Assembly: GCA_020725895.1 (NCBI GenBank)
Contig: DYTO01000002.1
Span: 3,966-67,965 of the forward strand
Origin: Candidatus Hadarchaeum sp.
GTDB lineage: Archaea; Hadarchaeota; Hadarchaeia; Hadarchaeales; Hadarchaeaceae
Direction of reading: 5' to 3'
DNA length: 64,000 nucleotides
Shown here: piece by piece, positions 1 to 64,000 of the stretch
How positions within the stretch are numbered: position 1 is the first letter of the stretch
Layout of the letters: every line of letters starts with the position of its first letter
Translations under genes and position numbers: made by a program
The notes under the pieces: model-generated
Databases searched by the model: none
What the model was told of the DNA's origin: nothing
The model's input: the letters and a program-made list of their open reading frames with translations, nothing else

Positions 1-210
1 CACTGCATTTTCAAGAACAAAGTCCTTTCTTACATCACGAGGACGCCCATTCACGCTGAGCGAGGGGAGCAGGAGTTGCCCGACCTGATCCAGGTGGCGG
101 TCGACAACGGCCACAAGATAAAGATCTTTCCCGTTTGCAAGAAGTACACGAACATAAACACGGAAGAGGACCTCAGGGAAGCTGAAATGCTGATGAGGAA
201 ATTGGGATAA
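1..210 (+). CDS. 3'-terminal fragment of a sugar-phosphate nucleotidyltransferase (start lies outside the window)
   Basis: The open frame runs from base 1 to the TAA at 208-210. The tail HCIFKNKVL...GHKIKIFPV resembles NTP-transferase C-termini. It sits beside a glycosylation cluster. Confidence 0.4.
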   Translation, partial: HCIFKNKVLSYITRTPIHAERGEQELPDLIQVAVDNGHKIKIFPVCKKYTNINTEEDLREAEMLMRKLG

Positions 211-223
211 ATCGTTCGTTTAA

Positions 224-517
224 TTGCGCTGTTTCCTGGTTTATAAGCAACATCCGCGCAAATTCCTGGCGGGGGAAATGAGAAAAAATAGAGCGGCGAA
301 CGTTCGCCACTACGTGATATATGATTTCAATGGCAGGGCTCCTCGGGGCCTATACCGCCTGCGGAAAAAATTGGAATCGAAAGGATTGCTTGAGGTGATC
401 CAGTACAGTGTCGTTGCTTCCGAGAGACTTGACGTTGCCTTGGATGTGGCGCATTTCTGCCGAAAGAGAGGAGGAAAAGTAAACTTGATTAGGGGCATCT
501 TGTGTGATGTTTGCTGA
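224..517 (+). CDS. small Cas2-fold-like protein (orphan, no other cas genes or array)
   Basis: A 97-aa ORF in a 560-bp gap between convergent genes. The pattern VIYDF..GRAPRGLYRLRKKLESKGL..IQYSVV...KVNLIRG matches the Cas2/VapD beta-alpha-beta layout. The true start may be the internal Met at 278. The ORF is flanked by identical 16-nt palindromes. Confidence 0.3.
   Translation: MRCFLVYKQHPRKFLAGEMRKNRAANVRHYVIYDFNGRAPRGLYRLRKKLESKGLLEVIQYSVVASERLDVALDVAHFCRKRGGKVNLIRGILCDVC
295..310. repeat. 16-nt palindromic motif GGCGAACGTTCGCCAC (copy 1)
   Basis: Exact copy also at 519-534. The 12-nt core GCGAACGTTCGC occurs a third time at 58698-58713. Confidence 0.6.
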
Positions 518-518
518 T

Positions 519-534
519 GGCGAACGTTCGCCAC
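519..534. repeat. 16-nt palindromic motif GGCGAACGTTCGCCAC (copy 2)
   Basis: Identical to 295-310. It lies immediately after the stop of the Cas2-like ORF. Confidence 0.6.
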
Positions 535-620
535 CGCACATGGAAATCGGTCTTTTGAAGTTTTCGGATTGCGAATACTCGTAAATGCTCTTATTAGCCG
601 AAAAAAACAAAAATAGCACT

Positions 621-758
621 ATGGCCGACGCAAAAGAAGGATACGGCAAATCGTACAAGAAAAATTTGAAGAAATATCTGCTATTGTACATCGTGATTGG
701 TGCGATAGCTTACTTCCTGATCTGGTACCTGTTTCTGCGGGGCGCCTACGCGGGATGA
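621..758 (+). CDS. small hydrophobic protein (45 aa, single TM helix)
   Basis: An ATG-to-TGA ORF reading MADAKEGYGKSYKKNLKKYLLLYIVIGAIAYFLIWYLFLRGAYAG. It has a charged N-terminus followed by one TM segment. It lies in an otherwise unexplained intergenic gap. Confidence 0.25.
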   Translation: MADAKEGYGKSYKKNLKKYLLLYIVIGAIAYFLIWYLFLRGAYAG

Positions 759-770
759 TCTCCACATTAG

Positions 771-1784
771 TCAAGTGCCAGTTCTTGTGGCACGATACCA
801 GGCGATGGATCTCGCGACGAGGCTTTCCAGATCGCCCTTGGGGCGGTAACCGAACCTCTCCCTCGCCTTGCCTATGTCGTACGCCAGGCTCACATGCTCA
901 GCGATGTTATTTCGCGACAGCTCGAGCGGGTTGCTCCCAAGAGTTGTTTCAAGCAAATCGCCCGAATATGCCAGGAGCTTGAACAAAATTTTAGGAATGT
1001 ATATCTCCAAAGGCTCCCCGCCGAGAACTCGCGATATCGTGTCCAGCACCTCCTTGTCGGTGTATGGGCGCCCATCGTCAACGTGGAATATCTCACCCTT
1101 TTCCTTCACTCCCATCGCCAGGACCAATGCATCGACCAGGTTGTCTATGTAGCAAAACGTTACGAGCGTGTCGCCCCGCCCGATGTGAATAATCGGTGCA
1201 CGACCTTTCATTTTCCCTTCAACAAATTTCACCATCTCAAGGAGCCCATCTTGGCCCCCGGGCCCGTAAACTGTCGGCGGCCGTAATATTGTAACAGGAA
1301 ATCCTGATTTTCTGTGGTAGTCGAGCAAAAGCTGTTCGGCCTCGAATTTCGACCGCCCATAAGGCGTGACGGGGTTGCATTCAACGCTTTCGTCAACGAT
1401 ACCGCTATTTGTCTTCGGCCGCCCTATCGCGGCAATGCTGCTAGTGAAGACGAAATTTTTGACGTTTTGTTTGAGATAGAGCTCGGCCAGATTTCTAGTC
1501 GCGACAACGTTCGCCTCGTGGAAGACGCGGTAGTCTGTGATAGAGTGGTCGAGGACCGCAGCCAGATGAAATATGAAATCAAAATCCTTCGGCAGGCCCG
1601 CCAAGGTCTCCGGCTTCAGCAAGTCCACGCGGTGGATCTTCACCCCGCACTTTTCCAGCTCCGCGATTCTTTCCTTCGATGAAGTTTCCCTGGCGAGCCC
1701 GACGACCTCGTTCCCTGCCCCAGCAAGCCTGCAGGCTAGCCTTGAGCCTATGAAACCCGTCGCGCCAGTAACCAGTATTCTCAT
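771..1784 (-). CDS. NAD-dependent epimerase/dehydratase (UDP-sugar 4-epimerase family)
   Basis: It carries the MRILVTGATGFIGSRL Rossmann motif and YxxxK-type SDR features. The ORF track starts at 1829, but the conserved N-terminus begins at the Met at 1784. Confidence 0.85.
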   Translation of the reverse strand: MRILVTGATGFIGSRLACRLAGAGNEVVGLARETSSKERIAELEKCGVKIHRVDLLKPETLAGLPKDFDFIFHLAAVLDHSITDYRVFHEANVVATRNLAELYLKQNVKNFVFTSSIAAIGRPKTNSGIVDESVECNPVTPYGRSKFEAEQLLLDYHRKSGFPVTILRPPTVYGPGGQDGLLEMVKFVEGKMKGRAPIIHIGRGDTLVTFCYIDNLVDALVLAMGVKEKGEIFHVDDGRPYTDKEVLDTISRVLGGEPLEIYIPKILFKLLAYSGDLLETTLGSNPLELSRNNIAEHVSLAYDIGKARERFGYRPKGDLESLVARSIAWYRATRTGT

Positions 1785-1846
1785 CCTACCATTCAAGAAA
1801 AAGCTCGAAACGATATAAGACGGTAGCAATAGTGGTTGTGGAGAGC

Positions 1847-2944
1847 ATGAGGGTCGCAGTTTGCCACGATAGGCTGATGGAGAAAAGCGGCGGCGAGCGC
1901 GTCGCCCTGGTCCTTGCGAAGACTTTCAACGCGGACCTCTACGTCGCCAATTACGACCCCGAGCACACTTTCGAGTTCGCCAAGGGGATAAACGTCATAA
2001 AGACATCCCCCTCGGCGGAGCCGCCACTCCCGCAACTCTACACGCTCGTCTGGATGAAGGACGCTATCAGGTTCTCGAAGCTCAAAGAGTTAAAGGATTA
2101 CGACCTGGTCGTGACTTCGGGGCAGCTCGCTCATTTCGCCTCCATCCAGAACCCGAGGAACATCTGGTACTGCCACACTCCTAACAGGGCGCTATACGAC
2201 CTCAGGGACGAGGTCAGGGCGCGTCTAGGTTTCCTATGGCAGCCATTCTTCGACATATGGGCCGATCTATGGAAACCCTTCGACAGGAATTCCGTCAAGC
2301 ACATCAACAAGATAGTCGTGAACTCCAAGAACGTGAAGAGGCGCGTGAAGGACTTTTACGGCCGCGATTCCGAGGTCGTTTACCCGCCCGTCGACCTGAA
2401 GAAGTTCAAGTTCAAGAAGTCGGGCGGCTACTGGCTCTCCGTGCAGAGGGTCGAGCCCGAGAAGAGGATTGAGATGCAATTGAAAGTCTTCGAGAAATTC
2501 CCGAATGAAAAGCTAGTTCTCGTCGGGCCAGGGAAGTACGGTAAGGAATACATGGAGAGGATCACGAGGATGGTCGAGAAAATGCCGAACGTCGAGTGGA
2601 AGAAGGACGTCAGCGAGAAGGAGCTCGTTGAACTATATTCCAACTGCAAGGCGCTGATTCAGACGCCGATAGACGAGGATTTCGGGCTGATAGCGATAGA
2701 GGCGATGGCCAGCGGAAAACCCTGCATAGCGGTCGACGAGGGAGGCTTCCGCGAGACGATAATCCACGGGAAGACCGGGCTGCTCCTGAAGGAGCCTTAC
2801 GAGGAGAATCTCGCGAATGTCGTCGAGAACTTCGGGAAGTACAGGTTCGACCCCAAGGCCTGCCAGGCGCGCGCGAAGGTCTTCTCGGAGGAGGAGTTCA
2901 TGAGGAAAATGAAGAAAGTCGCGAAAGAGGTCGCGGGCGGCTAA
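1847..2944 (+). CDS. glycosyltransferase, GT4 (group 1) family
   Basis: The C-terminal domain shows the EDFGLIAIEAMASGKPCIAVDEGGFRETI motif typical of GT4 retaining transferases. The likely start is the second Met, MRVAVCHD. Confidence 0.85.
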   Translation: MRVAVCHDRLMEKSGGERVALVLAKTFNADLYVANYDPEHTFEFAKGINVIKTSPSAEPPLPQLYTLVWMKDAIRFSKLKELKDYDLVVTSGQLAHFASIQNPRNIWYCHTPNRALYDLRDEVRARLGFLWQPFFDIWADLWKPFDRNSVKHINKIVVNSKNVKRRVKDFYGRDSEVVYPPVDLKKFKFKKSGGYWLSVQRVEPEKRIEMQLKVFEKFPNEKLVLVGPGKYGKEYMERITRMVEKMPNVEWKKDVSEKELVELYSNCKALIQTPIDEDFGLIAIEAMASGKPCIAVDEGGFRETIIHGKTGLLLKEPYEENLANVVENFGKYRFDPKACQARAKVFSEEEFMRKMKKVAKEVAGG

Positions 2945-2991
2945 GATAATGCTAAAAACATTTGGAGAGAGATAGCGGTTAAGGTGAAAAA

Positions 2992-3987
2992 ATGAGATAC
3001 TACTCGATTCACGGGCTTTTCACGATCGAGACGAACACGGACATCCCCGTCCCCGACTACCTCGAGGTCAAAAAGCCAATCGCGAAGCCCGACATGAATA
3101 TCATCTGCGGGCCTCTCGAGCTCAAGAGGCCGAAGGACAGCATGATGAGGACAGGCTACTACTTCTGGAGGGACGAAAAGTCGCTCTACATAGACTACGG
3201 GGTGCGAGACGTGAAGCTAGTGATGCGCGACCTCCTGGGCAAGCCCGAGATCCTATGCTCGAAGAACTTCCGGAAGTACTCCTCCCAGGACAGCTGGAAC
3301 GACCTGATCAACGCCGTGATTCTCCTGAACCTGATAAAGCGCGGCTACACCCTCGCCCACGCCGGGAGCCTCAGCTATCGCGCCAAGGACGGCGTCATCA
3401 TCAGCGCCCCGGCCGACACTGGGAAGACGTCCACCATTCTCTCGCTCGTCGCGATGAAAGACTTCGGATTCATGTCCGACGACGCCGCGCTAGTCGGCAA
3501 GGGCTTCGTCTACGCCTACCCGGAGAAGGTCAAGGTCTCGCCCTACACCCTGACAGGCGACCTGCGCGTCAAGAAGCTGAAGAGGAAGATATTCAAGTCG
3601 AGGATGCTCGGCCTTGCCTCCGAGAGGATCTTGAAGATGAACCTCACGGACTTCTACGAGGTCCCGAAAGACCTGGTCGTGGAAAAGTCCCCGATAAAAA
3701 AGGTGTTTGTTTTCGGCGGCCACAGCGCCGAGAGGACCGTGAAGAAGATAGACAGCAAGCTCGCGGCGAGGATGATATTCATCTCGTCAGTGGACCTCGC
3801 GAGGCTTATGCACAGGTACCTGGAGCTCTACTACTACGTCTTCGCCGTCGACACGTACAAGTTCACAGAGGAGATGAACAGGATAGTCGAGGACTCATTC
3901 AAGAAGGCGCAGTGCTTCATGGTCTCTGCTCCGAGGATCAAGGACTACGCTCATGTCGTCGCCGAAACGCTAGGGAAGTCCTCATGA
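2992..3987 (+). CDS. HPr-kinase C-domain-like P-loop protein (HprK-related kinase family), function unknown
   Basis: The segment AHAGSLSYRAKDGVIISAPADTGKTSTILSLV...SDDAALV parallels the HprK core hHG..v...GvLI.G.SGsGKSe.al.Lv..G..LvaDD. Confidence 0.55.
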   Translation: MRYYSIHGLFTIETNTDIPVPDYLEVKKPIAKPDMNIICGPLELKRPKDSMMRTGYYFWRDEKSLYIDYGVRDVKLVMRDLLGKPEILCSKNFRKYSSQDSWNDLINAVILLNLIKRGYTLAHAGSLSYRAKDGVIISAPADTGKTSTILSLVAMKDFGFMSDDAALVGKGFVYAYPEKVKVSPYTLTGDLRVKKLKRKIFKSRMLGLASERILKMNLTDFYEVPKDLVVEKSPIKKVFVFGGHSAERTVKKIDSKLAARMIFISSVDLARLMHRYLELYYYVFAVDTYKFTEEMNRIVEDSFKKAQCFMVSAPRIKDYAHVVAETLGKSS

Positions 3988-3997
3988 GGGCAGGAGA

Positions 3998-4819
3998 ATG
4001 GAAGAGTACAACTTCAAGAGATGGTACCCGACATTCTCTCTAGTGAACAAAATTTTCCGAGAGAACGACATCGACCACGTCTTCATCAAGATGCTGCTAG
4101 ACCCCTTCCACATGAGGGACGTCGACGTCATCATCCCGAAGCTCGATGACGAGAAGCGTGCGATAGATCTTCTGAGGAAGGCTGGTTTCCGACCCTACAG
4201 GGCGGGCAAACTCCTCAACCCGTGGAAGATAATCTGCGAGGGGATAGACATCGGGCATCTGGCGGTCGACCTGCACCCGACGGCCGAGTGGAACAGGACG
4301 ATGGTCGCGGACGGGAGGGAGATCAACTCGCACAGGATCGAGGTCAAGATAGGCGACACTAAGGCCTTCCTGCCAATCCCTGAATATTCGCTATACCTGG
4401 TTGCCACGCATTCCTTCTACCAGCACATGACTATTTTGCGCCCCGAGGTGCAGAACGGCATACACTTTATCTCCCAGCCGAAATTCTCGTGGAAGCGACT
4501 CCAGGCGATCGCGAGAGTCTACGGGACTGTCGAGTCGATTTACGCTTTCCTTCTCGCGATAAACGTTGAAAAGCCGAAGACAATCGATGAGATGACGTTG
4601 GGTCTCTTCTCAGGCGGAACGCCGAGTGCGTTGGTACAGAGGTGGTTCGATGAAACTGAAAAGAAGTTCCCGCTTATTATCCCACGCTGGCTCGGCTGCA
4701 TCTTTCCATCATACTACCACACGAAATCCCTGATTGGGAAGGTCAGGCCGACAGAAGTCGCGTTCGATTTTATCTCGCACTACATGAGGCTGTCCAGCGG
4801 AAGGGGTGCTTTCGTTTGA
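3998..4819 (+). CDS. uncharacterised nucleotidyltransferase-like protein (PF14907-like)
   Basis: The N-terminus VFIKMLLDPFHMRDVDVIIPKLDDEKRAIDLLRKAGF fits the KG..L...YP..R...DIDLLV..D...A...L...G(F/Y) signature. Its stop overlaps the next start in an ATGA arrangement. Confidence 0.4.
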   Translation: MEEYNFKRWYPTFSLVNKIFRENDIDHVFIKMLLDPFHMRDVDVIIPKLDDEKRAIDLLRKAGFRPYRAGKLLNPWKIICEGIDIGHLAVDLHPTAEWNRTMVADGREINSHRIEVKIGDTKAFLPIPEYSLYLVATHSFYQHMTILRPEVQNGIHFISQPKFSWKRLQAIARVYGTVESIYAFLLAINVEKPKTIDEMTLGLFSGGTPSALVQRWFDETEKKFPLIIPRWLGCIFPSYYHTKSLIGKVRPTEVAFDFISHYMRLSSGRGAFV

Positions 4820-5745
4820 AGGCGACATTTCTCTATCCCGCGAGCGGCATCAGCCCCCACTACGCGCACCTCACCTGGGCGAAAACTGTGTGCAAGAAAG
4901 TCGTCGAGACGCCGATGGGGTTCGGGCGCTTCGACTATAGCCAGCTCGAAGGTTCGGACATCCTCCTTCTGGAATCCCTATACTGCGTGCCTTTCGCGCG
5001 CAAGTTCAAGAAAAATAACCCTGACTGCAAGATTGTGACGATAATCGCGGACACGAGTTTCTGGAACGAGCGGCTGGGAGTCCTCAGGAAAGTTTTCTAT
5101 TGGAGATATCTCGGGATGGTCGACGGTTTCGTCTCGGTTTCCGAAAGGATAAAGCGCGACATTCAGGGTTACGTTGACAGGCCCGTCGAGGTCGTGAGGC
5201 CTTTCCTCGTGAACAAGTACGACTTCAATCGGCGCGGTTTCAACAAGAACGTTCTTTTTGTGGGAAACGACGCGGTCGAGAAGGGCTTCGGCAAGCTCGT
5301 GAAGGCCATGGAGCACCTGCCGGACTTCGACCTTTACCTAGTCGGGGACTGTTACAAGAAGATCAAGACGAATAAACCGAACGTCCACGTCGAGAAGAGG
5401 GTGCCCAGCCTCAAGCCATACTTCGGGAAGTGCTCGATATACGCGCACCCGGCGGATTTCGACCCTTGCCCGTCGGCGATTTGGGAGGCGATGTACGCCG
5501 GGCTTCTTCCCGTGATTTCAACTGGCGTCGGGCAGAGCGAGCTTTTCAAGGGGGACCTTGGGAGGCTCGTGCTGAAGAACAATGAACCGAAGAGCATTGC
5601 AGATAAAATTTCAGAAGTCTATTCAATCGGCGACAAGCGGAAGATTCTTGAAAGTTGCAGGAAGCTGGCGAACGATCACACGAAGGAGAAAATCGTCTCG
5701 AGGTTCAAAGTCGCGTTTTCAAAAATCTTGAAAGAAATTTCTTAA
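4816..5745 (+). CDS. glycosyltransferase (GT4-like C-terminal domain)
   Basis: It carries HPADFDPCPSAIWEAMYAGLLPVISTGVGQSELF, an EX7E-like GT4 motif. The gene is translationally coupled to the upstream gene. Confidence 0.65.
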   Translation: MKATFLYPASGISPHYAHLTWAKTVCKKVVETPMGFGRFDYSQLEGSDILLLESLYCVPFARKFKKNNPDCKIVTIIADTSFWNERLGVLRKVFYWRYLGMVDGFVSVSERIKRDIQGYVDRPVEVVRPFLVNKYDFNRRGFNKNVLFVGNDAVEKGFGKLVKAMEHLPDFDLYLVGDCYKKIKTNKPNVHVEKRVPSLKPYFGKCSIYAHPADFDPCPSAIWEAMYAGLLPVISTGVGQSELFKGDLGRLVLKNNEPKSIADKISEVYSIGDKRKILESCRKLANDHTKEKIVSRFKVAFSKILKEIS

Positions 5746-6404
5746 AGCCTGTTTAACCTCAGCTTAATGAGGCCGATGAAAATCCTGATCCCGCTCGCGA
5801 TAGTGGTCCCGCGCGCCTTTGAATACTGGGTGAACAGGCATGGGACGAGGATTTCCTTCAGCTTCAGCTTTTCCTGTTTCGCGATGATGACGATCTCGGA
5901 CGAGACCTCGTACCTGTTGCTCTTTATCTGGACGGCCCCGAGCGCGTGCCTGTTGAGCGCCCGCATCCCGGACTGAGAGTCCGTGAAGTAGCCGCCCATC
6001 GCCCGGGTCACAAGGTTGAACCAGAAATTCCCTATCTTCTTGTGGAAAGGCGCGTCCACGAAGTACCTCACGCCGATGACCAAGTCGTAGCCTTCCAGCA
6101 CATCGATAACCTTTTTCACGTGTTTCGGGTCGTGCTGGCCGTCCGAGTCGAATGTCACCGCGACGTCCGCATCCAGCTCCCTCGCCTTGGCCAGCCCAGT
6201 CCTCAGGGCCGCGCCCAGCCCGGAGTTCTTCTGGTGCTTCACGACTGTCGCTCCCTTCGATTTCGCGACCTCGGCGGTGTTGTCCTTCGAGCCGTCGTCA
6301 ATGACGATAATGTCCTTCCAGCCCTCCGCGTGGAGTCCGTCGATGACTTCGCCTATCGACTTGCCCTCGTTGTACGCCGGCATAACTATCCAGACTTTCA
6401 TCAT
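5742..6404 (-). CDS. GT2 glycosyltransferase, dolichyl-phosphate mannose/glucose synthase-like
   Basis: MMKVWIVMPAYNEG...IIVIDDGSKDNT...TFDSDGQHDP are classic GT2 DxD and DPM1-like motifs. Confidence 0.85.
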   Translation of the reverse strand: MMKVWIVMPAYNEGKSIGEVIDGLHAEGWKDIIVIDDGSKDNTAEVAKSKGATVVKHQKNSGLGAALRTGLAKARELDADVAVTFDSDGQHDPKHVKKVIDVLEGYDLVIGVRYFVDAPFHKKIGNFWFNLVTRAMGGYFTDSQSGMRALNRHALGAVQIKSNRYEVSSEIVIIAKQEKLKLKEILVPCLFTQYSKARGTTIASGIRIFIGLIKLRLNRL

Positions 6405-6479
6405 CTCACTTCTCAGGTAATTTTTTTGAGTTAATCTAACTTGCGTTTAACGTTAAAAAGGTCGAGGTAGATTCCAGAT

Positions 6480-6899
6480 TTGGTTGGCATGAGGACCTGG
6501 TACAAGGAGTTCAGTTTTTCGACGAGGAAGCAGAAGGAGGTCGTCGATGTCACGTCCACGATCGAAAGGGCGGTCGACGAGTCCGGGATAAAGAACGGGC
6601 TTCTTCTCGTGCAGATCCCGCACGCCACGGCCTCGCTAGTCCTCAACGAGGGCGAGAGCGGCCTGAAGCAAGACCTTTTGAACAAGCTCGAAGAGTTGTT
6701 CCCAGCGGGAGGCGGATACATGCACGACAGGATTGACGACAACGCTCATTCGCATCTGAAATCGGCGGTCATTGGCTCATCGCGGGTTTTGCCCGTGATT
6801 GACGGCGGCATCGTTCGGGGGACTTGGCAGAATTTCCTGATAATAGAGGAGGACGGGCCGCGCACGAGGAGGCTCGCGGTATTCATGATGGGTGAGTAA
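6480..6899 (+). CDS. YjbQ/UPF0047 family protein (secondary thiamine-phosphate synthase-like)
   Basis: 139 aa with the conserved YjbQ blocks LLLVQIPHATASLVLNE and YMHDRIDDNAHSHLKSAVIG. Confidence 0.8.
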   Translation: MVGMRTWYKEFSFSTRKQKEVVDVTSTIERAVDESGIKNGLLLVQIPHATASLVLNEGESGLKQDLLNKLEELFPAGGGYMHDRIDDNAHSHLKSAVIGSSRVLPVIDGGIVRGTWQNFLIIEEDGPRTRRLAVFMMGE

Positions 6900-6959
6900 T
6901 TTTTAAATTTCAATTAATTGTGGGCAATGGCAATAATGATCCGAATACTTTCGGTGACC

Positions 6960-7003
6960 CCCCCAAAATGACTTGATTAACTCCGATGTTTTGATTTTGG
7001 GGG
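6960..7003. promoter_or_regulatory. perfect 10-bp inverted repeat CCCCCAAAAT/ATTTTGGGGG with 24-nt spacer immediately upstream of the LAGLIDADG gene start
   Basis: The repeat is seen directly in the sequence. It lies between the yjbQ stop at 6899 and the ATG at 7008. Confidence 0.4.
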
Positions 7004-7007
7004 TTTA

Positions 7008-8015
7008 ATGCGAAAACAAGTCAACAAGGAAATTTTTGGAGAAATACTTCGGAGATATTTCGAAAATCACGAAGGTTCTACAACATTGGCAAAAATGTAT
7101 GGTATCAATAAATCGACCATTCAGAAATGGTTGAGTTTGAAACTACGCAAAGGTGAAGTTCAATTTGTAATGACTCTTAACAATTGGAATCTCGCCAAAT
7201 CGCGCAGACTGGTGTTTAAAAGAGCAGCGGCAGCAAGAGGCGCTAAATCGAGGAAAAAAGTGATGTTGCGATTCGGCAAAAGTTTTGCATATGCGTTGGG
7301 CGTTCTGTGCGGAGATGGGCATGTCGCAGAGGGTTATGCATATCTACCCTGTCATGACATAAAATTTGCTGAATCGTTTTTGGAAAATGGAGAAAAAGCA
7401 TTTGGTATAAAGGCATCTTTTAATCCAGAAAAGAAAATTAGAGGATTGTACCGCGTAACGTTTCATTCAAGGGAATTAGCGGATAGGTTAAACGACTTGT
7501 ATAAGACTAGGACAAGAGAATGGAAAATTCCTCCGGAGATTGTTAATGGCAATAATTTACTGAAAGCGAATTTTCTAAAGGGGTTTGTTGATTCAGAGGG
7601 ACGTGTCGGTCTTTCGGTTTACAAGTGTTATTATACTGTTAAGAGTGGAGAAAAACGCAGCTGTTGGATTTTGCATGGCTACGTTAATTTAAGTTCTGTA
7701 AATGAAAGAGGCATCAAACAAGTACATAAACTTCTAAAAGATTTGGGCATACGCACCAACTTGTATTTTATCGGAAGAAACGACGAGTGGCGCATTTCAA
7801 CAGTAAAAAACAAGTCAAACTTGCTCCTGTTTCAAAAACTCGTTGATTTCAGAACTGCTAGTGATCACGAGAGGCTGAGGTTTTTAAACCAAAACATCAA
7901 TCATTCACCGAATACATGGAGGTGGATAGGCAGTTCGAAGTACTTGCCAAAAAGGTGTAAGGATATGATGCAGCAACAGAGGCCTAGAGGGGTCGTCTAC
8001 TTGGATAGGCAATAA
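7008..8015 (+). CDS. free-standing LAGLIDADG homing-endonuclease-like protein with N-terminal HTH
   Basis: It has two LAGLIDADG motifs, FAYALGVLCGDGHV and LKGFVDSEGRV. The N-terminus TTLAKMYGINKSTIQKWL is HTH-like. The gene is AT-rich relative to its surroundings. Confidence 0.75.
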   Translation: MRKQVNKEIFGEILRRYFENHEGSTTLAKMYGINKSTIQKWLSLKLRKGEVQFVMTLNNWNLAKSRRLVFKRAAAARGAKSRKKVMLRFGKSFAYALGVLCGDGHVAEGYAYLPCHDIKFAESFLENGEKAFGIKASFNPEKKIRGLYRVTFHSRELADRLNDLYKTRTREWKIPPEIVNGNNLLKANFLKGFVDSEGRVGLSVYKCYYTVKSGEKRSCWILHGYVNLSSVNERGIKQVHKLLKDLGIRTNLYFIGRNDEWRISTVKNKSNLLLFQKLVDFRTASDHERLRFLNQNINHSPNTWRWIGSSKYLPKRCKDMMQQQRPRGVVYLDRQ

Positions 8016-8061
8016 AGTTGCCCCAAAAATAGAGACGACTTCAGTAAAGGCCGATACAGGC

Positions 8062-8565
8062 ATGGTAGTCGTTATAGGCGTGCTTGGCGATGGCGAGGCC
8101 GAGCTAATCTTTTCAGGGAACGAGCGCGACGAGCGCGAGGCGCTGGAATGGCTGAAGGAGAAGCTGGAAAATTGCAACTTGATAATAACATGGTACGGCT
8201 CCGGGTTCGACATACCGTTCCTCCTGACGAGGGCGGTCCTCCACGGGGTGGACCTCTCCAAGCTCGCGGAGATCCCGATGCTGGACCTCTACCAGTGGGC
8301 GAAGGCTAATCTCATTTTGAACAGCTACAAGATGACTTCCGTGGCCCGTTTTCTAGGCATCGACGAGGAGACGGGCGACTTCGCAGGGGCGGACGTCCTC
8401 ACTCTTTTCAAACTCTGGGAAAGGGGAGAGAGCAAGGCGAGCGACATGATTGTCCAGCACTGCAAGGAAGACCTCCATGTTTTGAAGCGGGTGCACGAGA
8501 GGCTGAAGCCGGCAATCGTTCGTTCATCGTCGGCGCCTGGGCTTGGCCCATTGGAAGAAGAGTAG
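8062..8565 (+). CDS. predicted 3'-5' exonuclease, RNase H-like fold related to the PolB exonuclease domain (PF10108-like)
   Basis: Exo I-like LGDGEAE, Exo II-like ITWYGSGFDIPFL and Exo III-like HCKEDLHVL motifs occur in that order. The protein is 167 aa. Confidence 0.55.
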   Translation: MVVVIGVLGDGEAELIFSGNERDEREALEWLKEKLENCNLIITWYGSGFDIPFLLTRAVLHGVDLSKLAEIPMLDLYQWAKANLILNSYKMTSVARFLGIDEETGDFAGADVLTLFKLWERGESKASDMIVQHCKEDLHVLKRVHERLKPAIVRSSSAPGLGPLEEE

Positions 8566-8569
8566 TACC

Positions 8570-9148
8570 ATGCCCGCTAGCAAGGAAGAGAAGTTGCGAT
8601 GGCTTGAGGCCGAGGCGGAGGATTGCAAACTTTGCAGACTTAACGAGGGGAGGGGTAACGTAGTTTTCGGGGTCGGGCCGGCAAATGCAAAAATCATGCT
8701 ACTGGCCGAGGCTCCAGGACGAATGGAAGACAAAACGGGCGTTCCCTTCGCTGGGGCGGCCGGAAAGTTCCTGAACAAGCTTTTGCTAGAGGCCGGGTTG
8801 AAGAGAGAAGAGACATACATAACGAACGTTGTCATGTCGCGCCCGCCCAACAACAGGAAACCTTTGCCCGATGAAATCGGATTTTGCAGGCCTTTTCTAA
8901 AGGGAAAGATTTCGATAATCAAGCCGGAACTGGTTGTTTCTCTTGGCGCTACCGCGTCCGAGGAGCTTTTGGGGAGGCGGGTTGTCCTGGGCTCGGAGCA
9001 CGGCACCCTTCAGGATTGCGAATACGCCGGCGTCAAGTTCAAGCTATTCGTTTCTTACCATCCGGCAGCAGCGCTGTACGGCGGGCAGACTAGGCTGAAA
9101 CTGCAGGAGGACTTCAAGAAGCTCGGGAAACTCGCGGAAAAAATTTAA
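8570..9148 (+). CDS. udg: uracil-DNA glycosylase, family 4 (4Fe-4S type)
   Basis: It carries the CKLCRL...GEGPANAKIMLLAEAPGRMEDKTGVPFAGAAGKFL motif. The ORF track starts at 8543, but the Met at 8570 lies just after the upstream stop. Confidence 0.85.
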   Translation: MPASKEEKLRWLEAEAEDCKLCRLNEGRGNVVFGVGPANAKIMLLAEAPGRMEDKTGVPFAGAAGKFLNKLLLEAGLKREETYITNVVMSRPPNNRKPLPDEIGFCRPFLKGKISIIKPELVVSLGATASEELLGRRVVLGSEHGTLQDCEYAGVKFKLFVSYHPAAALYGGQTRLKLQEDFKKLGKLAEKI

Positions 9149-9810
9149 TCGATATTTTTCAGGTCGATGACCCTTGCTTCCACGGATTTCAAAATTTCCG
9201 CCGGGATATCCCAAACGTTTTTCGCGTGTTCGATAACCGCCCTGTCGCTTGTCGCCACGACCCCGTAACGTCTCAGTTTCATGTCGACCCCGACAACAGC
9301 CTTGGCCGCGCCCCTCACGTCGGCGATTTTCATCACCTTTCTGAATTCGGAGGCAGTATCGCCGCTATGGCCAACCTGTTTGTCGAAGAGGACATCCATA
9401 GATTTCACACCCGAACTTTTGATGATGCTTACGATCAGAGGGATTGCTTTGGAAGTTACGTGAGATTTTCGATATTTCCCGAACACTGCCCTGAGGTCCC
9501 TGACATAACCATCGTCGCAGGCAACGACAACTTTCCCCATCAGAATGCTCTCCATAGTTATAAGCAGGTTATATCCGTCAACGCCCAATCTCTTCCCGCG
9601 CAACCCCGCAACCCCAACGGCCTTTCCAGAGTTCTTATCGATTTCTCTCGTGGAAAAAACGCACCTCGCCAGAAAGTGCCTGACCTCAAGTGGGAAGCGG
9701 TAGTGGTTCGTGACGAAGTTCAGCGCCGTCGTACGCGAATAGCCGCGGTTGAGCAAGAACCTGAGTTCCTGGACGGCACCCACAACTTCAGGCGGTGGCG
9801 TGACAGACAT
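9145..9810 (-). CDS. conserved archaeal hypothetical protein (DUF434-like)
   Basis: A 221-aa ORF with good coding statistics. No catalytic motif was recognised. Confidence 0.45.
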   Translation of the reverse strand: MSVTPPPEVVGAVQELRFLLNRGYSRTTALNFVTNHYRFPLEVRHFLARCVFSTREIDKNSGKAVGVAGLRGKRLGVDGYNLLITMESILMGKVVVACDDGYVRDLRAVFGKYRKSHVTSKAIPLIVSIIKSSGVKSMDVLFDKQVGHSGDTASEFRKVMKIADVRGAAKAVVGVDMKLRRYGVVATSDRAVIEHAKNVWDIPAEILKSVEARVIDLKNID

Positions 9811-9816
9811 CCGCCA

Positions 9817-12711
9817 CTACCCCAGATAAATCGCCGGTCTCAGAGGGATGCTGCCAACTGCCCTATTCTCCGGGTCGAACCTAGCTTGGTCGTCAGATAT
9901 GAAGACCATCACCTGGAGGCCGAGCTGGTCTCTCATAAAGTCAGACGCCTCCTCGAGCACAGAGAACTCATCTATCTTTACGCCCTTTATCAGTTCAATC
10001 TTCTCCTCGGCCGTCTCCCTCAGGCTCGCCACCATCTGCTGCAGGAGCTTTGAGAGGTCGGCCTTGTGCAGCCGCAGCCCCAGCTCGCTCTCGACTCCCT
10101 TCAGAAGCGCGCCGAAGTCGAACTTCCCTCCGCGCACCTTTTCCATGACCTTCAGGTACGCCTTCCATTTCCAATCCTGCGCGACGTAGACGCACACCTT
10201 CGTCGGTTTCGCCTTGATGACCTTCTTTATCTTGGCGATGTCCTCGATCACCCTCGTGACGTAATCCTCCGAGAACTCCACGCCCCTGTCTATCTTTTTC
10301 TCCTCCACGGCGGGCCACTCGGTAGAAGATATGAAGTTGTCATTGCCCAGCCTCTCCCAGAGTTCCTCGCAAGTGTGCGGGGTGAACGGGGCGAGAAGCC
10401 TGAGCCAGACGTCAAGCACATTTTTCAAAGTCTTAGTCCTCGCCTCGGGGGTGCTCGCCCGCTTCATGTATCGCCTCACGTCCTGCATTATCATGAAGAA
10501 CGAGTGCTGCACCGCCCTCCTCGTCTCGAACGCCTCCAGCGCCTCGGTCGCAGCCTTGACGTGGGTCTGGAGCCTGCTCAGCATCCAGCGCTCCGGCTGC
10601 CCCATTGCCGTCGCCCCCTCGCCCGGCATCGCGATTATCTCCTCCGCCAGAGAATAGAACCTATCCAGGCTCCTCTGCATTGCCTCGACCTCGGAGGTCT
10701 TCCAGTCCATGTCCTGCCAGGGCTCCGAGACGGACATCAGGTATATTCTCACGGTGTCCGCGCCGTACTTCTTCACCGCCTCGTTGATCGCGATGATGTT
10801 GCCCTTGGACGATGACATCTTCTGCCCCTCGAGTATCGCGATCCCGAAGCTGACGATGCCGCGCGGGCAGTACTTCGGCAGAAGCTGGGCGTGGTGGAAG
10901 ATGTGGAAAGTCAGGTGGTTCGGGATGAGCTCGTTCGCCGAGACGCGGTAGTCGAGCGGGTACCAGTACTCGAACTCTTTCCTCATCTGCTCGAGCTTGC
11001 CCTTTTCGATGCCGGTGTCCGCGGAAATCTTTCCAGCGTCGCCCTTCGCATCGAACACGTAGTCGAAAACAGCGTCGTTCAGCGACCCGGCCTCCACGGT
11101 TTTCAGGATGTGCGAAATCGTGTAGTATGCCATGTAAATCGTCGAGTCGCTCAGAGATTCTATTATCCAGCCCGGGTCCCAGTGGGCTGGCGTCCCCATT
11201 CCGATCTTCCTCGTGCAGGGCCACTCGTGGAGCCAATCCATCGTGTGCTCGAACTGCGCCCTGCTCTCCGGCGGGATCAGCTTCATGCTGGCAAGGCACT
11301 TCTTCGCCTTGGATTTCCACGTCTCGTCCGCGTAGTTCAGGAACCACTGGTCCTCGACAATCTTGATCACGACGGGCGTCCCGCACCTGCAAGTGACAGG
11401 CCTCGATGCGAACTCGTACATCGTCGCGGCCTCCTTGTCGGCGAGCATCTCCTCCCGAACTGCTGTCTTCGCCTCCGAGACGGGCATGTCCTCGTATCCC
11501 TGGACCCACGAGCGCATCTTCCCCTTCGCGAACTCGTTGCGATAGACCTCGGCAGTCGCCTGCTCGAGCTTGTGGTCCGTCTGCCTCTTGATCCCCATCT
11601 TGTTCACGACGTCGATGGCGGGCGATTCACCGAAGCCCGGGACTTCTATGAGTGATATCGGCTCCAGCTTCATCACTTTCTGCGGGTCGATCCCGCTGTG
11701 GGCGAGCAAATCGACCTGCTGCTGGGCCTCGATCAATGCGATGTAGTCGTAAGGCGCGTGGGCCGGGACCGAGCCGACGACTCCCGTGGCGTTGTTCTCG
11801 TCGACGAAAACCGCCGGAAGGATCGGCACCTTCTTGTGAGTCAGCGGCACCTCGACCTCCTGGCTGAAGTCTATCTTGAAAGGCTTCGCTTCGCCGACAT
11901 TGTATCCCTGCTGCCTGAGCTTTTCAATTGCCGGCTCGCTGACAACCCAGCTCTCGCCGTCCACCTGAACCGCGACGTAGTTCACGTTAGGGTTGAGCCA
12001 CAGGTTCGTCACGCCGAAGACAGTCTCCGGGCGGAGAGTCGCCGCCGGGAGAACGTAGTCGCCAAGGCGGTACTTCAGCAGCGTGAACTCGACAGTTTCC
12101 ACGCCTTCCCCCTCGAGTAGGTCGTGGTCTGTCACGGGGTTCCCGTCCGATGTGCACCACTTGACCGGGTGCTTCCCCTTCACTATCAGCCCCGCGTCCC
12201 ATAGCTTGTGATACTGCCAGGTGATGAACTTGCTGTAGTGTGGGTCGACGGTTGTCAGCTCCCTGCGCCAGTCAATCGAGAATCCCAGCCACTCCATCCC
12301 CTTCCGATAGCTGAGGTCGCTCTCCCTCGCGAAGTAATTGGCGTAGAAGTGTGGGTTCTCAAAGTCCTTCAAAGACTCCTCCGGGATACCGTAGCGCTCG
12401 GTCAGAACATTTATGAATTTCGTGTCTCTCGATGCGACTCTCTTGGCCGCGCCGACTATCGGCGTTCCGGTGAAGTGGTAACCCATCGGGAAAAGGACGT
12501 TGAAGCCCTGCATTCGCTTGAATCTCGCAATGACATCGGGGATTGTGTACGTCCTTCCATGCCCGACATGACAAGGGCCCGAGACGTAAGGAAATGCAGC
12601 CGTGACGTACCACTTGGGCCTTTTATCAGGCTCGACCTCAAAAAGTTGGTCCTCGCGCCAAGCGTCCTGCCATTTCTTGTCGATATCCTGCCAGTTCACC
12701 ATGAAATCCAA
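9817..12711 (-). CDS. leuS: leucyl-tRNA synthetase (archaeal type)
   Basis: 964 aa with a HIGH-region PYVSGPCHVGHGRTY, a KMSKS-like KMSSSKGN and an editing domain. The stop is TAG. Confidence 0.95.
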   Translation of the reverse strand: MDFMVNWQDIDKKWQDAWREDQLFEVEPDKRPKWYVTAAFPYVSGPCHVGHGRTYTIPDVIARFKRMQGFNVLFPMGYHFTGTPIVGAAKRVASRDTKFINVLTERYGIPEESLKDFENPHFYANYFARESDLSYRKGMEWLGFSIDWRRELTTVDPHYSKFITWQYHKLWDAGLIVKGKHPVKWCTSDGNPVTDHDLLEGEGVETVEFTLLKYRLGDYVLPAATLRPETVFGVTNLWLNPNVNYVAVQVDGESWVVSEPAIEKLRQQGYNVGEAKPFKIDFSQEVEVPLTHKKVPILPAVFVDENNATGVVGSVPAHAPYDYIALIEAQQQVDLLAHSGIDPQKVMKLEPISLIEVPGFGESPAIDVVNKMGIKRQTDHKLEQATAEVYRNEFAKGKMRSWVQGYEDMPVSEAKTAVREEMLADKEAATMYEFASRPVTCRCGTPVVIKIVEDQWFLNYADETWKSKAKKCLASMKLIPPESRAQFEHTMDWLHEWPCTRKIGMGTPAHWDPGWIIESLSDSTIYMAYYTISHILKTVEAGSLNDAVFDYVFDAKGDAGKISADTGIEKGKLEQMRKEFEYWYPLDYRVSANELIPNHLTFHIFHHAQLLPKYCPRGIVSFGIAILEGQKMSSSKGNIIAINEAVKKYGADTVRIYLMSVSEPWQDMDWKTSEVEAMQRSLDRFYSLAEEIIAMPGEGATAMGQPERWMLSRLQTHVKAATEALEAFETRRAVQHSFFMIMQDVRRYMKRASTPEARTKTLKNVLDVWLRLLAPFTPHTCEELWERLGNDNFISSTEWPAVEEKKIDRGVEFSEDYVTRVIEDIAKIKKVIKAKPTKVCVYVAQDWKWKAYLKVMEKVRGGKFDFGALLKGVESELGLRLHKADLSKLLQQMVASLRETAEEKIELIKGVKIDEFSVLEEASDFMRDQLGLQVMVFISDDQARFDPENRAVGSIPLRPAIYLG

Positions 12712-12742
12712 ATCTCCTTCCGTTTCTTTCCTTTAGTATTTT

Positions 12743-15475
12743 CTATAAAACTCCGTGCTCGACGCACATATCAGTCGCCCGCTGGATCGCCTGGGCCAGG
12801 TTCTCCTTCTTCGGCCCGCCGCCCTGCCCGATGTTGGGCTTGCCACCGCCGCCACCGCCAAGAACTCTCGCAGCCTCGGCAGCCACCTCGCCGCAGTCCA
12901 GCCCCGTCTTCGCAGCCACCTCGCCCGCCATCACCACAACCTTCGCAAGGTCGTCGCTCGCGCCGAGTATCGCTACGAGCCTCGGGTCGTCCTTGATGAC
13001 GCTCTCGCCTATCTTCACTAGCTCGTCCGGCTTCGCACCCTCGACCTCCGTGCTCACGATCTTGATCTTCCCGAACTCCTTCACCATCGATTTCAGCTCA
13101 ATTAGCATGTGCTTCGCGACCCTCGCCTGCATCCTCTCTATCTCCTTCCTCGCCTCCCTCCACGACTCGTAGAGCTGCTGCGTCGCTGGAACCACCTTGT
13201 CCACCGGCACCCTCAGAATCCCAGCCGAGTGCGCGATCTGGCTCTCCTGCTCCTGCACGAACTGGAGTGCGGCGTCGCCGGTCGCGAACTCGATCCTCTC
13301 AATCCCATCTTGGATCCTCTCGGTCCTGATTATCTTGATGAGGCCGACCTCGCCTGTCCTCGTGTAGTGTGTCCCCGCGCAAGCCTGTGTGTTCCAGCCC
13401 TCTATGTCGACCACGCGAACCTTCTTGCCGGGCACGACGCCGCCCTGGTACAGGTCGAATCCGTACTTCCCCTCCGCCTCGTTCCTTTCCATCCAGACTG
13501 CCTTCACAGGCCTGTCCTCCCGAACAACATCGTTGGCCAGCCGCTCTATCCTCTTGATTTCGTCGATCCCCATTCTCCTGAAGTGCGAGATGTCTAGGCG
13601 GGTCCTGTCGACGCCCTTCTGCGCGCCTTGCTGCCAGACGTGGTCGCCGAGAACTCTCCTAATCGCGCCGAGAAGGATGTGCGTCCCAGTGTGGTGTGTC
13701 ATCAGGGAACTCCTCCTCACCCAGTCAAGCCGCCCGGTCACCGTCTGCCCCGGCCTGAACTCGTTTGGCTTCACCTGATGAAGGATGACATCACCTGCCT
13801 TCACGACCTTCTTCACCTGCGCCTTCGACTTTTTCGTTTCCATCTCGCCGACGTCCGACGGCTGGCCGCCGCCCTCAGGGTAGAATGCCGTCTTGTTTAG
13901 AACGACGTAATCTCCGATCGATTTCAAAACCCTCGCCCTGAACTCGCGAGCGTACGGGTCGGTGTAATGGATCGGCTTCGTCGCCGGCAGGTCCTTCAGC
14001 GCCTCGATTGGGAGCGGCGAAACTTCCGTCGGGACGTGCCTCGGCTTGCTGTGGGACTTTGCGACCTTGATGTAGAAGTCCTCCGGGACCTCGACCTTCA
14101 CGCCTGCCCTCTCCGCGACCTCCTTCACGGTCTCGGGCGGCAACCCATGGCTGTCGTAAAGTTGGATGAGGCTGTTCACGGGGAGCACGCCCTCCTTGGT
14201 GAAGAGGTCCTTGGCCACGCGCTCGACGAGCCTCGACCCCCGCGCAATCGACTCCGAGTATCTCTTCTCCTCCTCAGCGACGACCTTTGTTATGTAGTCG
14301 TACTTCGCCGCGATGTCTGGGAACTGCCTTTCAAGAGTTTTGATCGCGAAGCCTATCAGTTCAGAAAGCGGCCTGTTGATGCCGAGATCCTTCATCATCC
14401 TGAGCGTGCGCCTCAAGACCAGCCTCGCCAGGTAGCCTTCGCGTACGTTGCTCGGCGTTATCCCGTCCGCGAGCATGAATGAAAGGCACCTCAGGTGGTC
14501 GGCTATCGCGTAGAGGTTCTCGAGAGGCGTCAGCAGCCTGTTCAGCTCGGAGATGTCCATCCCGACCCTCTTCGCGACATTCGTGCGCAGGATGTTCATG
14601 TCTCGTCCGCTGTCGATGTCGATCACTCCCGCGAGCTTCGAGTTCTCGCGGAGTATCTCATTCGGAGGCATCTGCACTTTACACAGCTCGTGCAGGTAGT
14701 TGATGATCTGGCCAAGCACTGGCTCGTAGCTCGTCGGCGTCCCCTGTGATAGCCAGACTAGGCGCTCCATTCCGTAACCGGTGTCAACGATATCCAGCGG
14801 CAAGGGCTTGTACTTCCCTCCCTCCCCATCGTAATGCATGAACACCAGCGTCGCCACCTCGAGTCCGCGAACGTTCACCTCAAAGTCCTCGCCAGCGTTT
14901 CCCCCGCCCTCCCAGTAGTCCTGGATGTACGTGATCTCGGCGGGCTTTATCCCGACCTTCCTCGTGAGGAACTCGTGGCAGAGCTCGACTGTCTCGTCAT
15001 TCCAGTATATCTTTTTCTTGTCGTTGAACGCGTGGTGCCCGCCCATGAAGAAAAGTGTGAAGTGGCGACCCGACCTCCCGACGTTGTCTATGTCCTTGAG
15101 ACGGATGCTCGGCTGGCTGATCACGAGGGGGTTCGCGGGCGGCGGGACCTGGCCGCTCGTCACCCACGGCTGGAAGTCGGCAATCGATGCAATCGTGAGA
15201 AAAATATCGTCGCGCCAGCGGGCCACGACCGGGTATCGTTTTATCGCCTTGTGCTTCTTTCGCTCGAAGAAATCAAGGAAAGTCTTCTCCATCTTCTGGA
15301 GTGAGAATCTCTGTTTTGTCGGAGGTTTTCCTATGAAAGTGTACTCTTCGCAGGGGGTGTCGCCGCATGTCTTCTTATCCGGGTTGAGCGTCCAGAAAGT
15401 TCGACCGCATCCGCTGCACTGCTTGCGGACGAAACCCTTCTGCTTGAAAAGCTCTACTTCGTATATATCGCTCAC
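12743..15475 (-). CDS. alaS: alanyl-tRNA synthetase
   Basis: 910 aa with an archaeal AlaRS N-terminus and the editing-domain HxxxH...CxxxH motif MTHHTGTHILL. The stop is TAG. Confidence 0.95.
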   Translation of the reverse strand: MSDIYEVELFKQKGFVRKQCSGCGRTFWTLNPDKKTCGDTPCEEYTFIGKPPTKQRFSLQKMEKTFLDFFERKKHKAIKRYPVVARWRDDIFLTIASIADFQPWVTSGQVPPPANPLVISQPSIRLKDIDNVGRSGRHFTLFFMGGHHAFNDKKKIYWNDETVELCHEFLTRKVGIKPAEITYIQDYWEGGGNAGEDFEVNVRGLEVATLVFMHYDGEGGKYKPLPLDIVDTGYGMERLVWLSQGTPTSYEPVLGQIINYLHELCKVQMPPNEILRENSKLAGVIDIDSGRDMNILRTNVAKRVGMDISELNRLLTPLENLYAIADHLRCLSFMLADGITPSNVREGYLARLVLRRTLRMMKDLGINRPLSELIGFAIKTLERQFPDIAAKYDYITKVVAEEEKRYSESIARGSRLVERVAKDLFTKEGVLPVNSLIQLYDSHGLPPETVKEVAERAGVKVEVPEDFYIKVAKSHSKPRHVPTEVSPLPIEALKDLPATKPIHYTDPYAREFRARVLKSIGDYVVLNKTAFYPEGGGQPSDVGEMETKKSKAQVKKVVKAGDVILHQVKPNEFRPGQTVTGRLDWVRRSSLMTHHTGTHILLGAIRRVLGDHVWQQGAQKGVDRTRLDISHFRRMGIDEIKRIERLANDVVREDRPVKAVWMERNEAEGKYGFDLYQGGVVPGKKVRVVDIEGWNTQACAGTHYTRTGEVGLIKIIRTERIQDGIERIEFATGDAALQFVQEQESQIAHSAGILRVPVDKVVPATQQLYESWREARKEIERMQARVAKHMLIELKSMVKEFGKIKIVSTEVEGAKPDELVKIGESVIKDDPRLVAILGASDDLAKVVVMAGEVAAKTGLDCGEVAAEAARVLGGGGGGKPNIGQGGGPKKENLAQAIQRATDMCVEHGVL

Positions 15476-15534
15476 TATCTCGCCAAGTGAAATAACATTG
15501 CCGGAGTTAAAAAGTTGTTTTCAGAATTCCTTAA

Positions 15535-15849
15535 TCAGCCGAACAGCGCGCCAAGACCGGCCAAGGCTTCCTCTTCCTTCTTCTCTTCCCTGGCTTCTTC
15601 CTTCTTCTCTTCCTTCTTGCCCTCGGCCTTCGCCGGAGCAGCGGCAGGCGCAGCGGCCGGTGCGGCCACAGCGACGGCAGCCGTCTTCACGGCGTCGTCA
15701 ATGTTCACTCCTTCGAGAGAAGCCACGAGTGCCTTCACCCTGGCCTCGTCAACGGCAATTCCGGCAGCCGAGATGACCTTCTTCAGGTTGTCCTCGTTCA
15801 CCGGTTGCTTTGCGTTGTGCAGCAAGAGTGCTGCGTGTATGTACTCCAT
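15535..15849 (-). CDS. rpl12: ribosomal stalk protein P1 (L12e)
   Basis: An N-terminal [11 protein letters not shown], an Ala/Pro hinge and a C-terminal [13 protein letters not shown]. Confidence 0.9.
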
Positions 15850-15905
15850 CAGTATCCCCTTTGTTTTAGTTCACGACCAATATAAATCATTTCGGTCACC
15901 GTTTT

Positions 15906-16943
15906 TTACCCGAAAAGTGCCCCCAGTCCGCCGATGGCCTCCTCTTCCTTCTTTTCATCCGGCTTTTCCTCCGCCTTCGCCTTCTCCTCCGCGGGTGCAG
16001 CGGCTGGCGCAGGTGCGGGCGCCGCAGCCGCAGCGGCCCCGATCGTCTCCTTGAGCTTTGCGCTCAACGCCTGCTCGTTCTTCGCTCCGATTACTCTTGC
16101 CAAGGCGAGCATCTCCGATTGTGCGATCGAAAGCAGCTCAGGCATCACGCCCTTGACAGTGACGCGCGCGTTTATCGCCAAGTTCTTGCTGAAGAAAGTT
16201 GCCTGTGACAAGAACAGGCCGACGTTAGATTTTGTCGGGTATGTTATGTTGAACGCTAAGTTGAAAGCGCTCGAGCCGGCGCCCTGGACTTCTGCCAGAA
16301 CCTGTTTCTCGTCTATGCTCAGCACGCTGGCAGTGAATAGAAGCCCGTCCTCGAAAGCCGCGCGGAGCTTCAACCCGAGCTCGAGCGGCATTATGCCGAA
16401 CTTTGCGAGCGTGTCCGAGATCTCCTTTGTTATGACATCGCCCTCCTTGACTATTTTGTGGTCCTCCAGGACGACGACCTTCCCCGCCTGAATCCTGGCC
16501 TTGAGGCCGACGCGCTGCAGCTCGCCGACAGCAGGGCCCGGCGGTAGGTCAGTGTCGCCCGCCGGGATGACGATGTCTCTCGGGGATTTCGACCCGGGCC
16601 TGGCGGAGGCGTTGACCTTGTTTTCTTTCAGGAACTTGTTCAGCTTGAACGGGTTGATCTTCGAAAGGATCACGCCCGACTGCCCACGGATCTGTCCCTT
16701 GAGCTCCACGAGTTTCGGGTTGTTCTCTGCGGCCCTGTCGAAGATTATGTCGAGAAGTGTGTTTTTTGTGACGATGATCGATGCCTGGTCCCTGAGCTTC
16801 TGTCTTATCTGCTGGAACTGCCGCGCGGGCAGCTCAGACATGTCGACTATCCCGATCACTGGATATTGCTTGATCTGCTCAGTGAGATCGTCAACAGTTT
16901 CCTTCTTCCAGTTCGCGACGTGGGAAGTTCTCGCAGCCATCAT
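15906..16943 (-). CDS. rplP0: ribosomal stalk protein P0 (L10e)
   Basis: 345 aa with a conserved P0 N-domain and a C-terminal ...EEAIGGLGALFG stalk motif. Confidence 0.9.
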   Translation of the reverse strand: MMAARTSHVANWKKETVDDLTEQIKQYPVIGIVDMSELPARQFQQIRQKLRDQASIIVTKNTLLDIIFDRAAENNPKLVELKGQIRGQSGVILSKINPFKLNKFLKENKVNASARPGSKSPRDIVIPAGDTDLPPGPAVGELQRVGLKARIQAGKVVVLEDHKIVKEGDVITKEISDTLAKFGIMPLELGLKLRAAFEDGLLFTASVLSIDEKQVLAEVQGAGSSAFNLAFNITYPTKSNVGLFLSQATFFSKNLAINARVTVKGVMPELLSIAQSEMLALARVIGAKNEQALSAKLKETIGAAAAAAPAPAPAAAPAEEKAKAEEKPDEKKEEEAIGGLGALFG

Positions 16944-17596
16944 TCCGTGACCACCAGCTTGACCGGCTTGCCCATCGAGCTCTTTAAGTAAGCGGCCCTC
17001 ACGTTCCCGCCTATCGAGCTTACTTTCCTCTCGACCTCTTCGAAGATTGTGACAACGTTATCCGCGAGCTGCTCGTTAGTCATCGATTCCTTCCCGATCC
17101 TTGCGTTAAGTCCGAGTTGCGCGCGAGATGAAATTCTGATGGTCTTTCTCATCTTTTCGATAAGAGGCGCCGGGTTTGCCGTCGGTGGGAGAGGCTTCGG
17201 CATCTTTGCGCGCGGACCCAGCACGGGCCCGAGAGTTTTACCTATCATTACCATGAAATCGGTCTGTGCCAATGTCAGGTCGAACTCGTTCGCCAGCTTC
17301 TTGATCGCCTTCTTGTTGCCCTCGAGTTCCGCGACATCTTCCTTGTTCATGACCTTGTCCGCGCCAGCGTTCTTCGCTAGGCGGGCTAGTTCACCGTCCC
17401 CGAGTACCAGGATCTTCTTCGGGTCACCAACGCCATGAGGTACGACGACGTCAAGGGAGAACTTGCTTTCGGGCTTTTTCAGGTCGAGCCCGCTCATCGT
17501 AATCGAGATGTCGACGCTCTGCTCGAACTTTTTCTTCTCGCTCTGCTCCCGCATCTGCTTGATTCCCTGCATCACGGCTTCCCTTGTGAGTGGCAT
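16940..17596 (-). CDS. rpl1: 50S ribosomal protein L1
   Basis: 218 aa of the L1 family, lying between L11 and P0 as in the canonical operon. Confidence 0.9.
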   Translation of the reverse strand: MPLTREAVMQGIKQMREQSEKKKFEQSVDISITMSGLDLKKPESKFSLDVVVPHGVGDPKKILVLGDGELARLAKNAGADKVMNKEDVAELEGNKKAIKKLANEFDLTLAQTDFMVMIGKTLGPVLGPRAKMPKPLPPTANPAPLIEKMRKTIRISSRAQLGLNARIGKESMTNEQLADNVVTIFEEVERKVSSIGGNVRAAYLKSSMGKPVKLVVTE

Positions 17597-18390
17597 TATT
17601 TCTTGCCCTCCGCTTTCTTCTCTTCCCTCCTGCCTTCAGCCTTCTCAGGGGCTTTCTCGACAGCCTTTTCCTTGCCGCCCTTCTCTTTACCCTTTTCCTC
17701 GGCAGCCGGCTTTGCCTCGGCCTTCTTCTCGCCGGCGGCCTCGGCGGGCTTGGCCTCGGCAGGCGCGGCGGCCGCAGCGGCAGCCTTCGCCTCCTCGAGC
17801 TTCTTCTCTTCCTCGGCCTTCTTCTCGGCGGCTATCCTCTTCTCCTCCTTGAGCTTCTCGAAGAGCTTCGTCTGCTCCTTCTCGAGCGCCTCCAGCTCCT
17901 CCTTTGAGATTTTGCCTTCGAAAATCATGTCGTACGTTCCACTGTCAATCTCCTTCTGGACCTCCCGCGGATCCCTGCCCTCGACAGTGATGCCCATGAC
18001 GACGCAGGTCCCGATGACCTCCTTGACGGCCGCCTTGATTGTTTTCGCAAAAGTTCCCGGCAGCTTCATCTTGGCGATTTCAATAGCCTTGTAAAGCGGA
18101 AGGTTCCCGACGAGCTCGGTGCCCGGGGTCTTCGCAGCCTTCTCAATGCCGAGCTGCTTCTTCACGAGCGCAGATGTCGGCGGCGTCCCCACCTCGACCT
18201 CGAACTTCTTGGTCGCGCCGTCCACGATTAGAGTGACAGGGACTTTCATCCCCTGGAAAGATGCGGTCTTCTCGTTGATCTTGGCCACCACCTGCCCGAC
18301 GTTGACGCCGAGCGGTCCGAGAGCCGGACCTAGCGGTGGCCCAGCCGATGCCTTGCCTCCGTCCACTAGCAGTTTTATCTTCGAGCCCAT
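17596..18390 (-). CDS. rpl11: 50S ribosomal protein L11 with an unusual ~100-aa Lys/Glu/Ala-rich C-terminal extension
   Basis: The N-terminal ~165 aa is a canonical L11, MGSKIKLLVDGGKASAGPPLGPALGPLGVNV...YDMIFEG. The same ORF then continues EKLKEEKRIAAEKKAEEEKK...KKAEGKK to the stop. Confidence 0.85.
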   Translation of the reverse strand: MGSKIKLLVDGGKASAGPPLGPALGPLGVNVGQVVAKINEKTASFQGMKVPVTLIVDGATKKFEVEVGTPPTSALVKKQLGIEKAAKTPGTELVGNLPLYKAIEIAKMKLPGTFAKTIKAAVKEVIGTCVVMGITVEGRDPREVQKEIDSGTYDMIFEGKISKEELEALEKEQTKLFEKLKEEKRIAAEKKAEEEKKLEEAKAAAAAAAPAEAKPAEAAGEKKAEAKPAAEEKGKEKGGKEKAVEKAPEKAEGRREEKKAEGKK

Positions 18391-18464
18391 TCTATCTTTC
18401 TCCTATTGCACTACCTCAAAAATGAGCATTAGGCGTTAAAAAGGGTGTGTGGCAGAGGGTTTCC

Positions 18465-18752
18465 TCAAACTACTTCGAGTTTGCCGTATATCCCAGAGCT
18501 CACGTACGTCTCGTCGCGGAATGCCCTCGCGTACCCGTTGGTTATCTTGATCTTGGCGCCGACCTTCACCTTCTCTATGTCCGCGTCCCAGACCGAGACC
18601 TTTATCTTCCCACTCTCGTCCTTGCCAATCGCCGTCATCACTCTGCCTTCCTTGCCGTCTCTGCGAGTGTAGTTCCTCGGTTCCTCGGTTTCCACGATGT
18701 TGAGCTCGACGTCTATCTTGCGGGCCCCAGGGTTGATTTCACTAACTTTCAT
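18465..18752 (-). CDS. OB-fold nucleic-acid-binding protein (RPA/SSB-like single OB domain)
   Basis: A 95-aa ORF inserted between spt5 and rpl11. Its pattern of strands, GRVMTAIGKDESGKIKVSVWDADIEKVKVGAKIKITNGYA, is OB-like. Confidence 0.5.
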   Translation of the reverse strand: MKVSEINPGARKIDVELNIVETEEPRNYTRRDGKEGRVMTAIGKDESGKIKVSVWDADIEKVKVGAKIKITNGYARAFRDETYVSSGIYGKLEVV

Positions 18753-19240
18753 TTCTTCTTCTCCTCCTTCTTTTGTATCACCTTGACCGCGTCTCCGCGA
18801 ACGGTGACAGGAATCGGGACCGTGGCCTCGAAGAGCTCCACGGTGATCTCCTCTTTGGACTCGTCGATCCTTATGATTTTTGCGCGCTCGCCCCTGAACG
18901 GCCCTGAGATAAGTTCAACGATGTCGTCCTCCTCCATGCCGGTGATCGAAGGCCTCGGTGTCAGGAATCCCTCGAGCTGCTCTATCGGGACCTCCCCGCC
19001 GACCAGACCCTTCGCGTGCTTGACACCCGACCTCACCCTCTCGACGACCGACTTCCCGCCGAGAACCTCGACGAAAACGTAACCGTTGATGTCCGGAGGC
19101 GCGAGCACAGCCACGACGCCGAGGTTGAAGTTCTTCGCCCTGGCGTTTATCATGTCCGCGGCGTTCTTCTCCTGGCCGACGGTAGTCCTGATCGCGAATA
19201 TCTGCGGCTTGGGCGCTTCCTCGATCGGTTTCTCTTCCAT
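18749..19240 (-). CDS. spt5: transcription elongation factor Spt5 (NusG)
   Basis: An NGN domain plus a KOW motif, GERAKIIRIDESKEEITVEL. It sits in the canonical position. Confidence 0.9.
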   Translation of the reverse strand: MEEKPIEEAPKPQIFAIRTTVGQEKNAADMINARAKNFNLGVVAVLAPPDINGYVFVEVLGGKSVVERVRSGVKHAKGLVGGEVPIEQLEGFLTPRPSITGMEEDDIVELISGPFRGERAKIIRIDESKEEITVELFEATVPIPVTVRGDAVKVIQKKEEKKK

Positions 19241-19413
19241 CAGACCAGCCTTGAAAACTGGGTGAAATAGCTGATTAGCATTATGACGAAACCGATGGCT
19301 CCGATCAACAATATTCCAAGCCCGGAGATCTTCACGACCTGCATGTACTCGTCCTTCTCAGGTTTCTTCGCCACTTGGAAAAGGCGCTTGCAGTTCTGCA
19401 GGAATTCTCTCAT
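19240..19413 (-). CDS. secE: preprotein translocase subunit SecE (Sec61 gamma)
   Basis: A 57-aa ORF not in the supplied track, reading MREFLQNCKRLFQVAKKPEKDEYMQVVKISGLGILLIGAIGFVIMLISYFTQFSRLV. Its TGA overlaps the spt5 ATG. It lies between ftsZ and spt5. Confidence 0.8.
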   Translation of the reverse strand: MREFLQNCKRLFQVAKKPEKDEYMQVVKISGLGILLIGAIGFVIMLISYFTQFSRLV

Positions 19414-20543
19414 CAGACTTGCTCCAAACCCAAATCAATGTTCTGGATCTTGCGCTGGGGCTTCTCCGACGGCCCGACGGCGTACGGCGAGTGGACGCCC
19501 GACAGTATCACCATGACGCGGATTGTGTTCTTCATGTCCTCGGATATCTGGGCGCCCCACTTCACGTTTGCCTCCGGGTTTAGGGCCTCCGTGACCTTCG
19601 ACACAATCCTCCCGGCTTCCGTCAGCGTCAGGTCGGGGCTTCCTATGATGTTGACCAGGGCGCCTCTCGAGTCCGTGACGTCGACGTCAAGCAGCGGGTT
19701 GTTGAGCGCATCCTGCACGGCCTCGTCAGCCCTGTTTGGCGAGTCCGATTCTCCTATTCCGACCGCAGCGACGCCGCTGTTCTGCAGGACCGTTTTCACG
19801 TCCGCGAAGTCGCAGTTGACCAAGCCTGGCTTGGTTATCACTTCGGTCACTCCCTTGACCGCGTCTGTGAGGACGGTGTCCGCGAATTCGAACGCCGCGC
19901 CAAGCGGAAGGTCCGGGGCGAGTTGTATGAGCTTGTCATTCGGGATGACCACGACGCTGTCCGTGACGTTCTTCAACTTTTCGAGCCCCTGCTCCGCGTT
20001 CGTCTTCCTCCTGGCTCCCTCCACGGTGAAGGGAAGCGTCACAACACCCACCGTCAGGGCCCCGAGCTTCCTTGAGATCTCGGCGACTATTGGCGCCGCC
20101 CCCGTCCCAGTGCCACCGCCAAGCCCGCAAGTGATGAGTACCATGTCCGCGCCGTAGAGGTGGTCCTTGATCGTGGCGTCGTCCTCCCTTGCCGCCGCGT
20201 CACCCTTTTCCGGGTTGTTTCCGGCGCCAAGGCCACCGGTCACATCGCGGCCGATCAGGACTTTCCTGTCGCATGCCGTGTAAATGAGATCCTGAGCATC
20301 TGTGTTGACAGCTATCGTCTCCGCACCCTCGATTCCGACCTTCATCATCCTGGACAGCGTGTTGCATCCGGCCCCGCCGACTCCCACCACCATTATCCTG
20401 GCCTTTGCCTGGCGCAGGATCTGTTCGAGTTCCTCGTTTGTGGTGCCCTTGGGGGCCTCTGAAGATTTCGCCCTCTGCTTGGGCGACGCTATCCCGGGTT
20501 TTAACATGAACCCTGTTTTTGGACTGAAAGTTTCGTCTGGCAA
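19413..20543 (-). CDS. ftsZ: cell division GTPase FtsZ
   Basis: It carries the tubulin signature GGGTGTGAAPIVAEI and the T7 loop. Confidence 0.95.
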   Translation of the reverse strand: MPDETFSPKTGFMLKPGIASPKQRAKSSEAPKGTTNEELEQILRQAKARIMVVGVGGAGCNTLSRMMKVGIEGAETIAVNTDAQDLIYTACDRKVLIGRDVTGGLGAGNNPEKGDAAAREDDATIKDHLYGADMVLITCGLGGGTGTGAAPIVAEISRKLGALTVGVVTLPFTVEGARRKTNAEQGLEKLKNVTDSVVVIPNDKLIQLAPDLPLGAAFEFADTVLTDAVKGVTEVITKPGLVNCDFADVKTVLQNSGVAAVGIGESDSPNRADEAVQDALNNPLLDVDVTDSRGALVNIIGSPDLTLTEAGRIVSKVTEALNPEANVKWGAQISEDMKNTIRVMVILSGVHSPYAVGPSEKPQRKIQNIDLGLEQV

Positions 20544-20586
20544 CCTAACACCTGCGTTTTGAGTTTACCAACCATTGATTTAAAGT

Positions 20587-21363
20587 TTATCCAAGGCCCC
20601 CGGCCCGGACCACCTCAAGCCCGAGCTTTTCCGAGATTATTTTGCACGTTTCCCTCTGGTCGGCGGTCGCCCCCTTCCTGTCGAGGAGCAGGACTTCCAC
20701 TTTCCCCGCCGTCCTCGCGATTGCTTTCTCAATGAGGGCCTCGTTCGTCGCCGCGTATTTGGGGATTATGTGGCCGGTGCCGATGTCTGTCTTCAGGACG
20801 ACTTCAGTGTGGAGTGGAGCGTAGTGGATCCCACCTATCGCCAGCGCCCGCCTGCAGTCGGTCCCGCCCTCGGCAGCGACCATTATCGCGCTCGCGGCAG
20901 CCTCGCCGGCCTTTCTGTCTTCCCACTGCTCGGGCAGGCTCCCGATCTCGACGAATGTCACGGGAACGTTGAAATGGGTCGGTCCGTGATGAGTGGCCTC
21001 GAGAGAGACCTGGTAATCTGGCGCGAACTCGTCTTGCAAAGCCGCAAGTTCCTTGAGGGCGGCTTTTATCGTCGGAGGCGATGAGATTGCAAGTTCGCCA
21101 TTGTCCAAGAATCCGGGGGCGTGGACAGTCAGAGACTGCCGCCCCGACTCGCTGGCGTGCCTCGACGCCACGATTATCTCCTCTGCTTTGGCGGGGAGCT
21201 CGAGAAGCTTCGTAGTTTCTCCCTCTATATTCAGGAGAGTGATGTCGCCCCTCGCGTAGGCGTTCTTCTGGGACGGGGATCTTTCGAATTCGTGGTTTTC
21301 AATGAGCCTTTCCGCGATGTTCCGCGCTGCGAGGTCCTTCATGGATGCCAAGATCAGCTTCAT
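20587..21363 (-). CDS. dtdA: D-aminoacyl-tRNA deacylase, archaeal type (DtdA-like)
   Basis: 258 aa. Its length and the conserved block GIHYAPLHTEVV...GTGHIIPKY fit the archaeal DTD family. Confidence 0.55.
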   Translation of the reverse strand: MKLILASMKDLAARNIAERLIENHEFERSPSQKNAYARGDITLLNIEGETTKLLELPAKAEEIIVASRHASESGRQSLTVHAPGFLDNGELAISSPPTIKAALKELAALQDEFAPDYQVSLEATHHGPTHFNVPVTFVEIGSLPEQWEDRKAGEAAASAIMVAAEGGTDCRRALAIGGIHYAPLHTEVVLKTDIGTGHIIPKYAATNEALIEKAIARTAGKVEVLLLDRKGATADQRETCKIISEKLGLEVVRAGGLG

Positions 21364-21471
21364 TGTTCCATTCCTTCAAATAGATTCCACCGCGTTTCGT
21401 ATAAAAACAGATTTGAAATAACACACAACAGAAAACGTTTATTAACCTCGCGCAAATCTTCCTTCGGTAGA

Positions 21472-21939
21472 ATGAAAGTCCTCATTCAGGGACTTGGCGA
21501 GGTTCCAGCCACCGTCGAGTACGCAATTGAAAAGGAGAAGGCGGACGTCTCGTATATCCTGTGCTCCAAATACCAGATGAACAATATCGCTTCGAGCGCC
21601 GGGTACAAGCAGCCGAGCCAGGTCGTGATCGAAAGTGTCGCGAAAAAGGTCGGCACGAAGATAGTCTGGAAGATTTGTGACATTTTTGATGTCAAGTCGA
21701 TAGAGAACGCGATCGCGGAGATTTTCAAGAAGGTCAAGCCGAAGGACGAGGTCGTCGTGAACTACACGGGCGGCGCGGCGAGCGTCAAGCTCCTGATGGG
21801 ACTGGGTGCCATGCTCGTCCAGACGAAGTCGCAAGTCAGGCTCGTCTACGCGCTCAGGTACAAGGCAGGGACAGAGGTCTACCTCGATCAGACGGAGGAC
21901 CTGAAGGACATTTTCAAGAGGCTGCGCAAGATCAAGTGA
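21472..21939 (+). CDS. hypothetical Rossmann-like protein, possibly a stand-alone CARF-like domain
   Basis: 155 aa. The N-terminus VLIQGLGEVPATVEYAI..DVSYILCS and the block VVVNYTGGAASVKLLMGLGAML resemble the CARF/SAVED-type ligand-binding Rossmann pattern. The ORF-track start at 21121 overlaps dtdA, so the Met at 21472 was used. Confidence 0.35.
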   Translation: MKVLIQGLGEVPATVEYAIEKEKADVSYILCSKYQMNNIASSAGYKQPSQVVIESVAKKVGTKIVWKICDIFDVKSIENAIAEIFKKVKPKDEVVVNYTGGAASVKLLMGLGAMLVQTKSQVRLVYALRYKAGTEVYLDQTEDLKDIFKRLRKIK

Positions 21940-21946
21940 ATTTCAG

Positions 21947-22043
21947 TGGTGGGCCCGAAGGGATTCGAACCCTTGACCACCCGGTTATGAGCTTCGTCCG
22001 GTTTTCGCCGTCGGACGCTCTAACCTAGCTGAGCTACGGGCCC
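21947..22043 (-). tRNA. tRNA-Met (CAU) candidate with a 19-nt non-canonical intron between positions 30 and 31
   Basis: The minus-strand sequence is GGGCCCG-UA-GCUC AGCUAGGUUA GAGC-G-UCCG[ACGGCGAAAACCGGACGAA]G-CUCAUAA-CCGGG-UGGUC-AAGGG UUCGAAU CCCUU-CGGGCCC-A-CCA. Removing the bracketed segment gives the anticodon stem UCCGG/CCGGG. Confidence 0.6.
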
Positions 22044-22774
22044 TATCGGTTCTATGTTGCCTGCTCTAAAATACGTTTTTGAACGGGTGTAATACCATTT
22101 GTAAAGCTTACCGTTCGATTTTTTTACGTTGGCCTTCAGTGGCGAAAATTCAACGCCCAGAAATTTACGGCTCAATACAATTACTTGGTTGAGAAAACGT
22201 CTATCTTTCTGGACTATTGTTACACACGATCCAGCAACATGTCCATCAGAATCTATTAGGCCGCGCAAGAACTGTTCGAAAAAATCTCGTTTCCACACTA
22301 CTAAAGGAACTTTGAGTTTGCCATATTTGAGATCTATTGGGACGCCCAAACTGACAAAATACGCGTAAATAACTACGCTATCTACTCTCAACTCTAGCCA
22401 ACTTTTATGTTCACGCTCTTGATTATCTTTGGAAAATACAAAAAATTCTTCGCAAAAATGCTCGAAATATGTTTGGCTTGCGCTTTACCCTCAGTTGAGT
22501 TTGGTGCGTAGATTGAGAGCGTATATCTGGCACCGCCACATTTTCTTGGCTGCGGCGTTTTCAAACATCCGTCTCCACAAAGAACACCTAACAAATATGC
22601 AATGTCTCGCGTAACAGAAGGGACGGATATTTTGTTTTTTGATCTTTTAACGACGAATTTGTTATAATCGTCAAGTCTATACTCGATATTCCATTCATTA
22701 AGTAAGTTTATCACATCGTTTTGGTGTTGACTTTGCATATTACCAAGATGAGTTTTTACGTTGGGTTTAAGCAA
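22020..22774 (-). pseudogene. LAGLIDADG homing-endonuclease-like gene disrupted by a frameshift (two ORFs, 126 aa + 123 aa)
   Basis: The upstream ORF carries IAYLLGVLCGDGCL and the downstream ORF carries LRGLIDSDGHV. Together they span 250 codons, the same as the intact paralog at 55745..56497. The downstream ORF is in the +2 frame and overlaps the 5' 24 nt of tRNA-Met. Confidence 0.6.
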
Positions 22775-22846
22775 GTTTCAGGGAGGAGTCACCGAAAGTA
22801 TTCTTAAAAGCCGCGGGTGACGATTAGATTTGGTGGAAATTTGCAT

Positions 22847-23827
22847 GTGAAAATTCTCACTCACGGCGACGCCGACGGCATCTGTTCCGCGGCAATCGCG
22901 AAATCCAGGTTCCCGGAAGCGGACATCTGGTTCACGAGGCCCGTCAACCTCCTGCGTGACCTGAACGAGATAGAGATCGGCACGATGGTCCTGATCTGCG
23001 ACATCGCGATAAGCGAGTCCCACAAGGACAATATTTTCAAGAGGATCAGGGAACTCGCCCAGAAGGACGAGGTCGTCTACATCGACCACCACCCGCTCCC
23101 AGACCACACTCTGAAGAAGGACATTCCGGCCACGCAGATTGCGATCGAGAGCGGCGTCAGCTCATCCGAGTTGACTTTCAGGCTTCTCATCAGGGACGCA
23201 AAGTCCGACCTCGACAGGGTCGCCCTCTGGGGCGCGATAGCAGACTACTGCGAGAACACCGACTTCGTCCACGTGGGGATGGACAAGTACGACAGGAGGA
23301 CGATATACCTCGAGGCGGGGCTTCTCAGCCAGGCGCTTGGCGAGGCGGCCGGCGACTACAACTACAAGCGGGACGTCGTGGTCGCGCTTGCGAAGTGCAT
23401 CCCGCCTAGCGAGATCCCTGAAATCGTCGATAACGCGCTGAAGGCGACGAAGCGCGAGTGGGAGGTCTACTCATATGTGAAGTCGCACGTGAAGATGGAT
23501 GGCAACCTAGCGATAATGTACGACCTGCCTTCGGGCAGCCTCGGGAAGGCGGCGCTCTACGCGATGGGGATAACCGGCGCGGACATCGGGATATGCACGC
23601 GCAGGGACGAGGACGAGATCGACGTCAGCATAAGGCGCAAGGCCGACATCCGCGTCGACCTCAACGACATGCTCAGGCACATCACGGCGAGGATAGGCGG
23701 CTCGGGAGGAGGCCACGTCGGTGCGGCGGGCGCGACGATCCCGGCGGCGATTTTCGAGAATTTCATAGACATGGTGAAGAAGGAAGTCTCGCCGATTTTC
23801 TTGAGGAGACCCGATGAAAGGGCCTAG
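22847..23827 (+). CDS. DHH-family phosphoesterase (NrnA/RecJ-like, DHH + DHHA1)
   Basis: HGDADGICSAAI, DHH and the GGGH motif GGSGGGHVGAAG are present. The ORF track starts at 22817, and GTG at 22847 gives MKILTHGDADG. Confidence 0.8.
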   Translation: MKILTHGDADGICSAAIAKSRFPEADIWFTRPVNLLRDLNEIEIGTMVLICDIAISESHKDNIFKRIRELAQKDEVVYIDHHPLPDHTLKKDIPATQIAIESGVSSSELTFRLLIRDAKSDLDRVALWGAIADYCENTDFVHVGMDKYDRRTIYLEAGLLSQALGEAAGDYNYKRDVVVALAKCIPPSEIPEIVDNALKATKREWEVYSYVKSHVKMDGNLAIMYDLPSGSLGKAALYAMGITGADIGICTRRDEDEIDVSIRRKADIRVDLNDMLRHITARIGGSGGGHVGAAGATIPAAIFENFIDMVKKEVSPIFLRRPDERA

Positions 23828-24813
23828 CTCAGCAGGTCTATCTTCATCCCGACTTTCATTTTGATTGCTTTCTTGTAGACGACCCAGTCTGTGGCGATGT
23901 CCTGCACTGCGAGCCCCGTGGAATCAAAGACCGTCACCTCGTTCTTCGAAGTTCGACCGGATTTCTTGCCGGTGACGATTTCCCCGAGGTCGCAGTATAT
24001 GTCTGCGCGCGCGATCTCCCCCTGCGCGAGCGGGACGTTGACCTCGCCGCTGTGTATCGCCTGCTGGATGTCGTCGACAACGACCTTGGCGCGCTGCAGG
24101 ATCTTTGGGTCGAGCTCCTGCTTTCCCGGTGCGTCCGCTCCGATCGCGTTTATGTGCGTGCCCTTCGAGATCCATTCGTCCATCACGAGCGGTTTCCTGG
24201 AAGGCGTTGTCGTCACGACTATGTCGGCGCCGTTCACGGTTTTTTCCGTGCTGTCGTAAACGTCGATCTTGACGCCGATCTCCTTCCCCATCTCCTTCGC
24301 GTACCGTTCGGCGTTTTTTCTTGAAATGTCTTCGACTCGGATTTCCTCCGCTTCGAAGAGGCTCTTGATAGCGATGAGCTGGGTCCTCGCCTGGATGCCC
24401 GCGCCGACGAACGCCAGGATTTTGGAGTTCTTCCTCGCGAGGTACTTCGCGGCGACGGCCCCGGCGGCGCCCGTGCGGAAGTTCGTGATCGCTGTGCCGT
24501 CCATTATCGCCAGCGGCATCCCCGTTTTAGGGTCGAGCAGGATTATCGTGGCCATTACTGTGGGCAGCCCGAATTTTTTCGGGTTGTTTGGGTGGGCGTT
24601 CACTATCTTCACTCCCGCCGCGTCCAGATTCTCGAGGTAGGCCGGCATCACGCGGAAGTCGCCGTGGTACTTTTCGAAGAAGACGTATGATTTCGGTGGC
24701 ATCTGCGTCTTGCCAAACCCCTTGGCGCGGAAGGCCTCCTCCACCGCGTGAATCGCCTCCTTCATGGACAGGAGGTTTTCTACTTCTCTCCTGCGCAGGA
24801 ACAGAACCTTCAA
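23824..24813 (-). CDS. ornithine cyclodeaminase/mu-crystallin family enzyme (archaeal alanine dehydrogenase-like)
   Basis: 329 aa with an OCD-family fold and a Rossmann GxGxQA motif, AFVGAGIQARTQ. Confidence 0.75.
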   Translation of the reverse strand: MKVLFLRRREVENLLSMKEAIHAVEEAFRAKGFGKTQMPPKSYVFFEKYHGDFRVMPAYLENLDAAGVKIVNAHPNNPKKFGLPTVMATIILLDPKTGMPLAIMDGTAITNFRTGAAGAVAAKYLARKNSKILAFVGAGIQARTQLIAIKSLFEAEEIRVEDISRKNAERYAKEMGKEIGVKIDVYDSTEKTVNGADIVVTTTPSRKPLVMDEWISKGTHINAIGADAPGKQELDPKILQRAKVVVDDIQQAIHSGEVNVPLAQGEIARADIYCDLGEIVTGKKSGRTSKNEVTVFDSTGLAVQDIATDWVVYKKAIKMKVGMKIDLLS

Positions 24814-24869
24814 CCCACCACCATGATTACTTTGTTTTGCGTCGGTTTATGTTTTTCCTTTCAAAAAAA

Positions 24870-25024
24870 TGGCGCCGGGGAGAGGACTCGAACCTCTGAC
24901 CTCCTGGTCGCTGCTCACAAGCGCGTCGTACCTTCTGTTGAGGTTCGTTCATCATCCGCGCTTGGTTTTAACAGCCAGGCACGCTACCTACTGCGCCATC
25001 GAGCCGCTTTCGCGGTACCCCGGC
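24870..25024 (-). tRNA. tRNA-Asn (GUU) with two introns: a 19-nt insertion after position 9 and a 60-nt canonical intron after position 37
   Basis: Minus strand: GCCGGGG-UA-[CCGCGAAAGCGGCUCGAUG]-GCGC AGUAGGUA GCGU-G-CCUGG-CUGUUA[60 nt]A-CCAGG-AGGUC-AGAGG UUCGAGU CCUCU-CCCCGGC-G-CCA. The large intron contains GGAUGAUGA, which is box-C-like. Confidence 0.65.
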
Positions 25025-25109
25025 GCATCCGGCGCCAAAGGATAATCCAATCTTTTCCATATAAGGCATTTCGGCAAACGAGGTCGCCGGCGCGAAAATT
25101 GTGGTGGTG

Positions 25110-25201
25110 CGGGCCCGCTGGGATTTGAACCCGGATTTCTCCCTGTCTGCCATTGACAGGGTTAGCGGGGGAGTAGACTATACTGGTTGTCTTACGGGCC
25201 C
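25110..25201 (-). tRNA. tRNA-like locus (intron-containing tRNA or tRNA pseudogene; anticodon unresolved)
   Basis: The acceptor stem GGGCCCG/CGGGCCC and a T-arm GGGUUCAAAUCCC are clear. The D-loop lacks GG and the T-stem has one mismatch. About 18 extra nt in the anticodon region cannot be spliced to give U33. Confidence 0.35.
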
Positions 25202-25245
25202 ACCTCGCTGAAAATTTTTTAGGCGAGCTTAACAGAAGTTTACTC

Positions 25246-25283
25246 AGCGGGGGAGTAGACCGTCCCGTGGGTTGTCATACGGG
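25246..25283. repeat. partial duplicate of the 5' part of the adjacent tRNA-like gene
   Basis: AGCGGGGGAGTAGAC...TTGTC.TACGGG occurs at 25164-25198 and again at 25246-25283. The 15-nt core is identical. The second copy is followed by a T-tract. Confidence 0.5.
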
Positions 25284-25364
25284 ATTTTTTATTTCATTCG
25301 ATCTAGTGTTCACGATATTTCTCGCCGCTCATTTGCGCGGAGGCCGCTTATAAATAGAGAAAAA

Positions 25365-26159
25365 TCACTTTTTCAGCGCGTCTAGCCCTCTGAGCATTCT
25401 CTCAAAAGAAGTTTGGAGATTTTTTTCGTTATCGAACTTTGCCAACTTTTTCAGATTCGCCCGCTCGACAAAAGATAATTTTTTGGCAGTTTTGACCATC
25501 AAAAGCAAGGCGCGCGAGATGTTGTCGACGATTGTGATGTCGGCCGCTCGCGCGGTCCTCGACATCGGGTTCAAGTCTATCGCGATGACAAGCTTGCCCG
25601 ACTTCTTGAGCGCCTCCGTCCTGTCGCCGTCTTCGAGCGGCACGAGAACCACGTCTGCTTTAGCGATCCCGCGGCTGTCGACCTTCCGCCTGTCGCTTTG
25701 GATCTCTTTTATCCTCACAGAAAATTTCTTTTCAGCGCCGAGGACCTCCCGCGCCCCGTGCTTTTTCAACCATCGGGATATCCTCTTCTCCCTCGCGCTC
25801 GAGCCGTGGAACAGATTTACTTCCAGCTTCGAATTAGTTATTTTGCAAAGTTCGACGACCTCTCCAGGGACGAGCGCCGCGACGTTCCCGTTCACCGATA
25901 TCACGGGGTTCTTCGCGAGCAAGAGCGACGCCACCGCAGCATCGATTGCCTCCTTGGCGGCAGCGCTCGTTTTCTCCCCCAGCAGGTAGTCGAAAGCCTC
26001 ACCTCTTCCGTGCGCAGCCAGCCCCTCGGGGATTACCAGCCCCGTCTTGAAACCCTCGGAAATCCTCTCCCTCAGACGAAGGGACTCCGCCCTGGGGTGC
26101 TTTTGTGATATTTCACTCATCGTAGAACCGATTTCCCCCCAACCCAAAAGCTTTTTCAT
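25365..26159 (-). CDS. 4-phosphopantoate--beta-alanine ligase (archaeal phosphopantothenate synthetase)
   Basis: The conserved GRGEAFDYLLGE block and a ~260-aa length match archaeal PPS (COG1701). Confidence 0.7.
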   Translation of the reverse strand: MKKLLGWGEIGSTMSEISQKHPRAESLRLRERISEGFKTGLVIPEGLAAHGRGEAFDYLLGEKTSAAAKEAIDAAVASLLLAKNPVISVNGNVAALVPGEVVELCKITNSKLEVNLFHGSSAREKRISRWLKKHGAREVLGAEKKFSVRIKEIQSDRRKVDSRGIAKADVVLVPLEDGDRTEALKKSGKLVIAIDLNPMSRTARAADITIVDNISRALLLMVKTAKKLSFVERANLKKLAKFDNEKNLQTSFERMLRGLDALKK

Positions 26160-26186
26160 ACCAATCTGTTTTTTTATCTGGTAGGA

Positions 26187-26840
26187 ATGAGCGATAAAGA
26201 CATCATCTGGCCTATCATGGCCTTGGCAGCGGCGGTAGTTGCTCTAGGGGTATCCATCTATTCCAGCCCCTTGGTCATGGGAGTTGCGATACCTACTCTT
26301 CTGGTGTCAATAGCCGTCGTGCGCCAGTACCTCGAAAGGATAAAGATACGGGAGGAGGACATCCCCCTCGAGGATTTCTCATGGTGGGCCGACGTGGGCG
26401 AGCCAGCGGGGACCCTATTGAGCCTGAAGCCCGGTGAAGAGGTGATGGCCACCCAAGTGGTCGCCAGCGATTTCAAGAACCTATCGAGGAACGCCGACCT
26501 TCTAAGCAGCAGACTTAGGCTTCTTGTCGGGCGGAGGGAGTTCATAAACTTCAGCCCGGATTTCACCAACGACTCTTGGAAGGTCGCGCATTCGCTCGCC
26601 GATCTTGCGAGATCGATCGAGACGAGTGGAATGATAGAGTCGGAGCTTTACAAGACCATAGAGCAGCACGCGGCGCGCTTCGACAGGATGGCGAACAAGC
26701 TTTTCGAGTACGAGAAGGACAAGTCGGAGACCATTCACATATACATAGACCCGCTACGCAGGGCATCCGAGAAACTCTCCCGCGATCTGAGGAAAGCGGC
26801 TTCGAACCTCTACAAATTCGAGAAGCGGAAATCTCCGTGA
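26187..26840 (+). CDS. hypothetical membrane-anchored protein
   Basis: 217 aa with two N-terminal TM helices followed by a charged coiled region. Confidence 0.5.
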   Translation: MSDKDIIWPIMALAAAVVALGVSIYSSPLVMGVAIPTLLVSIAVVRQYLERIKIREEDIPLEDFSWWADVGEPAGTLLSLKPGEEVMATQVVASDFKNLSRNADLLSSRLRLLVGRREFINFSPDFTNDSWKVAHSLADLARSIETSGMIESELYKTIEQHAARFDRMANKLFEYEKDKSETIHIYIDPLRRASEKLSRDLRKAASNLYKFEKRKSP

Positions 26841-26846
26841 TGGTTC

Positions 26847-28115
26847 ATGCCAAAGCCGCACGTCAACCTAGTTTTCATAGGGCACGTTGACCACGGCAAG
26901 TCCACGCTTGTGGGCAGGATACTCGTCGAGATGGGGATGGTCAGGGAGGAGGACATCCGCAAGTTCGAGGCGATGGGAGACAAGGGGAAGACGTTCAAGT
27001 TCGCGTGGGTCATGGACCGCGAGAAGGAGGAGCGTGAGAGGGGGCTCACGATCGACATCGCATACCAGAAGCTCGAGACCCAGAAGAACTTCATAACTAT
27101 CATCGACGCGCCGGGGCACCGCGACTTCGTCAAGAACATGATCACAGGCGCTAGCCAGGCGGACGCCGCGGTCCTTGTCGTGGCGGCCGACGACGGCATA
27201 ATGCCGCAGACCCGCGAGCATGCGGCGTTGTCGTTCACTCTTGGAGTTGATCAGTTGATCATCGCGATCAACAAGATGGACACCGTCGACTTCAAGCAGG
27301 ATGTTTACAACAAGATAAAGGGTGAACTCTCTGCCCTCCTGACTGGGATAGGATACAGAAATGTTGAAAAGTTCCCGTTCGTCCCGATTTCCGCTTTTCA
27401 CGGAGTGAACATCTCGAAGACTAGCACGAATCTGCAATGGTACAAGGGCCTGACTTTGATTCAGGCGATGGAAGGCCTGATGGAGCCGGAGAAACCGATC
27501 AACAAGCCACTCAGGATTCCGATACAGGATATTTTTTCCGTGACCGGGATCGGCACGGTCCCGATAGGCCGCGTCGAAACTGGTGTTGTGAAAGTTGGTG
27601 ACACCCTGATTTTCGAGCCAGCCGGGGTGAAAGGCGAGGTGAAGTCGATAGAGATGCACCACGAGCAAATTCAGAAGGCGGTCCCCGGCGACAACATAGG
27701 TTTCAACGTGAGGGGAGTGAACCGAGAACAGCTGAGGAGAGGGGACGTCGCGGGACACGCGGACAAGCCCCCGAACGTAGCGACCGAGTTCACGGCCAAG
27801 ATAGTCGTGCTGGCGACGCCGACTGATATAACCGCCGGTTTCACGCCTCTTTTTCACTGCCATGCGGCTCACGAGCCCGGGAAGATTTTGGAAATAGTAC
27901 AGAAGATCGACCCGAAGACAGGAGGCGTCACGGAGGAAAAGCCGAGCAGCCTCAAGAAGGGTGACGCCGGGGTCATCAGGGTTTCCTTGCTGAAACCAAT
28001 GGTCCTGGAGAAGGCGAGTGATGTTTCTGAGCTCAGCAGATTCGCGGTGAGGCACGGTGGACAGACGGTCGCAGCCGGGATTTGTGTCGACACAGTTTCG
28101 CTGAAGCGCAGTTAA
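26847..28115 (+). CDS. elongation factor 1-alpha paralog (second copy; divergent domain III and C-terminus)
   Basis: 422 aa with a full GTPase domain, [14 protein letters not shown] and NKMD. It is roughly 65-70% identical to the canonical copy at 45015..46283 and shares a 143-nt identical tract with it. The HxHTAQ block is altered to HCHAAHEPGK. Confidence 0.85.
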   Translation: MPKPHVNLVFIGHVDHGKSTLVGRILVEMGMVREEDIRKFEAMGDKGKTFKFAWVMDREKEERERGLTIDIAYQKLETQKNFITIIDAPGHRDFVKNMITGASQADAAVLVVAADDGIMPQTREHAALSFTLGVDQLIIAINKMDTVDFKQDVYNKIKGELSALLTGIGYRNVEKFPFVPISAFHGVNISKTSTNLQWYKGLTLIQAMEGLMEPEKPINKPLRIPIQDIFSVTGIGTVPIGRVETGVVKVGDTLIFEPAGVKGEVKSIEMHHEQIQKAVPGDNIGFNVRGVNREQLRRGDVAGHADKPPNVATEFTAKIVVLATPTDITAGFTPLFHCHAAHEPGKILEIVQKIDPKTGGVTEEKPSSLKKGDAGVIRVSLLKPMVLEKASDVSELSRFAVRHGGQTVAAGICVDTVSLKRS

Positions 28116-28124
28116 AAAAATCGA

Positions 28125-28271
28125 TTATGCTTTCGGCTCTTTTGATTTTGGCCTGAGTCCATGGTACCCGCATTTCCTGCACTTCTCTGCACGCCAAGGA
28201 TTCTTGGCGTTGCACCTCATGCAGACCTTCAGATGGAAGAGCCTCTGTTCGGCGACATCAAACTTTGCCAT
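28125..28271 (-). CDS. rpl40e: 50S ribosomal protein L40e
   Basis: A 48-aa ORF not in the supplied track, reading [48 protein letters not shown]. The C4 zinc ribbon is typical of L40e. Confidence 0.8.
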
Positions 28272-28274
28272 CGA

Positions 28275-29153
28275 TTATCGTCTCCGCACTTCCCTAAATA
28301 CCTCTGGTAGTTTAAGTATGACGTCCGATGCAATGAATTCGTAACCCTTCTCCCCGAGGCAAAGGTCGCCCGCGCGCCCGCAGACCCATGCGCCTGCAGT
28401 CGCAGCCTTGAATGGGTCGGCGCCCTGCGCCAGAAAAGTCCCGACAATCCCAGTCAACACGTCCCCAGTCCCGCCTACAGTCATGCCCGGGTTTCCTGTG
28501 TGGTTTAGTTTCGTACGAGTCGGCGAAGCGATCACGTCCACGTGAGATTTCAAGAGCACGGTACAGCCTATTTTTTTGGCGAAATCTTTCACAATCCTCA
28601 CCCTCGCATCGAGTCCCGACGGCAGCGTGATCCCAGAAAGCGTCCTGAACTCCCCGCCGTGCGGCGTCAAGACCCAGGGCATCCCCTTCACGACTTCTAT
28701 TTTTTTAGACAAGGCTTTCAGCGCATCGGCATCGAACAGCGCGGGTTTTCTCAGCTTTCTCAGCTCGCCAGCGATCCTCAGAACAGCCTTTTCGGTTGCC
28801 GGATTTTCCCCAAGCCCCGGACCGACCACCACGGCATTCGCTTTTTCGATCTTTGCGATGACATCGCCCAGCGCCGACGGTTCCAAGTCCTCACATTTCA
28901 GCTTGATCGTGGTGATGTCCGGCGAAATTGAGTTCATGACCCAGGCCGCCTTTTCGGGCGCCGCTATCGTGGCCAGGTCAATACCAGACCTCAGCGCCGC
29001 CAGCGCGGAAAGCACAGGCGCCCCCACATATCTCGAGCCCCCCCCGATGATCAAAAGCCGGCCGTAGTCCCCTTTGTGGGTATCGGACCTCCTTTTAGGC
29101 AAAATTTCCAACACATCCATCTTGCAAGCGCTTTTTTCACCCATTTCTCTCAA
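28275..29153 (-). CDS. nnr: ADP-dependent NAD(P)H-hydrate dehydratase (YjeF C-terminal/Nnr2 family)
   Basis: HKGDYGRLLIIGGG, GPGLG, LTPHGGEF and GDVLTG are present. Confidence 0.85.
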   Translation of the reverse strand: MREMGEKSACKMDVLEILPKRRSDTHKGDYGRLLIIGGGSRYVGAPVLSALAALRSGIDLATIAAPEKAAWVMNSISPDITTIKLKCEDLEPSALGDVIAKIEKANAVVVGPGLGENPATEKAVLRIAGELRKLRKPALFDADALKALSKKIEVVKGMPWVLTPHGGEFRTLSGITLPSGLDARVRIVKDFAKKIGCTVLLKSHVDVIASPTRTKLNHTGNPGMTVGGTGDVLTGIVGTFLAQGADPFKAATAGAWVCGRAGDLCLGEKGYEFIASDVILKLPEVFREVRRR

Positions 29154-29201
29154 AATCAGTTGCAGGGCAAGGAATAAAACTTCAACTGTTCATTTTCTTC
29201 T

Positions 29202-30575
29202 ATGCGCAAACAGAAGATTACGAAGACGTCAAAATGGAACGGGGTAGGCCCGAAAGTAGTGGTGGATATCCCCGGCCCCCGTGCGAAAAAGATAGTCGAG
29301 CGCGACAGCAAGGTGATGTCCCCCTCCTACACGCGCGCGGAGGCGATAGTTGCCAGCGATGGCTGGGGCTGCTACGTGCGCGACGTCGACGGGAACGTCC
29401 TGCTTGACCTTTCCTCCGGGATGTTCGTCCTGAACTACGGTTATTCACACCCGCGCCTGATCACGGCGGTCGAGCGCCAGATGAAGAAGCTCACTCACTT
29501 CGCTGGTACTGACTTTTACTACGAGTCGCAGGTCGAGCTCGCGGAGAGGCTCACAAAGATCACACCGGGAAACTTTTCGAAGAGGGTCTACTTCGGAAAC
29601 AGCGGGGCCGAGTCGGTGGAGGCGGCGTTCAAGTGCGCGAGATGGCACACGCGCCGGCCGCGGATAATCTCTTACACCGGCGCATTCCACGGGAGGACAT
29701 TCGGCGCCATGAGCCTTTCGTCCGCGAACGTCCTTCACCACAGGAACTTCTCGCCATTGGTGCCGGGCGTCAGCTTCATGCCCTATCCATACTGTTACCG
29801 CTGCCCGTTCGGCAAGGAGTGCCCTGACTGCGGCTTTGCGTGCATAGACTTCATTAGGGACCAGCTCAGGAAGGTCGTCCCTCCGGAGGAAGTGGCGGCA
29901 GTCATAACCGAGCCCATCCAGGGAACTTCGGGATACATCGTCCCGCCCGACGGATATTTCAACGAGATCAAAAAGCTCTGCGAGGAGAACGATTGGATTT
30001 TCATAGCCGACGAGATCCAGACTGGACTCGGGCGCACGGGCAAGATGTTCGCGATGGAGCACTGGGGAGTCGTCCCCGACATCGTCTGCATCGCGAAGGC
30101 GCTCTCGGGCGGCATCGCGCCAATCGGGGCGACCATCGCGAAGGCCAAGGTCATGGACTGGGAGCCGGGCGCGCACGCCTCGACTTTCGGCGGGAACCTC
30201 GTCGCATGCGCGGCGGCTATCGAAGGCATGAAGATAATCGAGGAGCAAAATCTGGTGAAGAATGCTGCGAAGATGGGAGACTACATGTTCAAGCGCCTGA
30301 AGGAACTCGAGGAGAAATCCAAGCTGATCGGAGAGGTCAGGGGGAAGGGTCTCCTTCTCGGGTTGGAGATGGTCAAGGACAAGCGCACGAAGGAGCGCGC
30401 TCCAAAGGAGAGGAACATGCTGGTCGAAGAGGCCCTGAGGCGTGGGCTGATAGTTTTCCGCGGCGGCCGCTCGGTCATCAGGATAGCCCCGCCGTTGATA
30501 ATCCAGCCGGAAGAGCTGGAGCTCGGCCTGAACATCTTCGAGGAATCCCTGCGAGAGGTAGAGCGCAAAGTTTGA
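29202..30575 (+). CDS. class-III PLP-dependent aminotransferase (ArgD/DapC/GabT-like)
   Basis: 457 aa with the AT-III fold. The lysine is in the context of ..DEIQTGLGRTGKMFA.. It is the first gene of the lys operon. Confidence 0.8.
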   Translation: MRKQKITKTSKWNGVGPKVVVDIPGPRAKKIVERDSKVMSPSYTRAEAIVASDGWGCYVRDVDGNVLLDLSSGMFVLNYGYSHPRLITAVERQMKKLTHFAGTDFYYESQVELAERLTKITPGNFSKRVYFGNSGAESVEAAFKCARWHTRRPRIISYTGAFHGRTFGAMSLSSANVLHHRNFSPLVPGVSFMPYPYCYRCPFGKECPDCGFACIDFIRDQLRKVVPPEEVAAVITEPIQGTSGYIVPPDGYFNEIKKLCEENDWIFIADEIQTGLGRTGKMFAMEHWGVVPDIVCIAKALSGGIAPIGATIAKAKVMDWEPGAHASTFGGNLVACAAAIEGMKIIEEQNLVKNAAKMGDYMFKRLKELEEKSKLIGEVRGKGLLLGLEMVKDKRTKERAPKERNMLVEEALRRGLIVFRGGRSVIRIAPPLIIQPEELELGLNIFEESLREVERKV

Positions 30576-30593
30576 TCGAAGACAGGTGAAAAA

Positions 30594-31904
30594 ATGCTCA
30601 TACTCAAATCTCACTTCAAGTCCAGAAACGGGAACCTGATCATCGGTGAGCTCGATGTCGTCGAGCTCGCGAAGAGGTTCGGGACCCCGCTTTACGTGAT
30701 GGACGAGCAGCGCATCCGCGAGAAGTACAGAAAGTTTTACGCGGCGTTTTCAAGCAGATGGCCAAGTGTCCTCGTCTGCTACGCTTTGAAGGCCAACTCC
30801 AACTTGGCGATCGCCAAGATATTGAAGAGCGAGGGGGCAGGCGCGGACGTGAGCTCCGACAACGAGATGAGGATCGCTCTCCAAGCAGGCGTCCCAGGAA
30901 CGAAGATGGTCTTCAACGGCAACCACAAGAGCCCGTCGGAGTTGAAGCTGGCGATAGAGAACAACGTCATGATAAACGTAGACAGTTTCCAGGAGCTGGA
31001 AGCGATCGAAGCCATCACGTCCAAATTAAAGCTCCGAGCCAGGATCAGCTTCCGGGTTAACCCGGACGTCCAGGCGTCCACCCATCCTTACATCGCCACG
31101 GGGCTGAGGGAAAGCAAGTTCGGTTTCGACGTGGCGAGTGGACAGGCCTTCAGCGCGTACAGGCGCGCTCTCGACATGAACAACGTCGAGGTCGTCGGGA
31201 TGCACGCGAACATAGGTTCTCAGATTCTGGAACCCGAGCCCTTCGAGGAAGAGGCCAGGAAGCTGATGGCTCTTGTCGTGGAGCTGAAAGAGAAACTGAA
31301 CGTCTTCATCTCCGTGATGGACTTCGGCGGCGGGATAGGCATACCCTACAAGCCCGAGGAGAAGGAACTGGACCCGAACGTCGTCGCCGAGCGCATGGTC
31401 TCCGTGGTCAAGAGCGTGACGGAGGAGAAGGACCTGCCGAAGCCCACGCTGATGTTCGAGCCGGGCAGGTACATGGTCGGAGATTCGGGCGTGCTTCTGA
31501 CGAAGGTCGGGTACACGAAGGAGCGACCCGGAATCCCAACGTGGATTTTCATCGACGCCGGGATGAACGCTTTGATAAGGCCAGCGCTTTACGGAGCATA
31601 CCATCACATCGAGGTCGCGAACAAGCTCGAGAACAAGAATGATTTCGAGTACAACGTCGGCGGCCCCCTTTGCGAGTCCGGCGATTTCCTAGGAAAGAAC
31701 CGAAAGCTGGCGAAGGTCGAGCAGAACGACTTGGTGGCGGTTTTTGACGTCGGGGCTTACGGCCTCGCGATGTCGAACCAGCACACGGCCCAGTCGCGGC
31801 CCGCGGTGGTCCTAGTCAACCGCAACAAGGCGGAGATAGTCAGGAAGAGGGAGACTTTCGAAGATTTGACGAGGCTGGATCAGATCCCGGAGTGGCTGAA
31901 ATGA
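30594..31904 (+). CDS. lysA: diaminopimelate decarboxylase
   Basis: A fold-III PLP decarboxylase with YALKAN, GGGIGIPY and CESGD. It is adjacent to lysC, dapA and dapB. Confidence 0.85.
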   Translation: MLILKSHFKSRNGNLIIGELDVVELAKRFGTPLYVMDEQRIREKYRKFYAAFSSRWPSVLVCYALKANSNLAIAKILKSEGAGADVSSDNEMRIALQAGVPGTKMVFNGNHKSPSELKLAIENNVMINVDSFQELEAIEAITSKLKLRARISFRVNPDVQASTHPYIATGLRESKFGFDVASGQAFSAYRRALDMNNVEVVGMHANIGSQILEPEPFEEEARKLMALVVELKEKLNVFISVMDFGGGIGIPYKPEEKELDPNVVAERMVSVVKSVTEEKDLPKPTLMFEPGRYMVGDSGVLLTKVGYTKERPGIPTWIFIDAGMNALIRPALYGAYHHIEVANKLENKNDFEYNVGGPLCESGDFLGKNRKLAKVEQNDLVAVFDVGAYGLAMSNQHTAQSRPAVVLVNRNKAEIVRKRETFEDLTRLDQIPEWLK

Positions 31905-33130
31905 AACGCATTGTCGTGAAATTCGGCGGCACAAGCGTGGGGAACCTTAATCGCGTCCGGAAGGATGCAGAGGCAGTCTACCGGGAGTTCAAGAAGGGCA
32001 ACCAGATCGCGGTCGTCGTCTCTGCGATGGGGCACACGACGGACGCGCTGATTGACGCGGCGAAGAAAATACTCGGGAACGTCAGCAACAAGGAGATGGA
32101 TTTCATCATGGCGTTGGGGGAGCGATCAAGCGCGAGCATTTTCTCGGCGGCCCTGAGGAGCCTCGGCGCGAAGTCGAGGGCGGTCGACCCGAGCGAAGTC
32201 GAGTGGCCGGTCATCACGGACAGCAACCACAGGGCAGCGAACATAGACCTCCAGGAAACAACGCGCAGGGTTAGAAAGTACATCGAGCCGATGATAGAAT
32301 GCGGCACAATCCCCGTGATTTGCGGATTTCTCGGCAGGGACAGGAAGGGCGACATAACGACGATCGGAAGGGGGGGCAGCGACATAACGGGTTTCTTGAT
32401 AGGGAAATGCCTGGACGCGGACGAGGTCGTGATCGTCACGGACGTTGACGGCGTTATGACCGCAGACCCGAACAGCATCTCACGCGCGAAAGTCCTGCAG
32501 AAGGTAACAGTCGAGGAGATGCGGGACTTGGCAAGGTTCGGCGCCCAGGTCATGCACCCGCGTGCCATGGCGTACAAGGACCCGCACATTGACGCGAAAG
32601 TGATCAATTTCGCCAAGTACAATCTGTCCGCGCCGGGGACCACGATAACGGGCCCGAGCGAGGAGGAGTTCGTGGGAGTGAAGTTGCAGGACGAGCCGCT
32701 GGCGATGCTGACGGTGGTGGGCGAGGAGATGCAGACGACGCCCGGAGTTCTGGTGAAGACCTCGACGCCGGTGAGCAGGGCAGGGATAAACATTTTTGGA
32801 GTGTCAATCGGCCCCAGGTCGTTCTCGCTCTACGTCGCCGAGAGGGACGTCGACAGGGCCACGAAGCTCATCCATGACGTGATAATCAAGACGAAGAAGA
32901 TGAAGTCGATCACGGCCCAGAAGGGGCTTGCGATGGTTATAGCGGAGAGCGAGAGGTTCATATACACGCCGGGAGTGATCGCGAAGCTCACGATGCCGCT
33001 CTCTCAATCTGGTATAAACATCGTGGAGATATTGTCGAGCCGCGCCTCGATAAGTTTCTTCGTGGACTGGGAGGACAGGGAGAAGGCCTTGTCTTTATTT
33101 GAAAAGACCATGAAGGAGATTGTGAGCTGA
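31892..33130 (+). CDS. lysC: aspartate kinase
   Basis: VVKFGGTSVG at the N-terminus and ACT domains at the C-terminus. Confidence 0.9.
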   Translation: MAEMKRIVVKFGGTSVGNLNRVRKDAEAVYREFKKGNQIAVVVSAMGHTTDALIDAAKKILGNVSNKEMDFIMALGERSSASIFSAALRSLGAKSRAVDPSEVEWPVITDSNHRAANIDLQETTRRVRKYIEPMIECGTIPVICGFLGRDRKGDITTIGRGGSDITGFLIGKCLDADEVVIVTDVDGVMTADPNSISRAKVLQKVTVEEMRDLARFGAQVMHPRAMAYKDPHIDAKVINFAKYNLSAPGTTITGPSEEEFVGVKLQDEPLAMLTVVGEEMQTTPGVLVKTSTPVSRAGINIFGVSIGPRSFSLYVAERDVDRATKLIHDVIIKTKKMKSITAQKGLAMVIAESERFIYTPGVIAKLTMPLSQSGINIVEILSSRASISFFVDWEDREKALSLFEKTMKEIVS

Positions 33131-34012
33131 ATGTTCGAAGGCGCATTGACTGCGATGGTGACCCCGTTTGACAAGGAAGGTAACGTTGACGAGAAGGGCC
33201 TCAGAAAGAACGTCGAGTTCCAGATGAAGAAGGGGATAGATGGGCTTGTCCCCGTGGGCACTACTGGCGAGTGTGCCACAGTTTCTTACGAGGAGCACAA
33301 TCAGATAGTGGACATAGTCATCGATGCCGCGAGAGGCAGGGTGCCAGTCCTTCCCGGCACGGGGAGCAACAGCACATGGGAGGCGATAATGCTCACGAAG
33401 CACGCTGAGGAGGCCGGGGCCGACGGGGCGCTCCTCGTCTGCCCTTACTACAACAGGCCTACGCAGGCGGGGCTCTACGCTCACTTCAAGAAGATCGCTG
33501 AGGAGGTAGACATCCCGCAGATAATATACAACATCCCGTCGAGGACTGGCGTGAACATGCTTCCGGAGACGATGGCGAAGCTGGCGAAGCTGAGGAACGT
33601 CGCGGGGGTGAAGGAGGCGACGGGGGACATGAAGCAGGTGGCGAAGGTCATTGAGCTCACGAAGGGTAGCAATTTCCTCGTTACTTCGGGAAACGATTCG
33701 GACACTCTCGATGTCATAAGGCTCGGCGGCGTCGGCGTGATTTCCGTCGCTTCGAACATAATCCCCGACAGGGTGGTCGAGCTCGTGAAGGTCGCGCGCA
33801 GCGGGGACTTTGAGCGAGCGAAGAAGATCCACGACGAACTCACGCCGATTTTCAAGAACCTATTCATAGAGACGAACCCGGCGCCAGTGAAGACGGCGAT
33901 GAACTGGATGGGTCTGCCCGCGGGAGGGCTTAGGCTGCCTCTGGTGGGGATGCTGCCGGAGAACCAGAATATTTTGCGCGAAACTCTCGTGAAGGCTGGC
34001 TTGTTGAAATGA
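33131..34012 (+). CDS. dapA: 4-hydroxy-tetrahydrodipicolinate synthase
   Basis: MVTPF...VPVGTTGE and the conserved lysine region. Confidence 0.9.
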   Translation: MFEGALTAMVTPFDKEGNVDEKGLRKNVEFQMKKGIDGLVPVGTTGECATVSYEEHNQIVDIVIDAARGRVPVLPGTGSNSTWEAIMLTKHAEEAGADGALLVCPYYNRPTQAGLYAHFKKIAEEVDIPQIIYNIPSRTGVNMLPETMAKLAKLRNVAGVKEATGDMKQVAKVIELTKGSNFLVTSGNDSDTLDVIRLGGVGVISVASNIIPDRVVELVKVARSGDFERAKKIHDELTPIFKNLFIETNPAPVKTAMNWMGLPAGGLRLPLVGMLPENQNILRETLVKAGLLK

Positions 34013-34782
34013 TTAGCGTGGCTGTTGCAGGCGCTTGCGGGCGCATGGGTAAGATGATTGTTGGCCAGATTTCGAAGCAGAAGGACATGAAGCTCGTCGC
34101 GGCGATCGATGCTGACGATGCGCCGCAGCTCGGGAAGGATATCGGCGAGGTGGCCGGGTTTGGGAAGTTGGACGTCAAAGTGGTAGGCGCCAGCAAGATT
34201 GCGGAAGTTCTGAAAAAGTCGAAGCCGGACGTCTTGGTAGATTTCACAAGGGCCGAGGCCGCGGTCCAGAACGTCAAAGCCGCTTCGAAGTCAGGTGTCC
34301 ACGTCGTGGTGGGCACGACGGGGTTCACGGAGGAGCAGAAGAAGGAGATCGAAGGTGCGGTCAGGTCGGGAAAGATCAAGGCGGTGGTTTCTCCGAACAT
34401 GTCTGTCGGGGTCAACGTTTTTTTCAAGCAGGTCGGAGAGACCGCGAAGAAGTTAGGCAGGGATTACAAGGTCGAGATAGTGGAGGTCCATCACGTCCAC
34501 AAGAAGGACGCACCGAGCGGCACCGCAAAGAAGGCAGCGCAGATAATCGCGGAAGTCCTTAGCATCGCGGAGAGCGAGATTGAGATCAAGTCAGTCAGGG
34601 AGGGGGAAGTCGTGGGCGAGCACACAGTAATCTTCTCAAGCCCATGGGAGCAGGTAGAGGTCATCCACCGTGCGAAGAGCCGCGAGACTTTCGCCGCGGG
34701 CGTCGTGAGGGCCGTGAGATACCTGGCGAAATGTGGCAAGCTTGGAGAAATCCAAGACATGCAGGATGCACTAGGGTTGTAA
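34009..34782 (+). CDS. dapB: 4-hydroxy-tetrahydrodipicolinate reductase
   Basis: An N-terminal Rossmann motif, AVAGACGRMG, and the EVVEVHHVHKKDAPSGTA block. Confidence 0.9.
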   Translation: MISVAVAGACGRMGKMIVGQISKQKDMKLVAAIDADDAPQLGKDIGEVAGFGKLDVKVVGASKIAEVLKKSKPDVLVDFTRAEAAVQNVKAASKSGVHVVVGTTGFTEEQKKEIEGAVRSGKIKAVVSPNMSVGVNVFFKQVGETAKKLGRDYKVEIVEVHHVHKKDAPSGTAKKAAQIIAEVLSIAESEIEIKSVREGEVVGEHTVIFSSPWEQVEVIHRAKSRETFAAGVVRAVRYLAKCGKLGEIQDMQDALGL

Positions 34783-34791
34783 TTTTTTCAA

Positions 34792-34878
34792 TTATTTCTT
34801 GTGATAGGGGCAAGGCCGTCCACTCTTGCAGAACCTGCACTTGTCCTTGCCAGGTGGTTGTGGCAGAGGCCCGACCAT
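34792..34878 (-). CDS. possible 28-aa zinc-ribbon-like peptide
   Basis: An ATG-to-TAA ORF, MVGPLPQPPGKDKCRFCKSGRPCPYHKK, in the dapB-asd gap. Confidence 0.2.
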   Translation of the reverse strand: MVGPLPQPPGKDKCRFCKSGRPCPYHKK

Positions 34879-35007
34879 ATGTCCGTACTTCCTGCGCGGC
34901 AATCGATCACTAAAAAAACGTCGCGTCTGCCGTTATGAATATTGTGTTAACATTTTGTAAACGGTTGGTATTTTAAATCCCGCAATAATACGGTAAAAGG
35001 TGAAAGA

Positions 35008-36147
35008 ATGGAAAAAATCCCAGTGGCAATACTTGGAGCGACGGGCGAGGTCGGCCAGAACTTCGTGACGAACCTCCAGAACCACCCGTGGTTCGAGATC
35101 GCCGCGCTCTACGCCTCGGAGAGGTCGGCGGGGAAGAGCTATGCGGCCGCGATTGATTACGGCAAGGAGACTTCCAGATGGTTCTGTCACGAGAAGCCAC
35201 TTAAGAAAATCATGGACATCAAGGTCAAGAACGTCGACAAAGTCGACGCAGGCGAGTGCAAGCTCTTCTTCTCGGCGCTGCCCTCCGAGGTCGCGCTCGA
35301 GGCCGAGGGGAGGGTCGCGAAGGAAAAACCGGTCGTCAGCACAGCATCATCCTACCGATATTTCGAGGACAGCTTCACTTACCTGCCGGGCGTTAACGAG
35401 TCGCACACTAAGATGATAGAGATACAGCGCAAAAGTCGCGGCTGGAAGGGCTACGTCGTCCCGCAGCCGAACTGCACGACGATAGGCCTTGCGATGTCAT
35501 TGAAGCCAATTTACGACGAGTTCGGACTGAAGAGAGTCACGATGGCTTCGATGCAGGCAGTCTCGGGCGCCGGGTACGCCGCGATAGCGGAGTGGGCGAA
35601 GCAGAGGAAGACGATGGGAGGGGAGCTGCCGTGCGACATGCAAAACTTCGTCCAGAAGACTTTCGAAGGCAACGTCATCCCATACATCAAGGACGAGGAG
35701 TCCAAGGTCAAGAAAGAGACAGTCAAGCTCTTGGGGAAATTCTCCGGCGGGAAGATCGAGCCAGCGAAGTTCAAGGTCGCCTGCAAGTGCAACCGCGTCC
35801 CGGTGATCCACGGCCACACTGAGTCTGTCTTCATCGAGACGGTGGAGAAGTGCTTGGTGGACGACCTGAAGAGTGCCTGGAGGAGCTACAGGGGCGAGCT
35901 ACAGAAACTTGACCTGCCGCTCGCGCCGAAGCACCCGATAGTGGTGATGGACGAGGCGGACAGGCCGCAGCCCAGGTTCGACTCCTACGTCGAGAATGGC
36001 ATGGCCGCGGTGATCGGCGGCGTCGAGACTAACGTTTACGAGAACGGGTTCCAGTACACTGTTCTCTCGCACAACGTCGAGCTCGGCGCGGCGCGAGGAG
36101 CAGTCCTAGCGGGCGAGTTCCTGCACAAGACCGGACTGATAAAGTGA
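35008..36147 (+). CDS. asd: aspartate-semialdehyde dehydrogenase
   Basis: GATGEVGQ, the active-site PNCTT and a 379-aa archaeal-type ASADH. Confidence 0.9.
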   Translation: MEKIPVAILGATGEVGQNFVTNLQNHPWFEIAALYASERSAGKSYAAAIDYGKETSRWFCHEKPLKKIMDIKVKNVDKVDAGECKLFFSALPSEVALEAEGRVAKEKPVVSTASSYRYFEDSFTYLPGVNESHTKMIEIQRKSRGWKGYVVPQPNCTTIGLAMSLKPIYDEFGLKRVTMASMQAVSGAGYAAIAEWAKQRKTMGGELPCDMQNFVQKTFEGNVIPYIKDEESKVKKETVKLLGKFSGGKIEPAKFKVACKCNRVPVIHGHTESVFIETVEKCLVDDLKSAWRSYRGELQKLDLPLAPKHPIVVMDEADRPQPRFDSYVENGMAAVIGGVETNVYENGFQYTVLSHNVELGAARGAVLAGEFLHKTGLIK

Positions 36148-37074
36148 AAATCATGGACTCCAGAGGAATATCCACTCTTTTGGTCGTCGGGATTGTTATA
36201 GTTGCGATGGCCGGTTCCGGCGCTTACTTTCTTTTGTCGAGAGGAGGCGGTCCGACGGGCAGCTCCGGGACAGGTTCGGAAGATTCTGCCCTCACCCAGC
36301 TAACATATTCAAACTCTGACTTATCCAGATTGGAACCCGGACGGCAGCAAGCTGGTGTACACTCGCGTCACAGGTTCGGGATATGAGCTTTGGATTGTCA
36401 ACGCGGACGGTAGCGGCGCCACCAAAATAGGCGGCGGGTTTGATCCATCTTGGAGCCCAAACGCTGACACAATTGCGTACACCCTCGACGGCGAAATATA
36501 CACTATAAGCTCGAGCGGCGGCAGCGTGACCAAACTAACGACCCAAGGCGGGGACAATCCCGCTTGGAGCCCCGATGGGACGAAGATTGCTTACGCGAGG
36601 TGAGGTTCGATATGGGTGATGAACTCCGATGGAAGCGGGAACACAAATCTAACGTCCGTCTCCGATGGATATTGTTCCTGGCCATCCTACAGCTACGATG
36701 GGACAAAAATAGTTTACATAAAAGGGGAGTCACCCAGTGCGCCGGGCACAGAGCAAACTTCCTCCAACGAAATCTGGACAATGGGCAGCGACGGCTCAAG
36801 CAAGCAGAAAATATACGGAGAAGGGAACACATACAACCTGATTTTCCAGCGGGCATGGAACAGCAGCGACAAAATACTTTTCATGAGGACCGCCATACCG
36901 CTTAGCCCGCCGGACGTTTGGGTGATGAGCCCCGACGGCTCGGGCGCCACAGTCGTTCTTGACTCGGACAGCTATACTTACGGAGACCCCGTCTGGAACA
37001 ACGCCGGCGACAAAATTGCGATCATAAAGGGCGAGGAAACCTCACAGAACGTATTTATTTTATCTTTGCCCTGA
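36144..37074 (+). pseudogene. TolB-like PD40 beta-propeller protein with N-terminal signal anchor, disrupted by a frameshift near 36300 and an in-frame TGA at 36601-36603
   Basis: Three ORFs, 36144-36386, 36355-36603 and 36616-37074, join into one protein with repeated PDGSKLVY/SWSPDGTKIAY/VMNSDGSG PD40 motifs. Frame 1 is open from 36304 with PD40 sequence. ORFs two and three share a frame across the TGA. Confidence 0.5.
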
Positions 37075-37097
37075 TGTTTTGTAGTTGAGGTGACTGA

Positions 37098-38000
37098 GTG
37101 AAAAACAGCGGCATATCATCAATGGTCGTCGTCATGATCATAGTTGTTGGTTTGGCCGCAGGTGTCGGCGCATATCTTTTGGTTTCCGGTCCGAAGGTTG
37201 CTTCACCCGGCAGCACGAGAGAGAACCAATCGGAGGGCCCGTTTCCCAATTCGCCGTACTATCACCGCGTCTATTCCGCCACGTCATCGGACGGCATCAG
37301 CTGGGTCGTCGACAACACTTTGCTGTTCGACCACGCCTCCGTCCCAGGAGCGGTCTACTTCGATAACAAGCTGTACGTCTATTTTGTCAACGCCGAGGAT
37401 TGGCAGAACGAAAAATTGAGTGTGGCGATAAGCGAGGACCGCGGCGCGACTTTCACGACCCAAGATGTCCAGATAACAGGCTCCAACAGCCCCTACCCCG
37501 TGGACCCCGCCCCGATAATAGACAACGGCAAAATCCGGCTGACATACTTGGGGAACTTCGGCCAGATGGGTCAGGGCGAGGCCGGTAAGATCGTCACCGC
37601 GACTTCCTCGGACGGCATCAATTTCACGGAAGGCGGAGTCATCGTGAATGGGAACTTCACCGACCCGGACCTTTTCTATGACGATGTCGGCGGGCAGTGG
37701 GTACTGTTCCTGAGCCCGACGATGACTAAAGAAACGGCCTCCTCTCTGTCATCATCTTTCGTCCCCGATTCGGGTTTCAGCTGGAACGGCAGCGTCTCGT
37801 CTACCCACAAGATCGGGAACAAGTTCTACACATACTACATCAGCGAAGGCGAAATTTCGGTGGCGGAGTACTCTAACGGGAGTCTCACGAAAGTCGCTGA
37901 CGGGATTTTGAACTACCAGGGATTGAACGCCGACCCGTCAGTTGCGATATTTGGCGATAATGATTACAAGATGTTCTTCAAGACGCAGGTAAACTCGTGA
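37098..38000 (+). CDS. membrane-anchored BNR/Asp-box repeat (sialidase-like beta-propeller) protein
   Basis: The signal anchor MKNSGISSMVVVMIIVVGLAAGVGAYLLVS is homologous to that of the upstream pseudogene. Asp-boxes SSDGISW, SEDRGATF and SSDGINF are present. Confidence 0.7.
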   Translation: MKNSGISSMVVVMIIVVGLAAGVGAYLLVSGPKVASPGSTRENQSEGPFPNSPYYHRVYSATSSDGISWVVDNTLLFDHASVPGAVYFDNKLYVYFVNAEDWQNEKLSVAISEDRGATFTTQDVQITGSNSPYPVDPAPIIDNGKIRLTYLGNFGQMGQGEAGKIVTATSSDGINFTEGGVIVNGNFTDPDLFYDDVGGQWVLFLSPTMTKETASSLSSSFVPDSGFSWNGSVSSTHKIGNKFYTYYISEGEISVAEYSNGSLTKVADGILNYQGLNADPSVAIFGDNDYKMFFKTQVNS

Positions 38001-38002
38001 GC

Positions 38003-39607
38003 TCAGGCCGGAGACTTTCTCTGGCGCGCGACGACAGAAACGACTACCAGGGCGACCACGACCACAGGTATGATCAAGTATATCGTGATGTCCGAGGATG
38101 GCGTGGAAGGTGTCGTTGGGGTCCCGGTGGCGAACATGCTAACGTCCGAAGAAATTTCTCCGCTTAGGCTCACGTATTTCGTCCCCTGGTAGACGTTGTC
38201 TTCGCTCGCGATGTACATCAGCACCCCTGCGAAGTTTTCATTTGAAGTCAGAACGCCCTGGGAGTTTGTCGTGCCAAGCAGCGTGTTTTCCCTCCCGTCC
38301 TCGGTGCCCCAGTAAATCACGGTGTTTGCCAGAGGGGTGTTGTCCGATTTCAGGAAAGTGAACGTGAAAGTGGCCTGGTTTTCGGTTGTACCTTGGTTAT
38401 CGGAGGTCTGGTTGTCGTCTGTGGTGCCTGACATCACGACAGTCCTGCTGAGCAGACTCGTGTTAATCCCGTCCGAAATACCCAAGTAGGAACCGTCCGA
38501 CGACATCGAGACGGAATAATTTGATGCGTAGCGCCACAGAGGTGAGCTGCTGCTGTTCGTGAACATGTAAATTCCGACGCTGCCCGACGTTGCGATGTAA
38601 GACCCGTCCGACGATATCGCCGTTGACAGAGCCTGGCCAGTGGCGTAATCGATGCTCGGCGTGCCGCTTGTGCGCGAGAACAGGTATGGCCCGCTGCTCA
38701 AAGTCCCGGCGATGATGTAGTTGCCGTCCTCTGAGATAGAGACAGATTTCACGGGGTTCAGGTATCCGCTGACAGCGTAGTTCCAGCCGACCGTGTTGTC
38801 GGTCCTCGCGTTCGAGAAGAGATAGACCTTGCCGCTAGTGTCGTCGTAAGTGCTGTCTGAAACCCCGGCCGCAACGTATGCGCCGTTCGAAGAAATCACC
38901 ACAGACGAAATGTATCGTTCGAATTCGGACGAAGTTGAGTATTCCCAAATTGGGGTGCTCGAAGTTCTGGAGAAAAACTGGACCTTGCTGTCGTGGAAGC
39001 CGGCCGCGATGTAGTTGCCGTCCGAGCTGATTGCGATGGAGTAGGCCAGCGCGCCGTTGCCGCCGTCGACCACCCACGTGGAGTATGTCCACACGGGCGT
39101 GCTCGAAGTTTTGGAGAAGAGGAAGACCTTTGAGAATTCGTAAGGATATTGCTGCGTGGAGTAATCCTGGTTCGCGGCCGCGATGTATGTGCCGTCCGCT
39201 GAGATTTTCACGTACACGACGTCACCGCCGACGCTGTGTGTCCACTGCGGCGTGCTCGAGGCGCGCACGAAGAAGTAAACGTTGCCGGCCGAGTTCGCAG
39301 CCACGATGTAGCGCCCGTCGGACGATATCGCGACGGATGTGATCGAGGCGCCGGTCGAGTAGCTCCAGATCGGGGTGTTGTCGGTGCGGGAGAAGAGGTA
39401 GACCGCGCCGTCGTGGTCGCCGGCGACCACGTAGTTCCCGTCCGCGGAGATTTTGACCTGGAAGATATTGATACTCGGGTAGTACGTCCAGACCGGCTGC
39501 TGTTCCGTCTGGGCGGCGGCGAGGCCGGTTCCGAGGGATAGGAAGATGAATTGCGTGAAGAGCAGGGCGAGTGTCATGTCCAGCAACGCGTTTTTTCTCG
39601 AACTCAT
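38003..39607 (-). CDS. secreted cell-surface beta-propeller repeat protein (YVTN/PQQ-like repeats) with C-terminal Thr/Pro linker and TM anchor
   Basis: A signal peptide followed by about nine repeats of the form ISADGNYVVAG...VYLFSRT.NTPIW. The C-terminus is TGTPTTPSTPSS followed by IIPVVVVALVVVSVVARQRK. Confidence 0.75.
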   Translation of the reverse strand: MSSRKNALLDMTLALLFTQFIFLSLGTGLAAAQTEQQPVWTYYPSINIFQVKISADGNYVVAGDHDGAVYLFSRTDNTPIWSYSTGASITSVAISSDGRYIVAANSAGNVYFFVRASSTPQWTHSVGGDVVYVKISADGTYIAAANQDYSTQQYPYEFSKVFLFSKTSSTPVWTYSTWVVDGGNGALAYSIAISSDGNYIAAGFHDSKVQFFSRTSSTPIWEYSTSSEFERYISSVVISSNGAYVAAGVSDSTYDDTSGKVYLFSNARTDNTVGWNYAVSGYLNPVKSVSISEDGNYIIAGTLSSGPYLFSRTSGTPSIDYATGQALSTAISSDGSYIATSGSVGIYMFTNSSSSPLWRYASNYSVSMSSDGSYLGISDGINTSLLSRTVVMSGTTDDNQTSDNQGTTENQATFTFTFLKSDNTPLANTVIYWGTEDGRENTLLGTTNSQGVLTSNENFAGVLMYIASEDNVYQGTKYVSLSGEISSDVSMFATGTPTTPSTPSSDITIYLIIPVVVVALVVVSVVARQRKSPA

Positions 39608-39709
39608 GTTTGACCATGAAATTTTGGCAATGCGCGGATAAATACTTGATTTTATTTTCGTTTAGAGAGCAATGTTTTTCCTTTTTATACAACCTTCTAA
39701 CAAAATCGG

Positions 39710-40420
39710 GTGGTGGAAAACACGAACAATCTGATACTGCCAAAGAAAGTGACAGTTGATCTTGTGTATCTCATAGGAGTTCTAGCTGGCGACGGCAGCA
39801 TAAATGTTCGGCCAAAACATGATTATGAAATCAAGTGCGTGGGTAATGTCAAGGAAAAAGAATTCTATGATTCGGTGGTTTGCCCGATAATAAAAAATTT
39901 ATTTGACATTGAAGTTAAAGCTAGACTTCATGATTCCGAAACAACTTATGGCATTAGAATCTGGTCGAAGGAGTTAGTTGGTTTTCTCACTGAATTGTTT
40001 GAACTGCCTATCGGTAAGAAATATGCTAAAATAAAAGTTCCCGACAATATCAAGTCTTGCGATAAGTTTTATGTGGCGTTTATTCAGGGCTTGGCAGACA
40101 CAGATTTTTCGTTAACGTTAAAAAGACGGTACAGAAAACAGCAATATTATCCCGTGATTGTTGGAGTTTCGAAAAACAAAAAGTTCATGATAGACATTTC
40201 AAAATATCTGCAAGGCATTGGTTTTTCTATTTCAGAGCACTTTGAAAAAGTTCAGGTTGATAAAAGATTTGGAAAGACGATTACACATGTAATCCAAATG
40301 TATGGCCCCAATCAACTTGCGAAGTGGATGAATACGATTGGATTCAGAAATACAAAACACATCAAAAAATTTGAAATTTGGAAGTCAATAAAAACAATCG
40401 TTGGGCAAAAAGTGCTTTAG
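39710..40420 (+). CDS. free-standing LAGLIDADG homing-endonuclease-like protein
   Basis: Two motifs, LVYLIGVLAGDGSI and FIQGLADTDFSL, in an AT-rich gene. The ORF ends 3 nt from the 3' end of the adjacent tRNA. Confidence 0.75.
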   Translation: MVENTNNLILPKKVTVDLVYLIGVLAGDGSINVRPKHDYEIKCVGNVKEKEFYDSVVCPIIKNLFDIEVKARLHDSETTYGIRIWSKELVGFLTELFELPIGKKYAKIKVPDNIKSCDKFYVAFIQGLADTDFSLTLKRRYRKQQYYPVIVGVSKNKKFMIDISKYLQGIGFSISEHFEKVQVDKRFGKTITHVIQMYGPNQLAKWMNTIGFRNTKHIKKFEIWKSIKTIVGQKVL

Positions 40421-40423
40421 AAT

Positions 40424-40616
40424 TGGTAGCGGGGGGTGGACTTGAACCACCGACTTCCCGCGCCCGCGCTCGACGCACGGACGTCTCCGGGTCTCGCAGG
40501 AGCGCCAAACCCACGGCTTGACGCCTTATGAGCTTCGCCCGTGGTTTCCCACGTCCGGCGGGCACTCCATGCTGCCTTGGGGGCAGAGTAGTTTCCTACG
40601 CTGCTCTACCCCGCTA
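40424..40616 (-). tRNA. long tRNA locus (193 nt) with ~117 nt of intronic sequence; CUCAUAA (Met-like) loop motif present
   Basis: Acceptor AGCGGGG/CCCCGCU, T-arm GGUGG UUCAAGU CCACC, discriminator A and an encoded CCA. The interior contains CGAAGCUCAUAA, as in the tRNA-Met at 21947. The exact splice sites are unresolved. Confidence 0.45.
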
Positions 40617-40718
40617 CAGGTCGTCCTCGCTACCGTAGATTCGATTTATTTTGTGGGATAAATGATTTGCGTTCTTGAAAAATGCGCAGCGAAAACCAGC
40701 CGTATTCGACAGAAATAT

Positions 40719-41354
40719 TCACGCTTTTTCAATTTTGACGGGCTGTTGTCTTTCGGACGGCACCATGAACCTCCTCAGCATCCCCCCCAGCACCGCCCCC
40801 GCCGCGACTATCCCGACTATCAGGAAAGCGCTCAGGAAGAATTGAACGAGCAGGGATTGCAGGAGCATCTCGGCAGTCACCGTCTGTCCGGCCGCCGATG
40901 AGGCCACAGTTGTAACCGTCCCCCCCCAACTCTCTATAGCCACCCAACCATTTGCCGCCTGTCCCACCGCCGATGAAGCCGCCGTTGACAACGCCGCGAG
41001 CATATCCGACAATTTGCTCGTGAGAATCCCGTAAGCGGTGCCGTTTATTATCAGAAACGAGCCCGGCATGAAAAGCGCCACGAGGAACAAAGACCCGCAC
41101 AACCCGCCGGCGCGAAACCGCCACCACGTGTGGATCCCGCTTCCGAGGAAATACCCTACGAGCATTCCCCCGAAAAGCAACGCGAGTGCCCCCCCGCCGA
41201 GCACGAAGTATCCGAAGAATGCGAAGAAGAACCCGTAGAGGACCGGCTTGAGGAAAGTCCTGCGATCCATTTTTTTGCTGAACAGGAACAGGAGCAGCCC
41301 CATCACCGCGCCGCAGAATGCTAGGTATGCCAGTCTGAAAGTTAGTTCGTCCAC
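40719..41354 (-). CDS. hypothetical polytopic membrane protein
   Basis: 211 aa with several Gly/Phe-rich TM helices. Confidence 0.5.
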   Translation of the reverse strand: MDELTFRLAYLAFCGAVMGLLLFLFSKKMDRRTFLKPVLYGFFFAFFGYFVLGGGALALLFGGMLVGYFLGSGIHTWWRFRAGGLCGSLFLVALFMPGSFLIINGTAYGILTSKLSDMLAALSTAASSAVGQAANGWVAIESWGGTVTTVASSAAGQTVTAEMLLQSLLVQFFLSAFLIVGIVAAGAVLGGMLRRFMVPSERQQPVKIEKA

Positions 41355-41601
41355 ATTTTCACAACTCGGCGCGCTCTTAAATAAAACAATTGTTTGTAGT
41401 TCGTGCTATGATTTTCTCTGTTTACAAGGGACATTCGCCCAAAGAAGAGGCGGAAACGGTTCAACGTTTATTTAAAATATTATTAATTGGTTGCCGGATC
41501 ACACCAGCGCCTGCCCGGCTGGTATCCCGGTCGGGCAATTCTTTTGAAATTTCGTCGAGCAAAAAATTTATAGCATGTGATATAAAGACCACTAAGGTTA
41601 G

Positions 41602-43539
41602 ATGCACGGTTGGGCAGGAACTGTATTGCGGGTTGATCTCAACCGAGAGAAGGTGGTCAAGCAGCCGTTGGACCCGAAGGTCGCGAAGGATTTCATGGGC
41701 GGCCGCGGGCTGAATTCTAAGGTCCTTTTTGACGAGGTGAAGCCCGGCATCGACCCACTCGGTCCTGAAAATGTCTACTGCATGTCTTCAGGCCCCCTCA
41801 CAGGCACTGCGATCAGCCTTTCCAGCAGGATCCAAGTCAGCACTATTTCACCGCTCAGCTACATCCTCGGTGACGGGAACTCGGGCGGCGACTTTCCAGC
41901 GCTGCTCAGGCGCGCGGGTTACGATCAGATTGTCATCACGGGCAGGGCGAGCAAGCCGAAGTACATCTGGATAGAGAACGACAATGTGGAGTTGAGGGAC
42001 GCCTCGGACCTCTGGGGTAGGAACAATTATGATACCGCGGACATGCTCCACGAGGATCTGGGCAATGACGTCAGGGTCGCCTCGATCGGGCAGGCCGGCG
42101 AGAACCTCGTGAGGTTCGCATGCACGGTCTTCGACAGGCACTTCACGGCGGCGAGGGGGAGCGGCGCCGTCCTCGGGTCAAAGAACCTGAAGGCAATCGC
42201 CGTCAGGGGGACTGGAAAGGTCAGCATCGCGAAGCCGGATGAGTACATGCAGCTCGTTCGCGAGGACACGCAGTTCTTCCTGACTGACAGGACCCAGCGC
42301 GAGATCCACAAGTACGGGACGCACCTCGGCGTCGTCAACTGGTATCCAGGCTACCGATACTTCAAGAAACTCCTGAGCAAGGAGGAGATCCCGTTCGAGC
42401 TCACGCCCGAGGGCTTCAAGAAGGACGAGATCGGGCGGTACGGGTGCTTCGGTTGCGTCGTCGCTTGCAGGGACGTATTCAAGATTCCTGACGGCCCGTA
42501 CAAGGGAGAGGTCGGGAAGGCGCTCGAGTACGAGACGATCTTCTGCACCGGGATAAACTGCGGGATAATGTAGCAGACGCCGGTCAGGGTGATGAACAAC
42601 CTCTCTGATAAGTACGGGCTGGACACAATCCCCCTCGGGAACGTCATTGCTTTCGCCAAGGAGCTCTACGACAAGAAGATTATCACAAAGGCCGACACCG
42701 ACGGGCTTTCGCTTGACTGGGAGGAGGTGGACGACCAGATCGAGCTCATCCACAGGATCGCCCTTAGGGAGGGCGTCGGGAACAAGATGGCGGAGGGGAT
42801 GTTCAGCTACGCGAAGATAGTGGGGAAGAACGCGATGGACTACTGCTATCACGTGAAGGGTCTTTCACGCGGGCCGGCCCTCTATCCAGTCGGAATTTTC
42901 ACTCTCGCTCACGCGACTTCCACTCGCGGCGCAGACCACCTAAGGGGAAGGAGCTGGGCTTACGGGGAGAATGATCCAGACATCTTCCCGAACTGGGTCA
43001 AGACGGGACTGATACCGAAGGATGCGGTGCCAGCGCTCGTGTTGTCAGAGAATGCGTGCACGCTTCCAGACTCGATCGGCCGGTGCAAGGGAAGCGTCAA
43101 CAACTGGCCCAGCGCAGTCCCACTCAGCTTCAAGTACCCGATTTGGGGGGGCATTGCAAAGCTCCTGACCGCGTTGACGGGCGTCGAGTATTCGGAGGCG
43201 AGCGTGGTTGAGGCGATGGAGAGGATTTACACTATCGAGAGGGCGCTTCTCATCAAACAGGGCGTGACGCGCAGGCAGGACAGGCTCGTGCTTCCGGCCG
43301 ACCAGCTTGGGACGCCGGAGGAGAGGCAGGCGCAGGAGGAGCACGCGCGAATGCTCACTGATTACTACAAGATGCGCGGATGGGAGCCCGAGAACGGCGT
43401 GCCGACCCGCGCGACCTTGGAGAAGTACGGGATGAAGTACGTGGCGGACGAGCTTCAGTCGCACGGGCCCTACAAGGAGTGGGACGGGCCGCCTCTCTGG
43501 CAGCTGAGCAAATATCCGCACGGTGGAAAACGGGCTTAG
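41602..43539 (+). pseudogene. aor: tungsten-containing aldehyde:ferredoxin oxidoreductase (AOR family) interrupted by a single in-frame TAG at 42571-42573
   Basis: The N-terminus MHGWAGTVLRVDLNREKV...FMGGRGLNSKVLF is AOR-like. The downstream part carries YGCFGCVVACRD Cys ligands and ...LSDKYGLDTIPLG. Both ORFs share a frame and are separated only by TAG plus 5 codons. TAG is a genuine stop here for leuS, alaS, rpoB and tuf. Confidence 0.55.
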
Positions 43540-44618
43540 TCGGTCTCGATTGAAGCCTGAGGTTTCATCCTTTGGGCTTTGAAAAACCAGCCAGGATTGT
43601 GCCCTATTGGCGCATTCTTGTAATCAAGCTGCCAGACAGTCTCGCCCTGAGGCGTGATCTCAAATATAACAGAAGTGTCGTCGGAGTCATCGATTATGGT
43701 TCCACCAATGTCAACGGAGACTATCAAATAATTGCCGTTAGGGCGCCTGTCCGCATCTCTCGTTGTGCGCAAGTTCAGGTTTTCATAAGTTCTAATAGTC
43801 GAACCATTTTCCCGATCGACTTCAACCATGACTGAATGCGAGTCGTCTTGCAGGCAGACGACTAGAGTGTTGTCATCCTCGTATACCTGAGGTTCGTGTG
43901 GCCACACGTCAGCACCAAATGAATTCCAGTCGTATTCTTTTACCACGCTACCATTTTCTGCGACGATTGCTGTCAGGTCAAAGTTTCTCAGGCTTATCAA
44001 AGTCGTGTTGTCGCTCAACCTTTGCGCAGCGTTCGTGTGCGCATATCCCTGATAAGAGTACTGAGATGACGGGTATCTCTGGGAGTAATAGTCGCTCGCG
44101 CGCCAGGACCATACCAGCGTGCCGTTTGAATCCACTTCCTTCACGGATGCGTCTGTCGTTTCGTCGTTGTTTCCAAAGACGTAAATCGTGTTGCCATTGG
44201 ACAATCGGTCTGAGTCGTGGCTGACTTTCGGATCGGATTCAGACCAGACCAAATTCCCGCTGCGATCTATCTCGTAAATCCCACTTCCTGAAATCGTGAT
44301 TAGCACGTGGTTGTCGGGGAGCACCTGCGCGTCAAACCCCACGATCACTTGTCCATGAACCCATGATGATGGAATACTGTATCCCCATACGATTTCGCCA
44401 TTCATGTCGACTTCCACGACCCTTCTGTTATCGGCATCGTAGGAGTCGGTGAACTAAGTCGTGCCGTCATACGCCTTCGTTTGGTCGTAAATTGAAACGA
44501 CGAATTTTGGTTCGTTGTCCGTGGTCGTCCGTGATGTTTGGATGTTCACGAATAGAAAAGCGCCGATGCCAATCGCACAAATAACGACTGATATCAAAAC
44601 TATTTTTACAACACTCAT
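43536..44618 (-). pseudogene. membrane-anchored beta-propeller-like protein interrupted by an in-frame TAG at 44454-44456
   Basis: The TM start MSVVKIVLISVVICAIGIGAFLF... is followed by ...KAYDGTT, then TAG, then FTDSYDADNRRVVEVDMNGEIVWGY... in the same frame. The C-terminal part has repeated W/Y-rich propeller-like blades. Confidence 0.45.
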
Positions 44619-44665
44619 TTTTGCACGTCTTTCATTATTTTTCAGACATTGAATAAAAGACCGCG

Positions 44666-44974
44666 CTATGTCTTCATCTCTATCTCGATAGCGACTTCTT
44701 CGGGGACCTGCACTCTCATGAGCTGCCTCAATGCCCGCTCGTCCGCTTGCATGTCGATCAGGCGCTTGTGGACCCTCATCTCCCACCTGTCGAAAGTCGC
44801 CGTCCCCTCGCCATCAGGGGACTTCCTTATCGTCATCTTGAGCTTCTTCGTAGGGAGTGGGATTGGCCCATGCAGGGTGACCCCTGTCCGCTTCGCTATC
44901 GTTATTATCTGCTCGCACACCTCGTTCAGCTTTTTGGTGTCCGTGCTCGATATCTTTATCCTAGCTTTTTGCAA
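44666..44974 (-). CDS. rps10: 30S ribosomal protein S10
   Basis: 102 aa of the uS10 family, immediately downstream of EF-1alpha as in the canonical arrangement. Confidence 0.9.
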
Positions 44975-45014
44975 GTGTATCCCTAAATTCTATGGAGCAG
45001 GGGTTAAAAAAGGA

Positions 45015-46283
45015 CTACTTTGCGGGCGTCAGGTCCACGCAAACGCCGGCAGCGACCGTCATCCCCATGTCCCTGATCGCGAACCTGCTCATCTGCGGGA
45101 ACTCAGAGGCTTTTTCAATAACAATCGGCTTGCTTGGCGTAACGACGATAGTCGCCATGTCACCCTTCTTTATGAACTCTGGCTTTTGCTCGGTCGGCTC
45201 ACCGGTCTTTGGATCCAGCTTGTTCGTTATCTCGGAGATCTTGCACGCGACCTGCGCGGTGTGCACGTGGAACACCGGCGAGTAACCAGCGGCCAAAGCA
45301 GTCGGGTGCTGAAGCACGGCGACCCTGGCCCTGAACTCTTTCACAACCGTCGGGGGCTTGTTCGGGTGCCCGATGACGTCCCCTCTCTTCACGGCGCCCT
45401 TCTCGATGCCCCTGACGTTGAACCCGATGTTGTCCCCGGGCTCGGCCTGCTGGATGTTCTCGTGGTGCATCTCTATCGATTTCACCTCGCCCTTAACGCC
45501 AGCGGGCTCGAAGACTATCGCGTCCCCGACCTTGATTATACCTGTTTCAACTCGCCCAACAGGGACAGTCCCGACACCGGTTATCGTGTAAACATCCTGC
45601 ACCGGAAGCCTGAGCGGTTTGTCCGTAGGCTTTTTCGGGATGATAAAGTTGTCAAGCGACTCGTAGAATGTCGGCCCGGTGTACCACTTCATCTTGTCGC
45701 TCCTCTTCAAGATGTTTTCCCCGAGGAACGCCGCCGTCGGCACGAATGTGAACTTTTCAGGCCCCCTGTGCCCGACAGCTTTCAACAGGTCTACTATCTC
45801 GCCCTTGAGCTTGTTGTATACTTCCTGCTTGTACTCGACCAGGTCCATCTTGTTGATCACGATAACAAACTGCCCGACGCCGAGCGTGAACGACAACGCC
45901 GCATGCTCGCGGGTCTGCGGCATTATGCCGTCGTCGGCCGCCACGACAAGGACCGCGGCGTCCGCCTGGCTAGCGCCTGTGATCATGTTCTTGACGAAGT
46001 CGCGGTGCCCCGGCGCGTCGATGATAGTGAAAGTGTACTTGTCAGTTTCGAATTTCTTGTGGGCGAGGTCGATTGTTAGTCCTCTCTCACGCTCTTCCTT
46101 CAGGGCGTCCATGACCCACGCGAACTTGAACGTCTTCCCCTTGTCTCCCATAGCTTCGAACTTTTTCACGTCGTCCTCCCTGACGACTCCCTTTTCGAAG
46201 AGAGTTCGCCCTAGGAGTGTGGATTTTCCGTGGTCCACGTGACCAATCGACACAAGGTTCAAGTGTGGTTTCGCCATGTTCAT
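45015..46283 (-). CDS. tuf: elongation factor 1-alpha (canonical copy in the str-type cluster)
   Basis: 422 aa with [18 protein letters not shown] and [10 protein letters not shown]. It lies between rps7 and rps10. Confidence 0.95.
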
Positions 46284-46325
46284 TTCTCCTTTGCTATTTT
46301 TTCTTAACGTAAAGGATATAAAAAC

Positions 46326-46931
46326 CTATCTGGCGCCTTTTGCTATGCGCTCAAGTTCCTCCTTTTGGGAAACGGCATAGCTTTTCACATCGTTGCCCGC
46401 GGCCATTATGATCTCCTCCGCCAGACTGACCTTAACGGTCTTTTTCGTGGCGAAAGTCGCCGCGTAAGCCCCAGCAGCAATGTTCTTCAGAGCTATGTCG
46501 AGCCTCCTCTGCGGTGCGGAATCGACCGCCATGTAATATGCTATCCCACCGTAAGTGAGTCTCGTGGTCTCCTCACGCGGCGCCGAGTTCTGGACCGCGT
46601 CGACCAAAACCTGCACCGGCGATTTCTTGGTTTTCTGAGCGATGATTTTGAAAGACTCCTTCACTATGTTGTACGCCTTGTTCTTCTTCCCGGTCGCCCC
46701 GCCGCCGCGGATGGTCTTCCCGCGCAGTCTCCTCGCCCCCGGCCCCGACCTCATTATCTTGTTCATCAACCTTTCGACGATAGTGACCTCCGACTTTTTG
46801 AACTGCTTGTTTGCGTGCCTTCCAGACGTGTGTGTGATGAATCTCGGTTCGAGGTTGATGTATCTCTTCAAGCCCTCGTCCCTGATGTTGATGTTCTCAG
46901 CACCCCATTCCCCAAAATATTTGAAATTCAA
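46326..46931 (-). CDS. rps7: 30S ribosomal protein S7
   Basis: 201 aa of the uS7 family. Confidence 0.9.
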   Translation of the reverse strand: MNFKYFGEWGAENINIRDEGLKRYINLEPRFITHTSGRHANKQFKKSEVTIVERLMNKIMRSGPGARRLRGKTIRGGGATGKKNKAYNIVKESFKIIAQKTKKSPVQVLVDAVQNSAPREETTRLTYGGIAYYMAVDSAPQRRLDIALKNIAAGAYAATFATKKTVKVSLAEEIIMAAGNDVKSYAVSQKEELERIAKGAR

Positions 46932-46935
46932 AAGA

Positions 46936-47382
46936 TCACCTTGTTGGTTTCTCCTTTCTTCCTTTCACGAGCTCGTTCAGCGAAACTCCGTTGACCTTTA
47001 CAACACGATACCTGACGCCCGGTATGTCCCCGTAAGACCTGCCCTTCGCGCCGCCTATCCCCTCTATCACTACCTCGTCGTGCTCGTCGATGAAGCCTAT
47101 CGCGCCCTCGCCGGGTGCGAAAGCCGTGAGCTGGCGCCCGTTCTTCACCAACTGGACCCTGACGCACTTCCTTATCGCGGAGTTTGGCTGCTTCGCCTCT
47201 ATCCCGACCTTCTCAAGGACTATCCCTCTCCCCTGAGGCGCCCCTTCAAGCGGGTCTGCCTTCTCCTTTAGCCTGAGGATCCTCCTTCTGTACTGTGGGT
47301 CCTTCCACCTTAGCTTCTGCCTCGCAAAAGTCAGCTTCCTAGCAGCGAATGCTCCTTTAGGCGACTTCATCTGAACACTCAA
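46936..47382 (-). CDS. rps12: 30S ribosomal protein S12
   Basis: 148 aa of the uS12 family, with the conserved [13 protein letters not shown]. Confidence 0.9.
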
Positions 47383-47410
47383 GTAACTTGTTAGTTTAGA
47401 TTAAAAAGGC

Positions 47411-47839
47411 TCACCTTAAGATAACGTCGCTGATGTTCAGGTGCCTCTCAGCGATTTTTTTAACGTTCTGGATCTTCCTGCCCTTCCTTCCGACGGCCAC
47501 CTTCTTGTCCTCGGCATCTATCCTGGCAACGGCGATCTTCTTCCCCTCATGCTCCGAGATGCTGACAGATTTCACCCGCGCGGGCACAAGAAGATTCTTC
47601 ACGAATTTCTCCGGCGTCTCCGAGTACTCGACCACCTCTATCGCCTTACCGACCAGGTGCTCAGCCCTCCTGACGTTGCTGCCGCTCTTCCCTATAGCAA
47701 GTCCCATCTCCCCCTCCTTGACAACATAGGTGATCAGGCCGCCGCTCTCGTTGATGACGCAATCCTTGACGTGCGCCCCCGAAATCCCCTCGAAAAATGC
47801 TATCTGTCTCATCTCATCTGTCGTTATCTTCAACGTCAT
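47411..47839 (-). CDS. nusA: transcription termination/antitermination factor NusA (archaeal KH-domain type)
   Basis: Two KH domains with GKSGSNV and GRKGRKIQN. The start was taken at [10 protein letters not shown]. The longer ORF-track start overlaps L30e. Confidence 0.85.
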   Translation of the reverse strand: MTLKITTDEMRQIAFFEGISGAHVKDCVINESGGLITYVVKEGEMGLAIGKSGSNVRRAEHLVGKAIEVVEYSETPEKFVKNLLVPARVKSVSISEHEGKKIAVARIDAEDKKVAVGRKGRKIQNVKKIAERHLNISDVILR

Positions 47840-48138
47840 CTCGTTTCCACCGCGCTGAGAATGCTGGAATTCCCTGGGTTCACGACTGCAACCATGTTCA
47901 CTGTGAATGGCTTCCCGCAAGCTAGCCCCAACTCCCTGCTGTCCTTCTCAAAAACGTGGAACCTCACGCCAGCGATGCTCGAGTAGTGGCGCGCGTCATC
48001 GAGAGGATCCTTCGGACAGTTCGATGCAACTATGACGAGCTTTGCCTGGCCGCGCTTGATGACTTTCAAAGTCCTGTCGGTCCCGATCGCAACTTCGCCG
48101 GACGACACGGCTCTCCCGAGTTCCTTACTTACCTCCAC
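47836..48138 (-). CDS. rpl30e: 50S ribosomal protein L30e
   Basis: 100 aa of the L30e/L7Ae fold, between rpoA'' and nusA. Confidence 0.85.
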
Positions 48139-49318
48139 CCTTTGCGCCTCCTTTCATAACTAGCTCCACTGTTCCGGTGCCCAGTGGGATGGGCTGCCCG
48201 GCAATGACGTTCTCTATTATCCCGGATAGCCTGTCGGATTCCCCGTGCATGCAAGCTTCGAAGATGTGTTTGGTCGTCGTCTCGAAGGAGGCCCTGGCCA
48301 GAACGCTGGCCTTTTCGCCGCTTATCCCGTGTCTTCCTATCTGCCTGATCGACCCAGAAGCGGTCATCATGTCGGAGACGAGCATTATGTGGCGCACGTC
48401 CACATCTAGCCCCTGCTCTTCCAGAGTCTTTATCGCCTCGTTGATTATCGCGTTCCTCGCGGCCTCTATCCCGAGGGTCTGCTCAATCTCATAGATGTCG
48501 TTGGTGACCGTCCTGTCCTGGTCGACCTCAGGCATGTTCAGGATGTCCGCTAGGTTCGAACCCTCAGTGTACACCACGTACTCCGTTCCTTCTATTTTCA
48601 CGAGGACCCTGGTTATCCCCTTCACGCCGAGAAGCAAGTGGGACTTGACCTTTGTCGCGTTCCTCCTCAACTCCGTCATGCTCTCGTTTTCTGATTTTAT
48701 CCTGAGCTTGTACCCGTCTATCCCGACCTCCAAGTCTAGGCCGTTCGCTATCGAGGATGCGATTATCTTTGGCGTGAGCCCCAGCCTCTGGACCTTTGTC
48801 CTGTCCAGGGTGACGATGAAAATCAGGTTTATCAGGTCAGTCTCCGTCTGGAGCGCCAGGTCCTCGACGGTGGTCATCTCGATCTTCTGCGCGAATTCCC
48901 TCGCCTTCTCCCTGCTCTTCGAGTATTTTTCCTTCAAGTATATGACCATCAAAGCCGTTGAAAGGGTCTTCCTCGCGTCGAGGATTTCGATCAGCCTCGG
49001 CAGACCCAGCGTGACGTTCAGCTCTGCGACACCGGCATAGTGGAACGTCCTGAGCGTCATCTGAGTGCCCGGCTCCCCTATCGATTGGGCGGCCACTGTC
49101 CCTACAGCCTCCCCCGCCTCAACGGTGGCCCTCTGGTACGCGTTCTTGACTGCGTCGATTGCCTTTTCCAGCTGCTCCCTCGAGATAGCCTTGTCTTTCG
49201 AGATCTGCGTGAGATTTTGCTGGAGGTCTTTCATGATAAGTTCCGGTACTTCGCCCTCGAGCTTCTGGACCTCTGTTTTGATCGTGTCCGGAGAAACTCC
49301 CGCCATCTCAATCACCAA
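48125..49318 (-). CDS. rpoA2: DNA-directed RNA polymerase subunit A''
   Basis: 397 aa, homologous to the C-terminal third of Rpb1. Confidence 0.9.
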
Positions 49319-51938
49319 CTATCTGTGACAATATCTTCTTCACGTTCACAGATTTTCCTCCTTCGCTCCTCGAGGGGTCGACGTTGTCCTCCCCGTAAAC
49401 GAACTGAACTATGTATCCCCTGTCGTCCCTCACAGTCCCATCGTATTCCACGCGCAAGTCCTGGAGCGCGTTGATCAAGCGCCTCTGCAGATAACCGCTT
49501 TGCGCGGTCCTAACGGCAGTGTCGACGAGACCTTCCCTTCCACCCATCGCGTGGAAGAAGAACTCCAGAGGCTTCAGACCACCCTTGTAGCTTGAGCTGA
49601 TGAACCCGCGTGCGTCCGCGCCCAGGTCCCCGGCCTTGAAGTGCGGCAATGTCCTCCCCTTGTACCCGCGGCTTATCCTCTCACCCCTCACCGACTGCTG
49701 CCCCACGCAAGCCGCCATCTGCGTCAGGTTGAGCATGCTGCCCCTCGCGCCCGTCCTCGCCATCACCACGGCGTGGTTGGTTAGACCAAGGTATTTTTCG
49801 GCGATCGAGCCAGCCGTGTCCCTGCTCTCTGCGAGGACCCCCATTATCCTCATCTCTAGGGTCTCGTGGAGAGACCGACCTGGCAGGGGTTCCAGCTCCC
49901 CGGCGTTGTAGACTTCAATCAGCTTCTTCACCTTTTCTTTCGCATCGTCTATCGCCTCGTTGATCCTATCGATGGCCTCCGTCGGGATGTCCTCGTCGTC
50001 TATCCCGGTCGTGAATCCGAACTTCATCGCGGAAGCTATCGAAAGCTTCGTGGCGTTGTCGAGGTAATCCTTCGCGGCGGTCGTCCCGTAGTCTTTGATT
50101 ATCCTATCGAGTATCTCGCACCTGTCGAGGGCTTTCATCGCCCTTGCGTCGATCACCCCGGTGACGAGTTCCCCGTCCTTTATCGAGACGTACGCATCGA
50201 TCTCGCAATCCTCCTTCTTGCACGAGGCGCAGTTCTCGCATATCTTCGCCTTGAATCTCAGGTTGAGGTCCTTCGGGAAGAGCATGCTGTAAATCTGCTT
50301 CCCCGTCCAGTACTCCTCGCCGTCTTCCTTCCCGGCAGGTTTTGGCAAGTCCTTGAACATCCTCGCGCTCGCGAGAAGCTGCTGCGCGTCATCCCTGCTC
50401 AGCTTCGTGTCGCGCTTCGTCAGGAGGTAAGCGCCTGTTATGTGATCCTGTATCCCGCCGATGATCGGGCCCCCGAAGCGAGGCGAGAGAATCTGCTCCT
50501 GAACTTTCATCAGTATCCTGGCCTCGGCCTGCGCCTCTTCCGTCTGTGGCACGTGAACGTTCATCTCGTCGCCGTCGAAGTCGGCGTTGTAAGGCGGACA
50601 AACGCTCAAGTTCAGCCGGAACGTCTTGCCAGGGAGCACCTTGACCTCGTGGGCCATTATCGACATCCTGTGCAGAGAGGGCTGTCTGTTGAAGAGAACG
50701 ATATCCCCGTCCTTCAGGTGCCTCTCGAGCCTGTACCCGACTTCCAAGTTGTTTGCGAGCTCTTCCCTGTCGGCGTACCTCAGGTCGTAGCGTTTGCCGT
50801 CAGGGCTCATGAGATAGTTCGCTCCGGGATAGGCGTCCGGTCCGCGCCTGACAAAGTTCCTCAGGTCCTCCAGGTTGTGCTCCGTCACCCGCACAGGGAC
50901 TGTAAGCGTCTTGGCGACGTACTCTGTCAAACCTATCTCGTTGATGCTTATGTTCGGGTCGGGAGAAACCACGGTCCTCGCAGAGAAGTCCACACGCTTT
51001 CCCGAAAGGTTTCCTCTGAACCTCCCCTCCTTCCCCCTCAGCCTCTGCGCGATCGTCCTGAGCACCCGGCCAGACCTGTGCCTTGCGGGCGGCACTCCCG
51101 AGACGGCGTTGTCGATGTAAGTCGTGACGTGATATTGCAAAAGCTCCCAGAGGTCCTCTACGATAAGGTGAGGCGCACCGGACTCTATGTTATCTGCCAG
51201 TCTCTGGTTGATCCTTATTACGTCGACCAGCTTGTGAGTCATGTCGTCCTCCGACCTGACCCCAGACTCGATGGTTATGCTAGGTCTCACGGTGACTGGC
51301 GGCACGGGCACTACTGTTAGGACCATCCACTCGGGCCGAGCAACTAACGGGTCGATTCCCATCAGGAGAAGGTCGTCGTTCGGTATCTTCTCAAGCCTCT
51401 CCCTTACGTCGCTGGGCGTGAGCCTGTTCTTCCCCTCGTTGAACGATGTCGGTTTTTCGAACTTTATCTTTATCTTTTTTTCCTTGCAGTGGGGACATGT
51501 CTCAACCGCCGAGGCGTCCCTTATCGCCTTTTTCGAGATTTCCCACCATCTCCCGCCCTCCTTCTTCTGACTCTCTATCTCTTTTCTAATGTTTGTGGCC
51601 TTCTCGTCGGAAAGCAAGATTCGCCCACAGGTCCTGCTCCTGCAAGTTGCGCGCAGGCAATCGTAAATGTCTTCCACGTAGCCGATGTTCACGACTGGCC
51701 TCGCTATCTCGATGTGGCCGAAATGTCCGGGACAGTCTCTGGCGCCTGCACCGCATGTTCTGCATCTCAGGCCAGGGTCGATCACGCCGAGGCGGAGGTC
51801 CATCAGGCCCCCTTCTATCGGGTAGCCGTCCTCGTCGTACGTGTCGGCGGTGACAATCTTCGTGACGGACATCTTCCTTATATCGTCGGATGACATCAGC
51901 CCGAAATCGATCCTGTCAATCATTTTTGCTATCCTCAT
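49308..51938 (-). CDS. rpoA1: DNA-directed RNA polymerase subunit A'
   Basis: 876 aa with zinc-binding CxxC motifs and NADFDGDEM. Confidence 0.95.
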
Positions 51939-51946
51939 ATTCCCAC

Positions 51947-54900
51947 CTAGACTCTCTCCCTCGTCCTTATCTTTGGCATCAGCCCCATGGATTTCATCTC
52001 GTCAACCAAAAGCTTGAACGCGTATGACATTTCCACCTCGTATATCTCGGACTCCTCCTCGCAGAACATGCAAACGGCGCGGTCGTGTCTCCTGTCGTAG
52101 ACGGCGAGGTTGCCGCACTTTCCGCAGACAAGGACTCTGTAGCGGTCGGAAGCGTCGAGTAGCCTCTCCTTCAGGAGCATCGCCGCCCCGTGACCGATTA
52201 TGCAGTCCCTCTCCATCTCCCCGAACCTCAGCCCGCCTTCCCTAGCGCGGCCCTCGGTCGGCTGGTGGGTCAGGACCTGGATCGGCCCGTGCGACCTCGC
52301 GTGGATCTTGTCAGCGACCATGTGGTGAAGCTTCTGGTAGTAGCAGGCGCCTATGAATATTTCAACAGGTATCTTCTCGCCCGTGACCCCGTTGTAAAGC
52401 ACATCCTCCCCGGTGTTCTTGAAGCCGAATTGCTTCAAAATCGCCCTCAGCTCCATCTCCGGAGTGTTGCTGAATGGAGTCCCGTCCATACGCTTGCCGA
52501 TGAACGCCCCGACCTTCCCCGCTATCATCTCCACAAGCATGCCGACGGACATCCTTGACGGGATCGCGTGCGGGTTTATCACGATGTCCGGAACGACCCC
52601 CTCCTCCGTGAAAGGCATGTCGGTGGTGTCCAGCACTATCCCGACGACGCCTTTCTGGCCGTGTCTCGATGCCAGTTTGTCACCTATCTCCGGGATTCTC
52701 TGGTCCCTCACCCGGACTTTTGTGAACAAGTTGCCGTCCAACGTGATCGATTTGAGTATCATGTCTGAGACTCCCTCCTCGCTCGGCCTCACCCTGATTG
52801 AGCTCTCGCGCCGCCCGTGCTCCTTCGCCAGCCCGAACTCGTCCATCTCCTCGAGGAATCTTGGCGGGCTGGTCTTCCCTATCAGGACATCCTCCCCTTT
52901 CACGTCCGTCTCCACCTCGATTATCCCGTCCTCGCCAAGGCTCCTGTATGAGCTGGTTTCCGCGTATCCCCTGATATCTTCTCCAGGCGTCTCAAACTTG
53001 TCCATCTCTCCGCCCGGGTACCTGATTTCCTCCGCCTCGTATATGCGGTAGAATGTCGTCCTACCGAAACCCCGCTCTATCATCGCCTTCTTCACGATGG
53101 CCGCATCTTCCATGTTGTATCCGCCGTAGGCGGAAATCGCGACAATGATGTTTTGTCCGGCCGCCCTCTTGTCGAAGCCGACAGCTTCCATGACCTTTGT
53201 CTTCACGAGCGGGACCTGGGGGTAGTGGAGGAAGTGTCCGCGCGTGTCGACTCTCGAGTGTATGTTGGTGAATGCCAGACCGAGCGCCTGCTTTGCCATA
53301 TTCGCTCCGTAAGTGTTCCTGGGCGACTGGTTGTGCTCGGCGTATGGGACGAGCGCGGTGCTTATCCCCAATATCGCAAGCTGGTGCAACTCGACATGGG
53401 AGTGGTCGCTCGTGATTTCATTCGAGTAGACAGCTATTAGGGCGTTCTCCTCCTCGTCGGGGTCCAGGTACTCGATGACTCCCTGGTTGATCAGGTCTTT
53501 CCAGGCAAGCTCGCCCTTCCTGACCTTTTCTATTATCTCATCGGTCAACTTTGGTTTCATGTTTTCGACCACGATCAGGGGGCGCCTTATCCTCCCTGCA
53601 TCGGTGTTGACCTTCACCTCATCCGTGTCGGCCCTGAACGTGACGTTGACCTGCTCATCGAGGTTCCCCTTTCTCCTGTTCTGGCGTATTTTGTCGGCGA
53701 GCTCTTTCCCGTTTTCAGATATCCCGACCAAACGACCGTTGATGTAAACTGCGGTCTTCCCTTTCCTCTCGCTGCTCTTCATTATCTTAGTGACGCCGAG
53801 CCTGCCGAGAAGTTTCTCGACCCTGCTCTCGTCTGTGCCTATCGAGATTTCGGCCGTTATCGCCAGGTTCTTAACGAGGCCGCAGTTAGGGCCCTCGGGC
53901 GTTTCCGAAGGACAGATCTTGCCCCAGTGCGTCGAGTGCAAGTCCCTGGCCTCGAAGTGTGGCTGGCTTCTGCTCAGCGGCGAGACGACTCTCCTCAGGT
54001 GTGAGACGGTCGCTATATAGTTCGTTCGGTCGAGAAGCTGGCTAACGCCAGTCCTCCCGCCTGGCCAGTTCCCGGTCGCGAGCGCGTGCCTTATCCTCTC
54101 GGTGAGGACGTCCGCGCGGGCAGCCGTCCTGAGGTTCAGCTCCCTGCCTCTCGCGTGTGAGCGCTCGAGCTGGTACTTGATGTCCCTGACGAGGTTCATG
54201 AATGCGAGCCTGAAGACGTTCTCGAGCAGGTCACCGGCGAGCTTTAGCCTCTTGTTGGCGTAGTGGTCCTTGTCATCGGCCCTGCGCCTTCCGAGCGCGA
54301 GGTCTAACACCTGCTCGGACATCCTGCCAAGATAGTAAGCTTTGTTCGGGCGGTCCTTCTGGTCGGTGCCTATGTGCGGGAGCAAATATTTGTCGAGGAC
54401 TTCCTGAGCGCGCTGGAGCCGGTAGTTCCTCGGCTGTCCGATCGCGACGCGTTTCCCGATGAAGTCGAGGGCATCCTGCCTAGTCTTCACCTCTACTGCC
54501 TCTTGCAGGTTCTCGAAGAGCTCTCTAACTATTTCAGGATCATCAGAAACAGCCTCGACTATTTCCCTGTCGCTCTCGAGGCCCAAAGCTCGCACGATCA
54601 CGACCAGCGGGACCTGTCCAGGCACAGCGGGGAATGAGACGCGCAGCAACCCGTCGCGCTTCCTCTCCACGACAACGAATGCGCGGAAGCCCCTGTGGCT
54701 TGAGAATACTTTCGCGACCTCTGTCCCGACGCGCTCGTCCCTCTCGACGAGGATCGCGTTCGAGGCGAGGTCCTCCTGCGCGACGATCACGCGCTCTGAA
54801 CCGTTGACGATGAAGTAGCCGCCCGGGTCGAGGTAGTCCTCGCCGTTGGACATCAGGTCGTCCTCGCTCATGCCGCTCAGCCTGCAAATCTTCGATTTCA

Positions 54901-55249
54901 GCATGACGGGAAGCTCGCCGATGTAGACATCCTCCGGAGGTTGGACCCGGCCGCCGATGTCGAGGCTCATCTCCAAAAAGACCGGCGCCGTGTAGCTCAG
55001 GTTCCTGAGCCGCGCCTCGTGGGGCCAGAGCTTCGGCCTGGAGCCGTCCGCCTCCTTGACAGATGGCTGCTCGAGCCTTATCTTCGCGAATTTCACATCA
55101 ACGCCTTCGATGTCGAGGTCGATCCCGCTTATCTCATCAATGACTTGCTGGAGGCCCCGCTCGACAAAATCGTTATAAGAATCAAGGTGCTGGCGGACGA
55201 GGCCCTTTTCCTTGAAAAAAGATTCAACAATCGGCCAAGTTTCTTGCAT
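51947..55249 (-). CDS. rpoB: DNA-directed RNA polymerase subunit B (fused, unsplit)
   Basis: 1100 aa with both the B'' and B' regions in one ORF. The stop is TAG. Confidence 0.95.
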   Translation of the reverse strand: MQETWPIVESFFKEKGLVRQHLDSYNDFVERGLQQVIDEISGIDLDIEGVDVKFAKIRLEQPSVKEADGSRPKLWPHEARLRNLSYTAPVFLEMSLDIGGRVQPPEDVYIGELPVMLKSKICRLSGMSEDDLMSNGEDYLDPGGYFIVNGSERVIVAQEDLASNAILVERDERVGTEVAKVFSSHRGFRAFVVVERKRDGLLRVSFPAVPGQVPLVVIVRALGLESDREIVEAVSDDPEIVRELFENLQEAVEVKTRQDALDFIGKRVAIGQPRNYRLQRAQEVLDKYLLPHIGTDQKDRPNKAYYLGRMSEQVLDLALGRRRADDKDHYANKRLKLAGDLLENVFRLAFMNLVRDIKYQLERSHARGRELNLRTAARADVLTERIRHALATGNWPGGRTGVSQLLDRTNYIATVSHLRRVVSPLSRSQPHFEARDLHSTHWGKICPSETPEGPNCGLVKNLAITAEISIGTDESRVEKLLGRLGVTKIMKSSERKGKTAVYINGRLVGISENGKELADKIRQNRRKGNLDEQVNVTFRADTDEVKVNTDAGRIRRPLIVVENMKPKLTDEIIEKVRKGELAWKDLINQGVIEYLDPDEEENALIAVYSNEITSDHSHVELHQLAILGISTALVPYAEHNQSPRNTYGANMAKQALGLAFTNIHSRVDTRGHFLHYPQVPLVKTKVMEAVGFDKRAAGQNIIVAISAYGGYNMEDAAIVKKAMIERGFGRTTFYRIYEAEEIRYPGGEMDKFETPGEDIRGYAETSSYRSLGEDGIIEVETDVKGEDVLIGKTSPPRFLEEMDEFGLAKEHGRRESSIRVRPSEEGVSDMILKSITLDGNLFTKVRVRDQRIPEIGDKLASRHGQKGVVGIVLDTTDMPFTEEGVVPDIVINPHAIPSRMSVGMLVEMIAGKVGAFIGKRMDGTPFSNTPEMELRAILKQFGFKNTGEDVLYNGVTGEKIPVEIFIGACYYQKLHHMVADKIHARSHGPIQVLTHQPTEGRAREGGLRFGEMERDCIIGHGAAMLLKERLLDASDRYRVLVCGKCGNLAVYDRRHDRAVCMFCEEESEIYEVEMSYAFKLLVDEMKSMGLMPKIRTRERV

Positions 55250-55253
55250 TCAA

Positions 55254-55496
55254 TCAACCCTCGATCACGTATCTGTACGCCAGGACCTTCCCGGCAGTCG
55301 GACTTTTTCTCGTGATCTTGACGATGTCGCCCGGTTTCGCGCCACAAGCCATCGCTGCCGGATCGTTGCTCCTTATCCTCGGCATCTGGAAGGCGCCGAT
55401 CTTGAAGCGCTTAAGCAACTCTTTGGTTTCCTCCTTTGACAACACCTTATGGTCCGGCACGAGCTCGTGCCCCAACACATCCCATTTTTCCGTCAT
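55254..55496 (-). CDS. rpoH: DNA-directed RNA polymerase subunit H (Rpb5 homolog)
   Basis: 80 aa, upstream of rpoB as in the conserved archaeal operon. Confidence 0.85.
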   Translation of the reverse strand: MTEKWDVLGHELVPDHKVLSKEETKELLKRFKIGAFQMPRIRSNDPAAMACGAKPGDIVKITRKSPTAGKVLAYRYVIEG

Positions 55497-55513
55497 GAGG
55501 TTTCACCGCAAAG

Positions 55514-55588
55514 CGGGCCCGGTGGGATTCGAACCCACGACACCCGGCTTAAAAGGCCGGTGCGCTAGCCAGACTGCGCTACGGGCCC
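55514..55588 (-). tRNA. tRNA-Lys (UUU), intronless
   Basis: GGGCCCG-UA-GCGC AGUCUGGCUA GCGC-A-CCGGC-CUUUUAA-GCCGG-GUGUC-GUGGG UUCGAAU CCCAC-CGGGCCC-G. The CCA is not encoded. Confidence 0.85.
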
Positions 55589-55711
55589 CAAAAAGCGGCT
55601 GTCCTTTTTTGTGTTCGCTATTAACGTTGAAACCGAGGGCTTATAAATACTTTTGATTGGGGGACTTTGAAGTTTTTCGATGTTTTGGATTAGACGGGCA
55701 TAAACATCAGG

Positions 55712-55800
55712 CGCCCTGGCCGAGATTTGAACTCGGGGCAAAGCCTATCTGCGGAAACCGCGACAGGGCTTTATGTTAGACCGGGCTACACCACCAGGGC
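55712..55800 (-). tRNA. tRNA-Asp (GUC) candidate with a ~14-nt canonical intron
   Basis: GCCCUGG-UG-GUGU AGCCCGGUCUA ACAU-A-AAGCC-CUGUCG[CGGUUUCCGCAGAU]A-GGCUU-UGCC-CCGAG UUCAAAU CUCGG-CCAGGGC-G. Confidence 0.6.
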
Positions 55801-56497
55801 ACCATTTCTCTAGATATTTTTCCAACTTAAGACGTTTGTGAGGAATCGCAATCCTCGGCAAAAGATAATTTTTTAGCCAATCGACGTTCTTTTTCGACAC
55901 GACGAATTCTATAGTCCACCAAGAACCCCGGATTATCCTTCCATAGTATACATGACTTTTGCTTTGCCAATACATCGAAACCTTGCAATTCATGTTCATT
56001 TGTATCGCATTTCTCAGCGCATAGTTCGGTTTTCCATTGCTGATCCTTATGCAGCACTGAGGGGTTTTTCTGCTGTACCCCCTGGAGCGGATATCGCCGT
56101 CACCATCAATCACACCTGCCAGATACGTGCCAAACAAAAATGGATTTTGAGAGATCCAAAGTGGGATGGTCATATCGCGAAAACGTATTTCTAAATTTTC
56201 CAGTGGTTCAAGCAAACATTTGACGCTTGTCCCTACTTTGTACCTGCCGTCGGAAAAGCGATGTATTTTCAGCTTTCTTCCCAAGCTAGAATCAAAATTT
56301 TCTGCAAATCTTTCGAGCATGGGCAACGATTTCTCGCCCACGGCAAGTGATATTTCGAAGACGCGAAAATCATTTCCATTCTTCTTGGAGATGTAAGACG
56401 TCCTTTTTCCATCCGAATGCAATGCACCTAGCCAATAAGCCAAATCTGCATTTTTCACCAAGTCCATCTCATTCCCGATCCAAATTCGGAAATTCAT
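55745..56497 (-). CDS. free-standing LAGLIDADG homing-endonuclease-like protein (250 aa)
   Basis: Two motifs, LAYWLGALHSDGKRT and YLAGVIDGDGDI, in an AT-rich gene. The last 18 codons are read from the 5' half of tRNA-Asp. Confidence 0.75.
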   Translation of the reverse strand: MNFRIWIGNEMDLVKNADLAYWLGALHSDGKRTSYISKKNGNDFRVFEISLAVGEKSLPMLERFAENFDSSLGRKLKIHRFSDGRYKVGTSVKCLLEPLENLEIRFRDMTIPLWISQNPFLFGTYLAGVIDGDGDIRSRGYSRKTPQCCIRISNGKPNYALRNAIQMNMNCKVSMYWQSKSHVYYGRIIRGSWWTIEFVVSKKNVDWLKNYLLPRIAIPHKRLKLEKYLEKWCPGGVARSNIKPCRGFRR

Positions 56498-56557
56498 TTA
56501 AGCGGTTTGTCCACACGGGTCGCCGAAAGTAATCTTAGAATAACAGTAAGAAAAGGG

Positions 56558-56674
56558 CCGGCAGCGTATCGGAGTTCCCCATGGCTCGCGCACATGAGTA
56601 CAGTCCAGATCGCATGGCGGGTTTAACTTCCGGGATCGGACGAGACCGGGTGGGACCCCGCCGCTATGACCGCC
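56558..56674 (-). rRNA. rrf: 5S ribosomal RNA (stand-alone, not linked to 16S/23S)
   Basis: The minus strand reads GGCGGUCAUAGCGGCGGGGUCCCACCCGGUCUCGUCCGAUCCCGGAAGUUAAACCCGCC...CGCUGCC. This matches the archaeal 5S consensus, and the ends form helix I. Confidence 0.85.
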
Positions 56675-56719
56675 AACCCAAAATTAATTGAAATTTCTTG
56701 GTTTTATAGATTACCTATA

Positions 56720-57565
56720 TCATTTGGAAGGCAGCGTGAACTGGAATATGGAGCCCTTCCCGAGCTGGCTCGTCACCCAAATCTTCCCGCCGTGCGCCTT
56801 CACTATCTCCTTGCATATCGCGAGGCCGAGGCCCGTCCCGCCGTACTTCCTCTTCCCGGAGCTGTCAGCCTGGTAGAATTTCGTGAAAAGCTTGCCCACG
56901 TCTTTTCGCCCAATACCGATTCCGGTGTCGACGACTTGCACGAGCACAGAGTTGCCGGTCTTGCTCGCCTTGAGGGTGATCCCGCCCTTGTCCGTGAACT
57001 TTATCGCGTTGTTCAGGAGGTTCGTCAGCACCTGCGTGATCCTCACGGCGTCGCCCTTGATAGTCGGCAGGTTCTTTGGAACGACCTTCTTCAGGTATAT
57101 CTTCTTCTCCTTCGCGAAAGGCTCTGCGCTCGAGACGGCGTCGTTCGCGAGGCTCTCGAGCCTGACCTCCTCCATGTTGAACTTCATGACCTTCGACTCC
57201 AGCTTCGCGATGTCGAGGATGTCGCCGACGAGCCTCTGCAGCCTCTTGGTGTTCCTGATCGCGATCTCTAGGCTCTCCCTGTCCTCGGAGTCGAGCTTTT
57301 TCTTGTCAATCAATTGCAAGTAACCGACCATCGGGACCATTGGCGTCTTCAGCTCGTGCGCGGCCATGTTCATGAACTCGGTCTTGAGCTTGTCCACGGA
57401 TTTCAGCTTCTCATGCGCGCGCCTGATCTCGGCCTCGTGCATATCCTTGATCCTGAGCAGCTGCCTCGTGTATCGCAGCGAGTTAATGATGATCGCCAGC
57501 TCTACTATCACGAGGGAGACGAGGGCGACGAAGGCCCCGATGATTATGATGTCTATGTCTGCCAA
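56720..57565 (-). CDS. sensor histidine kinase (HisKA + HATPase_c) with N-terminal TM helix
   Basis: An H-box AAHELKTPM and N/G1/G2 boxes LLNNAIKFT, VVDTGIGI and GGTGLGL. Confidence 0.85.
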   Translation of the reverse strand: MADIDIIIIGAFVALVSLVIVELAIIINSLRYTRQLLRIKDMHEAEIRRAHEKLKSVDKLKTEFMNMAAHELKTPMVPMVGYLQLIDKKKLDSEDRESLEIAIRNTKRLQRLVGDILDIAKLESKVMKFNMEEVRLESLANDAVSSAEPFAKEKKIYLKKVVPKNLPTIKGDAVRITQVLTNLLNNAIKFTDKGGITLKASKTGNSVLVQVVDTGIGIGRKDVGKLFTKFYQADSSGKRKYGGTGLGLAICKEIVKAHGGKIWVTSQLGKGSIFQFTLPSK

Positions 57566-57590
57566 ACCATCACCGCGATTTCCGTTCTGT

Positions 57591-57956
57591 TCACGATTCC
57601 AGGAGCTCCTTTACCTTGGCCACAAGCTCGTCGGGGTCGAAAGGTTTTGAGATGTATTTCGGCATCCCGAACTTGAACAATTTCACTTGCGCTTGCGGGC
57701 CGATGTCGAGCGCCGAGAGGAAAGCTATCTTCTGGTTTTTGTTCATCGTCTTTATCTTTTCGAAGACCTTGTAGCCGTCGATGCCCGGCAGCATGATGTC
57801 GAGCAGGATCAGGTCTGGTTTGTCCTTTTCGTAGTTCTTGACGCAATCTTCGCCGTTATCGTAGCCGACGAAATCGTAGCCTTCTCTCTTCAATATCTTC
57901 TCGATCAGAGCCAAGGTTTCGGGGCGGTCCTCGATCGCCATTATTTTTTTCGCCAT
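57591..57956 (-). CDS. response regulator receiver protein (CheY-like, single domain)
   Basis: 121 aa with the phospho-acceptor Asp in LILLDIMLPGIDG and a conserved Lys in KPF. Confidence 0.85.
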   Translation of the reverse strand: MAKKIMAIEDRPETLALIEKILKREGYDFVGYDNGEDCVKNYEKDKPDLILLDIMLPGIDGYKVFEKIKTMNKNQKIAFLSALDIGPQAQVKLFKFGMPKYISKPFDPDELVAKVKELLES

Positions 57957-58030
57957 TCCACCACTTCATGTTTGTTTACTGAAATCAATCGCTCGGCGTG
58001 GTTTTATCTTTTTTGAAAATGGTTCGGAGA

Positions 58031-58142
58031 TGGTCCCGCGGGGGAGATTTGAACTCCCGACATGTCGGTGGCCGCTAAGGATCTACAGCCGACCACTCTA
58101 ACCAGGCTGAGTTTGCGGGGCGGTTTCGCGCCTTACCGCGGG
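58031..58142 (-). tRNA. tRNA-Tyr (GUA) with two introns: a 21-nt insertion after position 9 and a 13-nt canonical intron
   Basis: CCCGCGG-UA-[AGGCGCGAAACCGCCCCGCAA]-ACUC AGCCUGGUUA GAGU-G-GUCGG-CUGUAG[AUCCUUAGCGGCC]A-CCGAC-AUGUC-GGGAG UUCAAAU CUCCC-CCGCGGG-A-CCA. Confidence 0.65.
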
Positions 58143-58310
58143 ACGCGGGACCAGTTTAAGGTGAAATTCGTTTGTTAAAAATCTTCCTTATTTCTTCGCA
58201 GTTTTTATCGTGGATTTTTTCCGCTGTCCCGGCCAGCAGATCGGGCAGGACCCGCCGCCCGAATATTCGTGCCCGCGACTGCAAACTTTACGCCGCGTCA
58301 TTTTCCCAAC

Positions 58311-59435
58311 TCAAGTTGTTTTGATTTCTATTAAATCGTGAAGCCGGCGCACCGCACGGAGCTTCTCCTCGTTGCCGAGCCTAGCCCCGTCAATCGCGTT
58401 TTTCAAAATGTCTATCGTCTTCTGGTACGTTGGGCGGTCAACCGGGTAAGGTATCCCATCCTTCCCGCCGTGCGCCCAGCAGTACTTTGTGGGGTCCTTC
58501 CATGACGGCGGCTTCCCGTAGACGAGTTCAGAGACGAGCGCCAGCGCGCGGATAGACTTCGGTCCTATTCCGCGGAGTGAGACCAGCTCCTCGTAGCTAC
58601 TCGGCTGGATCTCGTAGGCGGCCTTCAGGGCCCGCATCGTGCGCTCCGTGAGTTCATCGATCGTGTGGCGCGCGGGCATGACAAGGATCTTCTGCGATTG
58701 CGAACGTTCGCAATAATCCTCAAGCGAAAGTTGCCCCGCCTTCCGGACGTACGGGCCGAGCCTAGTCGGGCAGTCGCGGACCAGGTCAAGGCTCGTCCCC
58801 CGCGCTTCCTCGCTCTCGCCCGCCGTCATATCGAGGACGGAACTTTCAACGCGCTCGGAGGCGATTCCCGAATGCGGCTCCTCGACAAATTCCGAAACGT
58901 TTTCGGAGAGCCAGTGGTATCGCCTGGCGAACATCTCGTTCATCCCCTGCTGGACGACAGCCCAGTCGCCGTCCTCGCTCATGATGAAAGTGTGGTGGTA
59001 AAGCTGGTAGCCGTCCTGGACGCACGAGTTGTCGACCTTGGCGGCCATCCTGCTCGCATACTTGAGTCGCTCGACTTTTTTCGAGCTCAGCGAAAAGACA
59101 CCGGAAACTTTTTCAATCTCATCTGGCGTCTTCCTGGAGACTTTCCCCTTCCCGCCGCAGACCGCAACGCCAAGCTCTTCGGGCTTTATCGCCTCCTTCA
59201 GGGCGCCCATCGTAGTTGTGGTCGTCCCGCTTGAGTGCCAGTCGAAGCCCATCACGCAGCTCAGAGCTTGGAAGAAGAAAGGATCTGCGAGCCTCCGAAG
59301 CAACTCTTCCCTCCCGTACTCCTCAACTATAATCGTCGAGATCTCCCCGCTCAGCTTCCTCATCCGGCCGAAAAGCCATGCTGGGCATTTGCCGCCGTGC
59401 AAAGGAAGCTGCGCCATGCCTACTCTTCTCAACAA
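58311..59435 (-). CDS. conserved hypothetical protein (DUF763-like) with helix-hairpin-helix motif
   Basis: A 374-aa ORF. An HhH-like LVSLRGIGPKSIRALALV and a conserved WAHGGKDGIPYPVDR block are present. The likely start is MAQLPL at 59417. Confidence 0.5.
   Translation of the reverse strand: MLRRVGMAQLPLHGGKCPAWLFGRMRKLSGEISTIIVEEYGREELLRRLADPFFFQALSCVMGFDWHSSGTTTTTMGALKEAIKPEELGVAVCGGKGKVSRKTPDEIEKVSGVFSLSSKKVERLKYASRMAAKVDNSCVQDGYQLYHHTFIMSEDGDWAVVQQGMNEMFARRYHWLSENVSEFVEEPHSGIASERVESSVLDMTAGESEEARGTSLDLVRDCPTRLGPYVRKAGQLSLEDYCERSQSQKILVMPARHTIDELTERTMRALKAAYEIQPSSYEELVSLRGIGPKSIRALALVSELVYGKPPSWKDPTKYCWAHGGKDGIPYPVDRPTYQKTIDILKNAIDGARLGNEEKLRAVRRLHDLIEIKTT
58698..58713. repeat. 16-nt perfect palindrome TTGCGAACGTTCGCAA (shares the 12-nt core with the 295/519 motif)
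   Basis: It lies inside the DUF763-like coding region. The 12-mer core would be expected fewer than 0.01 times by chance in 64 kb. Confidence 0.5.
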
Positions 59436-59572
59436 ATCACCGGCTTTCTCTACCCGACAAAATTAAAGCTGTTTTTGAGGAGGGGTGGGCGGAAGTATTA
59501 TTTTTCGCGGGGGGATGTCGAATTCCTGAATGGATTTTTAAGTCAACGAAAATAATCATCTCTGAGTCAACC

Positions 59573-59923
59573 ATGACCGATTGTCCAGTTTGCGGAAAAA
59601 ACAACCCGGATAACCAAAGGTCATGTTTCTGGTGCGGGGCCGACTTGACGGCGGCGAAAGCCGTGAAGATGGAGATCCGAGCTCCAACCGAGCCAAAACC
59701 GGTCGCAAAAGTCCAAGTCCCGGAACCGAAAGCCATGGCAAAATTCGAGCAGCCCCGATCTCAGAAGATTGAAATCCCGTCACCGGCGGCCGAGAGGAAG
59801 ATCCAACAAGCCATTCGTCAGCCCGAACAAACCAAGGATTATCTAAAACTAGCGCTGATTATAGCAACTATCGTCGTCATCGTTCTGGCGGCAATACTTT
59901 TCTTGGCATTGGGTCGTCATTGA
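59573..59923 (+). CDS. zinc-ribbon membrane protein
   Basis: MTDCPVCGKNNPDNQRSCFWCGADL (CxxC...CxxC) followed by a Pro/Lys-rich linker and a C-terminal TM helix. It is paralogous to the partial ORF at 63867. Confidence 0.5.
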   Translation: MTDCPVCGKNNPDNQRSCFWCGADLTAAKAVKMEIRAPTEPKPVAKVQVPEPKAMAKFEQPRSQKIEIPSPAAERKIQQAIRQPEQTKDYLKLALIIATIVVIVLAAILFLALGRH

Positions 59924-59934
59924 ATAGGCAATAT

Positions 59935-60150
59935 TTATTTCGTCAGGTAATATCCAGCAGACTTTTCCCTAGCCACGCGTTTCGCGTATCCCTTGTTGAC
60001 GAGCTCGAGGACCGCGTTGTTCATCATTCCCTTGGGCATGTTGGAAGCCCGCATCACGTCGTCGGCCGTCTTCAGGGCGTTTGGGTTCGTCGCCCCGATC
60101 TTCTTCAGCGTGTCGTACACTTTCTGCGCGTTCGGACTCAAATCACTCAT
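59935..60150 (-). CDS. small winged-helix DNA-binding protein (putative transcription regulator)
   Basis: 71 aa with a wHTH-like layout, reading ...ASNMPKGMMNNAVLELVNKGYAKRV... Confidence 0.45.
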   Translation of the reverse strand: MSDLSPNAQKVYDTLKKIGATNPNALKTADDVMRASNMPKGMMNNAVLELVNKGYAKRVAREKSAGYYLTK

Positions 60151-60191
60151 GTTACCACCTCGTTACCTCTCTTTTTCTAAAATGGCGCCTT

Positions 60192-61043
60192 TTAAGCCTT
60201 GCCGGTTATTTTCATGCCCATGTCGATGGCCGGCGCTTTCATTGTCATGTAACTCGATGAGACCACGTCGACCCCCGTCGCAGCGAAATCCCCGATGTTC
60301 TTCAGGGTTATCCCGCCGGACGCCTCGAGCAGGACCTTGTCGCGCAGCTTCTTCCTTTCAAGAAGCCTCACGGCCCGCCTGACCTGGCTCGGGGTCATGT
60401 TATCCAAGAGGATTATATCCGCGCCAGCCTGTGCGGCAGGAACTACGTCTTCAACTTCCGCGACCTCGACCTCGACTTTCCCCTTGTTCGTGGCCTTGGC
60501 CATCTTCACGGCCTTCTCAATCGAACCGACGATCTTGAGGTGGTTTACCTTGATCAGGATTTGCTCGCTCAGGTTGTACCTGTGCGGTTCGCCGCCGGCT
60601 ATGATGACGGCGCGCTTGTCCAGGTATGTCAGGAGCGGTGCTGTTTTCCTAGTTGCAGAAACGCGGATTTTTGGGTTTCTTCCCCTGGCCTTTTCCACCA
60701 TCTCTTTCGTGGCGGTGGCGATCCCGCTCATCCTCATGAGGAGGTTCAGGGCAACGCGCTCCGCCCCGAATATTTTTTTGGCCGTCCCCTCGACCCTGAT
60801 CACTTCCATCCCTGGCTTCACCGATGAGCCGTCCTCCACGAGAATCTCTGAAAAAACACCGTTCTCGCTGAAAACGGAAACCGTTTCCACCGCCCCGGCA
60901 AGAACGCATGCCTGCTTAGCGACGATTACCCCCCTCGCTTTTTCGCTGCTTTTCAAAAGGGCGTTCGACGTGATGTCGCCGGAAGCGATGTCCTCCGCGA
61001 GCATTTCCTTTATTTTCTTCTTCAAGTCCACCATTTGCCTCAC
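60192..61043 (-). CDS. nadC: nicotinate-nucleotide pyrophosphorylase [carboxylating] (quinolinate phosphoribosyltransferase)
   Basis: 283 aa with the QPRTase fold. It is adjacent to nadX. Confidence 0.85.
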   Translation of the reverse strand: MRQMVDLKKKIKEMLAEDIASGDITSNALLKSSEKARGVIVAKQACVLAGAVETVSVFSENGVFSEILVEDGSSVKPGMEVIRVEGTAKKIFGAERVALNLLMRMSGIATATKEMVEKARGRNPKIRVSATRKTAPLLTYLDKRAVIIAGGEPHRYNLSEQILIKVNHLKIVGSIEKAVKMAKATNKGKVEVEVAEVEDVVPAAQAGADIILLDNMTPSQVRRAVRLLERKKLRDKVLLEASGGITLKNIGDFAATGVDVVSSSYMTMKAPAIDMGMKITGKA

Positions 61044-61880
61044 CTATGTCCCGATCCTTACAGCCTCGCTCAGATTTTTGAGTGTCCTGACAGCGGAGAG
61101 CGCCGCGAGGTAGCTTGTCTTGCGCGAGTCCGGGAAAGGCAGGTTCCTGGCTATCGTCACCAACTCCCCGGATTTTCCCCGCACGATTATCTCGTGGACG
61201 TTCTTCCTGAGCTTGGGGTCGGCGATTATCCTCACACGGGTCTTGTCGAGGCCTATTCCAGCAAGGCTCAAAGTCGCGGCGACGTTCACGCTAGCTGGGA
61301 ACGCTTTGACTGCTTTGCGGGCCGGGCCGTCGAATATCAATCGCGGCTTTTTCAAATTCTTCAAATTGATCCCGCGTTTTTTGATGTATTCGCCGTAGGC
61401 GAGCGCTGCCGGCGGCTTGCTTGTCGTCAGGATGACCCGCCTGATTTTTCCGATGGCCGCCGCTTTGACGCCGTCTATCCCGAGAATCGCGCCGGATGGG
61501 ATGAAGACTCGGCGTTCGTTTTTGTCCGCGGCTTTCCTGACGCTGTTCAAGAGTTTTTGGTCTGAGAATGCGCCGACCGACATCACCATGAGGTCCTTTT
61601 TGGAGTTCAGGACGTCGAGCGCGTACTGCTCGACCGCGAGCTGGGAGGCGGACTCGATCACGAGGTCGACATCCTCATCCGCGTATATGTCGGTGGCGGC
61701 GGCGGCTATTTTCGGTTTTGAACGTAGTTTCTTGACGAGTTTCTCTGACTTGTCGCGCCTTATGTCGTATAACCAGACCAGCCTGGCCTCGCCCGCCACG
61801 CCCTTGTCGATGGCCTTTGCAAGCGTCGTGCCTATCGCACCGCAGCCGATTATCGCGACGTATAGTTTCATCAACCTCAA
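61044..61880 (-). CDS. nadX: L-aspartate dehydrogenase
   Basis: An N-terminal IIGCGAIG Rossmann motif and a 278-aa NadX-family ORF in an operon with nadC. Confidence 0.8.
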   Translation of the reverse strand: MRLMKLYVAIIGCGAIGTTLAKAIDKGVAGEARLVWLYDIRRDKSEKLVKKLRSKPKIAAAATDIYADEDVDLVIESASQLAVEQYALDVLNSKKDLMVMSVGAFSDQKLLNSVRKAADKNERRVFIPSGAILGIDGVKAAAIGKIRRVILTTSKPPAALAYGEYIKKRGINLKNLKKPRLIFDGPARKAVKAFPASVNVAATLSLAGIGLDKTRVRIIADPKLRKNVHEIIVRGKSGELVTIARNLPFPDSRKTSYLAALSAVRTLKNLSEAVRIGT

Positions 61881-61931
61881 TAGTATTCGACGCTTTTAAT
61901 TTTGGTGTTTTTGGTTTGCAGGATATGGAAA

Positions 61932-62008
61932 TGGTGGGCCCGGAGGGATTCGAACCCTCGATCTCCACCGTGTCAGGGTGGCGTCATAACCAACTGGACT
62001 ACAGGCCC
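61932..62008 (-). tRNA. tRNA-Val (GAC), intronless, CCA encoded
   Basis: GGGCCUG-UA-GUCC AGUUGGUUA UGAC-G-CCACC-CUGACAC-GGUGG-AGAUC-GAGGG UUCGAAU CCCUC-CGGGCCC-A-CCA. Confidence 0.8.
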
Positions 62009-62062
62009 ACAACCTACATAGAGTAAAGGACCTATTTTGTTTTTGCGGTTGGAAGTGAAAAA

Positions 62063-63814
62063 ATGGGTTCAAATCTGGTGAAAGCGGCTCTGGGTGAGAT
62101 GCCCGCGGACGTCGTTCTGAAGAACGGTAATCTCGTGAACGTCAACACGGCGGAGGTCGAGAGAAGCGTAGACGTCGCCGTGAAAGACGGCAGGGTGGCG
62201 CTTGTCGGCGATGCGAAGCACTGCGTCGGCGACACCACGAGAGTGGTCGACATCCGAGGGGAGTTCATAGTTCCAGGCCTTCTTGACGCCCACATCCACA
62301 TCGAAAGTTCCATGCTTACATTGACCCAGTTCGCTAGGGCAGTTTTGCCACGGGGAACGACCGGGGTTTTCATAGACCCCCACGAGATTGTGAACGTATT
62401 GGGGCTCAAAGGAATGGAAATCCTGATGGAAGAGGGAAAGAGGCTGCCGCTGAAAGTTTTCTTCGAGGTCCCGTCATGCGTGCCTTCTGCGCCAAGCCTC
62501 GAGACGAACGGTGCCGAGCTAGGACCGAGAGAGGTCGCCAGCGCGATGAAGTTTGGGAACGTGGTCGGACTCGCCGAGATGATGAACGTTCCAGGCGTCC
62601 TTTCAGGCGACGAGACCGTCAGCCGTAAACTGGAAATCGCGAAGGGTTTTGGGCGGGTAATCGAGGGTCACGCTCCGGGGATGGGCGGCAAGGAGTTGGC
62701 AGCGTACATATCAGCCGGAATTCACTCGGACCACGAGTCCTCGGTTGGGAAGGAGGCTGTGGAAAAGTTGAGGAGAGGGATGAAGCTGGAGATTCGCGAG
62801 GGTTCGGCCGCAAGAAACCTCTCGGCTCTGATGAAAGATATAGTGAAGCTTGTGTACGATACCAGGCACTGTCTTCTGGCTACTGACGACAAGCATCCCG
62901 GCGACCTATTGAAAGAGGGGCATATAGACCATGCAATCAGGTTGGCGATAAAAGAGGGGGTAGAGCCGGTCGAGGCAATCCAGATGGCCACCCTGAACAC
63001 GGCCGAGCACTTCGGGATTCTAGAGCTCGGTTCGATCTCGCCCGGAAAAGTCGCTGACATCGTCATTGTGAAAGATTTGGAGAAGTTCACGGCCGGCCGA
63101 GTTTTCGCGAGCGGCAAGCTCGTGGCAGATAAAGGAAGGATGATTGCAAAGTTACAAGGTTTCGCTTACCCGGATTTCACCAAGGCAACGATTAATCTGA
63201 AGAAAAAACCGGTAGCTAAGGATTTCACCGTCAAGGCGGGTTCAGGTTCCAAAACCAAGTCAAAAGTCATCTGTGTCATGGATGGTGAGATAACAACCGA
63301 AATGGAAATTCTAAAACTAAAATCCAAAAATGGAGAATTCCTGCCGGATGTTTCAAAGGATGTCATCAGGGCCGCTGTCGTGGAGAGACACAGGAGAACC
63401 GGGAACGTCGGGCTCGGCTTCGTCCGCGGCTTCGGGTTGAACAAAGGGGCGCTGGCTTCAAGCGTCGGTCACGATTCGCACAACATCACAGTTCTCGGAG
63501 TTGAAAAGGAGGAGATGGCGGTTGCAGTCGACGAGATTCAAAAATCAGGAGGCGGCCAGGTCGTGGTCCTGAACGGGAAGGCAATCGCCAAGGTTGAACT
63601 TCCGATAGCCGGGCTCCTGTCGGAAAAGCCAGCCGAGGATGTCGCCAGGGAGGTCGATGCACTCAACCTGGCCGCGCGCAGGCTCGGCACAAAGCTGAAG
63701 TCGCCTTTCATGACGATGGCTTTCCTTTCACTTCCCGTAATCCCGAAACTGCGGTTGACTGATAAAGGTTTAGTCGACGTTGAAAAGTTTTCAATCGTGA
63801 ACCTGCTCGATTGA
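62063..63814 (+). CDS. ade: adenine deaminase (amidohydrolase superfamily)
   Basis: 583 aa with the HIHIES metal-binding motif (GLLDAHIHIESSM) and the ADE-family domain architecture. Confidence 0.85.
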   Translation: MGSNLVKAALGEMPADVVLKNGNLVNVNTAEVERSVDVAVKDGRVALVGDAKHCVGDTTRVVDIRGEFIVPGLLDAHIHIESSMLTLTQFARAVLPRGTTGVFIDPHEIVNVLGLKGMEILMEEGKRLPLKVFFEVPSCVPSAPSLETNGAELGPREVASAMKFGNVVGLAEMMNVPGVLSGDETVSRKLEIAKGFGRVIEGHAPGMGGKELAAYISAGIHSDHESSVGKEAVEKLRRGMKLEIREGSAARNLSALMKDIVKLVYDTRHCLLATDDKHPGDLLKEGHIDHAIRLAIKEGVEPVEAIQMATLNTAEHFGILELGSISPGKVADIVIVKDLEKFTAGRVFASGKLVADKGRMIAKLQGFAYPDFTKATINLKKKPVAKDFTVKAGSGSKTKSKVICVMDGEITTEMEILKLKSKNGEFLPDVSKDVIRAAVVERHRRTGNVGLGFVRGFGLNKGALASSVGHDSHNITVLGVEKEEMAVAVDEIQKSGGGQVVVLNGKAIAKVELPIAGLLSEKPAEDVAREVDALNLAARRLGTKLKSPFMTMAFLSLPVIPKLRLTDKGLVDVEKFSIVNLLD

Positions 63815-63866
63815 GAGTTGCGGAAGTATTTTAGCCGAATGAAGCGCGAATAATTCGGGGTTAAAA

Positions 63867-64000
63867 TGGTCCGATGTCCGAATTGCGGCAGAGACAACCC
63901 ACCTACTTTCAGAAGATGCTACTGGTGCGAGAGAGACCTCTCCTTCGAGGTTCAGCACTGGATGGAGCACGCCGACGAGCCCACTCCCTCTCCGGAATCG
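63867..64000 (+). CDS. zinc-ribbon protein, 5' fragment (continues beyond the window)
   Basis: MVRCPNCGRDNPPTFRRCYWCERDL is paralogous to the N-terminus of the ORF at 59573..59923. Confidence 0.4.

Follow-up and report, generated by a model that had tools for sequence, protein, structure and literature searches.

Where the substrate of a kinase of the HPr kinase (HprK) type is known, it is a protein, a peptide or a phosphonate, and to our knowledge never a glycan. The closest described systems are found in lasso-peptide clusters, where precursors are phosphorylated by HprK homologs and a PF14907-type protein, PsmN, is reported to add a hexose to that phosphate (PMC8498205, PMC6993621). The D158A/D159A substitution in PsmK shows that its acidic DD pair, the same pair as is present in the protein described below, is essential, and a DxD mutant of PsmN is inactive (PMC6993621); the PsmN authors allow that PsmN may merely make the substrate for a host glycosyltransferase. 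Here we analyze a pair of adjacent genes, referred to as X1 and X2, in a 64 kb stretch of Hadarchaeota DNA (the window, that is, the whole stretch analyzed), in which members of the same two superfamilies appear to lie among genes for glycan assembly.

The X1-X2 locus

An earlier, sequence-only reading had placed the two ORFs where we find them and had described flanking GT4, GT4, GT2 and epimerase genes, and Pfam matches bear these neighbors out (Table 1). Judged by sequence, X1 and X2 are real conserved genes. Shine-Dalgarno-like motifs precede both (GGTGA ahead of the X1 ATG, AGGAG ahead of that of X2), full-length homologs at 35–100% identity are present in a collection of 5.8 billion proteins (15 for X1 and 12 for X2), and the homologs of the two share contigs in the same gene order.

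Table 1. Genes at and around X1 and X2, in window coordinates
Feature	Position	Strand	Basis or remark
Sugar-1-phosphate nucleotidyltransferase, 3' end (last 68 codons)	1..204	+	Cut by window edge; 90% identity, E 5e-42 to syntenic L001 PF00483 protein (tblastn)
NAD-dependent sugar epimerase/dehydratase (SDR)	771..1829	-	PF01370 E 1.9e-46; 73% identical to L001 ortholog
GT4 glycosyltransferase, first + strand operon gene	1832..2944	+	PF00534 E 3.4e-29, PF13439 E 2.5e-10
X1, HprK/PEPCK-superfamily P-loop kinase-like protein, 331 aa	2992..3987	+	Motifs, family profile, predicted structure
X2, Pol-beta-fold nucleotidyltransferase, probably divergent PF14907 (NTP_transf_5), 273 aa	3998..4819	+	Orthologs, profile, predicted structure
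GT4-type glycosyltransferase, GT1 C-terminal domain	4816..5745	+	PF13692 E 5.4e-15, PF00534 E 7.1e-15; 78% identical to L001 ortholog
GT2, polyprenyl/dolichyl-phosphate sugar synthase-like (PpgS/AglJ-like), convergent with operon	5742..6404	-	PF00535 E 2.5e-25

Successive genes at the window operon are separated by 2, 47, 10, -4, -4 and 75 nt, and X1 and X2 are probably co-transcribed with the glycosyltransferase genes as a GT4-X1-X2-GT4 operon. Because the X2 stop and the TTG start predicted for the downstream GT4 share 4 nt (GTTTGA), the translational coupling to a glycosyltransferase that had been proposed is plausible. The best NCBIfam matches of the convergent GT2 are NF058614 PpgS (E 2.5e-40) and TIGR04182 AglJ (E 1.7e-30), both below the curated cutoffs. 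The true start of the epimerase is probably an ATG at about 1784, as alignment to its ortholog in the related locus L001 begins at residue 16. The sugar-1-phosphate nucleotidyltransferase gene is cut at the window edge, and the glycan cluster extends leftward beyond the window; Pfam searches of positions 1–10000 find neither AglB nor a flippase, the cluster itself being cut at that edge, and its window-covered part holds no GT-C or GtrA genes. An HMM scan of all ORFs of the window finds no further copies of X1 or X2.

Family assignment of X1 and X2

Neither protein, taken alone, gives anything significant in Pfam or NCBIfam scans. Single-sequence resemblance is remote, and the assignments given here rest on orthologs, profiles and predicted structures. 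X1 has an N-terminal beta domain (residues 1 to about 95) followed by His123, a Walker A motif A-PADT-GKT (139–146) and Asp163-Asp164, and thus carries all the elements of the superfamily signature, a His, a Walker A loop (G-x-x-G-K-[ST]) and an acidic, metal-binding DD pair some 17 residues on. H123, A139-PADTGKT-146 and D163-D164 are invariant across 16 orthologs; G144 and K145 do not vary among 84 distant relatives (20–40% identical) either, and conservation of H123 and D163 in this set is 90% or higher. A profile built from these 84 sequences finds the HPr kinase/phosphorylase (HprK/P) structure 1ko7 as its top match (E 8.5e-4), then 2qmh, 1jb1 and 1knx, and aligns to 1ko7 column for column through the His, G-x-G-K-[ST] and DD elements. 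Only this broader profile reaches the HprK/P structures; narrow ortholog profiles of X1 and X2 retrieve no solved structures by sequence.

The sequence-only reading had called X1 HprK-related, and this stands at the level of the superfamily, where motifs, profile and fold agree, but not as membership of TIGR04352 (HprK_rel_A) or TIGR04355 (HprK_rel_B). Against these X1 scores 13.7 and 13.9 bits (E about 0.02), and with about 14 bits against a curated cutoff of 200 it falls outside both. Of the 16 close orthologs, 13 match TIGR04352, and the best ortholog match to these models is at E 7e-5. The situation is similar with PF07475 (Hpr_kinase_C; gathering score 33.3 bits): X1 itself gives no match, and 33 of the 84 distant relatives match at E <= 0.01 (best 4.6e-8). 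Two relatives, L011 and P0176, score 19.4 and 27.5 bits, below the gathering score. The AF2 model of X1 (pLDDT 87.6, pTM 0.83) yields 69 Foldseek matches at E <= 1e-3, with PEP carboxykinase (PEPCK) at E 2e-6 and modest TM-scores (0.2–0.46); among the best 50 of these 69, HprK/P 1ko7 comes at rank 48, 8iuf is an unrelated subunit of a complex, and all the others are PEPCK entries. On motifs, profile and predicted structure taken together, we assign X1 to the HprK/PEPCK superfamily of P-loop kinases.

For X2, a PF14907-like nature had been claimed, and its orthologs support it. The window copy reaches no Pfam threshold and gives no PF14907 match even at E <= 10, while 11 of 12 orthologs (51–78% identical) do match, the best at E 2.5e-11, and hhalign aligns the X2 family profile, at a probability of 95.4% (E 1.8e-8), with a PF14907 protein that itself clears the gathering score. 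The AF2 model (pLDDT 78.9) matches the nucleotidyltransferase toxin MenT1 (8an5, E 5e-4), its closest solved structure, as well as 5uvd, TM1012 and ANT(2'')-Ia (5cfs). Pol-beta-type folds have a DxD on one strand and a third carboxylate on the neighboring one, and in X2 Asp41-x-Asp43 and Asp91 are intact and invariant. We conclude from sequence comparison and modeling that X2 is a nucleotidyltransferase of the Pol-beta fold and probably a divergent member of PF14907.

Related loci and the possible role of the pair

X1 belongs to a large, unnamed family separate from TIGR04352/04355, with 1813 cluster representatives (about 1800 clusters at 50% identity). In all 13 independent loci examined, archaeal and bacterial (Hadarchaeota, Halobacteriales, a Marine Group IV archaeon, Methanosarcinales and a Spirochaetes bacterium), X1-like genes lie in glycan clusters with GT4 and GT2 genes, sugar-nucleotide enzymes, FkbM or other methyltransferases and Wzx-type flippases, the last in relatives L007 and L010. 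Every Hadarchaeota locus with an upstream flank has a GT4 directly upstream of its X1-type gene or genes (the L007 flank is cut off), a GT2 adjoins the X1-X2 pair in L001, L002, L004 and L016, and the GT4-X1-X2-GT4 order is kept among genes whose proteins are 60–79% identical and which overlap or lie very close together. In L011 a gene for an alkaline-phosphatase-superfamily protein overlaps the X1-like gene, and in L012 a CDP-alcohol phosphatidyltransferase adjoins it. The family is patchily distributed, with tandem paralogs, in variable strain-specific glycan islands.

The kinase and nucleotidyltransferase had been presented as a duo with bacterial precedent. The two are indeed adjacent here, the precedent exists, and the pairing recurs in archaea, in a 30%-identical Marine Group IV locus; but the two do not always occur together. 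Sister loci from Hadarchaeota lack X2 and have a second X1 paralog in the neighboring slot, and more distant X1 relatives stand alone. X2 is therefore an optional partner, and its being dispensable in close relatives means that the coupling of X1 and X2 may be loose.

An exhaustive search showed that in bacteria an X1-like domain forms the C-terminal part of proteins with GT2 and GtrA/DPMS-TM domains; a word-indexed search with the broad profile gave just 24 proteins, none with domain architectures. The genes for these fusion proteins share a conserved operon with those for a GT-C of the PMT/ArnT type and a PF04185 phosphoesterase. The fusion and its operon tie the X1 family to lipid-linked sugars and phosphate chemistry. 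This fusion to polyprenyl-phosphate-sugar synthases did not figure in the sequence-only reading and is the strongest evidence to be added since.

By analogy with PsmN acting after PsmK, we suggest that X1 transfers a phosphate to a lipid-linked sugar or glycan and that X2 elaborates this phosphate, a proposal whose chances we put a little short of even. X1 and X2 would then be tailoring enzymes of a dolichol-linked surface-glycan pathway of Hadarchaeota, leading to an N-glycan or another cell-surface polysaccharide. The neighboring GT2, which resembles Dol-P-sugar synthases, and the GT4 enzymes would assemble the substrate at the cytoplasmic side of the membrane; X1, using ATP, would phosphorylate the lipid-linked sugar or oligosaccharide at a hydroxyl group of a sugar or at a phosphate already present; X2, using a nucleotide-activated donor, would turn the phosphomonoester into a phosphodiester-linked substituent (a hexose or an NMP); and the downstream GT4 may extend the X2 product. 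What we infer is the substrate, the order of the X1 and X2 reactions and the chemical product. What we observe is the two folds, catalytic motifs that remain intact, the arrangement of the operon, a context made up exclusively of glycan clusters, and X1 domains fused to polyprenyl-phosphate-sugar synthases. Several points weigh against the proposal. The known substrates of HprK-type kinases include no glycan, X2 may be coupled only loosely to X1, the window X2 stays below every Pfam threshold, and a classical PF00483 sugar-1-phosphate nucleotidyltransferase is present in the cluster, so that X2 may have a different task. Our literature searches turned up neither an archaeal N-glycan described as phosphorylated nor relevant work on HPr-kinase-like genes in gene clusters for polysaccharides or archaeal glycans, and a 2024 review of archaeal N-glycosylation nowhere uses the word 'kinase' (PMC11407970).

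A different possibility is that X1 acts on a free small molecule, phosphorylating an alcohol, an acid or the C1 of a sugar, that X2 with an NTP converts the product to an NDP-donor, and that a flanking GT4 transfers it. This is the donor-activation logic of LicA/LicC, AmgK/MurU and Fkp, in which a kinase and a nucleotidyltransferase form the canonical route by which a substituent is activated. The X1 model is nearest in overall architecture to PEPCK, which acts on a small molecule and whose two domains enclose the substrate cleft, 7 of the 16 X1 orthologs weakly match the small-molecule kinase FomB (NF000361), and the pair lies directly 5' of a GT to which it is possibly translationally coupled. 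However, such a pathway would be incomplete in the many loci that keep X1 without X2, and fusion to a membrane-anchored polyprenyl-phosphate-sugar synthase ill suits a kinase of soluble precursors. The known sugar-1-phosphate nucleotidyltransferases also differ in fold, and the cluster already has a classical one (PF00483). We consider donor activation unlikely; were the pair a mere precursor-activation route, the finding would be ordinary.

The same fusion bears differently on the idea that X1 supplies the carrier lipid, making Dol-P from dolichol or polyprenol, or Dol-PP from Dol-P, as acceptor for the adjacent GT2 or an initiating GT. Joined to enzymes whose substrate is polyprenyl phosphate, X1 domains could channel substrate, and the GT2 that is conserved next to the pair resembles Dol-P-sugar synthases; moreover, HprK-type kinases can turn phosphomonoesters into diphosphates, as for FomB (by its NCBIfam name) and PsmK, which gives di- and triphosphates (PMC6993621). 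Such a role is nevertheless improbable, as the patchy spread, tandem paralogs and strain-specific islands are not what one would expect of a housekeeping enzyme for the carrier lipid, no membrane segment is predicted in X1, and X2 is left without a role.

Improbable, too, is a lasso-like phosphoglycosylation, in which X1 would phosphorylate a Ser residue, either in a surface protein or in a ribosomally made peptide, X2 would add the first hexose to this phosphate and the GT4s would extend it, although the only characterized HprK-like and PF14907 pair, PsmK/PsmN, does just this (PMC6993621, PMC8498205), and the X1' paralogs match HprK_rel_A at E about 1e-7 and, weakly, Pfam ScmC. Genes for PqqD/RRE, a lasso cyclase, an ATP-grasp protein, a leader protease, a transporter or a precursor peptide occur neither in the window operon nor in the 13 related loci. 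The small precursor-peptide ORF whose presence nearby had been raised earlier is absent from the operon, the gaps of the window operon being too short for one to fit, and nothing RiPP-like lies in or near the operon; X1 itself stays far below the lasso-kinase cutoffs. With no PqqD, cyclase, protease or precursor genes found, we set aside a RiPP cluster as a reading of the locus. Relatives do carry radical SAM/SPASM genes 5–9 kb upstream, outside the window; these are generic, W-cofactor-maturase-like or PTO1314-like, stay far below every curated cutoff, and are not ScmE/ScmF. Very improbable is a defense, toxin-antitoxin-like or regulatory ATPase module merely lodged in a variable glycan island, as MenT1 being the top structure match of X2 and sub-threshold PF20706 'GT4-conflict' matches of the neighboring GT4s might suggest, since PADLOC models match none of the proteins, the gene order is conserved with tight junctions, and fusions of X1 domains to biosynthetic GT2 enzymes exist.

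Phosphate modification directed at a glycan, which the sequence-only reading had entertained, stays our best reading by analogy, held tentatively. Archaeal surface glycans are chemically very diverse, and a kinase in their assembly would be a step not yet described in archaea. If X1 does phosphorylate a lipid-linked glycan, phosphate or phosphodiester groups are predicted on Hadarchaeota surface glycans. A function would follow for some 1800 unnamed protein clusters across archaea and bacteria, as would a reason for the fusion to polyprenyl-phosphate-sugar synthases, and PF14907 would pass from a single RiPP case (PsmN) to a general, non-RiPP enzyme that modifies the phosphate; X1 and X2 could also be useful in glyco-engineering. 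The wider proposition, that X1 is the founding archaeal member of an HprK-like kinase family of about 1800 clusters acting on lipid-linked sugars or glycans and, with a PF14907 enzyme, building phosphodiester-linked sugar decorations, is a more doubtful one; if it held, archaeal surface-glycan assembly would gain its first kinase step and its first modification of the phosphoglycosyl kind.

Comparison with known systems

ScmC (the SynChlorMet cassette protein; PF27840/TIGR04249) and FomB are in the same superfamily as X1, given the weak, sub-threshold matches of X1 paralogs and orthologs to them. Unlike the ScmC and FomB systems, the X1 loci have no ScmE/ScmF-type maturases, PqqD or phosphonate genes, and all scores are far below the cutoffs. 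ATP-dependent PEP carboxykinases (1aq2, 2pc9, 1j3b) provide the best full-length structural matches to X1, with 270–410 aligned columns, and both PEPCK and the X1 model combine a beta-rich N-domain with a P-loop domain; however, TM-scores are only 0.38–0.46, identity is 10–14%, and X1 is about 200 residues shorter. With HprK/P (PF07475; 1ko7, 1jb1, 1knx) X1 shares the P-loop core and the order of its motifs, but only about 45 residues align by sequence, and X1 lacks both the MurE/F-like N-terminal domain and an HPr/PTS context.

GtrB/DPMS-type synthases with a GtrA TM domain, whose partners are PMT/ArnT-type GT-C enzymes, are fused to the bacterial relatives of X1. The window X1 is a separate soluble protein, and a stand-alone GT2 of such a type is encoded beside the pair.

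Compared with PsmK/PsmN and PadeK of lasso-peptide clusters (PMC6993621, PMC8498205), the differences lie in context and distance. The X1-X2 locus lacks a precursor peptide, RRE, cyclase, protease and exporter and is instead surrounded by glycosyltransferases and sugar-nucleotide enzymes, X2 is optional, and X1 is remote from the lasso kinases and differs from them in its N-terminal domain, in which Y4, H7 and F24 are conserved. The likenesses lie in the enzymes themselves. The same two superfamilies stand side by side, D158/D159 of PsmK correspond to D163/D164 of X1 and D134/D136 of PsmN to D41/D43 of X2, and both PsmN and X2 resemble ANT(2'')-Ia (5cfs), which served as the modeling template for PsmN. 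The logic that we propose for X1 and X2 is likewise that of PsmK and PsmN on pseudomycoidin, with the phosphate added first and a substituent placed on that phosphate second.

Gene order and conservation around X1 and X2

The kinase-like X1 and the nucleotidyltransferase-like X2 are real genes. The coordinates that the sequence-only reading had drawn for them are exact, Shine-Dalgarno-like motifs lie upstream of both, and the stop codon of X2 is overlapped by the start of the following GT4-type gene (GTTTGA). In a collection of 5.8 billion proteins X1 has 15 full-length homologs (35-93% identity) and X2 has 12 (51-100%, one labelled Hadesarchaea); their orthologs share contigs with gene order kept, and each operon gene is 69-85% identical to its counterpart in the syntenic locus L001. 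By a GTDB scan, the closest genome is Candidatus Hadarchaeota. The glycosyltransferase-cluster setting described in that reading is borne out by the flanking GT4, GT4, GT2 and epimerase genes. The GT2 protein is nearest to PpgS, a polyprenyl-phospho-GalNAc synthase (E 2.5e-40), and to AglJ (E 1.7e-30), in both cases under the curated cutoff. Because the window opens in the 3' end of a sugar-1-phosphate nucleotidyltransferase gene, the glycan cluster continues past the left window edge.

Housekeeping genes (YjbQ/UPF0047, DUF434/DUF5616 and a 964-aa ORF) lie downstream of the GT2 gene. The 964-aa ORF is placed by synteny: it corresponds to a large L001 gene for a class-I aminoacyl-tRNA synthetase, beside which a DUF434 + DUF5616 gene is conserved in L001 too. 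YjbQ and RNase H-like genes are neighbours in L001 and L002 and overlap in L016. Between the YjbQ gene and an ORF at 8062-8565, inside a low-GC segment (6001-8000, GC 0.466), is a LAGLIDADG_3 ORF that looks like a free-standing homing-endonuclease-type insertion.

Coordinates of features in the window and in related loci (L numbers)
Locus	Position	Strand	Feature	Remark
Window	1-204		Sugar-1-phosphate nucleotidyltransferase, last 68 residues	90% identity to L001 ortholog
Window	771-1829	-	NAD-dependent epimerase/dehydratase	Profile search
Window	1832-2944	+	GT4	Profile search
Window	2992-3987	+	X1	331 aa, ATG start
Window	3998-4819	+	X2	273 aa, ATG start
Window	4816-5745	+	GT4-type protein	Profile search; putative TTG start
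Window	5742-6404	-	GT2	Convergent with operon
Window	7008-8015	+	N-terminal HTH + LAGLIDADG_3	335 aa; PF14528, E 5.5e-8
Window	9145-9810	-	DUF434 + DUF5616	E 4e-19; E 1e-39
Window	9817-12711		964-aa ORF
L002	9006-9989		Tandem X1 paralog pair	No PF14907 gene
L003	3683-4666		Tandem X1 paralog pair	No PF14907 gene
L004	8977-9984		Tandem X1 paralog pair	No PF14907 gene
L007	1-1050		Tandem X1 paralog pair	No PF14907 gene
L011	1540-3174		Alkaline-phosphatase superfamily	544 aa; PF01663/sulfatase-like
L012	3671-6292		CDP-alcohol phosphatidyltransferase, Fe-ADH and nucleotidyltransferase
L013	9079-12522		Large ORF	1147 aa
L014	5621-7291		Large ORF	556 aa
L014	8537-11563		Large ORF	1008 aa
L001	13-1125, 3600-4601		Radical SAM-type genes + methyltransferase
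L002	1-2000, 2790-3851		Radical SAM-type genes + methyltransferase
L004	1-1877		Radical SAM-type genes + methyltransferase
L006	3781-4785, 11713-12936		Radical SAM-type genes + methyltransferase
L017	4219-9627		Bacterial fusion operon	Also on two ENA contigs
L018	1624-6424		Bacterial fusion operon

Families and folds

X1 has two domains and an intact catalytic core and belongs to the HprK/PEPCK P-loop kinase superfamily, a placement made because ortholog matches, the profile of its relatives, conserved residues and the structure model agree. As a single sequence X1 has no Pfam match; among 16 orthologs, 13 match HprK_rel_A (best 7e-5), seven the FomB kinase, and four each HprK_rel_B and HprK. 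An exhaustive profile search over 1.84 billion cluster representatives gave 1813 relatives at E <= 1e-3, of which 435 reach E <= 1e-10, mostly of about 330 aa and nearly all with a 'DTGKT[ST]'-like P-loop. In a broad alignment of 84 relatives (17-40% identity to X1) G144 and K145 are invariant, and Y4, H7, F24, H123, D163 and Y280 are conserved at >= 90%. Searched against the PDB, the 84-sequence profile finds HprK/P first (1ko7 at E 8.5e-4, then 2qmh, 1jb1, 1knx and 3tqf) and PEPCK lower, below several AAA-type ATPases; its alignment with HprK/P runs in the order His, Walker A, DD, and D158A/D159A, a change in the same DD pair, inactivates the lasso peptide kinase PsmK (PMC6993621). AlphaFold predicts the structure of X1 with confidence (pLDDT 87.6, pTM 0.83), and Foldseek matches the model to ATP- and GTP-dependent PEPCKs along most of its length (E down to 2e-6, TM 0.38-0.46) and also to HprK/P 1ko7. 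On these profiles and this fold the HPr-kinase-like assignment of the sequence-only reading holds at superfamily level, but not as membership of TIGR04352 or TIGR04355, for which X1 scores 13.7 and 13.9 bits (E ~0.02) against a cutoff of 200; PF07475, matched by 33/84 relatives, is likewise ruled out for X1 itself.

X2 in the window has no Pfam match even at E <= 10, and a routine annotation pipeline would assign it no family. Nevertheless, the expectation that it is PF14907-like is supported through its orthologs (11 of 12 match PF14907, best 2.5e-11, including ones 64-78% identical to the window copy), through hhalign of the family profile with a PF14907 protein above gathering score (probability 95.4%, E 1.8e-8), and through its predicted fold. 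D41-x-D43 and D91 are invariant in the family. The model (pLDDT 78.9, with some 38 C-terminal residues, 236-273, unreliable) resembles the Pol-beta-fold nucleotidyltransferases MenT1, 5uvd, TM1012 and ANT(2'')-Ia 5cfs. PsmN, the PF14907-type enzyme that accompanies PsmK, was modelled on 5cfs, and its DxD mutant has no activity (PMC6993621).

Partners, neighbours and fusions of X1

We compared 13 independent loci, all HMM-scanned for X1 and X2. The constant gene is X1-like and its partner differs. The window, L001, L006 and L016 have X2 in this role, whereas L010 of a Marine Group IV archaeon (30% identical to X1) has two PF14907 genes with two X1-like genes. In Hadarchaeota L002/L003, L004 and L007 X2 is absent and the neighbouring position is occupied by X1', an X1 paralog of 24% identity; Halobacteriales L009 also has a partial second X1-like ORF. 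The X1-like gene stands without a partner in L011 (Methanosarcinales), L012 (Spirochaetes) and the metagenomic loci L013/L014. X1' aligns with X1 at hhalign E 1e-17 to 1e-20, matches HprK_rel_A better than X1 does (E ~1e-7), and seems to substitute for the nucleotidyltransferase in sister Hadarchaeota. All 13 loci are glycan clusters with GT4, GT2 and sugar-nucleotide enzymes, and further genes encode methyltransferases (FkbM or class-I) and flippases of the Wzx type.

In L011 the 5' end of the X1-like gene is overlapped by the alkaline-phosphatase-superfamily gene, and the CDP-alcohol phosphatidyltransferase gene of L012 adjoins its X1-like gene, a hint of phosphate chemistry; a glycerol-1-phosphate-dehydrogenase-like Fe-ADH and a nucleotidyltransferase are also beside the latter. 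In the metagenomic glycan clusters L013 and L014 the distant X1-like genes have very large ORFs as neighbours; a Pfam search found no match for those of 1147 aa and 556 aa, and none is recorded for the one of 1008 aa. Two or three radical SAM genes, with or without SPASM, and a methyltransferase gene lie inside or beside the glycan clusters of L001, L002, L004 and L006, accompanied in L001 by a NodU-like carbamoyltransferase; in L001, L002 and L004 the radical SAM genes are 5-9 kb upstream, in a region outside the window. The radical SAM proteins are generic. They resemble the PTO1314 family or W-cofactor maturases, with scores far under the cutoffs, and may serve in sugar modification or peptide maturation; an assignment to ScmE/ScmF, whose cutoffs they likewise miss by far, we rejected.

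The exhaustive search also returned fusion proteins of 625-838 aa in which GT2 and GtrA/DPMS transmembrane domains (PF00535 + PF04138), together a complete polyprenyl-phosphate-sugar synthase, precede an X1-like domain. Their source annotation is 'dolichol-phosphate mannosyltransferase'; one is from an Anaerolineales bacterium, and one (P0161, L018) lacks the GtrA/DPMS domain. In 3/3 fusion proteins with contigs examined the fusion gene comes first in a conserved operon, followed by genes for a PMT/ArnT-type GT-C, a PF04185 phosphoesterase, an Ig-like protein and a GH99/GH71-like protein; two versions are downstream of two-component regulators. These fusions and their operon tie the X1 family to lipid-linked sugars.

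Proposed role and comparison with known systems

From the observed folds, catalytic residues, operon and context we infer the substrate, and tentatively favour a model in which X1 acts on a Dol-P-linked sugar or oligosaccharide. At the cytoplasmic membrane face X1 would use ATP to phosphorylate a hydroxyl or phosphate on this sugar, X2, where present, would turn that phosphate into a phosphodiester-linked substituent, and the downstream GT4 may lengthen the product. PsmK/PsmN offer a precedent, a 162-Da hexose being placed on phosphate (PMC6993621).

A donor-activation pathway in the style of LicA/LicC is unlikely, and phosphorylation of the carrier lipid is improbable. Phosphoglycosylation of a peptide or protein we consider quite improbable: none of the 13 loci has PqqD/RRE, a lasso cyclase, a leader protease or an exporter, and the intergenic gaps of the window operon are too short for the small precursor-peptide ORF that the sequence-only reading had suggested seeking. 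An unrelated or defence module is very improbable, as PADLOC defence models gave no match.

We found no literature on the X1 family, the word 'kinase' is absent from a 2024 review of archaeal N-glycosylation (PMC11407970), and X1 reaches the cutoff of no curated model. Overall the sequence-only reading stands in its observation of a kinase-like and PF14907-like pair in a glycan cluster, and in part in its interpretation; membership of the RiPP-associated kinase families failed on score, and the RiPP setting is absent, whereas in fold and motifs X1-X2 and PsmK/PsmN are alike.

What the first reader, a model, noticed from the sequence alone, without database searches (positions are those of the whole stretch)
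7008..8015. Four distinct free-standing LAGLIDADG endonuclease-like genes in 64 kb, three abutting or overlapping tRNA genes
The genes at 7008-8015, 22020-22774 (frameshifted), 39710-40420 and 55745-56497 each encode two LAGLIDADG motifs. They are mutually divergent, so they are not recent duplicates. All are visibly AT-rich relative to the ~55% GC surroundings. None is inside an rRNA intron or an intein. Three sit directly against tRNA genes: tRNA-Met at 21947-22043, the long tRNA at 40424-40616, and tRNA-Asp at 55712-55800. Two of these ORFs terminate inside the tRNA 5' half. The tRNAs in this genome are unusually intron-rich. LAGLIDADG genes parked at tRNA loci may therefore be homing or integrative elements that target tRNA genes. 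More speculatively, they may be linked to tRNA-intron gain and mobility. One copy, at 7008, carries an extra N-terminal HTH domain.
Basis: partly seen in the sequence, partly recalled or inferred. Interest (0 to 1): 0.7.

Follow-up and report, generated by a model that had tools for sequence, protein, structure and literature searches.

The report
Homing endonuclease genes parked beside tRNA genes
This Hadesarchaeal genome piece carries four unrelated selfish LAGLIDADG endonuclease genes, three of them butted against the ends of tRNA genes; one of these gene families sits beside tRNA or 5S rRNA genes across many archaea, a niche I found no paper describing.

Summary
Four mutually divergent (27% identity or less), AT-rich, double-motif LAGLIDADG genes lie in a Hadesarchaeal window. 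G2, G3 and G4 abut tRNA-Met, a probable initiator tRNA and tRNA-Asp.

G4 is an insertion. Five related Hadesarchaea have 5S rRNA and tRNA-Asp about 50 nt apart. This window and one other genome carry a G4-type gene in that spacer.

The association is a property of the G4 family. Of 75 metagenomic loci with G4 relatives, 49 (65%) have a tRNA or 5S rRNA gene starting at or within about 50 nt of the gene's 3' end. Thirty distant viral LAGLIDADG loci have none. G2 relatives (3 of 3) and G3 relatives (2 of 2) keep the same tRNA partner, some in different genomic contexts.

Two loci keep a 17-23 nt copy of the tRNA end on the far side of the cassette. This suggests cleavage inside the tRNA gene.

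No integrase, att repeats or intron structure were found. Introns are not enriched in partner tRNAs.

G1 (7008-8015) has an HTH domain, is not tRNA-linked and keeps its synteny in relatives.

Best reading: free-standing homing endonuclease genes that target stable-RNA genes, analogous to phage T4 SegB. This is a new variant of a known kind.

A shared 45-nt upstream module remains unexplained.

The parts
7008..8015 (+). G1: 335-aa free-standing LAGLIDADG gene with an N-terminal HTH-like helical domain. It lies between a UPF0047 gene and an RNase H-like exonuclease gene and is not tRNA-linked.
   Evidence: ORF. Pfam LAGLIDADG_3 33.4 bits, weak HTH hits. Model pLDDT 80, matching I-Tsp061I, I-DmoI, intein endonuclease domains and WhiA. 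Orthologues of 57-61% identity at the same synteny, also AT-rich. Neighbours identified.
6933..6980 (+). Shared upstream module of G1. Core ACTTTCGGTGAC at 6947-6958, then a C-rich run, AAA and CTTGATTAA.
22020..22774 (-). G2: LAGLIDADG gene split by a frameshift near 22,400 into ORFs 22774-22394 and 22391-22020. It reads into tRNA-Met and stops in the D-loop.
   Evidence: Homologues of 48-62% identity lie directly 5' of tRNA-Met in L091, L092 and L205.
22775..22815 (-). Shared upstream module of G2 (core 22799-22788).
21947..22043 (-). tRNA-Met (CAU) with an intron of about 19 nt in the anticodon stem and an encoded CCA. Partner of G2.
   Evidence: Rfam tRNA 52 bits. ARAGORN returns tRNA-Met(CAT) once 18-20 nt starting at about position 30 are removed.
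39710..40420 (+). G3: 236-aa LAGLIDADG gene. Its 3' end faces the 3' end of the long CAU tRNA (convergent orientation).
   Evidence: Family profile hits I-DmoI and 2dch. Homologues of 61-71% identity are convergent with the orthologous tRNA in L093 and L094, with different outer flanks.
40424..40616 (-). tRNA of about 193 nt with A1, a CUCAUAA anticodon loop, CCA and several intervening segments. Probable initiator tRNA-Met. Partner of G3.
   Evidence: Read from sequence. Rfam sees only the 3' acceptor and T arm (18 bits, E 0.34, below threshold). ARAGORN calls the L094 orthologue a tRNA with a 92-nt intron.
55745..56497 (-). G4: LAGLIDADG gene of about 232 aa (plus 18 tRNA-encoded codons) inserted in the 5S rRNA|tRNA-Asp spacer. 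Its stop codon lies in the tRNA-Asp intron.
   Evidence: Model pLDDT 93.8, matching I-OnuI, PI-PfuI and E-DreI. Empty sites in L004, L006, L007, L009 and L057; occupied site in L083.
56498..56555 (-). Spacer after the 5S rRNA, holding the shared upstream module of G4 (core 56530-56519).
56556..56677 (-). 5S rRNA gene, the upstream neighbour of G4.
   Evidence: Rfam 80 bits.
55710..55800 (-). tRNA-Asp (GUC) with a canonical intron. Partner of G4.
   Evidence: ARAGORN. Orthologues in relatives.

Best explanation
G2, G3 and G4 are free-standing LAGLIDADG homing endonuclease genes. Each is a cassette of about 0.75 kb holding one gene. G2 and G4 also carry the shared upstream module. G3 has only a TATA-like box of its own. 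Their niche is the DNA immediately outside the end of a stable-RNA gene.

The 3' end of the endonuclease gene always faces the RNA gene. It sits either upstream on the same strand (G2 with tRNA-Met, G4 with tRNA-Asp) or convergent with the tRNA 3' end (G3 with the probable initiator tRNA).

Inferred mechanism: the enzyme cuts the highly conserved tRNA gene of a genome that lacks the cassette, about 17-23 bp in from the end that faces the cassette. Repair from a cassette-bearing copy then carries the gene in along with the adjoining tRNA end. Sitting outside the mature RNA means no intron or intein is needed. The open reading frames simply run on into the tRNA until a chance stop codon.

Copies then decay, as with the G2 frameshift. 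G1 is a fourth, HTH-bearing free-standing LAGLIDADG gene at a protein-gene site. Its target is unknown.

Shown: endonuclease identity and fold, foreign composition, insertion polymorphism for G4, and family-wide association with RNA-gene ends. Inferred: cleavage, its position, and homing itself.
For: Identity and fold. The catalytic acidic residues are invariant in the family alignments.

Foreign composition, in the window and in every relative examined.

Insertion polymorphism: 5S and tRNA-Asp are about 47-52 nt apart in L004, L007, L009 and L057, and about 45 nt apart by my reading in L006. The spacer is 755 nt with G4 in the window. L083 (identical L084) carries a 59%-identical gene at the same site.

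Family-wide association: of 75 metagenomic loci with room downstream, 41 have an ARAGORN tRNA starting within -30 to +80 nt of the homology end. Rfam adds 5 tRNAs and 3 5S rRNA genes. That gives 49 of 75, of which 15 are same-strand and 34 convergent. After collapsing obvious duplicates this is about 44 of 69.

Control: 0 tRNAs in 30 loci around distant viral LAGLIDADG genes.

The partner RNA clusters with endonuclease relatedness: 17 of 49 nearest neighbours share a partner, against 2.6 expected and a maximum of 9 in 2000 trials.

G2 relatives sit 5' of tRNA-Met in two different contexts: the DHH neighbour, and the RpiA/MFS neighbours. G3 relatives sit beside the same tRNA with different outer flanks.

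Fossils: a 17-nt intronless copy of the tRNA-Met 5' end lies upstream of the L091 cassette. A 23-nt imperfect copy of the tRNA-His 3' end lies upstream of the L124 cassette.

Decay: the G2 frameshift and truncated P0015 in L085.
Against: Empty sites were shown only for G4, and the relatives are distant (RpoB about 71-77% identical). Exact insertion boundaries are therefore uncertain, and multiple losses cannot be told from gains.

26 of 75 family loci show no adjacent RNA gene with these detectors. Two of seven ARAGORN calls rechecked with Rfam did not reach Rfam's threshold (L118, L128).

The tRNA sequences of cassette-bearing and empty tRNA-Asp alleles look alike, so how a carrier avoids cutting itself is unexplained.

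Only two fossil repeats were found among about 55 loci.

Orthologues of 57-62% identity at fixed sites, and an upstream module shared with a DUF763 host gene, would also fit long-resident or domesticated genes.

GC-poor composition persists over that divergence. It may therefore reflect the family's Lys/Asn/Ile-rich sequence rather than recent transfer.
Confidence: 0.7

Rival explanations
1. Domesticated LAGLIDADG proteins with a host function, such as WhiA-like DNA-binding regulators or maturase-like RNA factors. On this view they are kept next to tRNA genes because they are co-expressed with them or act on them.
For: G1 combines an HTH with the LAGLIDADG scaffold, and its model also matches WhiA. 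G1 and G2 orthologues of 57-62% identity keep their synteny. Three unrelated genes share one upstream module that also precedes a DUF763 host gene. This suggests integration into host regulation.
Against: The catalytic acidic residues of both motifs are invariant in all four families, unlike in WhiA (my own knowledge). Five relatives lack G4 at an otherwise conserved site. G2 is frameshifted and P0015 is truncated. Composition is strongly non-host. Partner tRNAs differ between clades of one family. That fits target switching by a selfish gene better than one conserved host role. The G1 family is tiny: 3 representatives at E <= 1e-30 among 1.84 billion.
Confidence: 0.13
2. The genes belong to, or descend from, archaeal bulge-helix-bulge (or group I) introns of tRNA genes. 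On this view they mark intron gain and mobility.
For: Known archaeal LAGLIDADG enzymes are intron- or intein-encoded. Partner tRNAs in the window all carry introns. In L091 and L092 the partner tRNA-Met has an extra intron after position 9, within the stretch that the 17-nt fossil suggests is targeted. The window copy lacks that intron and its G2 is dead.
Against: All cassettes lie outside the mature tRNA. The G1, G2 and G4 cassettes carry their own TATA-like box and upstream module. Rfam finds no group I intron in the window at its thresholds. In L205 a 44-nt spacer with a TATA box separates the gene from the tRNA. Introns are not enriched in partner tRNAs (24 of 42 against 32 of 42). Intron-free tRNAs such as His, Val and Arg are frequent partners.
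Confidence: 0.05
3. Remnants of integrase-mediated integrative elements or proviruses that used tRNA genes as attachment sites.
For: tRNA genes are classical integration sites. Short tRNA-end copies flank two cassettes.
Against: The AT-rich insert is a single ORF of about 0.75 kb with host genes on both sides. There is no integrase. No att-like direct repeats or terminal inverted repeats flank the window cassettes. Many cassettes sit at the tRNA 5' end. Integrase att sites usually lie in the 3' half (my own knowledge).
Confidence: 0.03

Closest known systems
Phage T4 SegB (free-standing GIY-YIG homing endonuclease in the T4 tRNA gene cluster; PMC2330249)
   Same: It is a free-standing endonuclease gene lodged among tRNA genes. 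Its 27-bp site contains an 11-bp conserved tRNA T-arm motif. It spreads together with the flanking tRNA DNA into relatives that lack it. The 23-nt fossil in L124 also ends in the T-arm.
   Different: It belongs to a different enzyme family (GIY-YIG, not LAGLIDADG) and sits in a phage genome, not an archaeal chromosome. Here a whole family occupies the exact ends of many different tRNA and 5S genes in two fixed orientations. Activity has not been tested here.
Archaeal intron- and intein-encoded LAGLIDADG endonucleases (I-DmoI, I-Tsp061I, PI-PfuI, VMA-intein endonuclease domains)
   Same: Same fold and same double-motif monomer architecture with conserved acidic residues. They also use highly conserved stable-RNA or housekeeping genes as targets.
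   Different: Those enzymes sit inside rRNA introns or inteins and depend on splicing. The genes here are free-standing, sit outside the mature RNA, and G1, G2 and G4 carry their own upstream module.
WhiA (LAGLIDADG scaffold plus HTH transcription factor)
   Same: G1 joins an HTH-like domain to a LAGLIDADG core, and its model matches WhiA structures.
   Different: The HTH of G1 is N-terminal. Both catalytic acidic residues are invariant in its family. WhiA has a C-terminal HTH and has lost them (my own knowledge).
Free-standing LAGLIDADG ORFs in organelle genomes
   Same: Intergenic LAGLIDADG genes, sometimes fused to or overlapping neighbouring genes (reviews found).
   Different: Those are in organelle genomes, and the papers I retrieved report no systematic positioning at tRNA termini. 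I did not analyse them here.

Membership tests
LAGLIDADG homing endonuclease, monomeric double-motif type | Two LAGLIDADG motifs, each with the metal-binding acidic residue | tested here: met
   The motifs were read in all four genes. The acidic residues are invariant in the family alignments A1, A3, A4 and A5. In G3 the second motif is degenerate (GLADTDF).
LAGLIDADG homing endonuclease, monomeric double-motif type | Significant match to curated family models or to solved members | tested here: met
   Pfam LAGLIDADG_3 is above its cut-off for G1 (33.4 bits) and G2b (28.3 bits). G3 (19.5 bits) and G4 (16.5 bits) are below it singly. Profiles of all four families hit I-DmoI, I-Tsp061I, PI-PfuI or PI-SceI in the PDB.
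LAGLIDADG homing endonuclease, monomeric double-motif type | Duplicated alpha-beta-beta-alpha-beta-beta-alpha fold | tested here: met
   G1 model pLDDT 80, with TM 0.64-0.70 relative to I-Tsp061I and I-DmoI. G4 model pLDDT 93.8, pTM 0.90, with I-OnuI, PI-PfuI and E-DreI as top hits. G2 and G3 were not modelled.
LAGLIDADG homing endonuclease, monomeric double-motif type | Site-specific double-strand cleavage of a site of about 20 bp | not testable with these tools
   This needs purified protein and substrate DNA.
Mobile (homing) genetic element | Presence/absence polymorphism at one homologous site among relatives | tested here: met
   Met for G4 only: five empty and two occupied 5S|tRNA-Asp sites. 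Not tested for G1, G2 or G3, because no cassette-free orthologous loci could be fetched.
Mobile (homing) genetic element | Same gene family at the same kind of target in unrelated genomic contexts | tested here: met
   G4 family: 49 of 75 loci at tRNA or 5S ends. G2 in DHH and RpiA contexts. G3 with different outer flanks.
Mobile (homing) genetic element | Biased transmission into cassette-free alleles | not testable with these tools
   This needs genetics or population data.
Intron- or intein-encoded endonuclease | ORF embedded in a group I or bulge-helix-bulge intron, or in-frame in an intein | tested here: not met
   The ORFs lie outside the mature RNAs. G1, G2 and G4 have their own upstream module. 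There are no host extein sequences and no group I intron hit.
tRNA-integrating element (integrase type) | Integrase gene and tRNA-derived att direct repeats bounding the element | tested here: not met
   Each insert is a single ORF and no significant flanking repeats are present. Short tRNA-end copies are seen only in L091 and L124.
Seg-type free-standing endonucleases of T-even phages | GIY-YIG catalytic domain, phage genome | tested here: not met
   The genes have LAGLIDADG domains and lie among archaeal chromosomal genes (RNA polymerase operon, 5S rRNA). The resemblance is functional only.
WhiA-like regulators | Loss of catalytic residues and a C-terminal HTH | tested here: not met
   G1 keeps D117 and E197 invariant, and its HTH-like domain is N-terminal.

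The most novel reading that the evidence does not exclude
An arms race between these endonucleases and their tRNA targets shapes archaeal tRNA genes.

On this reading the cassette travels with a resistant version of the tRNA end. Resistance comes from sequence variants, as in L124, or from a non-canonical intron placed inside the recognition site. An example is the intron after position 9 of tRNA-Met in L091 and L092. It is absent from the intronless 17-nt fossil, and from the window copy whose endonuclease is dead.

Homing endonucleases would then be a direct selective driver of non-canonical tRNA introns. This would give concrete form to the idea that disrupted tRNA genes protect against mobile elements (an idea I recall from the literature; not retrieved here).

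In addition, the shared 45-nt upstream module would mark a common repressor-controlled regulon of the endonuclease genes.
Probability: 0.15. Interest if true: 0.85.

Novelty: new variant of a known kind. Interest (0 to 1): 0.68.

Why it matters
Archaeal LAGLIDADG enzymes are known from rRNA introns and inteins. A lineage that needs neither, because it parks just outside the ends of tRNA and 5S rRNA genes, would be a distinct and apparently widespread lifestyle for selfish endonucleases in archaeal chromosomes. I found no description of it in six literature searches.

It offers several things:
- A set of natural meganucleases with predictable targets (tRNA gene ends) and many specificities.
- An explanation for ORFs that 'overlap' tRNA genes in archaeal annotations, and for some AT-rich islets.
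- A testable route by which mobile elements could select for sequence variants or introns in tRNA genes.

Tried and rejected
1. Exact look-up of the window's own proteins in the contig index found nothing, so contexts had to come from homologues.

2. An integrase or att model was rejected. Repeat searches around all four cassettes gave only short, chance-level repeats.

3. An intron origin was rejected. Rfam finds no group I intron in the window, and there is no intron enrichment in partner tRNAs.

4. I considered that the shared upstream module is simply the local tRNA promoter. This is unlikely. It also precedes G1 and a DUF763 gene, neither of which has a tRNA. It travels with G2 into a different context (L205). 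It is absent from other tRNA genes of the window. Weak similarities between the G4 leader and the empty spacers of L007 and L057 could not be evaluated.

5. I tested whether the C-rich part of the module pairs with the ribosome-binding region. It does in the minimum-energy folds of G1, L001 and L205, but not in the other copies. This is inconclusive.

6. Viral-contig scans for the G2 and G3 families gave nothing, or only relatives of at most 33% identity. I used these as a negative control.

7. Rfam confirmation of the long CAU tRNA gave only a sub-threshold 3'-half match. Its identity rests on reading the sequence and on orthologues.

8. A search for further tRNA-end fossils found only L124, besides L091 seen by eye.

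Full report
WHAT IS THERE

The window comes from a Hadesarchaeal (Hadarchaeota) genome. Its unsplit RpoB (51947-55249, minus strand) is 71-77% identical to RpoB of nine Hadesarchaea MAG contigs. It is at most 61% identical to anything else among the 80 loci returned from 185,579 species genomes.

Four ORFs with two LAGLIDADG motifs each are present at the reported coordinates. I call them G1 (7008-8015, plus strand), G2 (22774-22020, minus), G3 (39710-40420, plus) and G4 (56497-55745, minus). A six-frame motif scan finds no other copy in the window.

G2 is broken by a frameshift near position 22,400.

Family assignment:
- Pfam LAGLIDADG_3 passes its cut-off for G1 and the second half of G2. 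G3 and G4 are sub-threshold singly.
- Profiles built from each gene's relatives hit solved LAGLIDADG enzymes: I-DmoI, I-Tsp061I, PI-PfuI, PI-SceI and VMA-intein endonuclease domains.
- AlphaFold models of G1 (pLDDT 80) and G4 (pLDDT 93.8, pTM 0.90) superpose on two-domain meganucleases.
- The metal-binding acidic residue of each motif is invariant in all four family alignments.

The four genes are at most 27% identical to each other.

They are extreme compositional outliers. Their GC is 0.36-0.42 and GC3 is 0.38-0.48. For 36 host ORFs GC is 0.569 +/- 0.023 and GC3 is 0.759 +/- 0.060, with the lowest host GC3 at 0.571.

THE RNA NEIGHBOURS

G2 runs into a 97-nt tRNA at 22043-21947 (minus strand). 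ARAGORN mistypes this tRNA. It becomes tRNA-Met(CAU) once an intron of about 19 nt in the anticodon stem is removed. The G2 stop codon lies in the D-loop.

G4 lies between a 5S rRNA gene (56677-56556) and tRNA-Asp (55800-55710), all on the minus strand. Its stop codon is in the tRNA-Asp intron.

G3 is convergent with a CAU tRNA of about 193 nt on the minus strand (40616-40424). That tRNA starts AGCGGGG, ends CCA and holds several intervening segments, so it is probably the initiator tRNA. Rfam recognises only its 3' part, below threshold.

G1 has no RNA neighbour. It lies between a UPF0047 gene and an RNase H-like exonuclease gene.

IS G4 AN INSERTION?

In five Hadesarchaeal relatives, 5S rRNA and tRNA-Asp are separated by only about 45-52 nt. 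These are L004, L006, L007, L009 and L057. Each short spacer holds a 5S terminator and a TATA-like box. No LAGLIDADG gene lies anywhere in those loci.

In the window the same spacer is 755 nt and consists of G4.

A second genome (L083, GCA_964446015.1; L084 is an identical stretch on a Logan contig from a sequencing run) carries a 59%-identical gene in the same spacer. Gene callers there read it straight through the tRNA.

This patchy occupation of one site, combined with foreign composition, is the signature expected of a homing-type element. The relatives are distant, so gain and loss cannot be polarised rigorously.

IS THE tRNA ASSOCIATION MORE THAN CHANCE?

More distant G4 relatives (51-53% identity) sit 8 nt upstream of tRNA-Glu (L088). 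One truncated copy sits upstream of tRNA-Glu in L085.

I then scanned JGI metagenomes with an alignment of 42 family members and obtained 80 loci.

Results for the 75 loci with at least 90 nt of sequence downstream:
- 41 have an ARAGORN tRNA starting between -30 and +80 nt of the end of the protein match.
- Rfam adds five tRNAs that ARAGORN missed and three 5S rRNA genes.
- The total is 49 of 75 (65%). Collapsing obvious duplicate contigs gives about 44 of 69.
- In all 49 it is the 3' end of the endonuclease gene that faces the RNA gene. In 15 the tRNA follows on the same strand. In 34 the RNA gene is convergent.
- The ORFs frequently continue into the RNA gene before meeting a stop codon.
- L112 repeats the window's order exactly (5S, then the gene, then tRNA-Asp) in a very different, AT-rich organism.

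As a control, the same ARAGORN settings found no tRNA at all in 30 loci (about 155 kb) around distant viral LAGLIDADG genes.

Of seven ARAGORN calls rechecked with Rfam, five reached the gathering score.

The partner RNA tracks endonuclease relatedness. Seventeen of 49 nearest neighbours have the same partner and orientation, against 2.6 expected by chance. The partner also changes between clades: Arg, His, Val, Pro, Glu/Asp, Gly, Leu and 5S all occur. This fits lineage-specific targets with occasional switching.

G2 AND G3

G2 relatives of 58-62% identity (L091, L092) share the divergent DHH-family neighbour. They sit directly 5' of the orthologous tRNA-Met.

A 48%-identical relative in a different context (ribose-5-phosphate isomerase and MFS transporter neighbours, L205) lies 44 nt upstream of a tRNA-Met(CAU).

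G3 relatives of 61-71% identity (L093, L094) are again convergent with the orthologous multi-intron CAU tRNA. Their outer flanks differ from those in the window.

All of these relatives are GC-poor relative to their loci.

HOW IT PROBABLY WORKS

Two loci preserve what look like scars of invasion.

In L091 a perfect 17-nt copy of the intronless tRNA-Met 5' end (GGGCCCGTAGCTCAGCT) lies upstream of the cassette. It is preceded by a TATA-like box at the right distance for a tRNA promoter. The functional tRNA follows the cassette.

In L124 a 23-nt imperfect copy of the tRNA-His 3' end lies upstream of the cassette, and the functional convergent tRNA follows it.

This is what a break 17-23 bp inside the tRNA gene would leave if it were repaired by copying from a carrier on the tRNA side and joined without homology on the far side. 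I therefore infer that the enzymes cut inside the tRNA gene, near the end that faces the cassette, and that the cassette is co-converted with that tRNA end.

This mirrors phage T4 SegB. SegB is a free-standing GIY-YIG endonuclease in the T4 tRNA cluster, and its recognition site includes the conserved T-arm motif (PMC2330249).

Cleavage, its position and homing are all inferences. How carriers escape self-cleavage is open, because carrier and empty tRNA-Asp alleles look alike at the 5' end.

ALTERNATIVES

Integrase-type integration is rejected. Each insert is one ORF between host genes, and no att-like or terminal repeats bound the window cassettes.

An intron origin, or a link to intron gain, is not supported:
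- The genes lie outside the mature tRNAs.
- The G1, G2 and G4 cassettes have their own upstream module.
- No group I intron is detected.
- Introns are no commoner in partner tRNAs (24 of 42) than in other tRNAs of the same loci (32 of 42).

One suggestive detail remains. In L091 and L092, which have intact endonucleases, tRNA-Met carries an extra intron after position 9, inside the presumed target. The window's tRNA-Met lacks that intron and its G2 is dead. With three loci this is only a lead.

Domestication cannot be excluded, especially for G1. In its favour are conserved synteny in L001 and L002 at 57% identity, the HTH domain and the structural resemblance to WhiA. Against it are invariant catalytic residues, non-host composition in every relative and a tiny family. 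Only 3 representatives reach E <= 1e-30 among 1.84 billion proteins.

AN UNEXPLAINED EXTRA

The only three exact matches to ACTTTCGGYGAC in the 64-kb window lie 25-60 nt upstream of G1, G2 and G4, on their strands.

The conserved stretch of about 45 nt consists of a TATA-like box, then (G)AWTACTTTCGGYGMCC, a C/T-rich run, AAA and CTTAA.

It recurs upstream of the genes' relatives in L001, L083, L091, L092 and L205, which lie in different contexts. It occurs once upstream of a DUF763 gene in L009. A profile of it finds nothing else in the window or in any fetched locus.

It may be an operator shared by these genes, or a promoter module that travels with them. I could not decide.

NOVELTY

Free-standing homing endonuclease genes and LAGLIDADG enzymes are both well known. 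Six full-text searches found no description of archaeal LAGLIDADG genes positioned at tRNA or 5S gene ends. The nearest items were intron-encoded enzymes in bacterial tRNA introns (PMC13011429) and in archaeal rRNA group I introns (PMC6125680).

I rate this a new variant of a known kind.

VERDICT

Its core interpretation, homing elements at tRNA genes, is supported. The integrative and intron-gain extensions are not supported, and G1 is not part of the tRNA pattern.

Noticed in passing
window 6933-6980 (+), 22815-22775 (-), 56555-56498 (-); L001:248-334, L083:3911-3996, L091:2906-2994, L092:2915-2996, L205:~2930-2990, L009:1589-1677: A module of about 45 nt (TATA-like box, ACTTTCGGYGMCC, C/T-rich run, AAA, CTTAA) is shared by the upstream regions of three unrelated LAGLIDADG genes and their relatives, and once by a DUF763 gene. 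It occurs nowhere else in the window or the fetched loci.
   Followed up: partly
L091:2887-2903 and L124:696-718: Short copies of the partner tRNA's end lie on the far side of the endonuclease cassette: 17 nt of the tRNA-Met 5' end, and 23 nt of the tRNA-His 3' end. They may be scars that mark the cleavage position.
   Followed up: partly
L091:3700-3824 and L092:3704-3826 compared with window 22043-21947: tRNA-Met has an extra intron after position 9 in the two genomes whose G2-type gene is intact. The window, where G2 is frameshifted, lacks that intron.
   Followed up: partly
window 24881-24998 (-) and 58034-58119 (-): Two further over-long Rfam tRNA hits (118 and 86 nt) that ARAGORN misses. 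They probably contain introns, and neither has a LAGLIDADG neighbour.
   Followed up: no
window 40617-40640 (-) and L094 (~1040-1075): A partial repeat of the initiator-like tRNA's 5' end (TAGCGAGGA or TAGCGGGGTA) lies just upstream of the tRNA.
   Followed up: no
L007:4725-5651 and L009:3215-5040: In relatives, unrelated genes are inserted between tRNA-Asp and tRNA-Lys. L007 has a membrane-protein fragment there and L009 has a 367-aa secreted protein. This stable-RNA cluster is therefore a general hot spot for insertions.
   Followed up: partly
L006:~1315-1345 and L083:~4703-4732: tRNA-Asp carries a D-loop intron in one genome without the cassette (L006) and in one with it (L083). The window and L004, L007 and L057 lack this intron.
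   Followed up: no
L097:1708-1825, L102:3089-3205, L123:1948-2064: Some G4-family genes abut the end of a 5S rRNA gene (convergent) instead of a tRNA.
   Followed up: partly
window 22775-22830: The start of the divergent DHH-family gene (22817, plus strand) lies only about 18 nt from the G2 upstream module. The two genes must therefore share a very short bidirectional promoter region, or the DHH start is mis-set.
   Followed up: no

Follow-up and report, generated by a model that had tools for sequence, protein, structure and literature searches.

The window analyzed here, a 64,000-nucleotide stretch of contig DYTO01000002.1 from Candidatus Hadarchaeum sp., encodes several tRNA genes interrupted by short introns; all of those described below lie on the minus strand. 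The precursor of tRNAAsn(GUU) spans 24870..25024 (155 nt), running from G1 to an encoded CCA. The precursor of tRNATyr(GUA), with a C1-G72 base pair and also an encoded CCA, spans 58031..58142 (112 nt). Each carries two introns. The initial annotation had proposed that both RNAs form a cloverleaf only after two segments are removed. This was borne out with ARAGORN, which returned nothing for the precursors or when only the 37/38 segment was taken out. With both segments removed in silico, the program found a 76-nt tRNAAsn(GUU) with a score of 124 and a 78-nt tRNATyr(GUA) with a score of 115. Its intron option detected neither gene, and at a low threshold it made 205 calls, most of them spurious. 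The Rfam tRNA model gave partial or low-scoring matches to the precursors (32.6 bits for Asn and 31.3 bits for Tyr).

The 5' intron of tRNAAsn is 19 nt long (ACCGCGAAAGCGGCUCGAU, 24998..25016) and is flanked by a strict hBHBh' motif. The central helix, CGGG/CUCG, is paired at four of four positions, the bulges are GU|A and AU|G, the outer stem has 5 bp, and the inner stem has 4 bp with a GAAA loop. [quoted passage not shown] This placement agrees with intron-less relatives sharing the GCGC D-stem, which read U8 G9. The second intron is at 37/38 (24909..24968), has a fully paired central helix (CUGU/GCAG, 4/4) and holds a K-turn hairpin. The 60-nt intron and GGAUGAUGA within it are both present in the window. 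In tRNATyr, the 5' intron is 21 nt (AGGCGCGAAACCGCCCCGCAA, 58113..58133) and lies at 9/10, with the central helix GCGG/CCGC (4/4), bulges UA|A and AA|A and a 4-bp inner stem, without an outer helix. Its 37/38 intron (13 nt, 58070..58082) has a 4/4 central helix in which two of the four pairs are G-U, and an outer stem of 5 bp. The hairpins reported for the two 5' insertions, CCGC-GAAA-GCGG and GGCG-CGAAAC-CGCC, are present.

A more heavily interrupted gene lies at 40424..40615. It encodes an initiator tRNAMet (CAU anticodon, A1-U72 base pair, G29-31/C39-41) with four predicted introns, and ARAGORN scores it 120 once spliced but makes no call on the precursor. A large insertion had been recognized in this gene; the extra sequence amounts to 114 nt instead of about 117 and is divided among four BHB-flanked introns. 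A brute-force search for one to three introns found no solution in 40424-40615, and the gene was solved only with four introns and one relaxed helix. The intron at 10/11 (29 nt, 40577..40605) contains a GUAG-GAAA-CUAC hairpin and has three of four central pairs in the strict register; the minimum free energy (MFE) fold pairs G4-G7 with CCCC with a 4-nt bulge, and there is no outer helix. The other three are at 30/31 (21 nt, 40534..40554; central helix 4/4, inner stem 5 bp), 37/38 (34 nt, 40493..40526; 3/4) and 45/46 (30 nt, 40455..40484; 3/4, inner stem 9 bp). Two simpler genes matched their earlier descriptions. The tRNA(CAU) at 21947..22043, an elongator tRNAMet or a tRNAIle2, has a 19-nt intron at 30/31 (22011..21993, central helix 4/4), scores 127 with ARAGORN once spliced after no call on the precursor, and has neither a 5' intron nor a leader copy of the kind described below. 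tRNAAsp(GUC) at 55710..55800 has a 14-nt 37/38 intron (55760..55747, central helix 4/4, outer stem 7 bp); the long variable arm that ARAGORN draws for it is an artefact.

The junctions had been expected to carry BHB motifs, and these were found at all 11 proposed introns of six tRNA or tRNA-like genes. The central helix is complete in seven of the 11 junction pairs and has three of four pairs in the other four; a 4/4 helix is expected by chance at about 0.02 per random pair. The non-canonical introns follow a common plan: an A, then a hairpin that often has a GAAA loop, 4 nt pairing with the upstream exon, and finally AA or AU. Those in the window share A-hairpin(GAAA)-4 nt-AA, and its two 30/31 introns resemble each other (ACGGCGAAAACCGGACGAA and ACGUGGGAAACCACGGGCGAA). 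Near-identical introns in different tRNAs or at different positions of one genome would be a mark of Thermoproteales-type intron transposition, but at this length the introns do not allow homology to be assessed. The initial annotation was correct that a hairpin intron recurs at the acceptor/D junction together with a canonical 37/38 intron, though not in placing all of the former after position 9, as they are found at 8/9, 9/10 and 10/11. No orthologues of the Tyr and initiator Met genes were present among the related loci fetched. For tRNAAsn, the central helix of the 37/38 intron is 98% paired across 38 homologous sequences, the sole changes being U-A to U-G, and 17 loci that have the 8/9 intron retain the CCCG/CUCG segment while the hairpin varies. 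The Asn gene of one related locus, L086, is also predicted to have four introns.

Genes with an intron at 8/9 to 10/11 have a second feature in common. A near copy of the tRNA's own first seven bases lies 0-7 nt upstream, and this holds for four different acceptor sequences. In tRNAAsn the copy, GGCGCCGG (25029..25036), is the complement of the 3' acceptor sequence CCGGCGCC together with G73, C74 and C75, and it pairs with the 3' strand in the MFE fold of the full precursor. The Tyr copy, GGUCCCGCG (58144..58152), lies 1 nt upstream of C1 and pairs with CGCGGGACC in the MFE fold. In the initiator Met gene, GGUAGCGAGG (40625..40634) pairs with CCCCGCUACC in the fold of the full precursor; it lies 7 nt upstream of the GU before A1, or 9 nt before A1. 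Each copy matches its own acceptor, be it CCCGCG in Tyr, GUAGCGAGG in initiator Met or the copies in two GGGCCCG tRNAs (loci L082 and L116). Among the Asn loci, the copy is present at all 17 that have the 8/9 intron and at none of the 22 that lack it, though the 17 may go back to a single ancestral event and so are not independent. In an unbiased scan, all 12 tRNAs with a genuine 5'-proximal intron had a copy, compared with one of 47 without such an intron. Nine apparent copy-less 5' introns in that scan were ordinary tRNAs misclassified by the D-arm filter, with a normal distance from acceptor to T-arm. Introns disrupting other stems (30/31, 59/60 and 68/69) had no analogous copy, and inspection by eye showed none in L108 and L111, whose 68/69 intron interrupts the 3' acceptor strand.

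We considered whether the upstream copy could itself be exon 1. This was rejected, as only the downstream copy is followed by U8 and changes in several of the upstream ones (GCCGAGG, GCCGGG, GCGCCGG) would break the acceptor stem. A single larger intron reaching from the upstream copy as far as the 3' splice site was also rejected, since it fits no BHB register and would put a base other than U at position 8.

Twenty precursors were compared by partition-function folding with the leader native, deleted or shuffled. With the native leader, the predicted probability of the true exon pairing with the 3' strand at 37 C is 0.00-0.01 in 19 of 20 precursors, and that of the BHB central helix is 0.2-0.99 in 17 of 20. 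Deleting the leader raises the acceptor stem to a probability of 0.84-1.0, and the BHB helix falls to 0.00 in 19 of 20 (0.14 in L082). Shuffled leaders show the same trend more weakly, with 0.10-1.0 for the acceptor stem and 0.00-0.33 for the BHB helix, except 0.79 in L082. For Tyr, the predicted probability of the BHB helix drops from 0.99 to 0.01 when the native leader is replaced by a shuffled one. The full-length MFE folds of Asn, Tyr and initiator Met all place the leader copy on the 3' strand. In the window Asn, the L086 Asn and the initiator Met, the strict-register BHB helix is of low predicted probability because a neighboring register competes.

These structures suggest a route of maturation. 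The introns would be cut out at the BHB motifs by the archaeal splicing endonuclease EndA, and the exons sealed by an RNA ligase. In the 8/9, 9/10 and 10/11 introns, four intron nucleotides are predicted to pair with acceptor positions 3-7, and since they occupy these positions the BHB motif and the acceptor stem would be mutually exclusive. The leader, which keeps original bases complementary to N73-C74-C75 in addition to the near copy of the 5' acceptor strand, could hold the 3' acceptor strand and leave the true exon free for the BHB motif. Splicing would then precede 5' maturation by RNase P. We infer splicing itself, as well as the order of these steps, from the gene structures and predicted folds. 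We put at roughly 80% the probability that these are functional Hadarchaeota-like tRNA genes with several short BHB introns, a leader copy that frees the exon and a K-turn module in the Asn intron. Less probable, and proposed only tentatively, is the stronger version, in which the leader copy is required in cis for splicing at the acceptor/D junction and the excised Asn intron is a stable, L7Ae-bound K-turn RNA acting on the tRNAAsn T-arm as a minimal single-K-turn guide or a chaperone.

It is also possible, though we consider it doubtful, that the leader copy is a neutral scar of tandem duplication, or is maintained in its likeness by gene conversion with the exon, and has no role in splicing. 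The copy occupies exactly the place of the tRNA 5' end relative to the TATA box and leader of intron-less relatives, where a duplication would have left it, and locus L123 carries the duplication without the intron. A scar would also be consistent with the behavior predicted after splicing, where the copy hinders rather than helps the acceptor stem: by nearest-neighbor energies the leader-copy helix is still favored over the true stem, which reaches a probability of only 0.00-0.29 at either temperature, except in L105 (0.23/0.57). The model of a copy that frees the exon needs an unexplained step in which the true exon regains the 3' strand. However, four unrelated acceptor sequences show this same arrangement, whereas 46 of the 47 tRNAs lacking a 5'-proximal intron do not have it. 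The copies have a pairwise identity of 88%, versus 38% for the 10 nt of leader just beyond the three conserved leader bases, although the intron hairpins have strongly diverged. The BHB motif is also predicted to be unable to form without the copy.

The 60-nt Asn intron has a conserved structure of its own. The alignment comprises 38 distinct homologous sequences, drawn from Hadarchaeota metagenome-assembled genomes and metagenomes, and 97% of its cells in the structure are paired. The K-turn stem is formed by CAAGCGCG (5' strand, 24957..24964) and CGCGCUUG (3' strand, 24918..24925), and six of its nine pairs change on both sides across the homologues. None of 500 shuffles reached the observed paired fraction or covariation score, and slid controls were 24-47% paired. 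Adjoining the stem is a box C-like element, GAUGAUGA (24949..24956), which is invariant in columns G23-A31 of alignment A1 except for one A/U position; it reads AUGAUGA in the window, fitting RUGAUGA, and AUGAAGA, with one deviation, in 37 relatives. Opposite the GA of box C is the GA of a D-like ACGA (24926..24929), which abuts the covarying 6-9 bp stem directly. The D-like box is NCGA in 36 sequences and NUGA in two, never CUGA, with its G and A invariant in 38 of 38. At the sequence level the K-turn is complete: -1b/-1n is G-C in 36 of 38, and the GAU bulge, G1b, A2b, A1n and G2n are invariant. It resembles the L7Ae-bound K-turns and K-loops of C/D and H/ACA sRNAs, RNase P RNA and the L7Ae mRNA leader in having a stem, a GAU bulge and tandem G-A/A-G pairs, and judged by its sequence it is probably bound by L7Ae. 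It differs in that it would cap the h' helix of a BHB motif and that another G-A/A-G pair comes one position later.

The K-turn would close an invariant single-stranded loop, ACGAACCUCAA (24938..24948), constant in the 38 sequences but for one A/G position. The search pattern used to find the homologues left the loop unspecified, and the loop was nevertheless constant; its consensus is ACGARCCUCAA, with box C AUGAWGA opposite NYGA. Part of it, CGAACCUC, is complementary to G50-G57 in the T-arm of the same tRNA. Complementary runs of 8 nt were matched in 99 of 20000 shuffles. The T-arm complementarity is the best lead to a possible role for the loop. A search of the window and of about 1 Mb from related loci, in which the rRNA covered was 5S, gave no full-length target for the loop except the antisense of the intron itself. 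For the variable half of the loop no conserved pairing partner was seen, and an H/ACA-like architecture was discarded as the intron has no pseudouridylation pocket and no ACA box.

The box C-like motif had led to a comparison with the C/D sRNA in the archaeal tRNATrp intron, which guides formation of Cm34 and Um39. The motif itself holds up, being conserved in the 38 homologues beside a covarying stem, but without a CUGA box D, a C'/D' pair or a conserved guide at box D the intron does not qualify as a canonical C/D guide of the tRNATrp type. The two share a canonical-position intron of about 60 nt, a box C, a K-turn partner, a terminal stem and complementarity to their own tRNA. In place of two 12-nt guides the Asn module has one loop of 18-20 nt, in which no GA-containing D' or C' was found. 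Its conserved part is at box C instead of D, and its complementarity is to the T-arm instead of the anticodon arm. Just upstream of the D-like box the sequence varies freely, with no conserved antisense element beside it. No curated C/D family in Rfam matched at the gathering score, the top hit being sR41 (12.2 bits, E = 2.2).

We regard it as unlikely, but worth stating, that the Asn intron is still a genuine C/D guide acting on its own tRNA, for example for 2'-O-methylation of C56 in the T-loop. The box C consensus is conserved, together with a K-turn partner and a terminal stem. The duplex of CGAACCUC with G50-G57 is calculated at -14.2 kcal/mol, compared with about -10.4 for other tRNAs containing GGUUCGA, and six sequences with ACGAGCC retain the pairing as G-U. 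In addition, the loop G opposite C56 is exactly five nucleotides upstream of the invariant UCAA, and guided methylation has precedent, with C56 modified by a C/D sRNP in Pyrobaculum aerophilum (PMC7912444). However, the fifth-nucleotide rule fits C56 only if UCAA is a D' box, and UCAA lacks the GA that a D' box requires. The distance from box C to this putative D' is merely 7 nt; the norm in C/D sRNAs is about 12 nt. A guide is further at odds with the 10-12 unconserved nucleotides upstream of the D-like box, the missing CUGA and C'/D' elements and the lack of an Rfam match. The T-arm is invariant across the data set and offers no variation with which the loop could covary.

That the interrupted genes are pseudogenes, or that their mature RNAs retain the insertions as additional arms, is very improbable: standard tRNA finders do miss or under-score them, but the exons show perfect conservation and fold into canonical cloverleafs that carry identity elements (C1-G72 in Tyr; A1-U72 and three G-C pairs in the initiator), BHB geometry is found at every insertion, compensatory changes occur in the 38 homologues, the genes have TATA-like boxes 5' and T-runs 3', and the initiator tRNA is essential.

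Archaeal tRNA genes with multiple introns are known from Thermoproteales, ARMAN-2, Korarchaeum and the Hadesarchaea genome YNP_N21. The initial annotation had noted that non-canonical intron positions of this type are mainly known from Thermoproteales-like and Korarchaeota-like lineages; the organism groups with the Hadarchaeota/Hadesarchaea, not with either of these. Heavy disruption of tRNA genes has already been reported for Hadesarchaea YNP_N21 (PMC5829648), and an alpha4 EndA with an L3 loop has been reported in Hadesarchaea. In its basic form the finding adds members from a little-studied phylum. Like the known cases, the genes described here have strict or relaxed BHB motifs and intron designs that recur across tRNAs. 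They differ in their Hadarchaeota-like host and in the position of the introns, which cluster at 8/9 to 10/11, not among the positions given in the review consulted. The initiator Met gene and the L086 Asn gene, with four predicted introns each, exceed the maximum of three given in the reviews consulted.

We found no published description of a leader copy of the acceptor strand. The closest parallel is in bacterial pre-tRNAs, where leader bases likewise pair with N73-C74-C75; the leader-3'RCCA pairing lengthens the acceptor stem and inhibits RNase P (PMC9433436). Here, in contrast, the leader duplicates the whole 5' acceptor strand and is predicted to replace the exon, not to extend the helix. 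If the proposed route is true, splicing before RNase P would be the opposite of the order measured in Methanopyrus kandleri (PMC3695527).

The observations suggest a rule, that a BHB motif which borrows the acceptor strand comes with a spare strand in the leader. Such a rule could account for the occurrence of introns at the acceptor/D junction, and it predicts an obligatory order of processing. Because tRNA finders miss such genes, as ARAGORN and Rfam did here, the tRNA sets of these organisms would look incomplete, and the rule would help finders to recover them. tRNAAsn would be the second host, after tRNATrp, for a C/D-like intron module, here stripped down to a single K-turn, and may bear on the origin of guide RNAs.

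The tRNAAsn(GUU) gene (window 25024..24870, minus strand, as for all tRNA genes below) reads GCCGGGGU-[ACCGCGAAAGCGGCUCGAU]-GGCGCAGUAGGUAGCGUGCCUGGCUGUUA-[60 nt]-ACCAGGAGGUCAGAGGUUCGAGUCCUCUCCCCGGCGCCA, where the bracketed segments are introns. ARAGORN called no tRNA in the intact precursor, nor after removal of the 60-nt segment only. With just the 19-nt segment removed it returned tRNAAsn(GUU) with a 60-nt intron at 37/38, and with both removed a 76-nt cloverleaf (score 124). The tRNATyr(GUA) gene at 58142..58031 behaved the same way, scoring 115 once 21 nt and 13 nt were taken out. The Rfam tRNA model gave a partial match for tRNAAsn (32.6 bits) and one with the wrong acceptor stem for tRNATyr (31.3 bits). 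Based on these results, the coordinates, sequences, and two-intron reading of both genes in the initial annotation are correct.

As foreseen there, bulge-helix-bulge (BHB) geometry was scored at the proposed junctions of the tRNAAsn, tRNATyr, tRNAAsp, tRNA(CAU), and initiator tRNAMet introns, the rule requiring a 4-bp helix between two 3-nt bulges, with cleavage in each bulge following the second base. The insertion had been placed right after position 9, which holds for tRNATyr (9/10), but the BHB fits 8/9 in tRNAAsn and 10/11 in initiator tRNAMet. The tRNAAsn 8/9 intron forms a strict hBHBh' motif, with a 4/4 central helix (C3G4G5G6/CUCG), bulges cut GU/A and AU/G, an inner stem CCGC-GAAA-GCGG, and a 5-bp outer helix; the 9/10 register yields no BHB and was rejected. 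Placement at 8/9 leaves U8 and G9 in the mature tRNA, the same as in two relatives with an identical GCGC D-stem but no intron at this position (L002 and L004). The tRNATyr 9/10 intron has a 4/4 central helix (GCGG/CCGC) and a 4-bp inner stem without an outer helix. Central helices are also 4/4 for the 37/38 introns of tRNAAsn and tRNATyr, and for two further introns that were annotated as proposed, the 30/31 intron of the tRNA(CAU) at 21947 and the 14-nt intron of tRNAAsp, located at 37/38. The long variable arm ARAGORN assigns to tRNAAsp is an artefact caused by that intron.

The gene at 40615..40424 codes for an initiator tRNAMet with A1-U72, G29G30G31/C39C40C41, and the anticodon CAU. Its extra segment, thought to be about 117 nt, is real and amounts to 114 nt. 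A search for solutions with one, two, or three introns found none. The 114 extra bases resolve completely into four predicted BHB-flanked introns, at 10/11 (29 nt), 30/31 (21 nt), 37/38 (34 nt), and 45/46 (30 nt), and splicing in silico gives a 78-nt cloverleaf (ARAGORN score 120). The 10/11 site is relaxed, the predicted fold pairing G4-G7 with CCCC and including a 4-nt bulge. In the reviews on archaeal tRNA genes that were consulted, the maximum is three introns per gene, and the sole match in a literature search for four-intron tRNA genes was a red alga.

The minus strand of the window encodes all eight of its tRNA or tRNA-like genes, and 11 introns in total interrupt six of these. Every non-canonical intron begins with A and has AA or AU at its end, and the two CAU tRNAs have similar introns at 30/31 (ACGGCGAAAACCGGACGAA at 21993-22011 and ACGUGGGAAACCACGGGCGAA at 40534-40554, minus strand), suggesting a shared origin or a strong endonuclease preference. 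Directly 5' of the tRNA(CAU) at 21947-22043, with a small overlap, are two adjacent minus-strand ORFs (22020-22391 and 22394-22774) with LAGLIDADG homing-endonuclease motifs, the second matching Pfam LAGLIDADG_3 and Hom_end; these may represent a single gene whose frame is broken. A tRNA-like gene (25110-25201, minus strand; Rfam tRNA 39.9 bits) is located about 85 nt 5' of tRNAAsn. It has an anticodon loop CCGCUAA (C33, nominal GCU), a variable region of only 4 nt, a D-loop without GG, a C-A mismatch in the T-stem, no encoded CCA, and an 18-nt BHB-like intron with a 3/4 central helix. The related loci yielded no homologue. The minus-strand region 55513-62008 encodes tRNALys, tRNAAsp, 5S rRNA (56556-56677, 80 bits), tRNATyr, and tRNAVal.

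Introns of this type had been framed as mainly a feature of Thermoproteales-like and Korarchaeota-like lineages, which is not applicable here. The EF-1alpha encoded about 1.9 kb from the tRNAAsn gene (26847-28115) groups with Hadesarchaea/Hadarchaeota MAGs, the best among the matches listed (60-72% identity). Ten of the best twelve loci listed (L001-L012) are named Hadesarchaea or Hadarchaeota, and one (L007) is titled Candidatus Hodarchaeaceae. Four MAGs among the matches listed encode near EF-1alpha a tRNAAsn with a homologous 37/38 intron. In related lineages (L086, L082, L085, L100, L114, L123, L108, and L111) tRNAAsn has further introns near 22/23 (two families of unrelated sequence), at 59/60 in the T-loop, and at 68/69 in the 3' acceptor strand, with four in the single gene of L086. 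The constant element is the K-turn intron at the canonical position, with the other introns coming and going.

To collect such introns, metagenomes were scanned with only the anticodon loop, GGAUGANGAA, and GUUCRA fixed. The scan returned 44 loci, 40 of them tRNAAsn genes; with those of the MAGs and window added, the set comprised 38 distinct 37/38 introns. All 38 have the same order: BHB central helix, a stem of 6-9 bp, G-AUGAWGA, ACGA(A/G)CCUCAA, 5-10 variable bases, N(C/U)GA, and the return strand of the stem. In the alignment 97% of cells are paired and six of the nine stem pairs changed on both sides; none of 500 shuffles matched the paired fraction or the covariation score, and shifting partners by 1-3 columns gave only 24-47% pairing. 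At the sequence level the stem, GAU bulge, and invariant G-A/A-G partners match a K-turn whose bulged strand carries box C. The proposal that this intron is a C/D sRNA is only partly supported: the conserved K-turn with box C stands, but a canonical guide was rejected, as box D is never CUGA, the C'/D' pair is absent, the loop has 18-20 nt, the variable bases are those adjoining the D-like box, and there is no Rfam match.

Within the invariant loop, CGAACCUC is complementary to G50-G57 in the T-arm of the same tRNAAsn, an 8-nt run equalled in 99 of 20000 shuffles. The duplex has a predicted energy of -14.2 kcal/mol, versus about -10.4 for other window tRNAs with GGUUCGA, and the lone substitution in the loop (A to G in six sequences) retains a G-U pair with the T-arm. 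The loop G opposite C56 lies five bases 5' of an invariant UCAA (24938-24948, minus strand; alignment columns 32-42). In archaea Cm56 is a hallmark modification, and in Pyrobaculum aerophilum a C/D sRNP guides it (PMC7912444). The UCAA lacks GA and, as a box, would leave a spacer of just 7 nt. Since the trailing CAA of the loop is also invariant yet has no pairing partner in the tRNA, its conservation needs more than T-arm pairing to explain it. The complementarity, including a possible role in guiding C56 modification, is a lead rather than a finding.

A near copy of GCCGGGG is found 1-4 nt 5' of the true G1 in 17 of 17 tRNAAsn loci with the 8/9 intron and 0 of 22 without it. The copy takes the place of G1 in intron-less relatives with respect to the TATA-like box and leader (e.g. 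GUAAAAUGGY). Other tRNAs copy their own acceptor sequence: tRNATyr (ggu-CCCGCG-u-CCCGCGGUA) and initiator tRNAMet (gGUAGCGAGG-acgaccu-GUAGCGGGG) in the window, and two GGGCCCG tRNAs with differing 9/10 introns in L082 and L116. When tRNAs were scanned without making a copy a condition, it was present in 12 of 12 tRNAs with a real 5'-proximal intron and in one of 47 without; nine apparent 5'-intron tRNAs lacking it were discounted as ordinary tRNAs misassigned by the filter. The copy has a pairwise identity of 88%; for the 10 nt immediately past its three conserved leader bases the value is 38%. The copy as the true exon was rejected, as U8 follows only the downstream copy and several upstream copies are altered in ways that would disrupt the acceptor stem. 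The one tRNA with a copy but no 5'-proximal intron is in L123 (minus strand, about 6628 in reverse-complement coordinates), which encodes the same tRNA(CAU) as its close relative L082 (about 7224). In L082 the copy is accompanied by a 20-nt 9/10 intron; in L123 the acceptor sequence is repeated in perfect tandem (GGGCCCG-GGGCCCG) with no intron. This would reflect either intron loss with the copy left behind or a duplication that preceded intron gain. No description of such a copy was found in the reviews and papers searched, which is no proof of novelty.

The BHB central helix of these 5'-proximal introns forms between four bases and acceptor positions 3-6 or 4-7, which makes BHB and acceptor-stem formation mutually exclusive. 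Partition-function folding of 20 precursors, other introns removed, was run with the leader native, deleted, or shuffled. With the native leader, 19 of 20 precursors had P = 0.00-0.01 at 37 °C for pairing of the true exon with the 3' strand, and 17 of 20 had P = 0.2-0.99 for the BHB helix. Deleting the leader raised the acceptor stem to 0.84-1.0 and lowered the BHB helix to 0.00 in 19 of 20 (0.14 in L082); shuffling gave the same trend more weakly (acceptor stem 0.10-1.0; BHB helix 0.00-0.33, L082 0.79). A weak point is that the strict BHB faces competition from a neighbouring register in three precursors. In minimum-energy folds of the full tRNAAsn, tRNATyr, and initiator tRNAMet precursors at 37 and 65 °C, the copy and GGY leader pair with the 3' strand and N73-C74-C75. 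Judging from these predicted folds, the copy is probably a decoy that would occupy the 3' acceptor strand until cleavage by the splicing endonuclease EndA. Against this model, L123 has a copy without an intron, and introns interrupting other stems lack one. The decoy helix is still favoured in prediction after in silico splicing, and the model explains neither how the true exon takes over the 3' strand nor how RNase P cleaves.

The original observation holds, with small corrections, and its multi-intron interpretation is supported. Disruption of tRNA genes had already been noted in Hadesarchaea (PMC5829648), and the window adds a further case of a known kind. The features that distinguish it, the probable leader decoy, the single-K-turn tRNAAsn intron, and the predicted four-intron genes, are worth experimental follow-up. 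If the decoy model is true, these tRNAs would be spliced before their 5' ends mature; measurements in Methanopyrus kandleri (PMC3695527) gave the reverse order.
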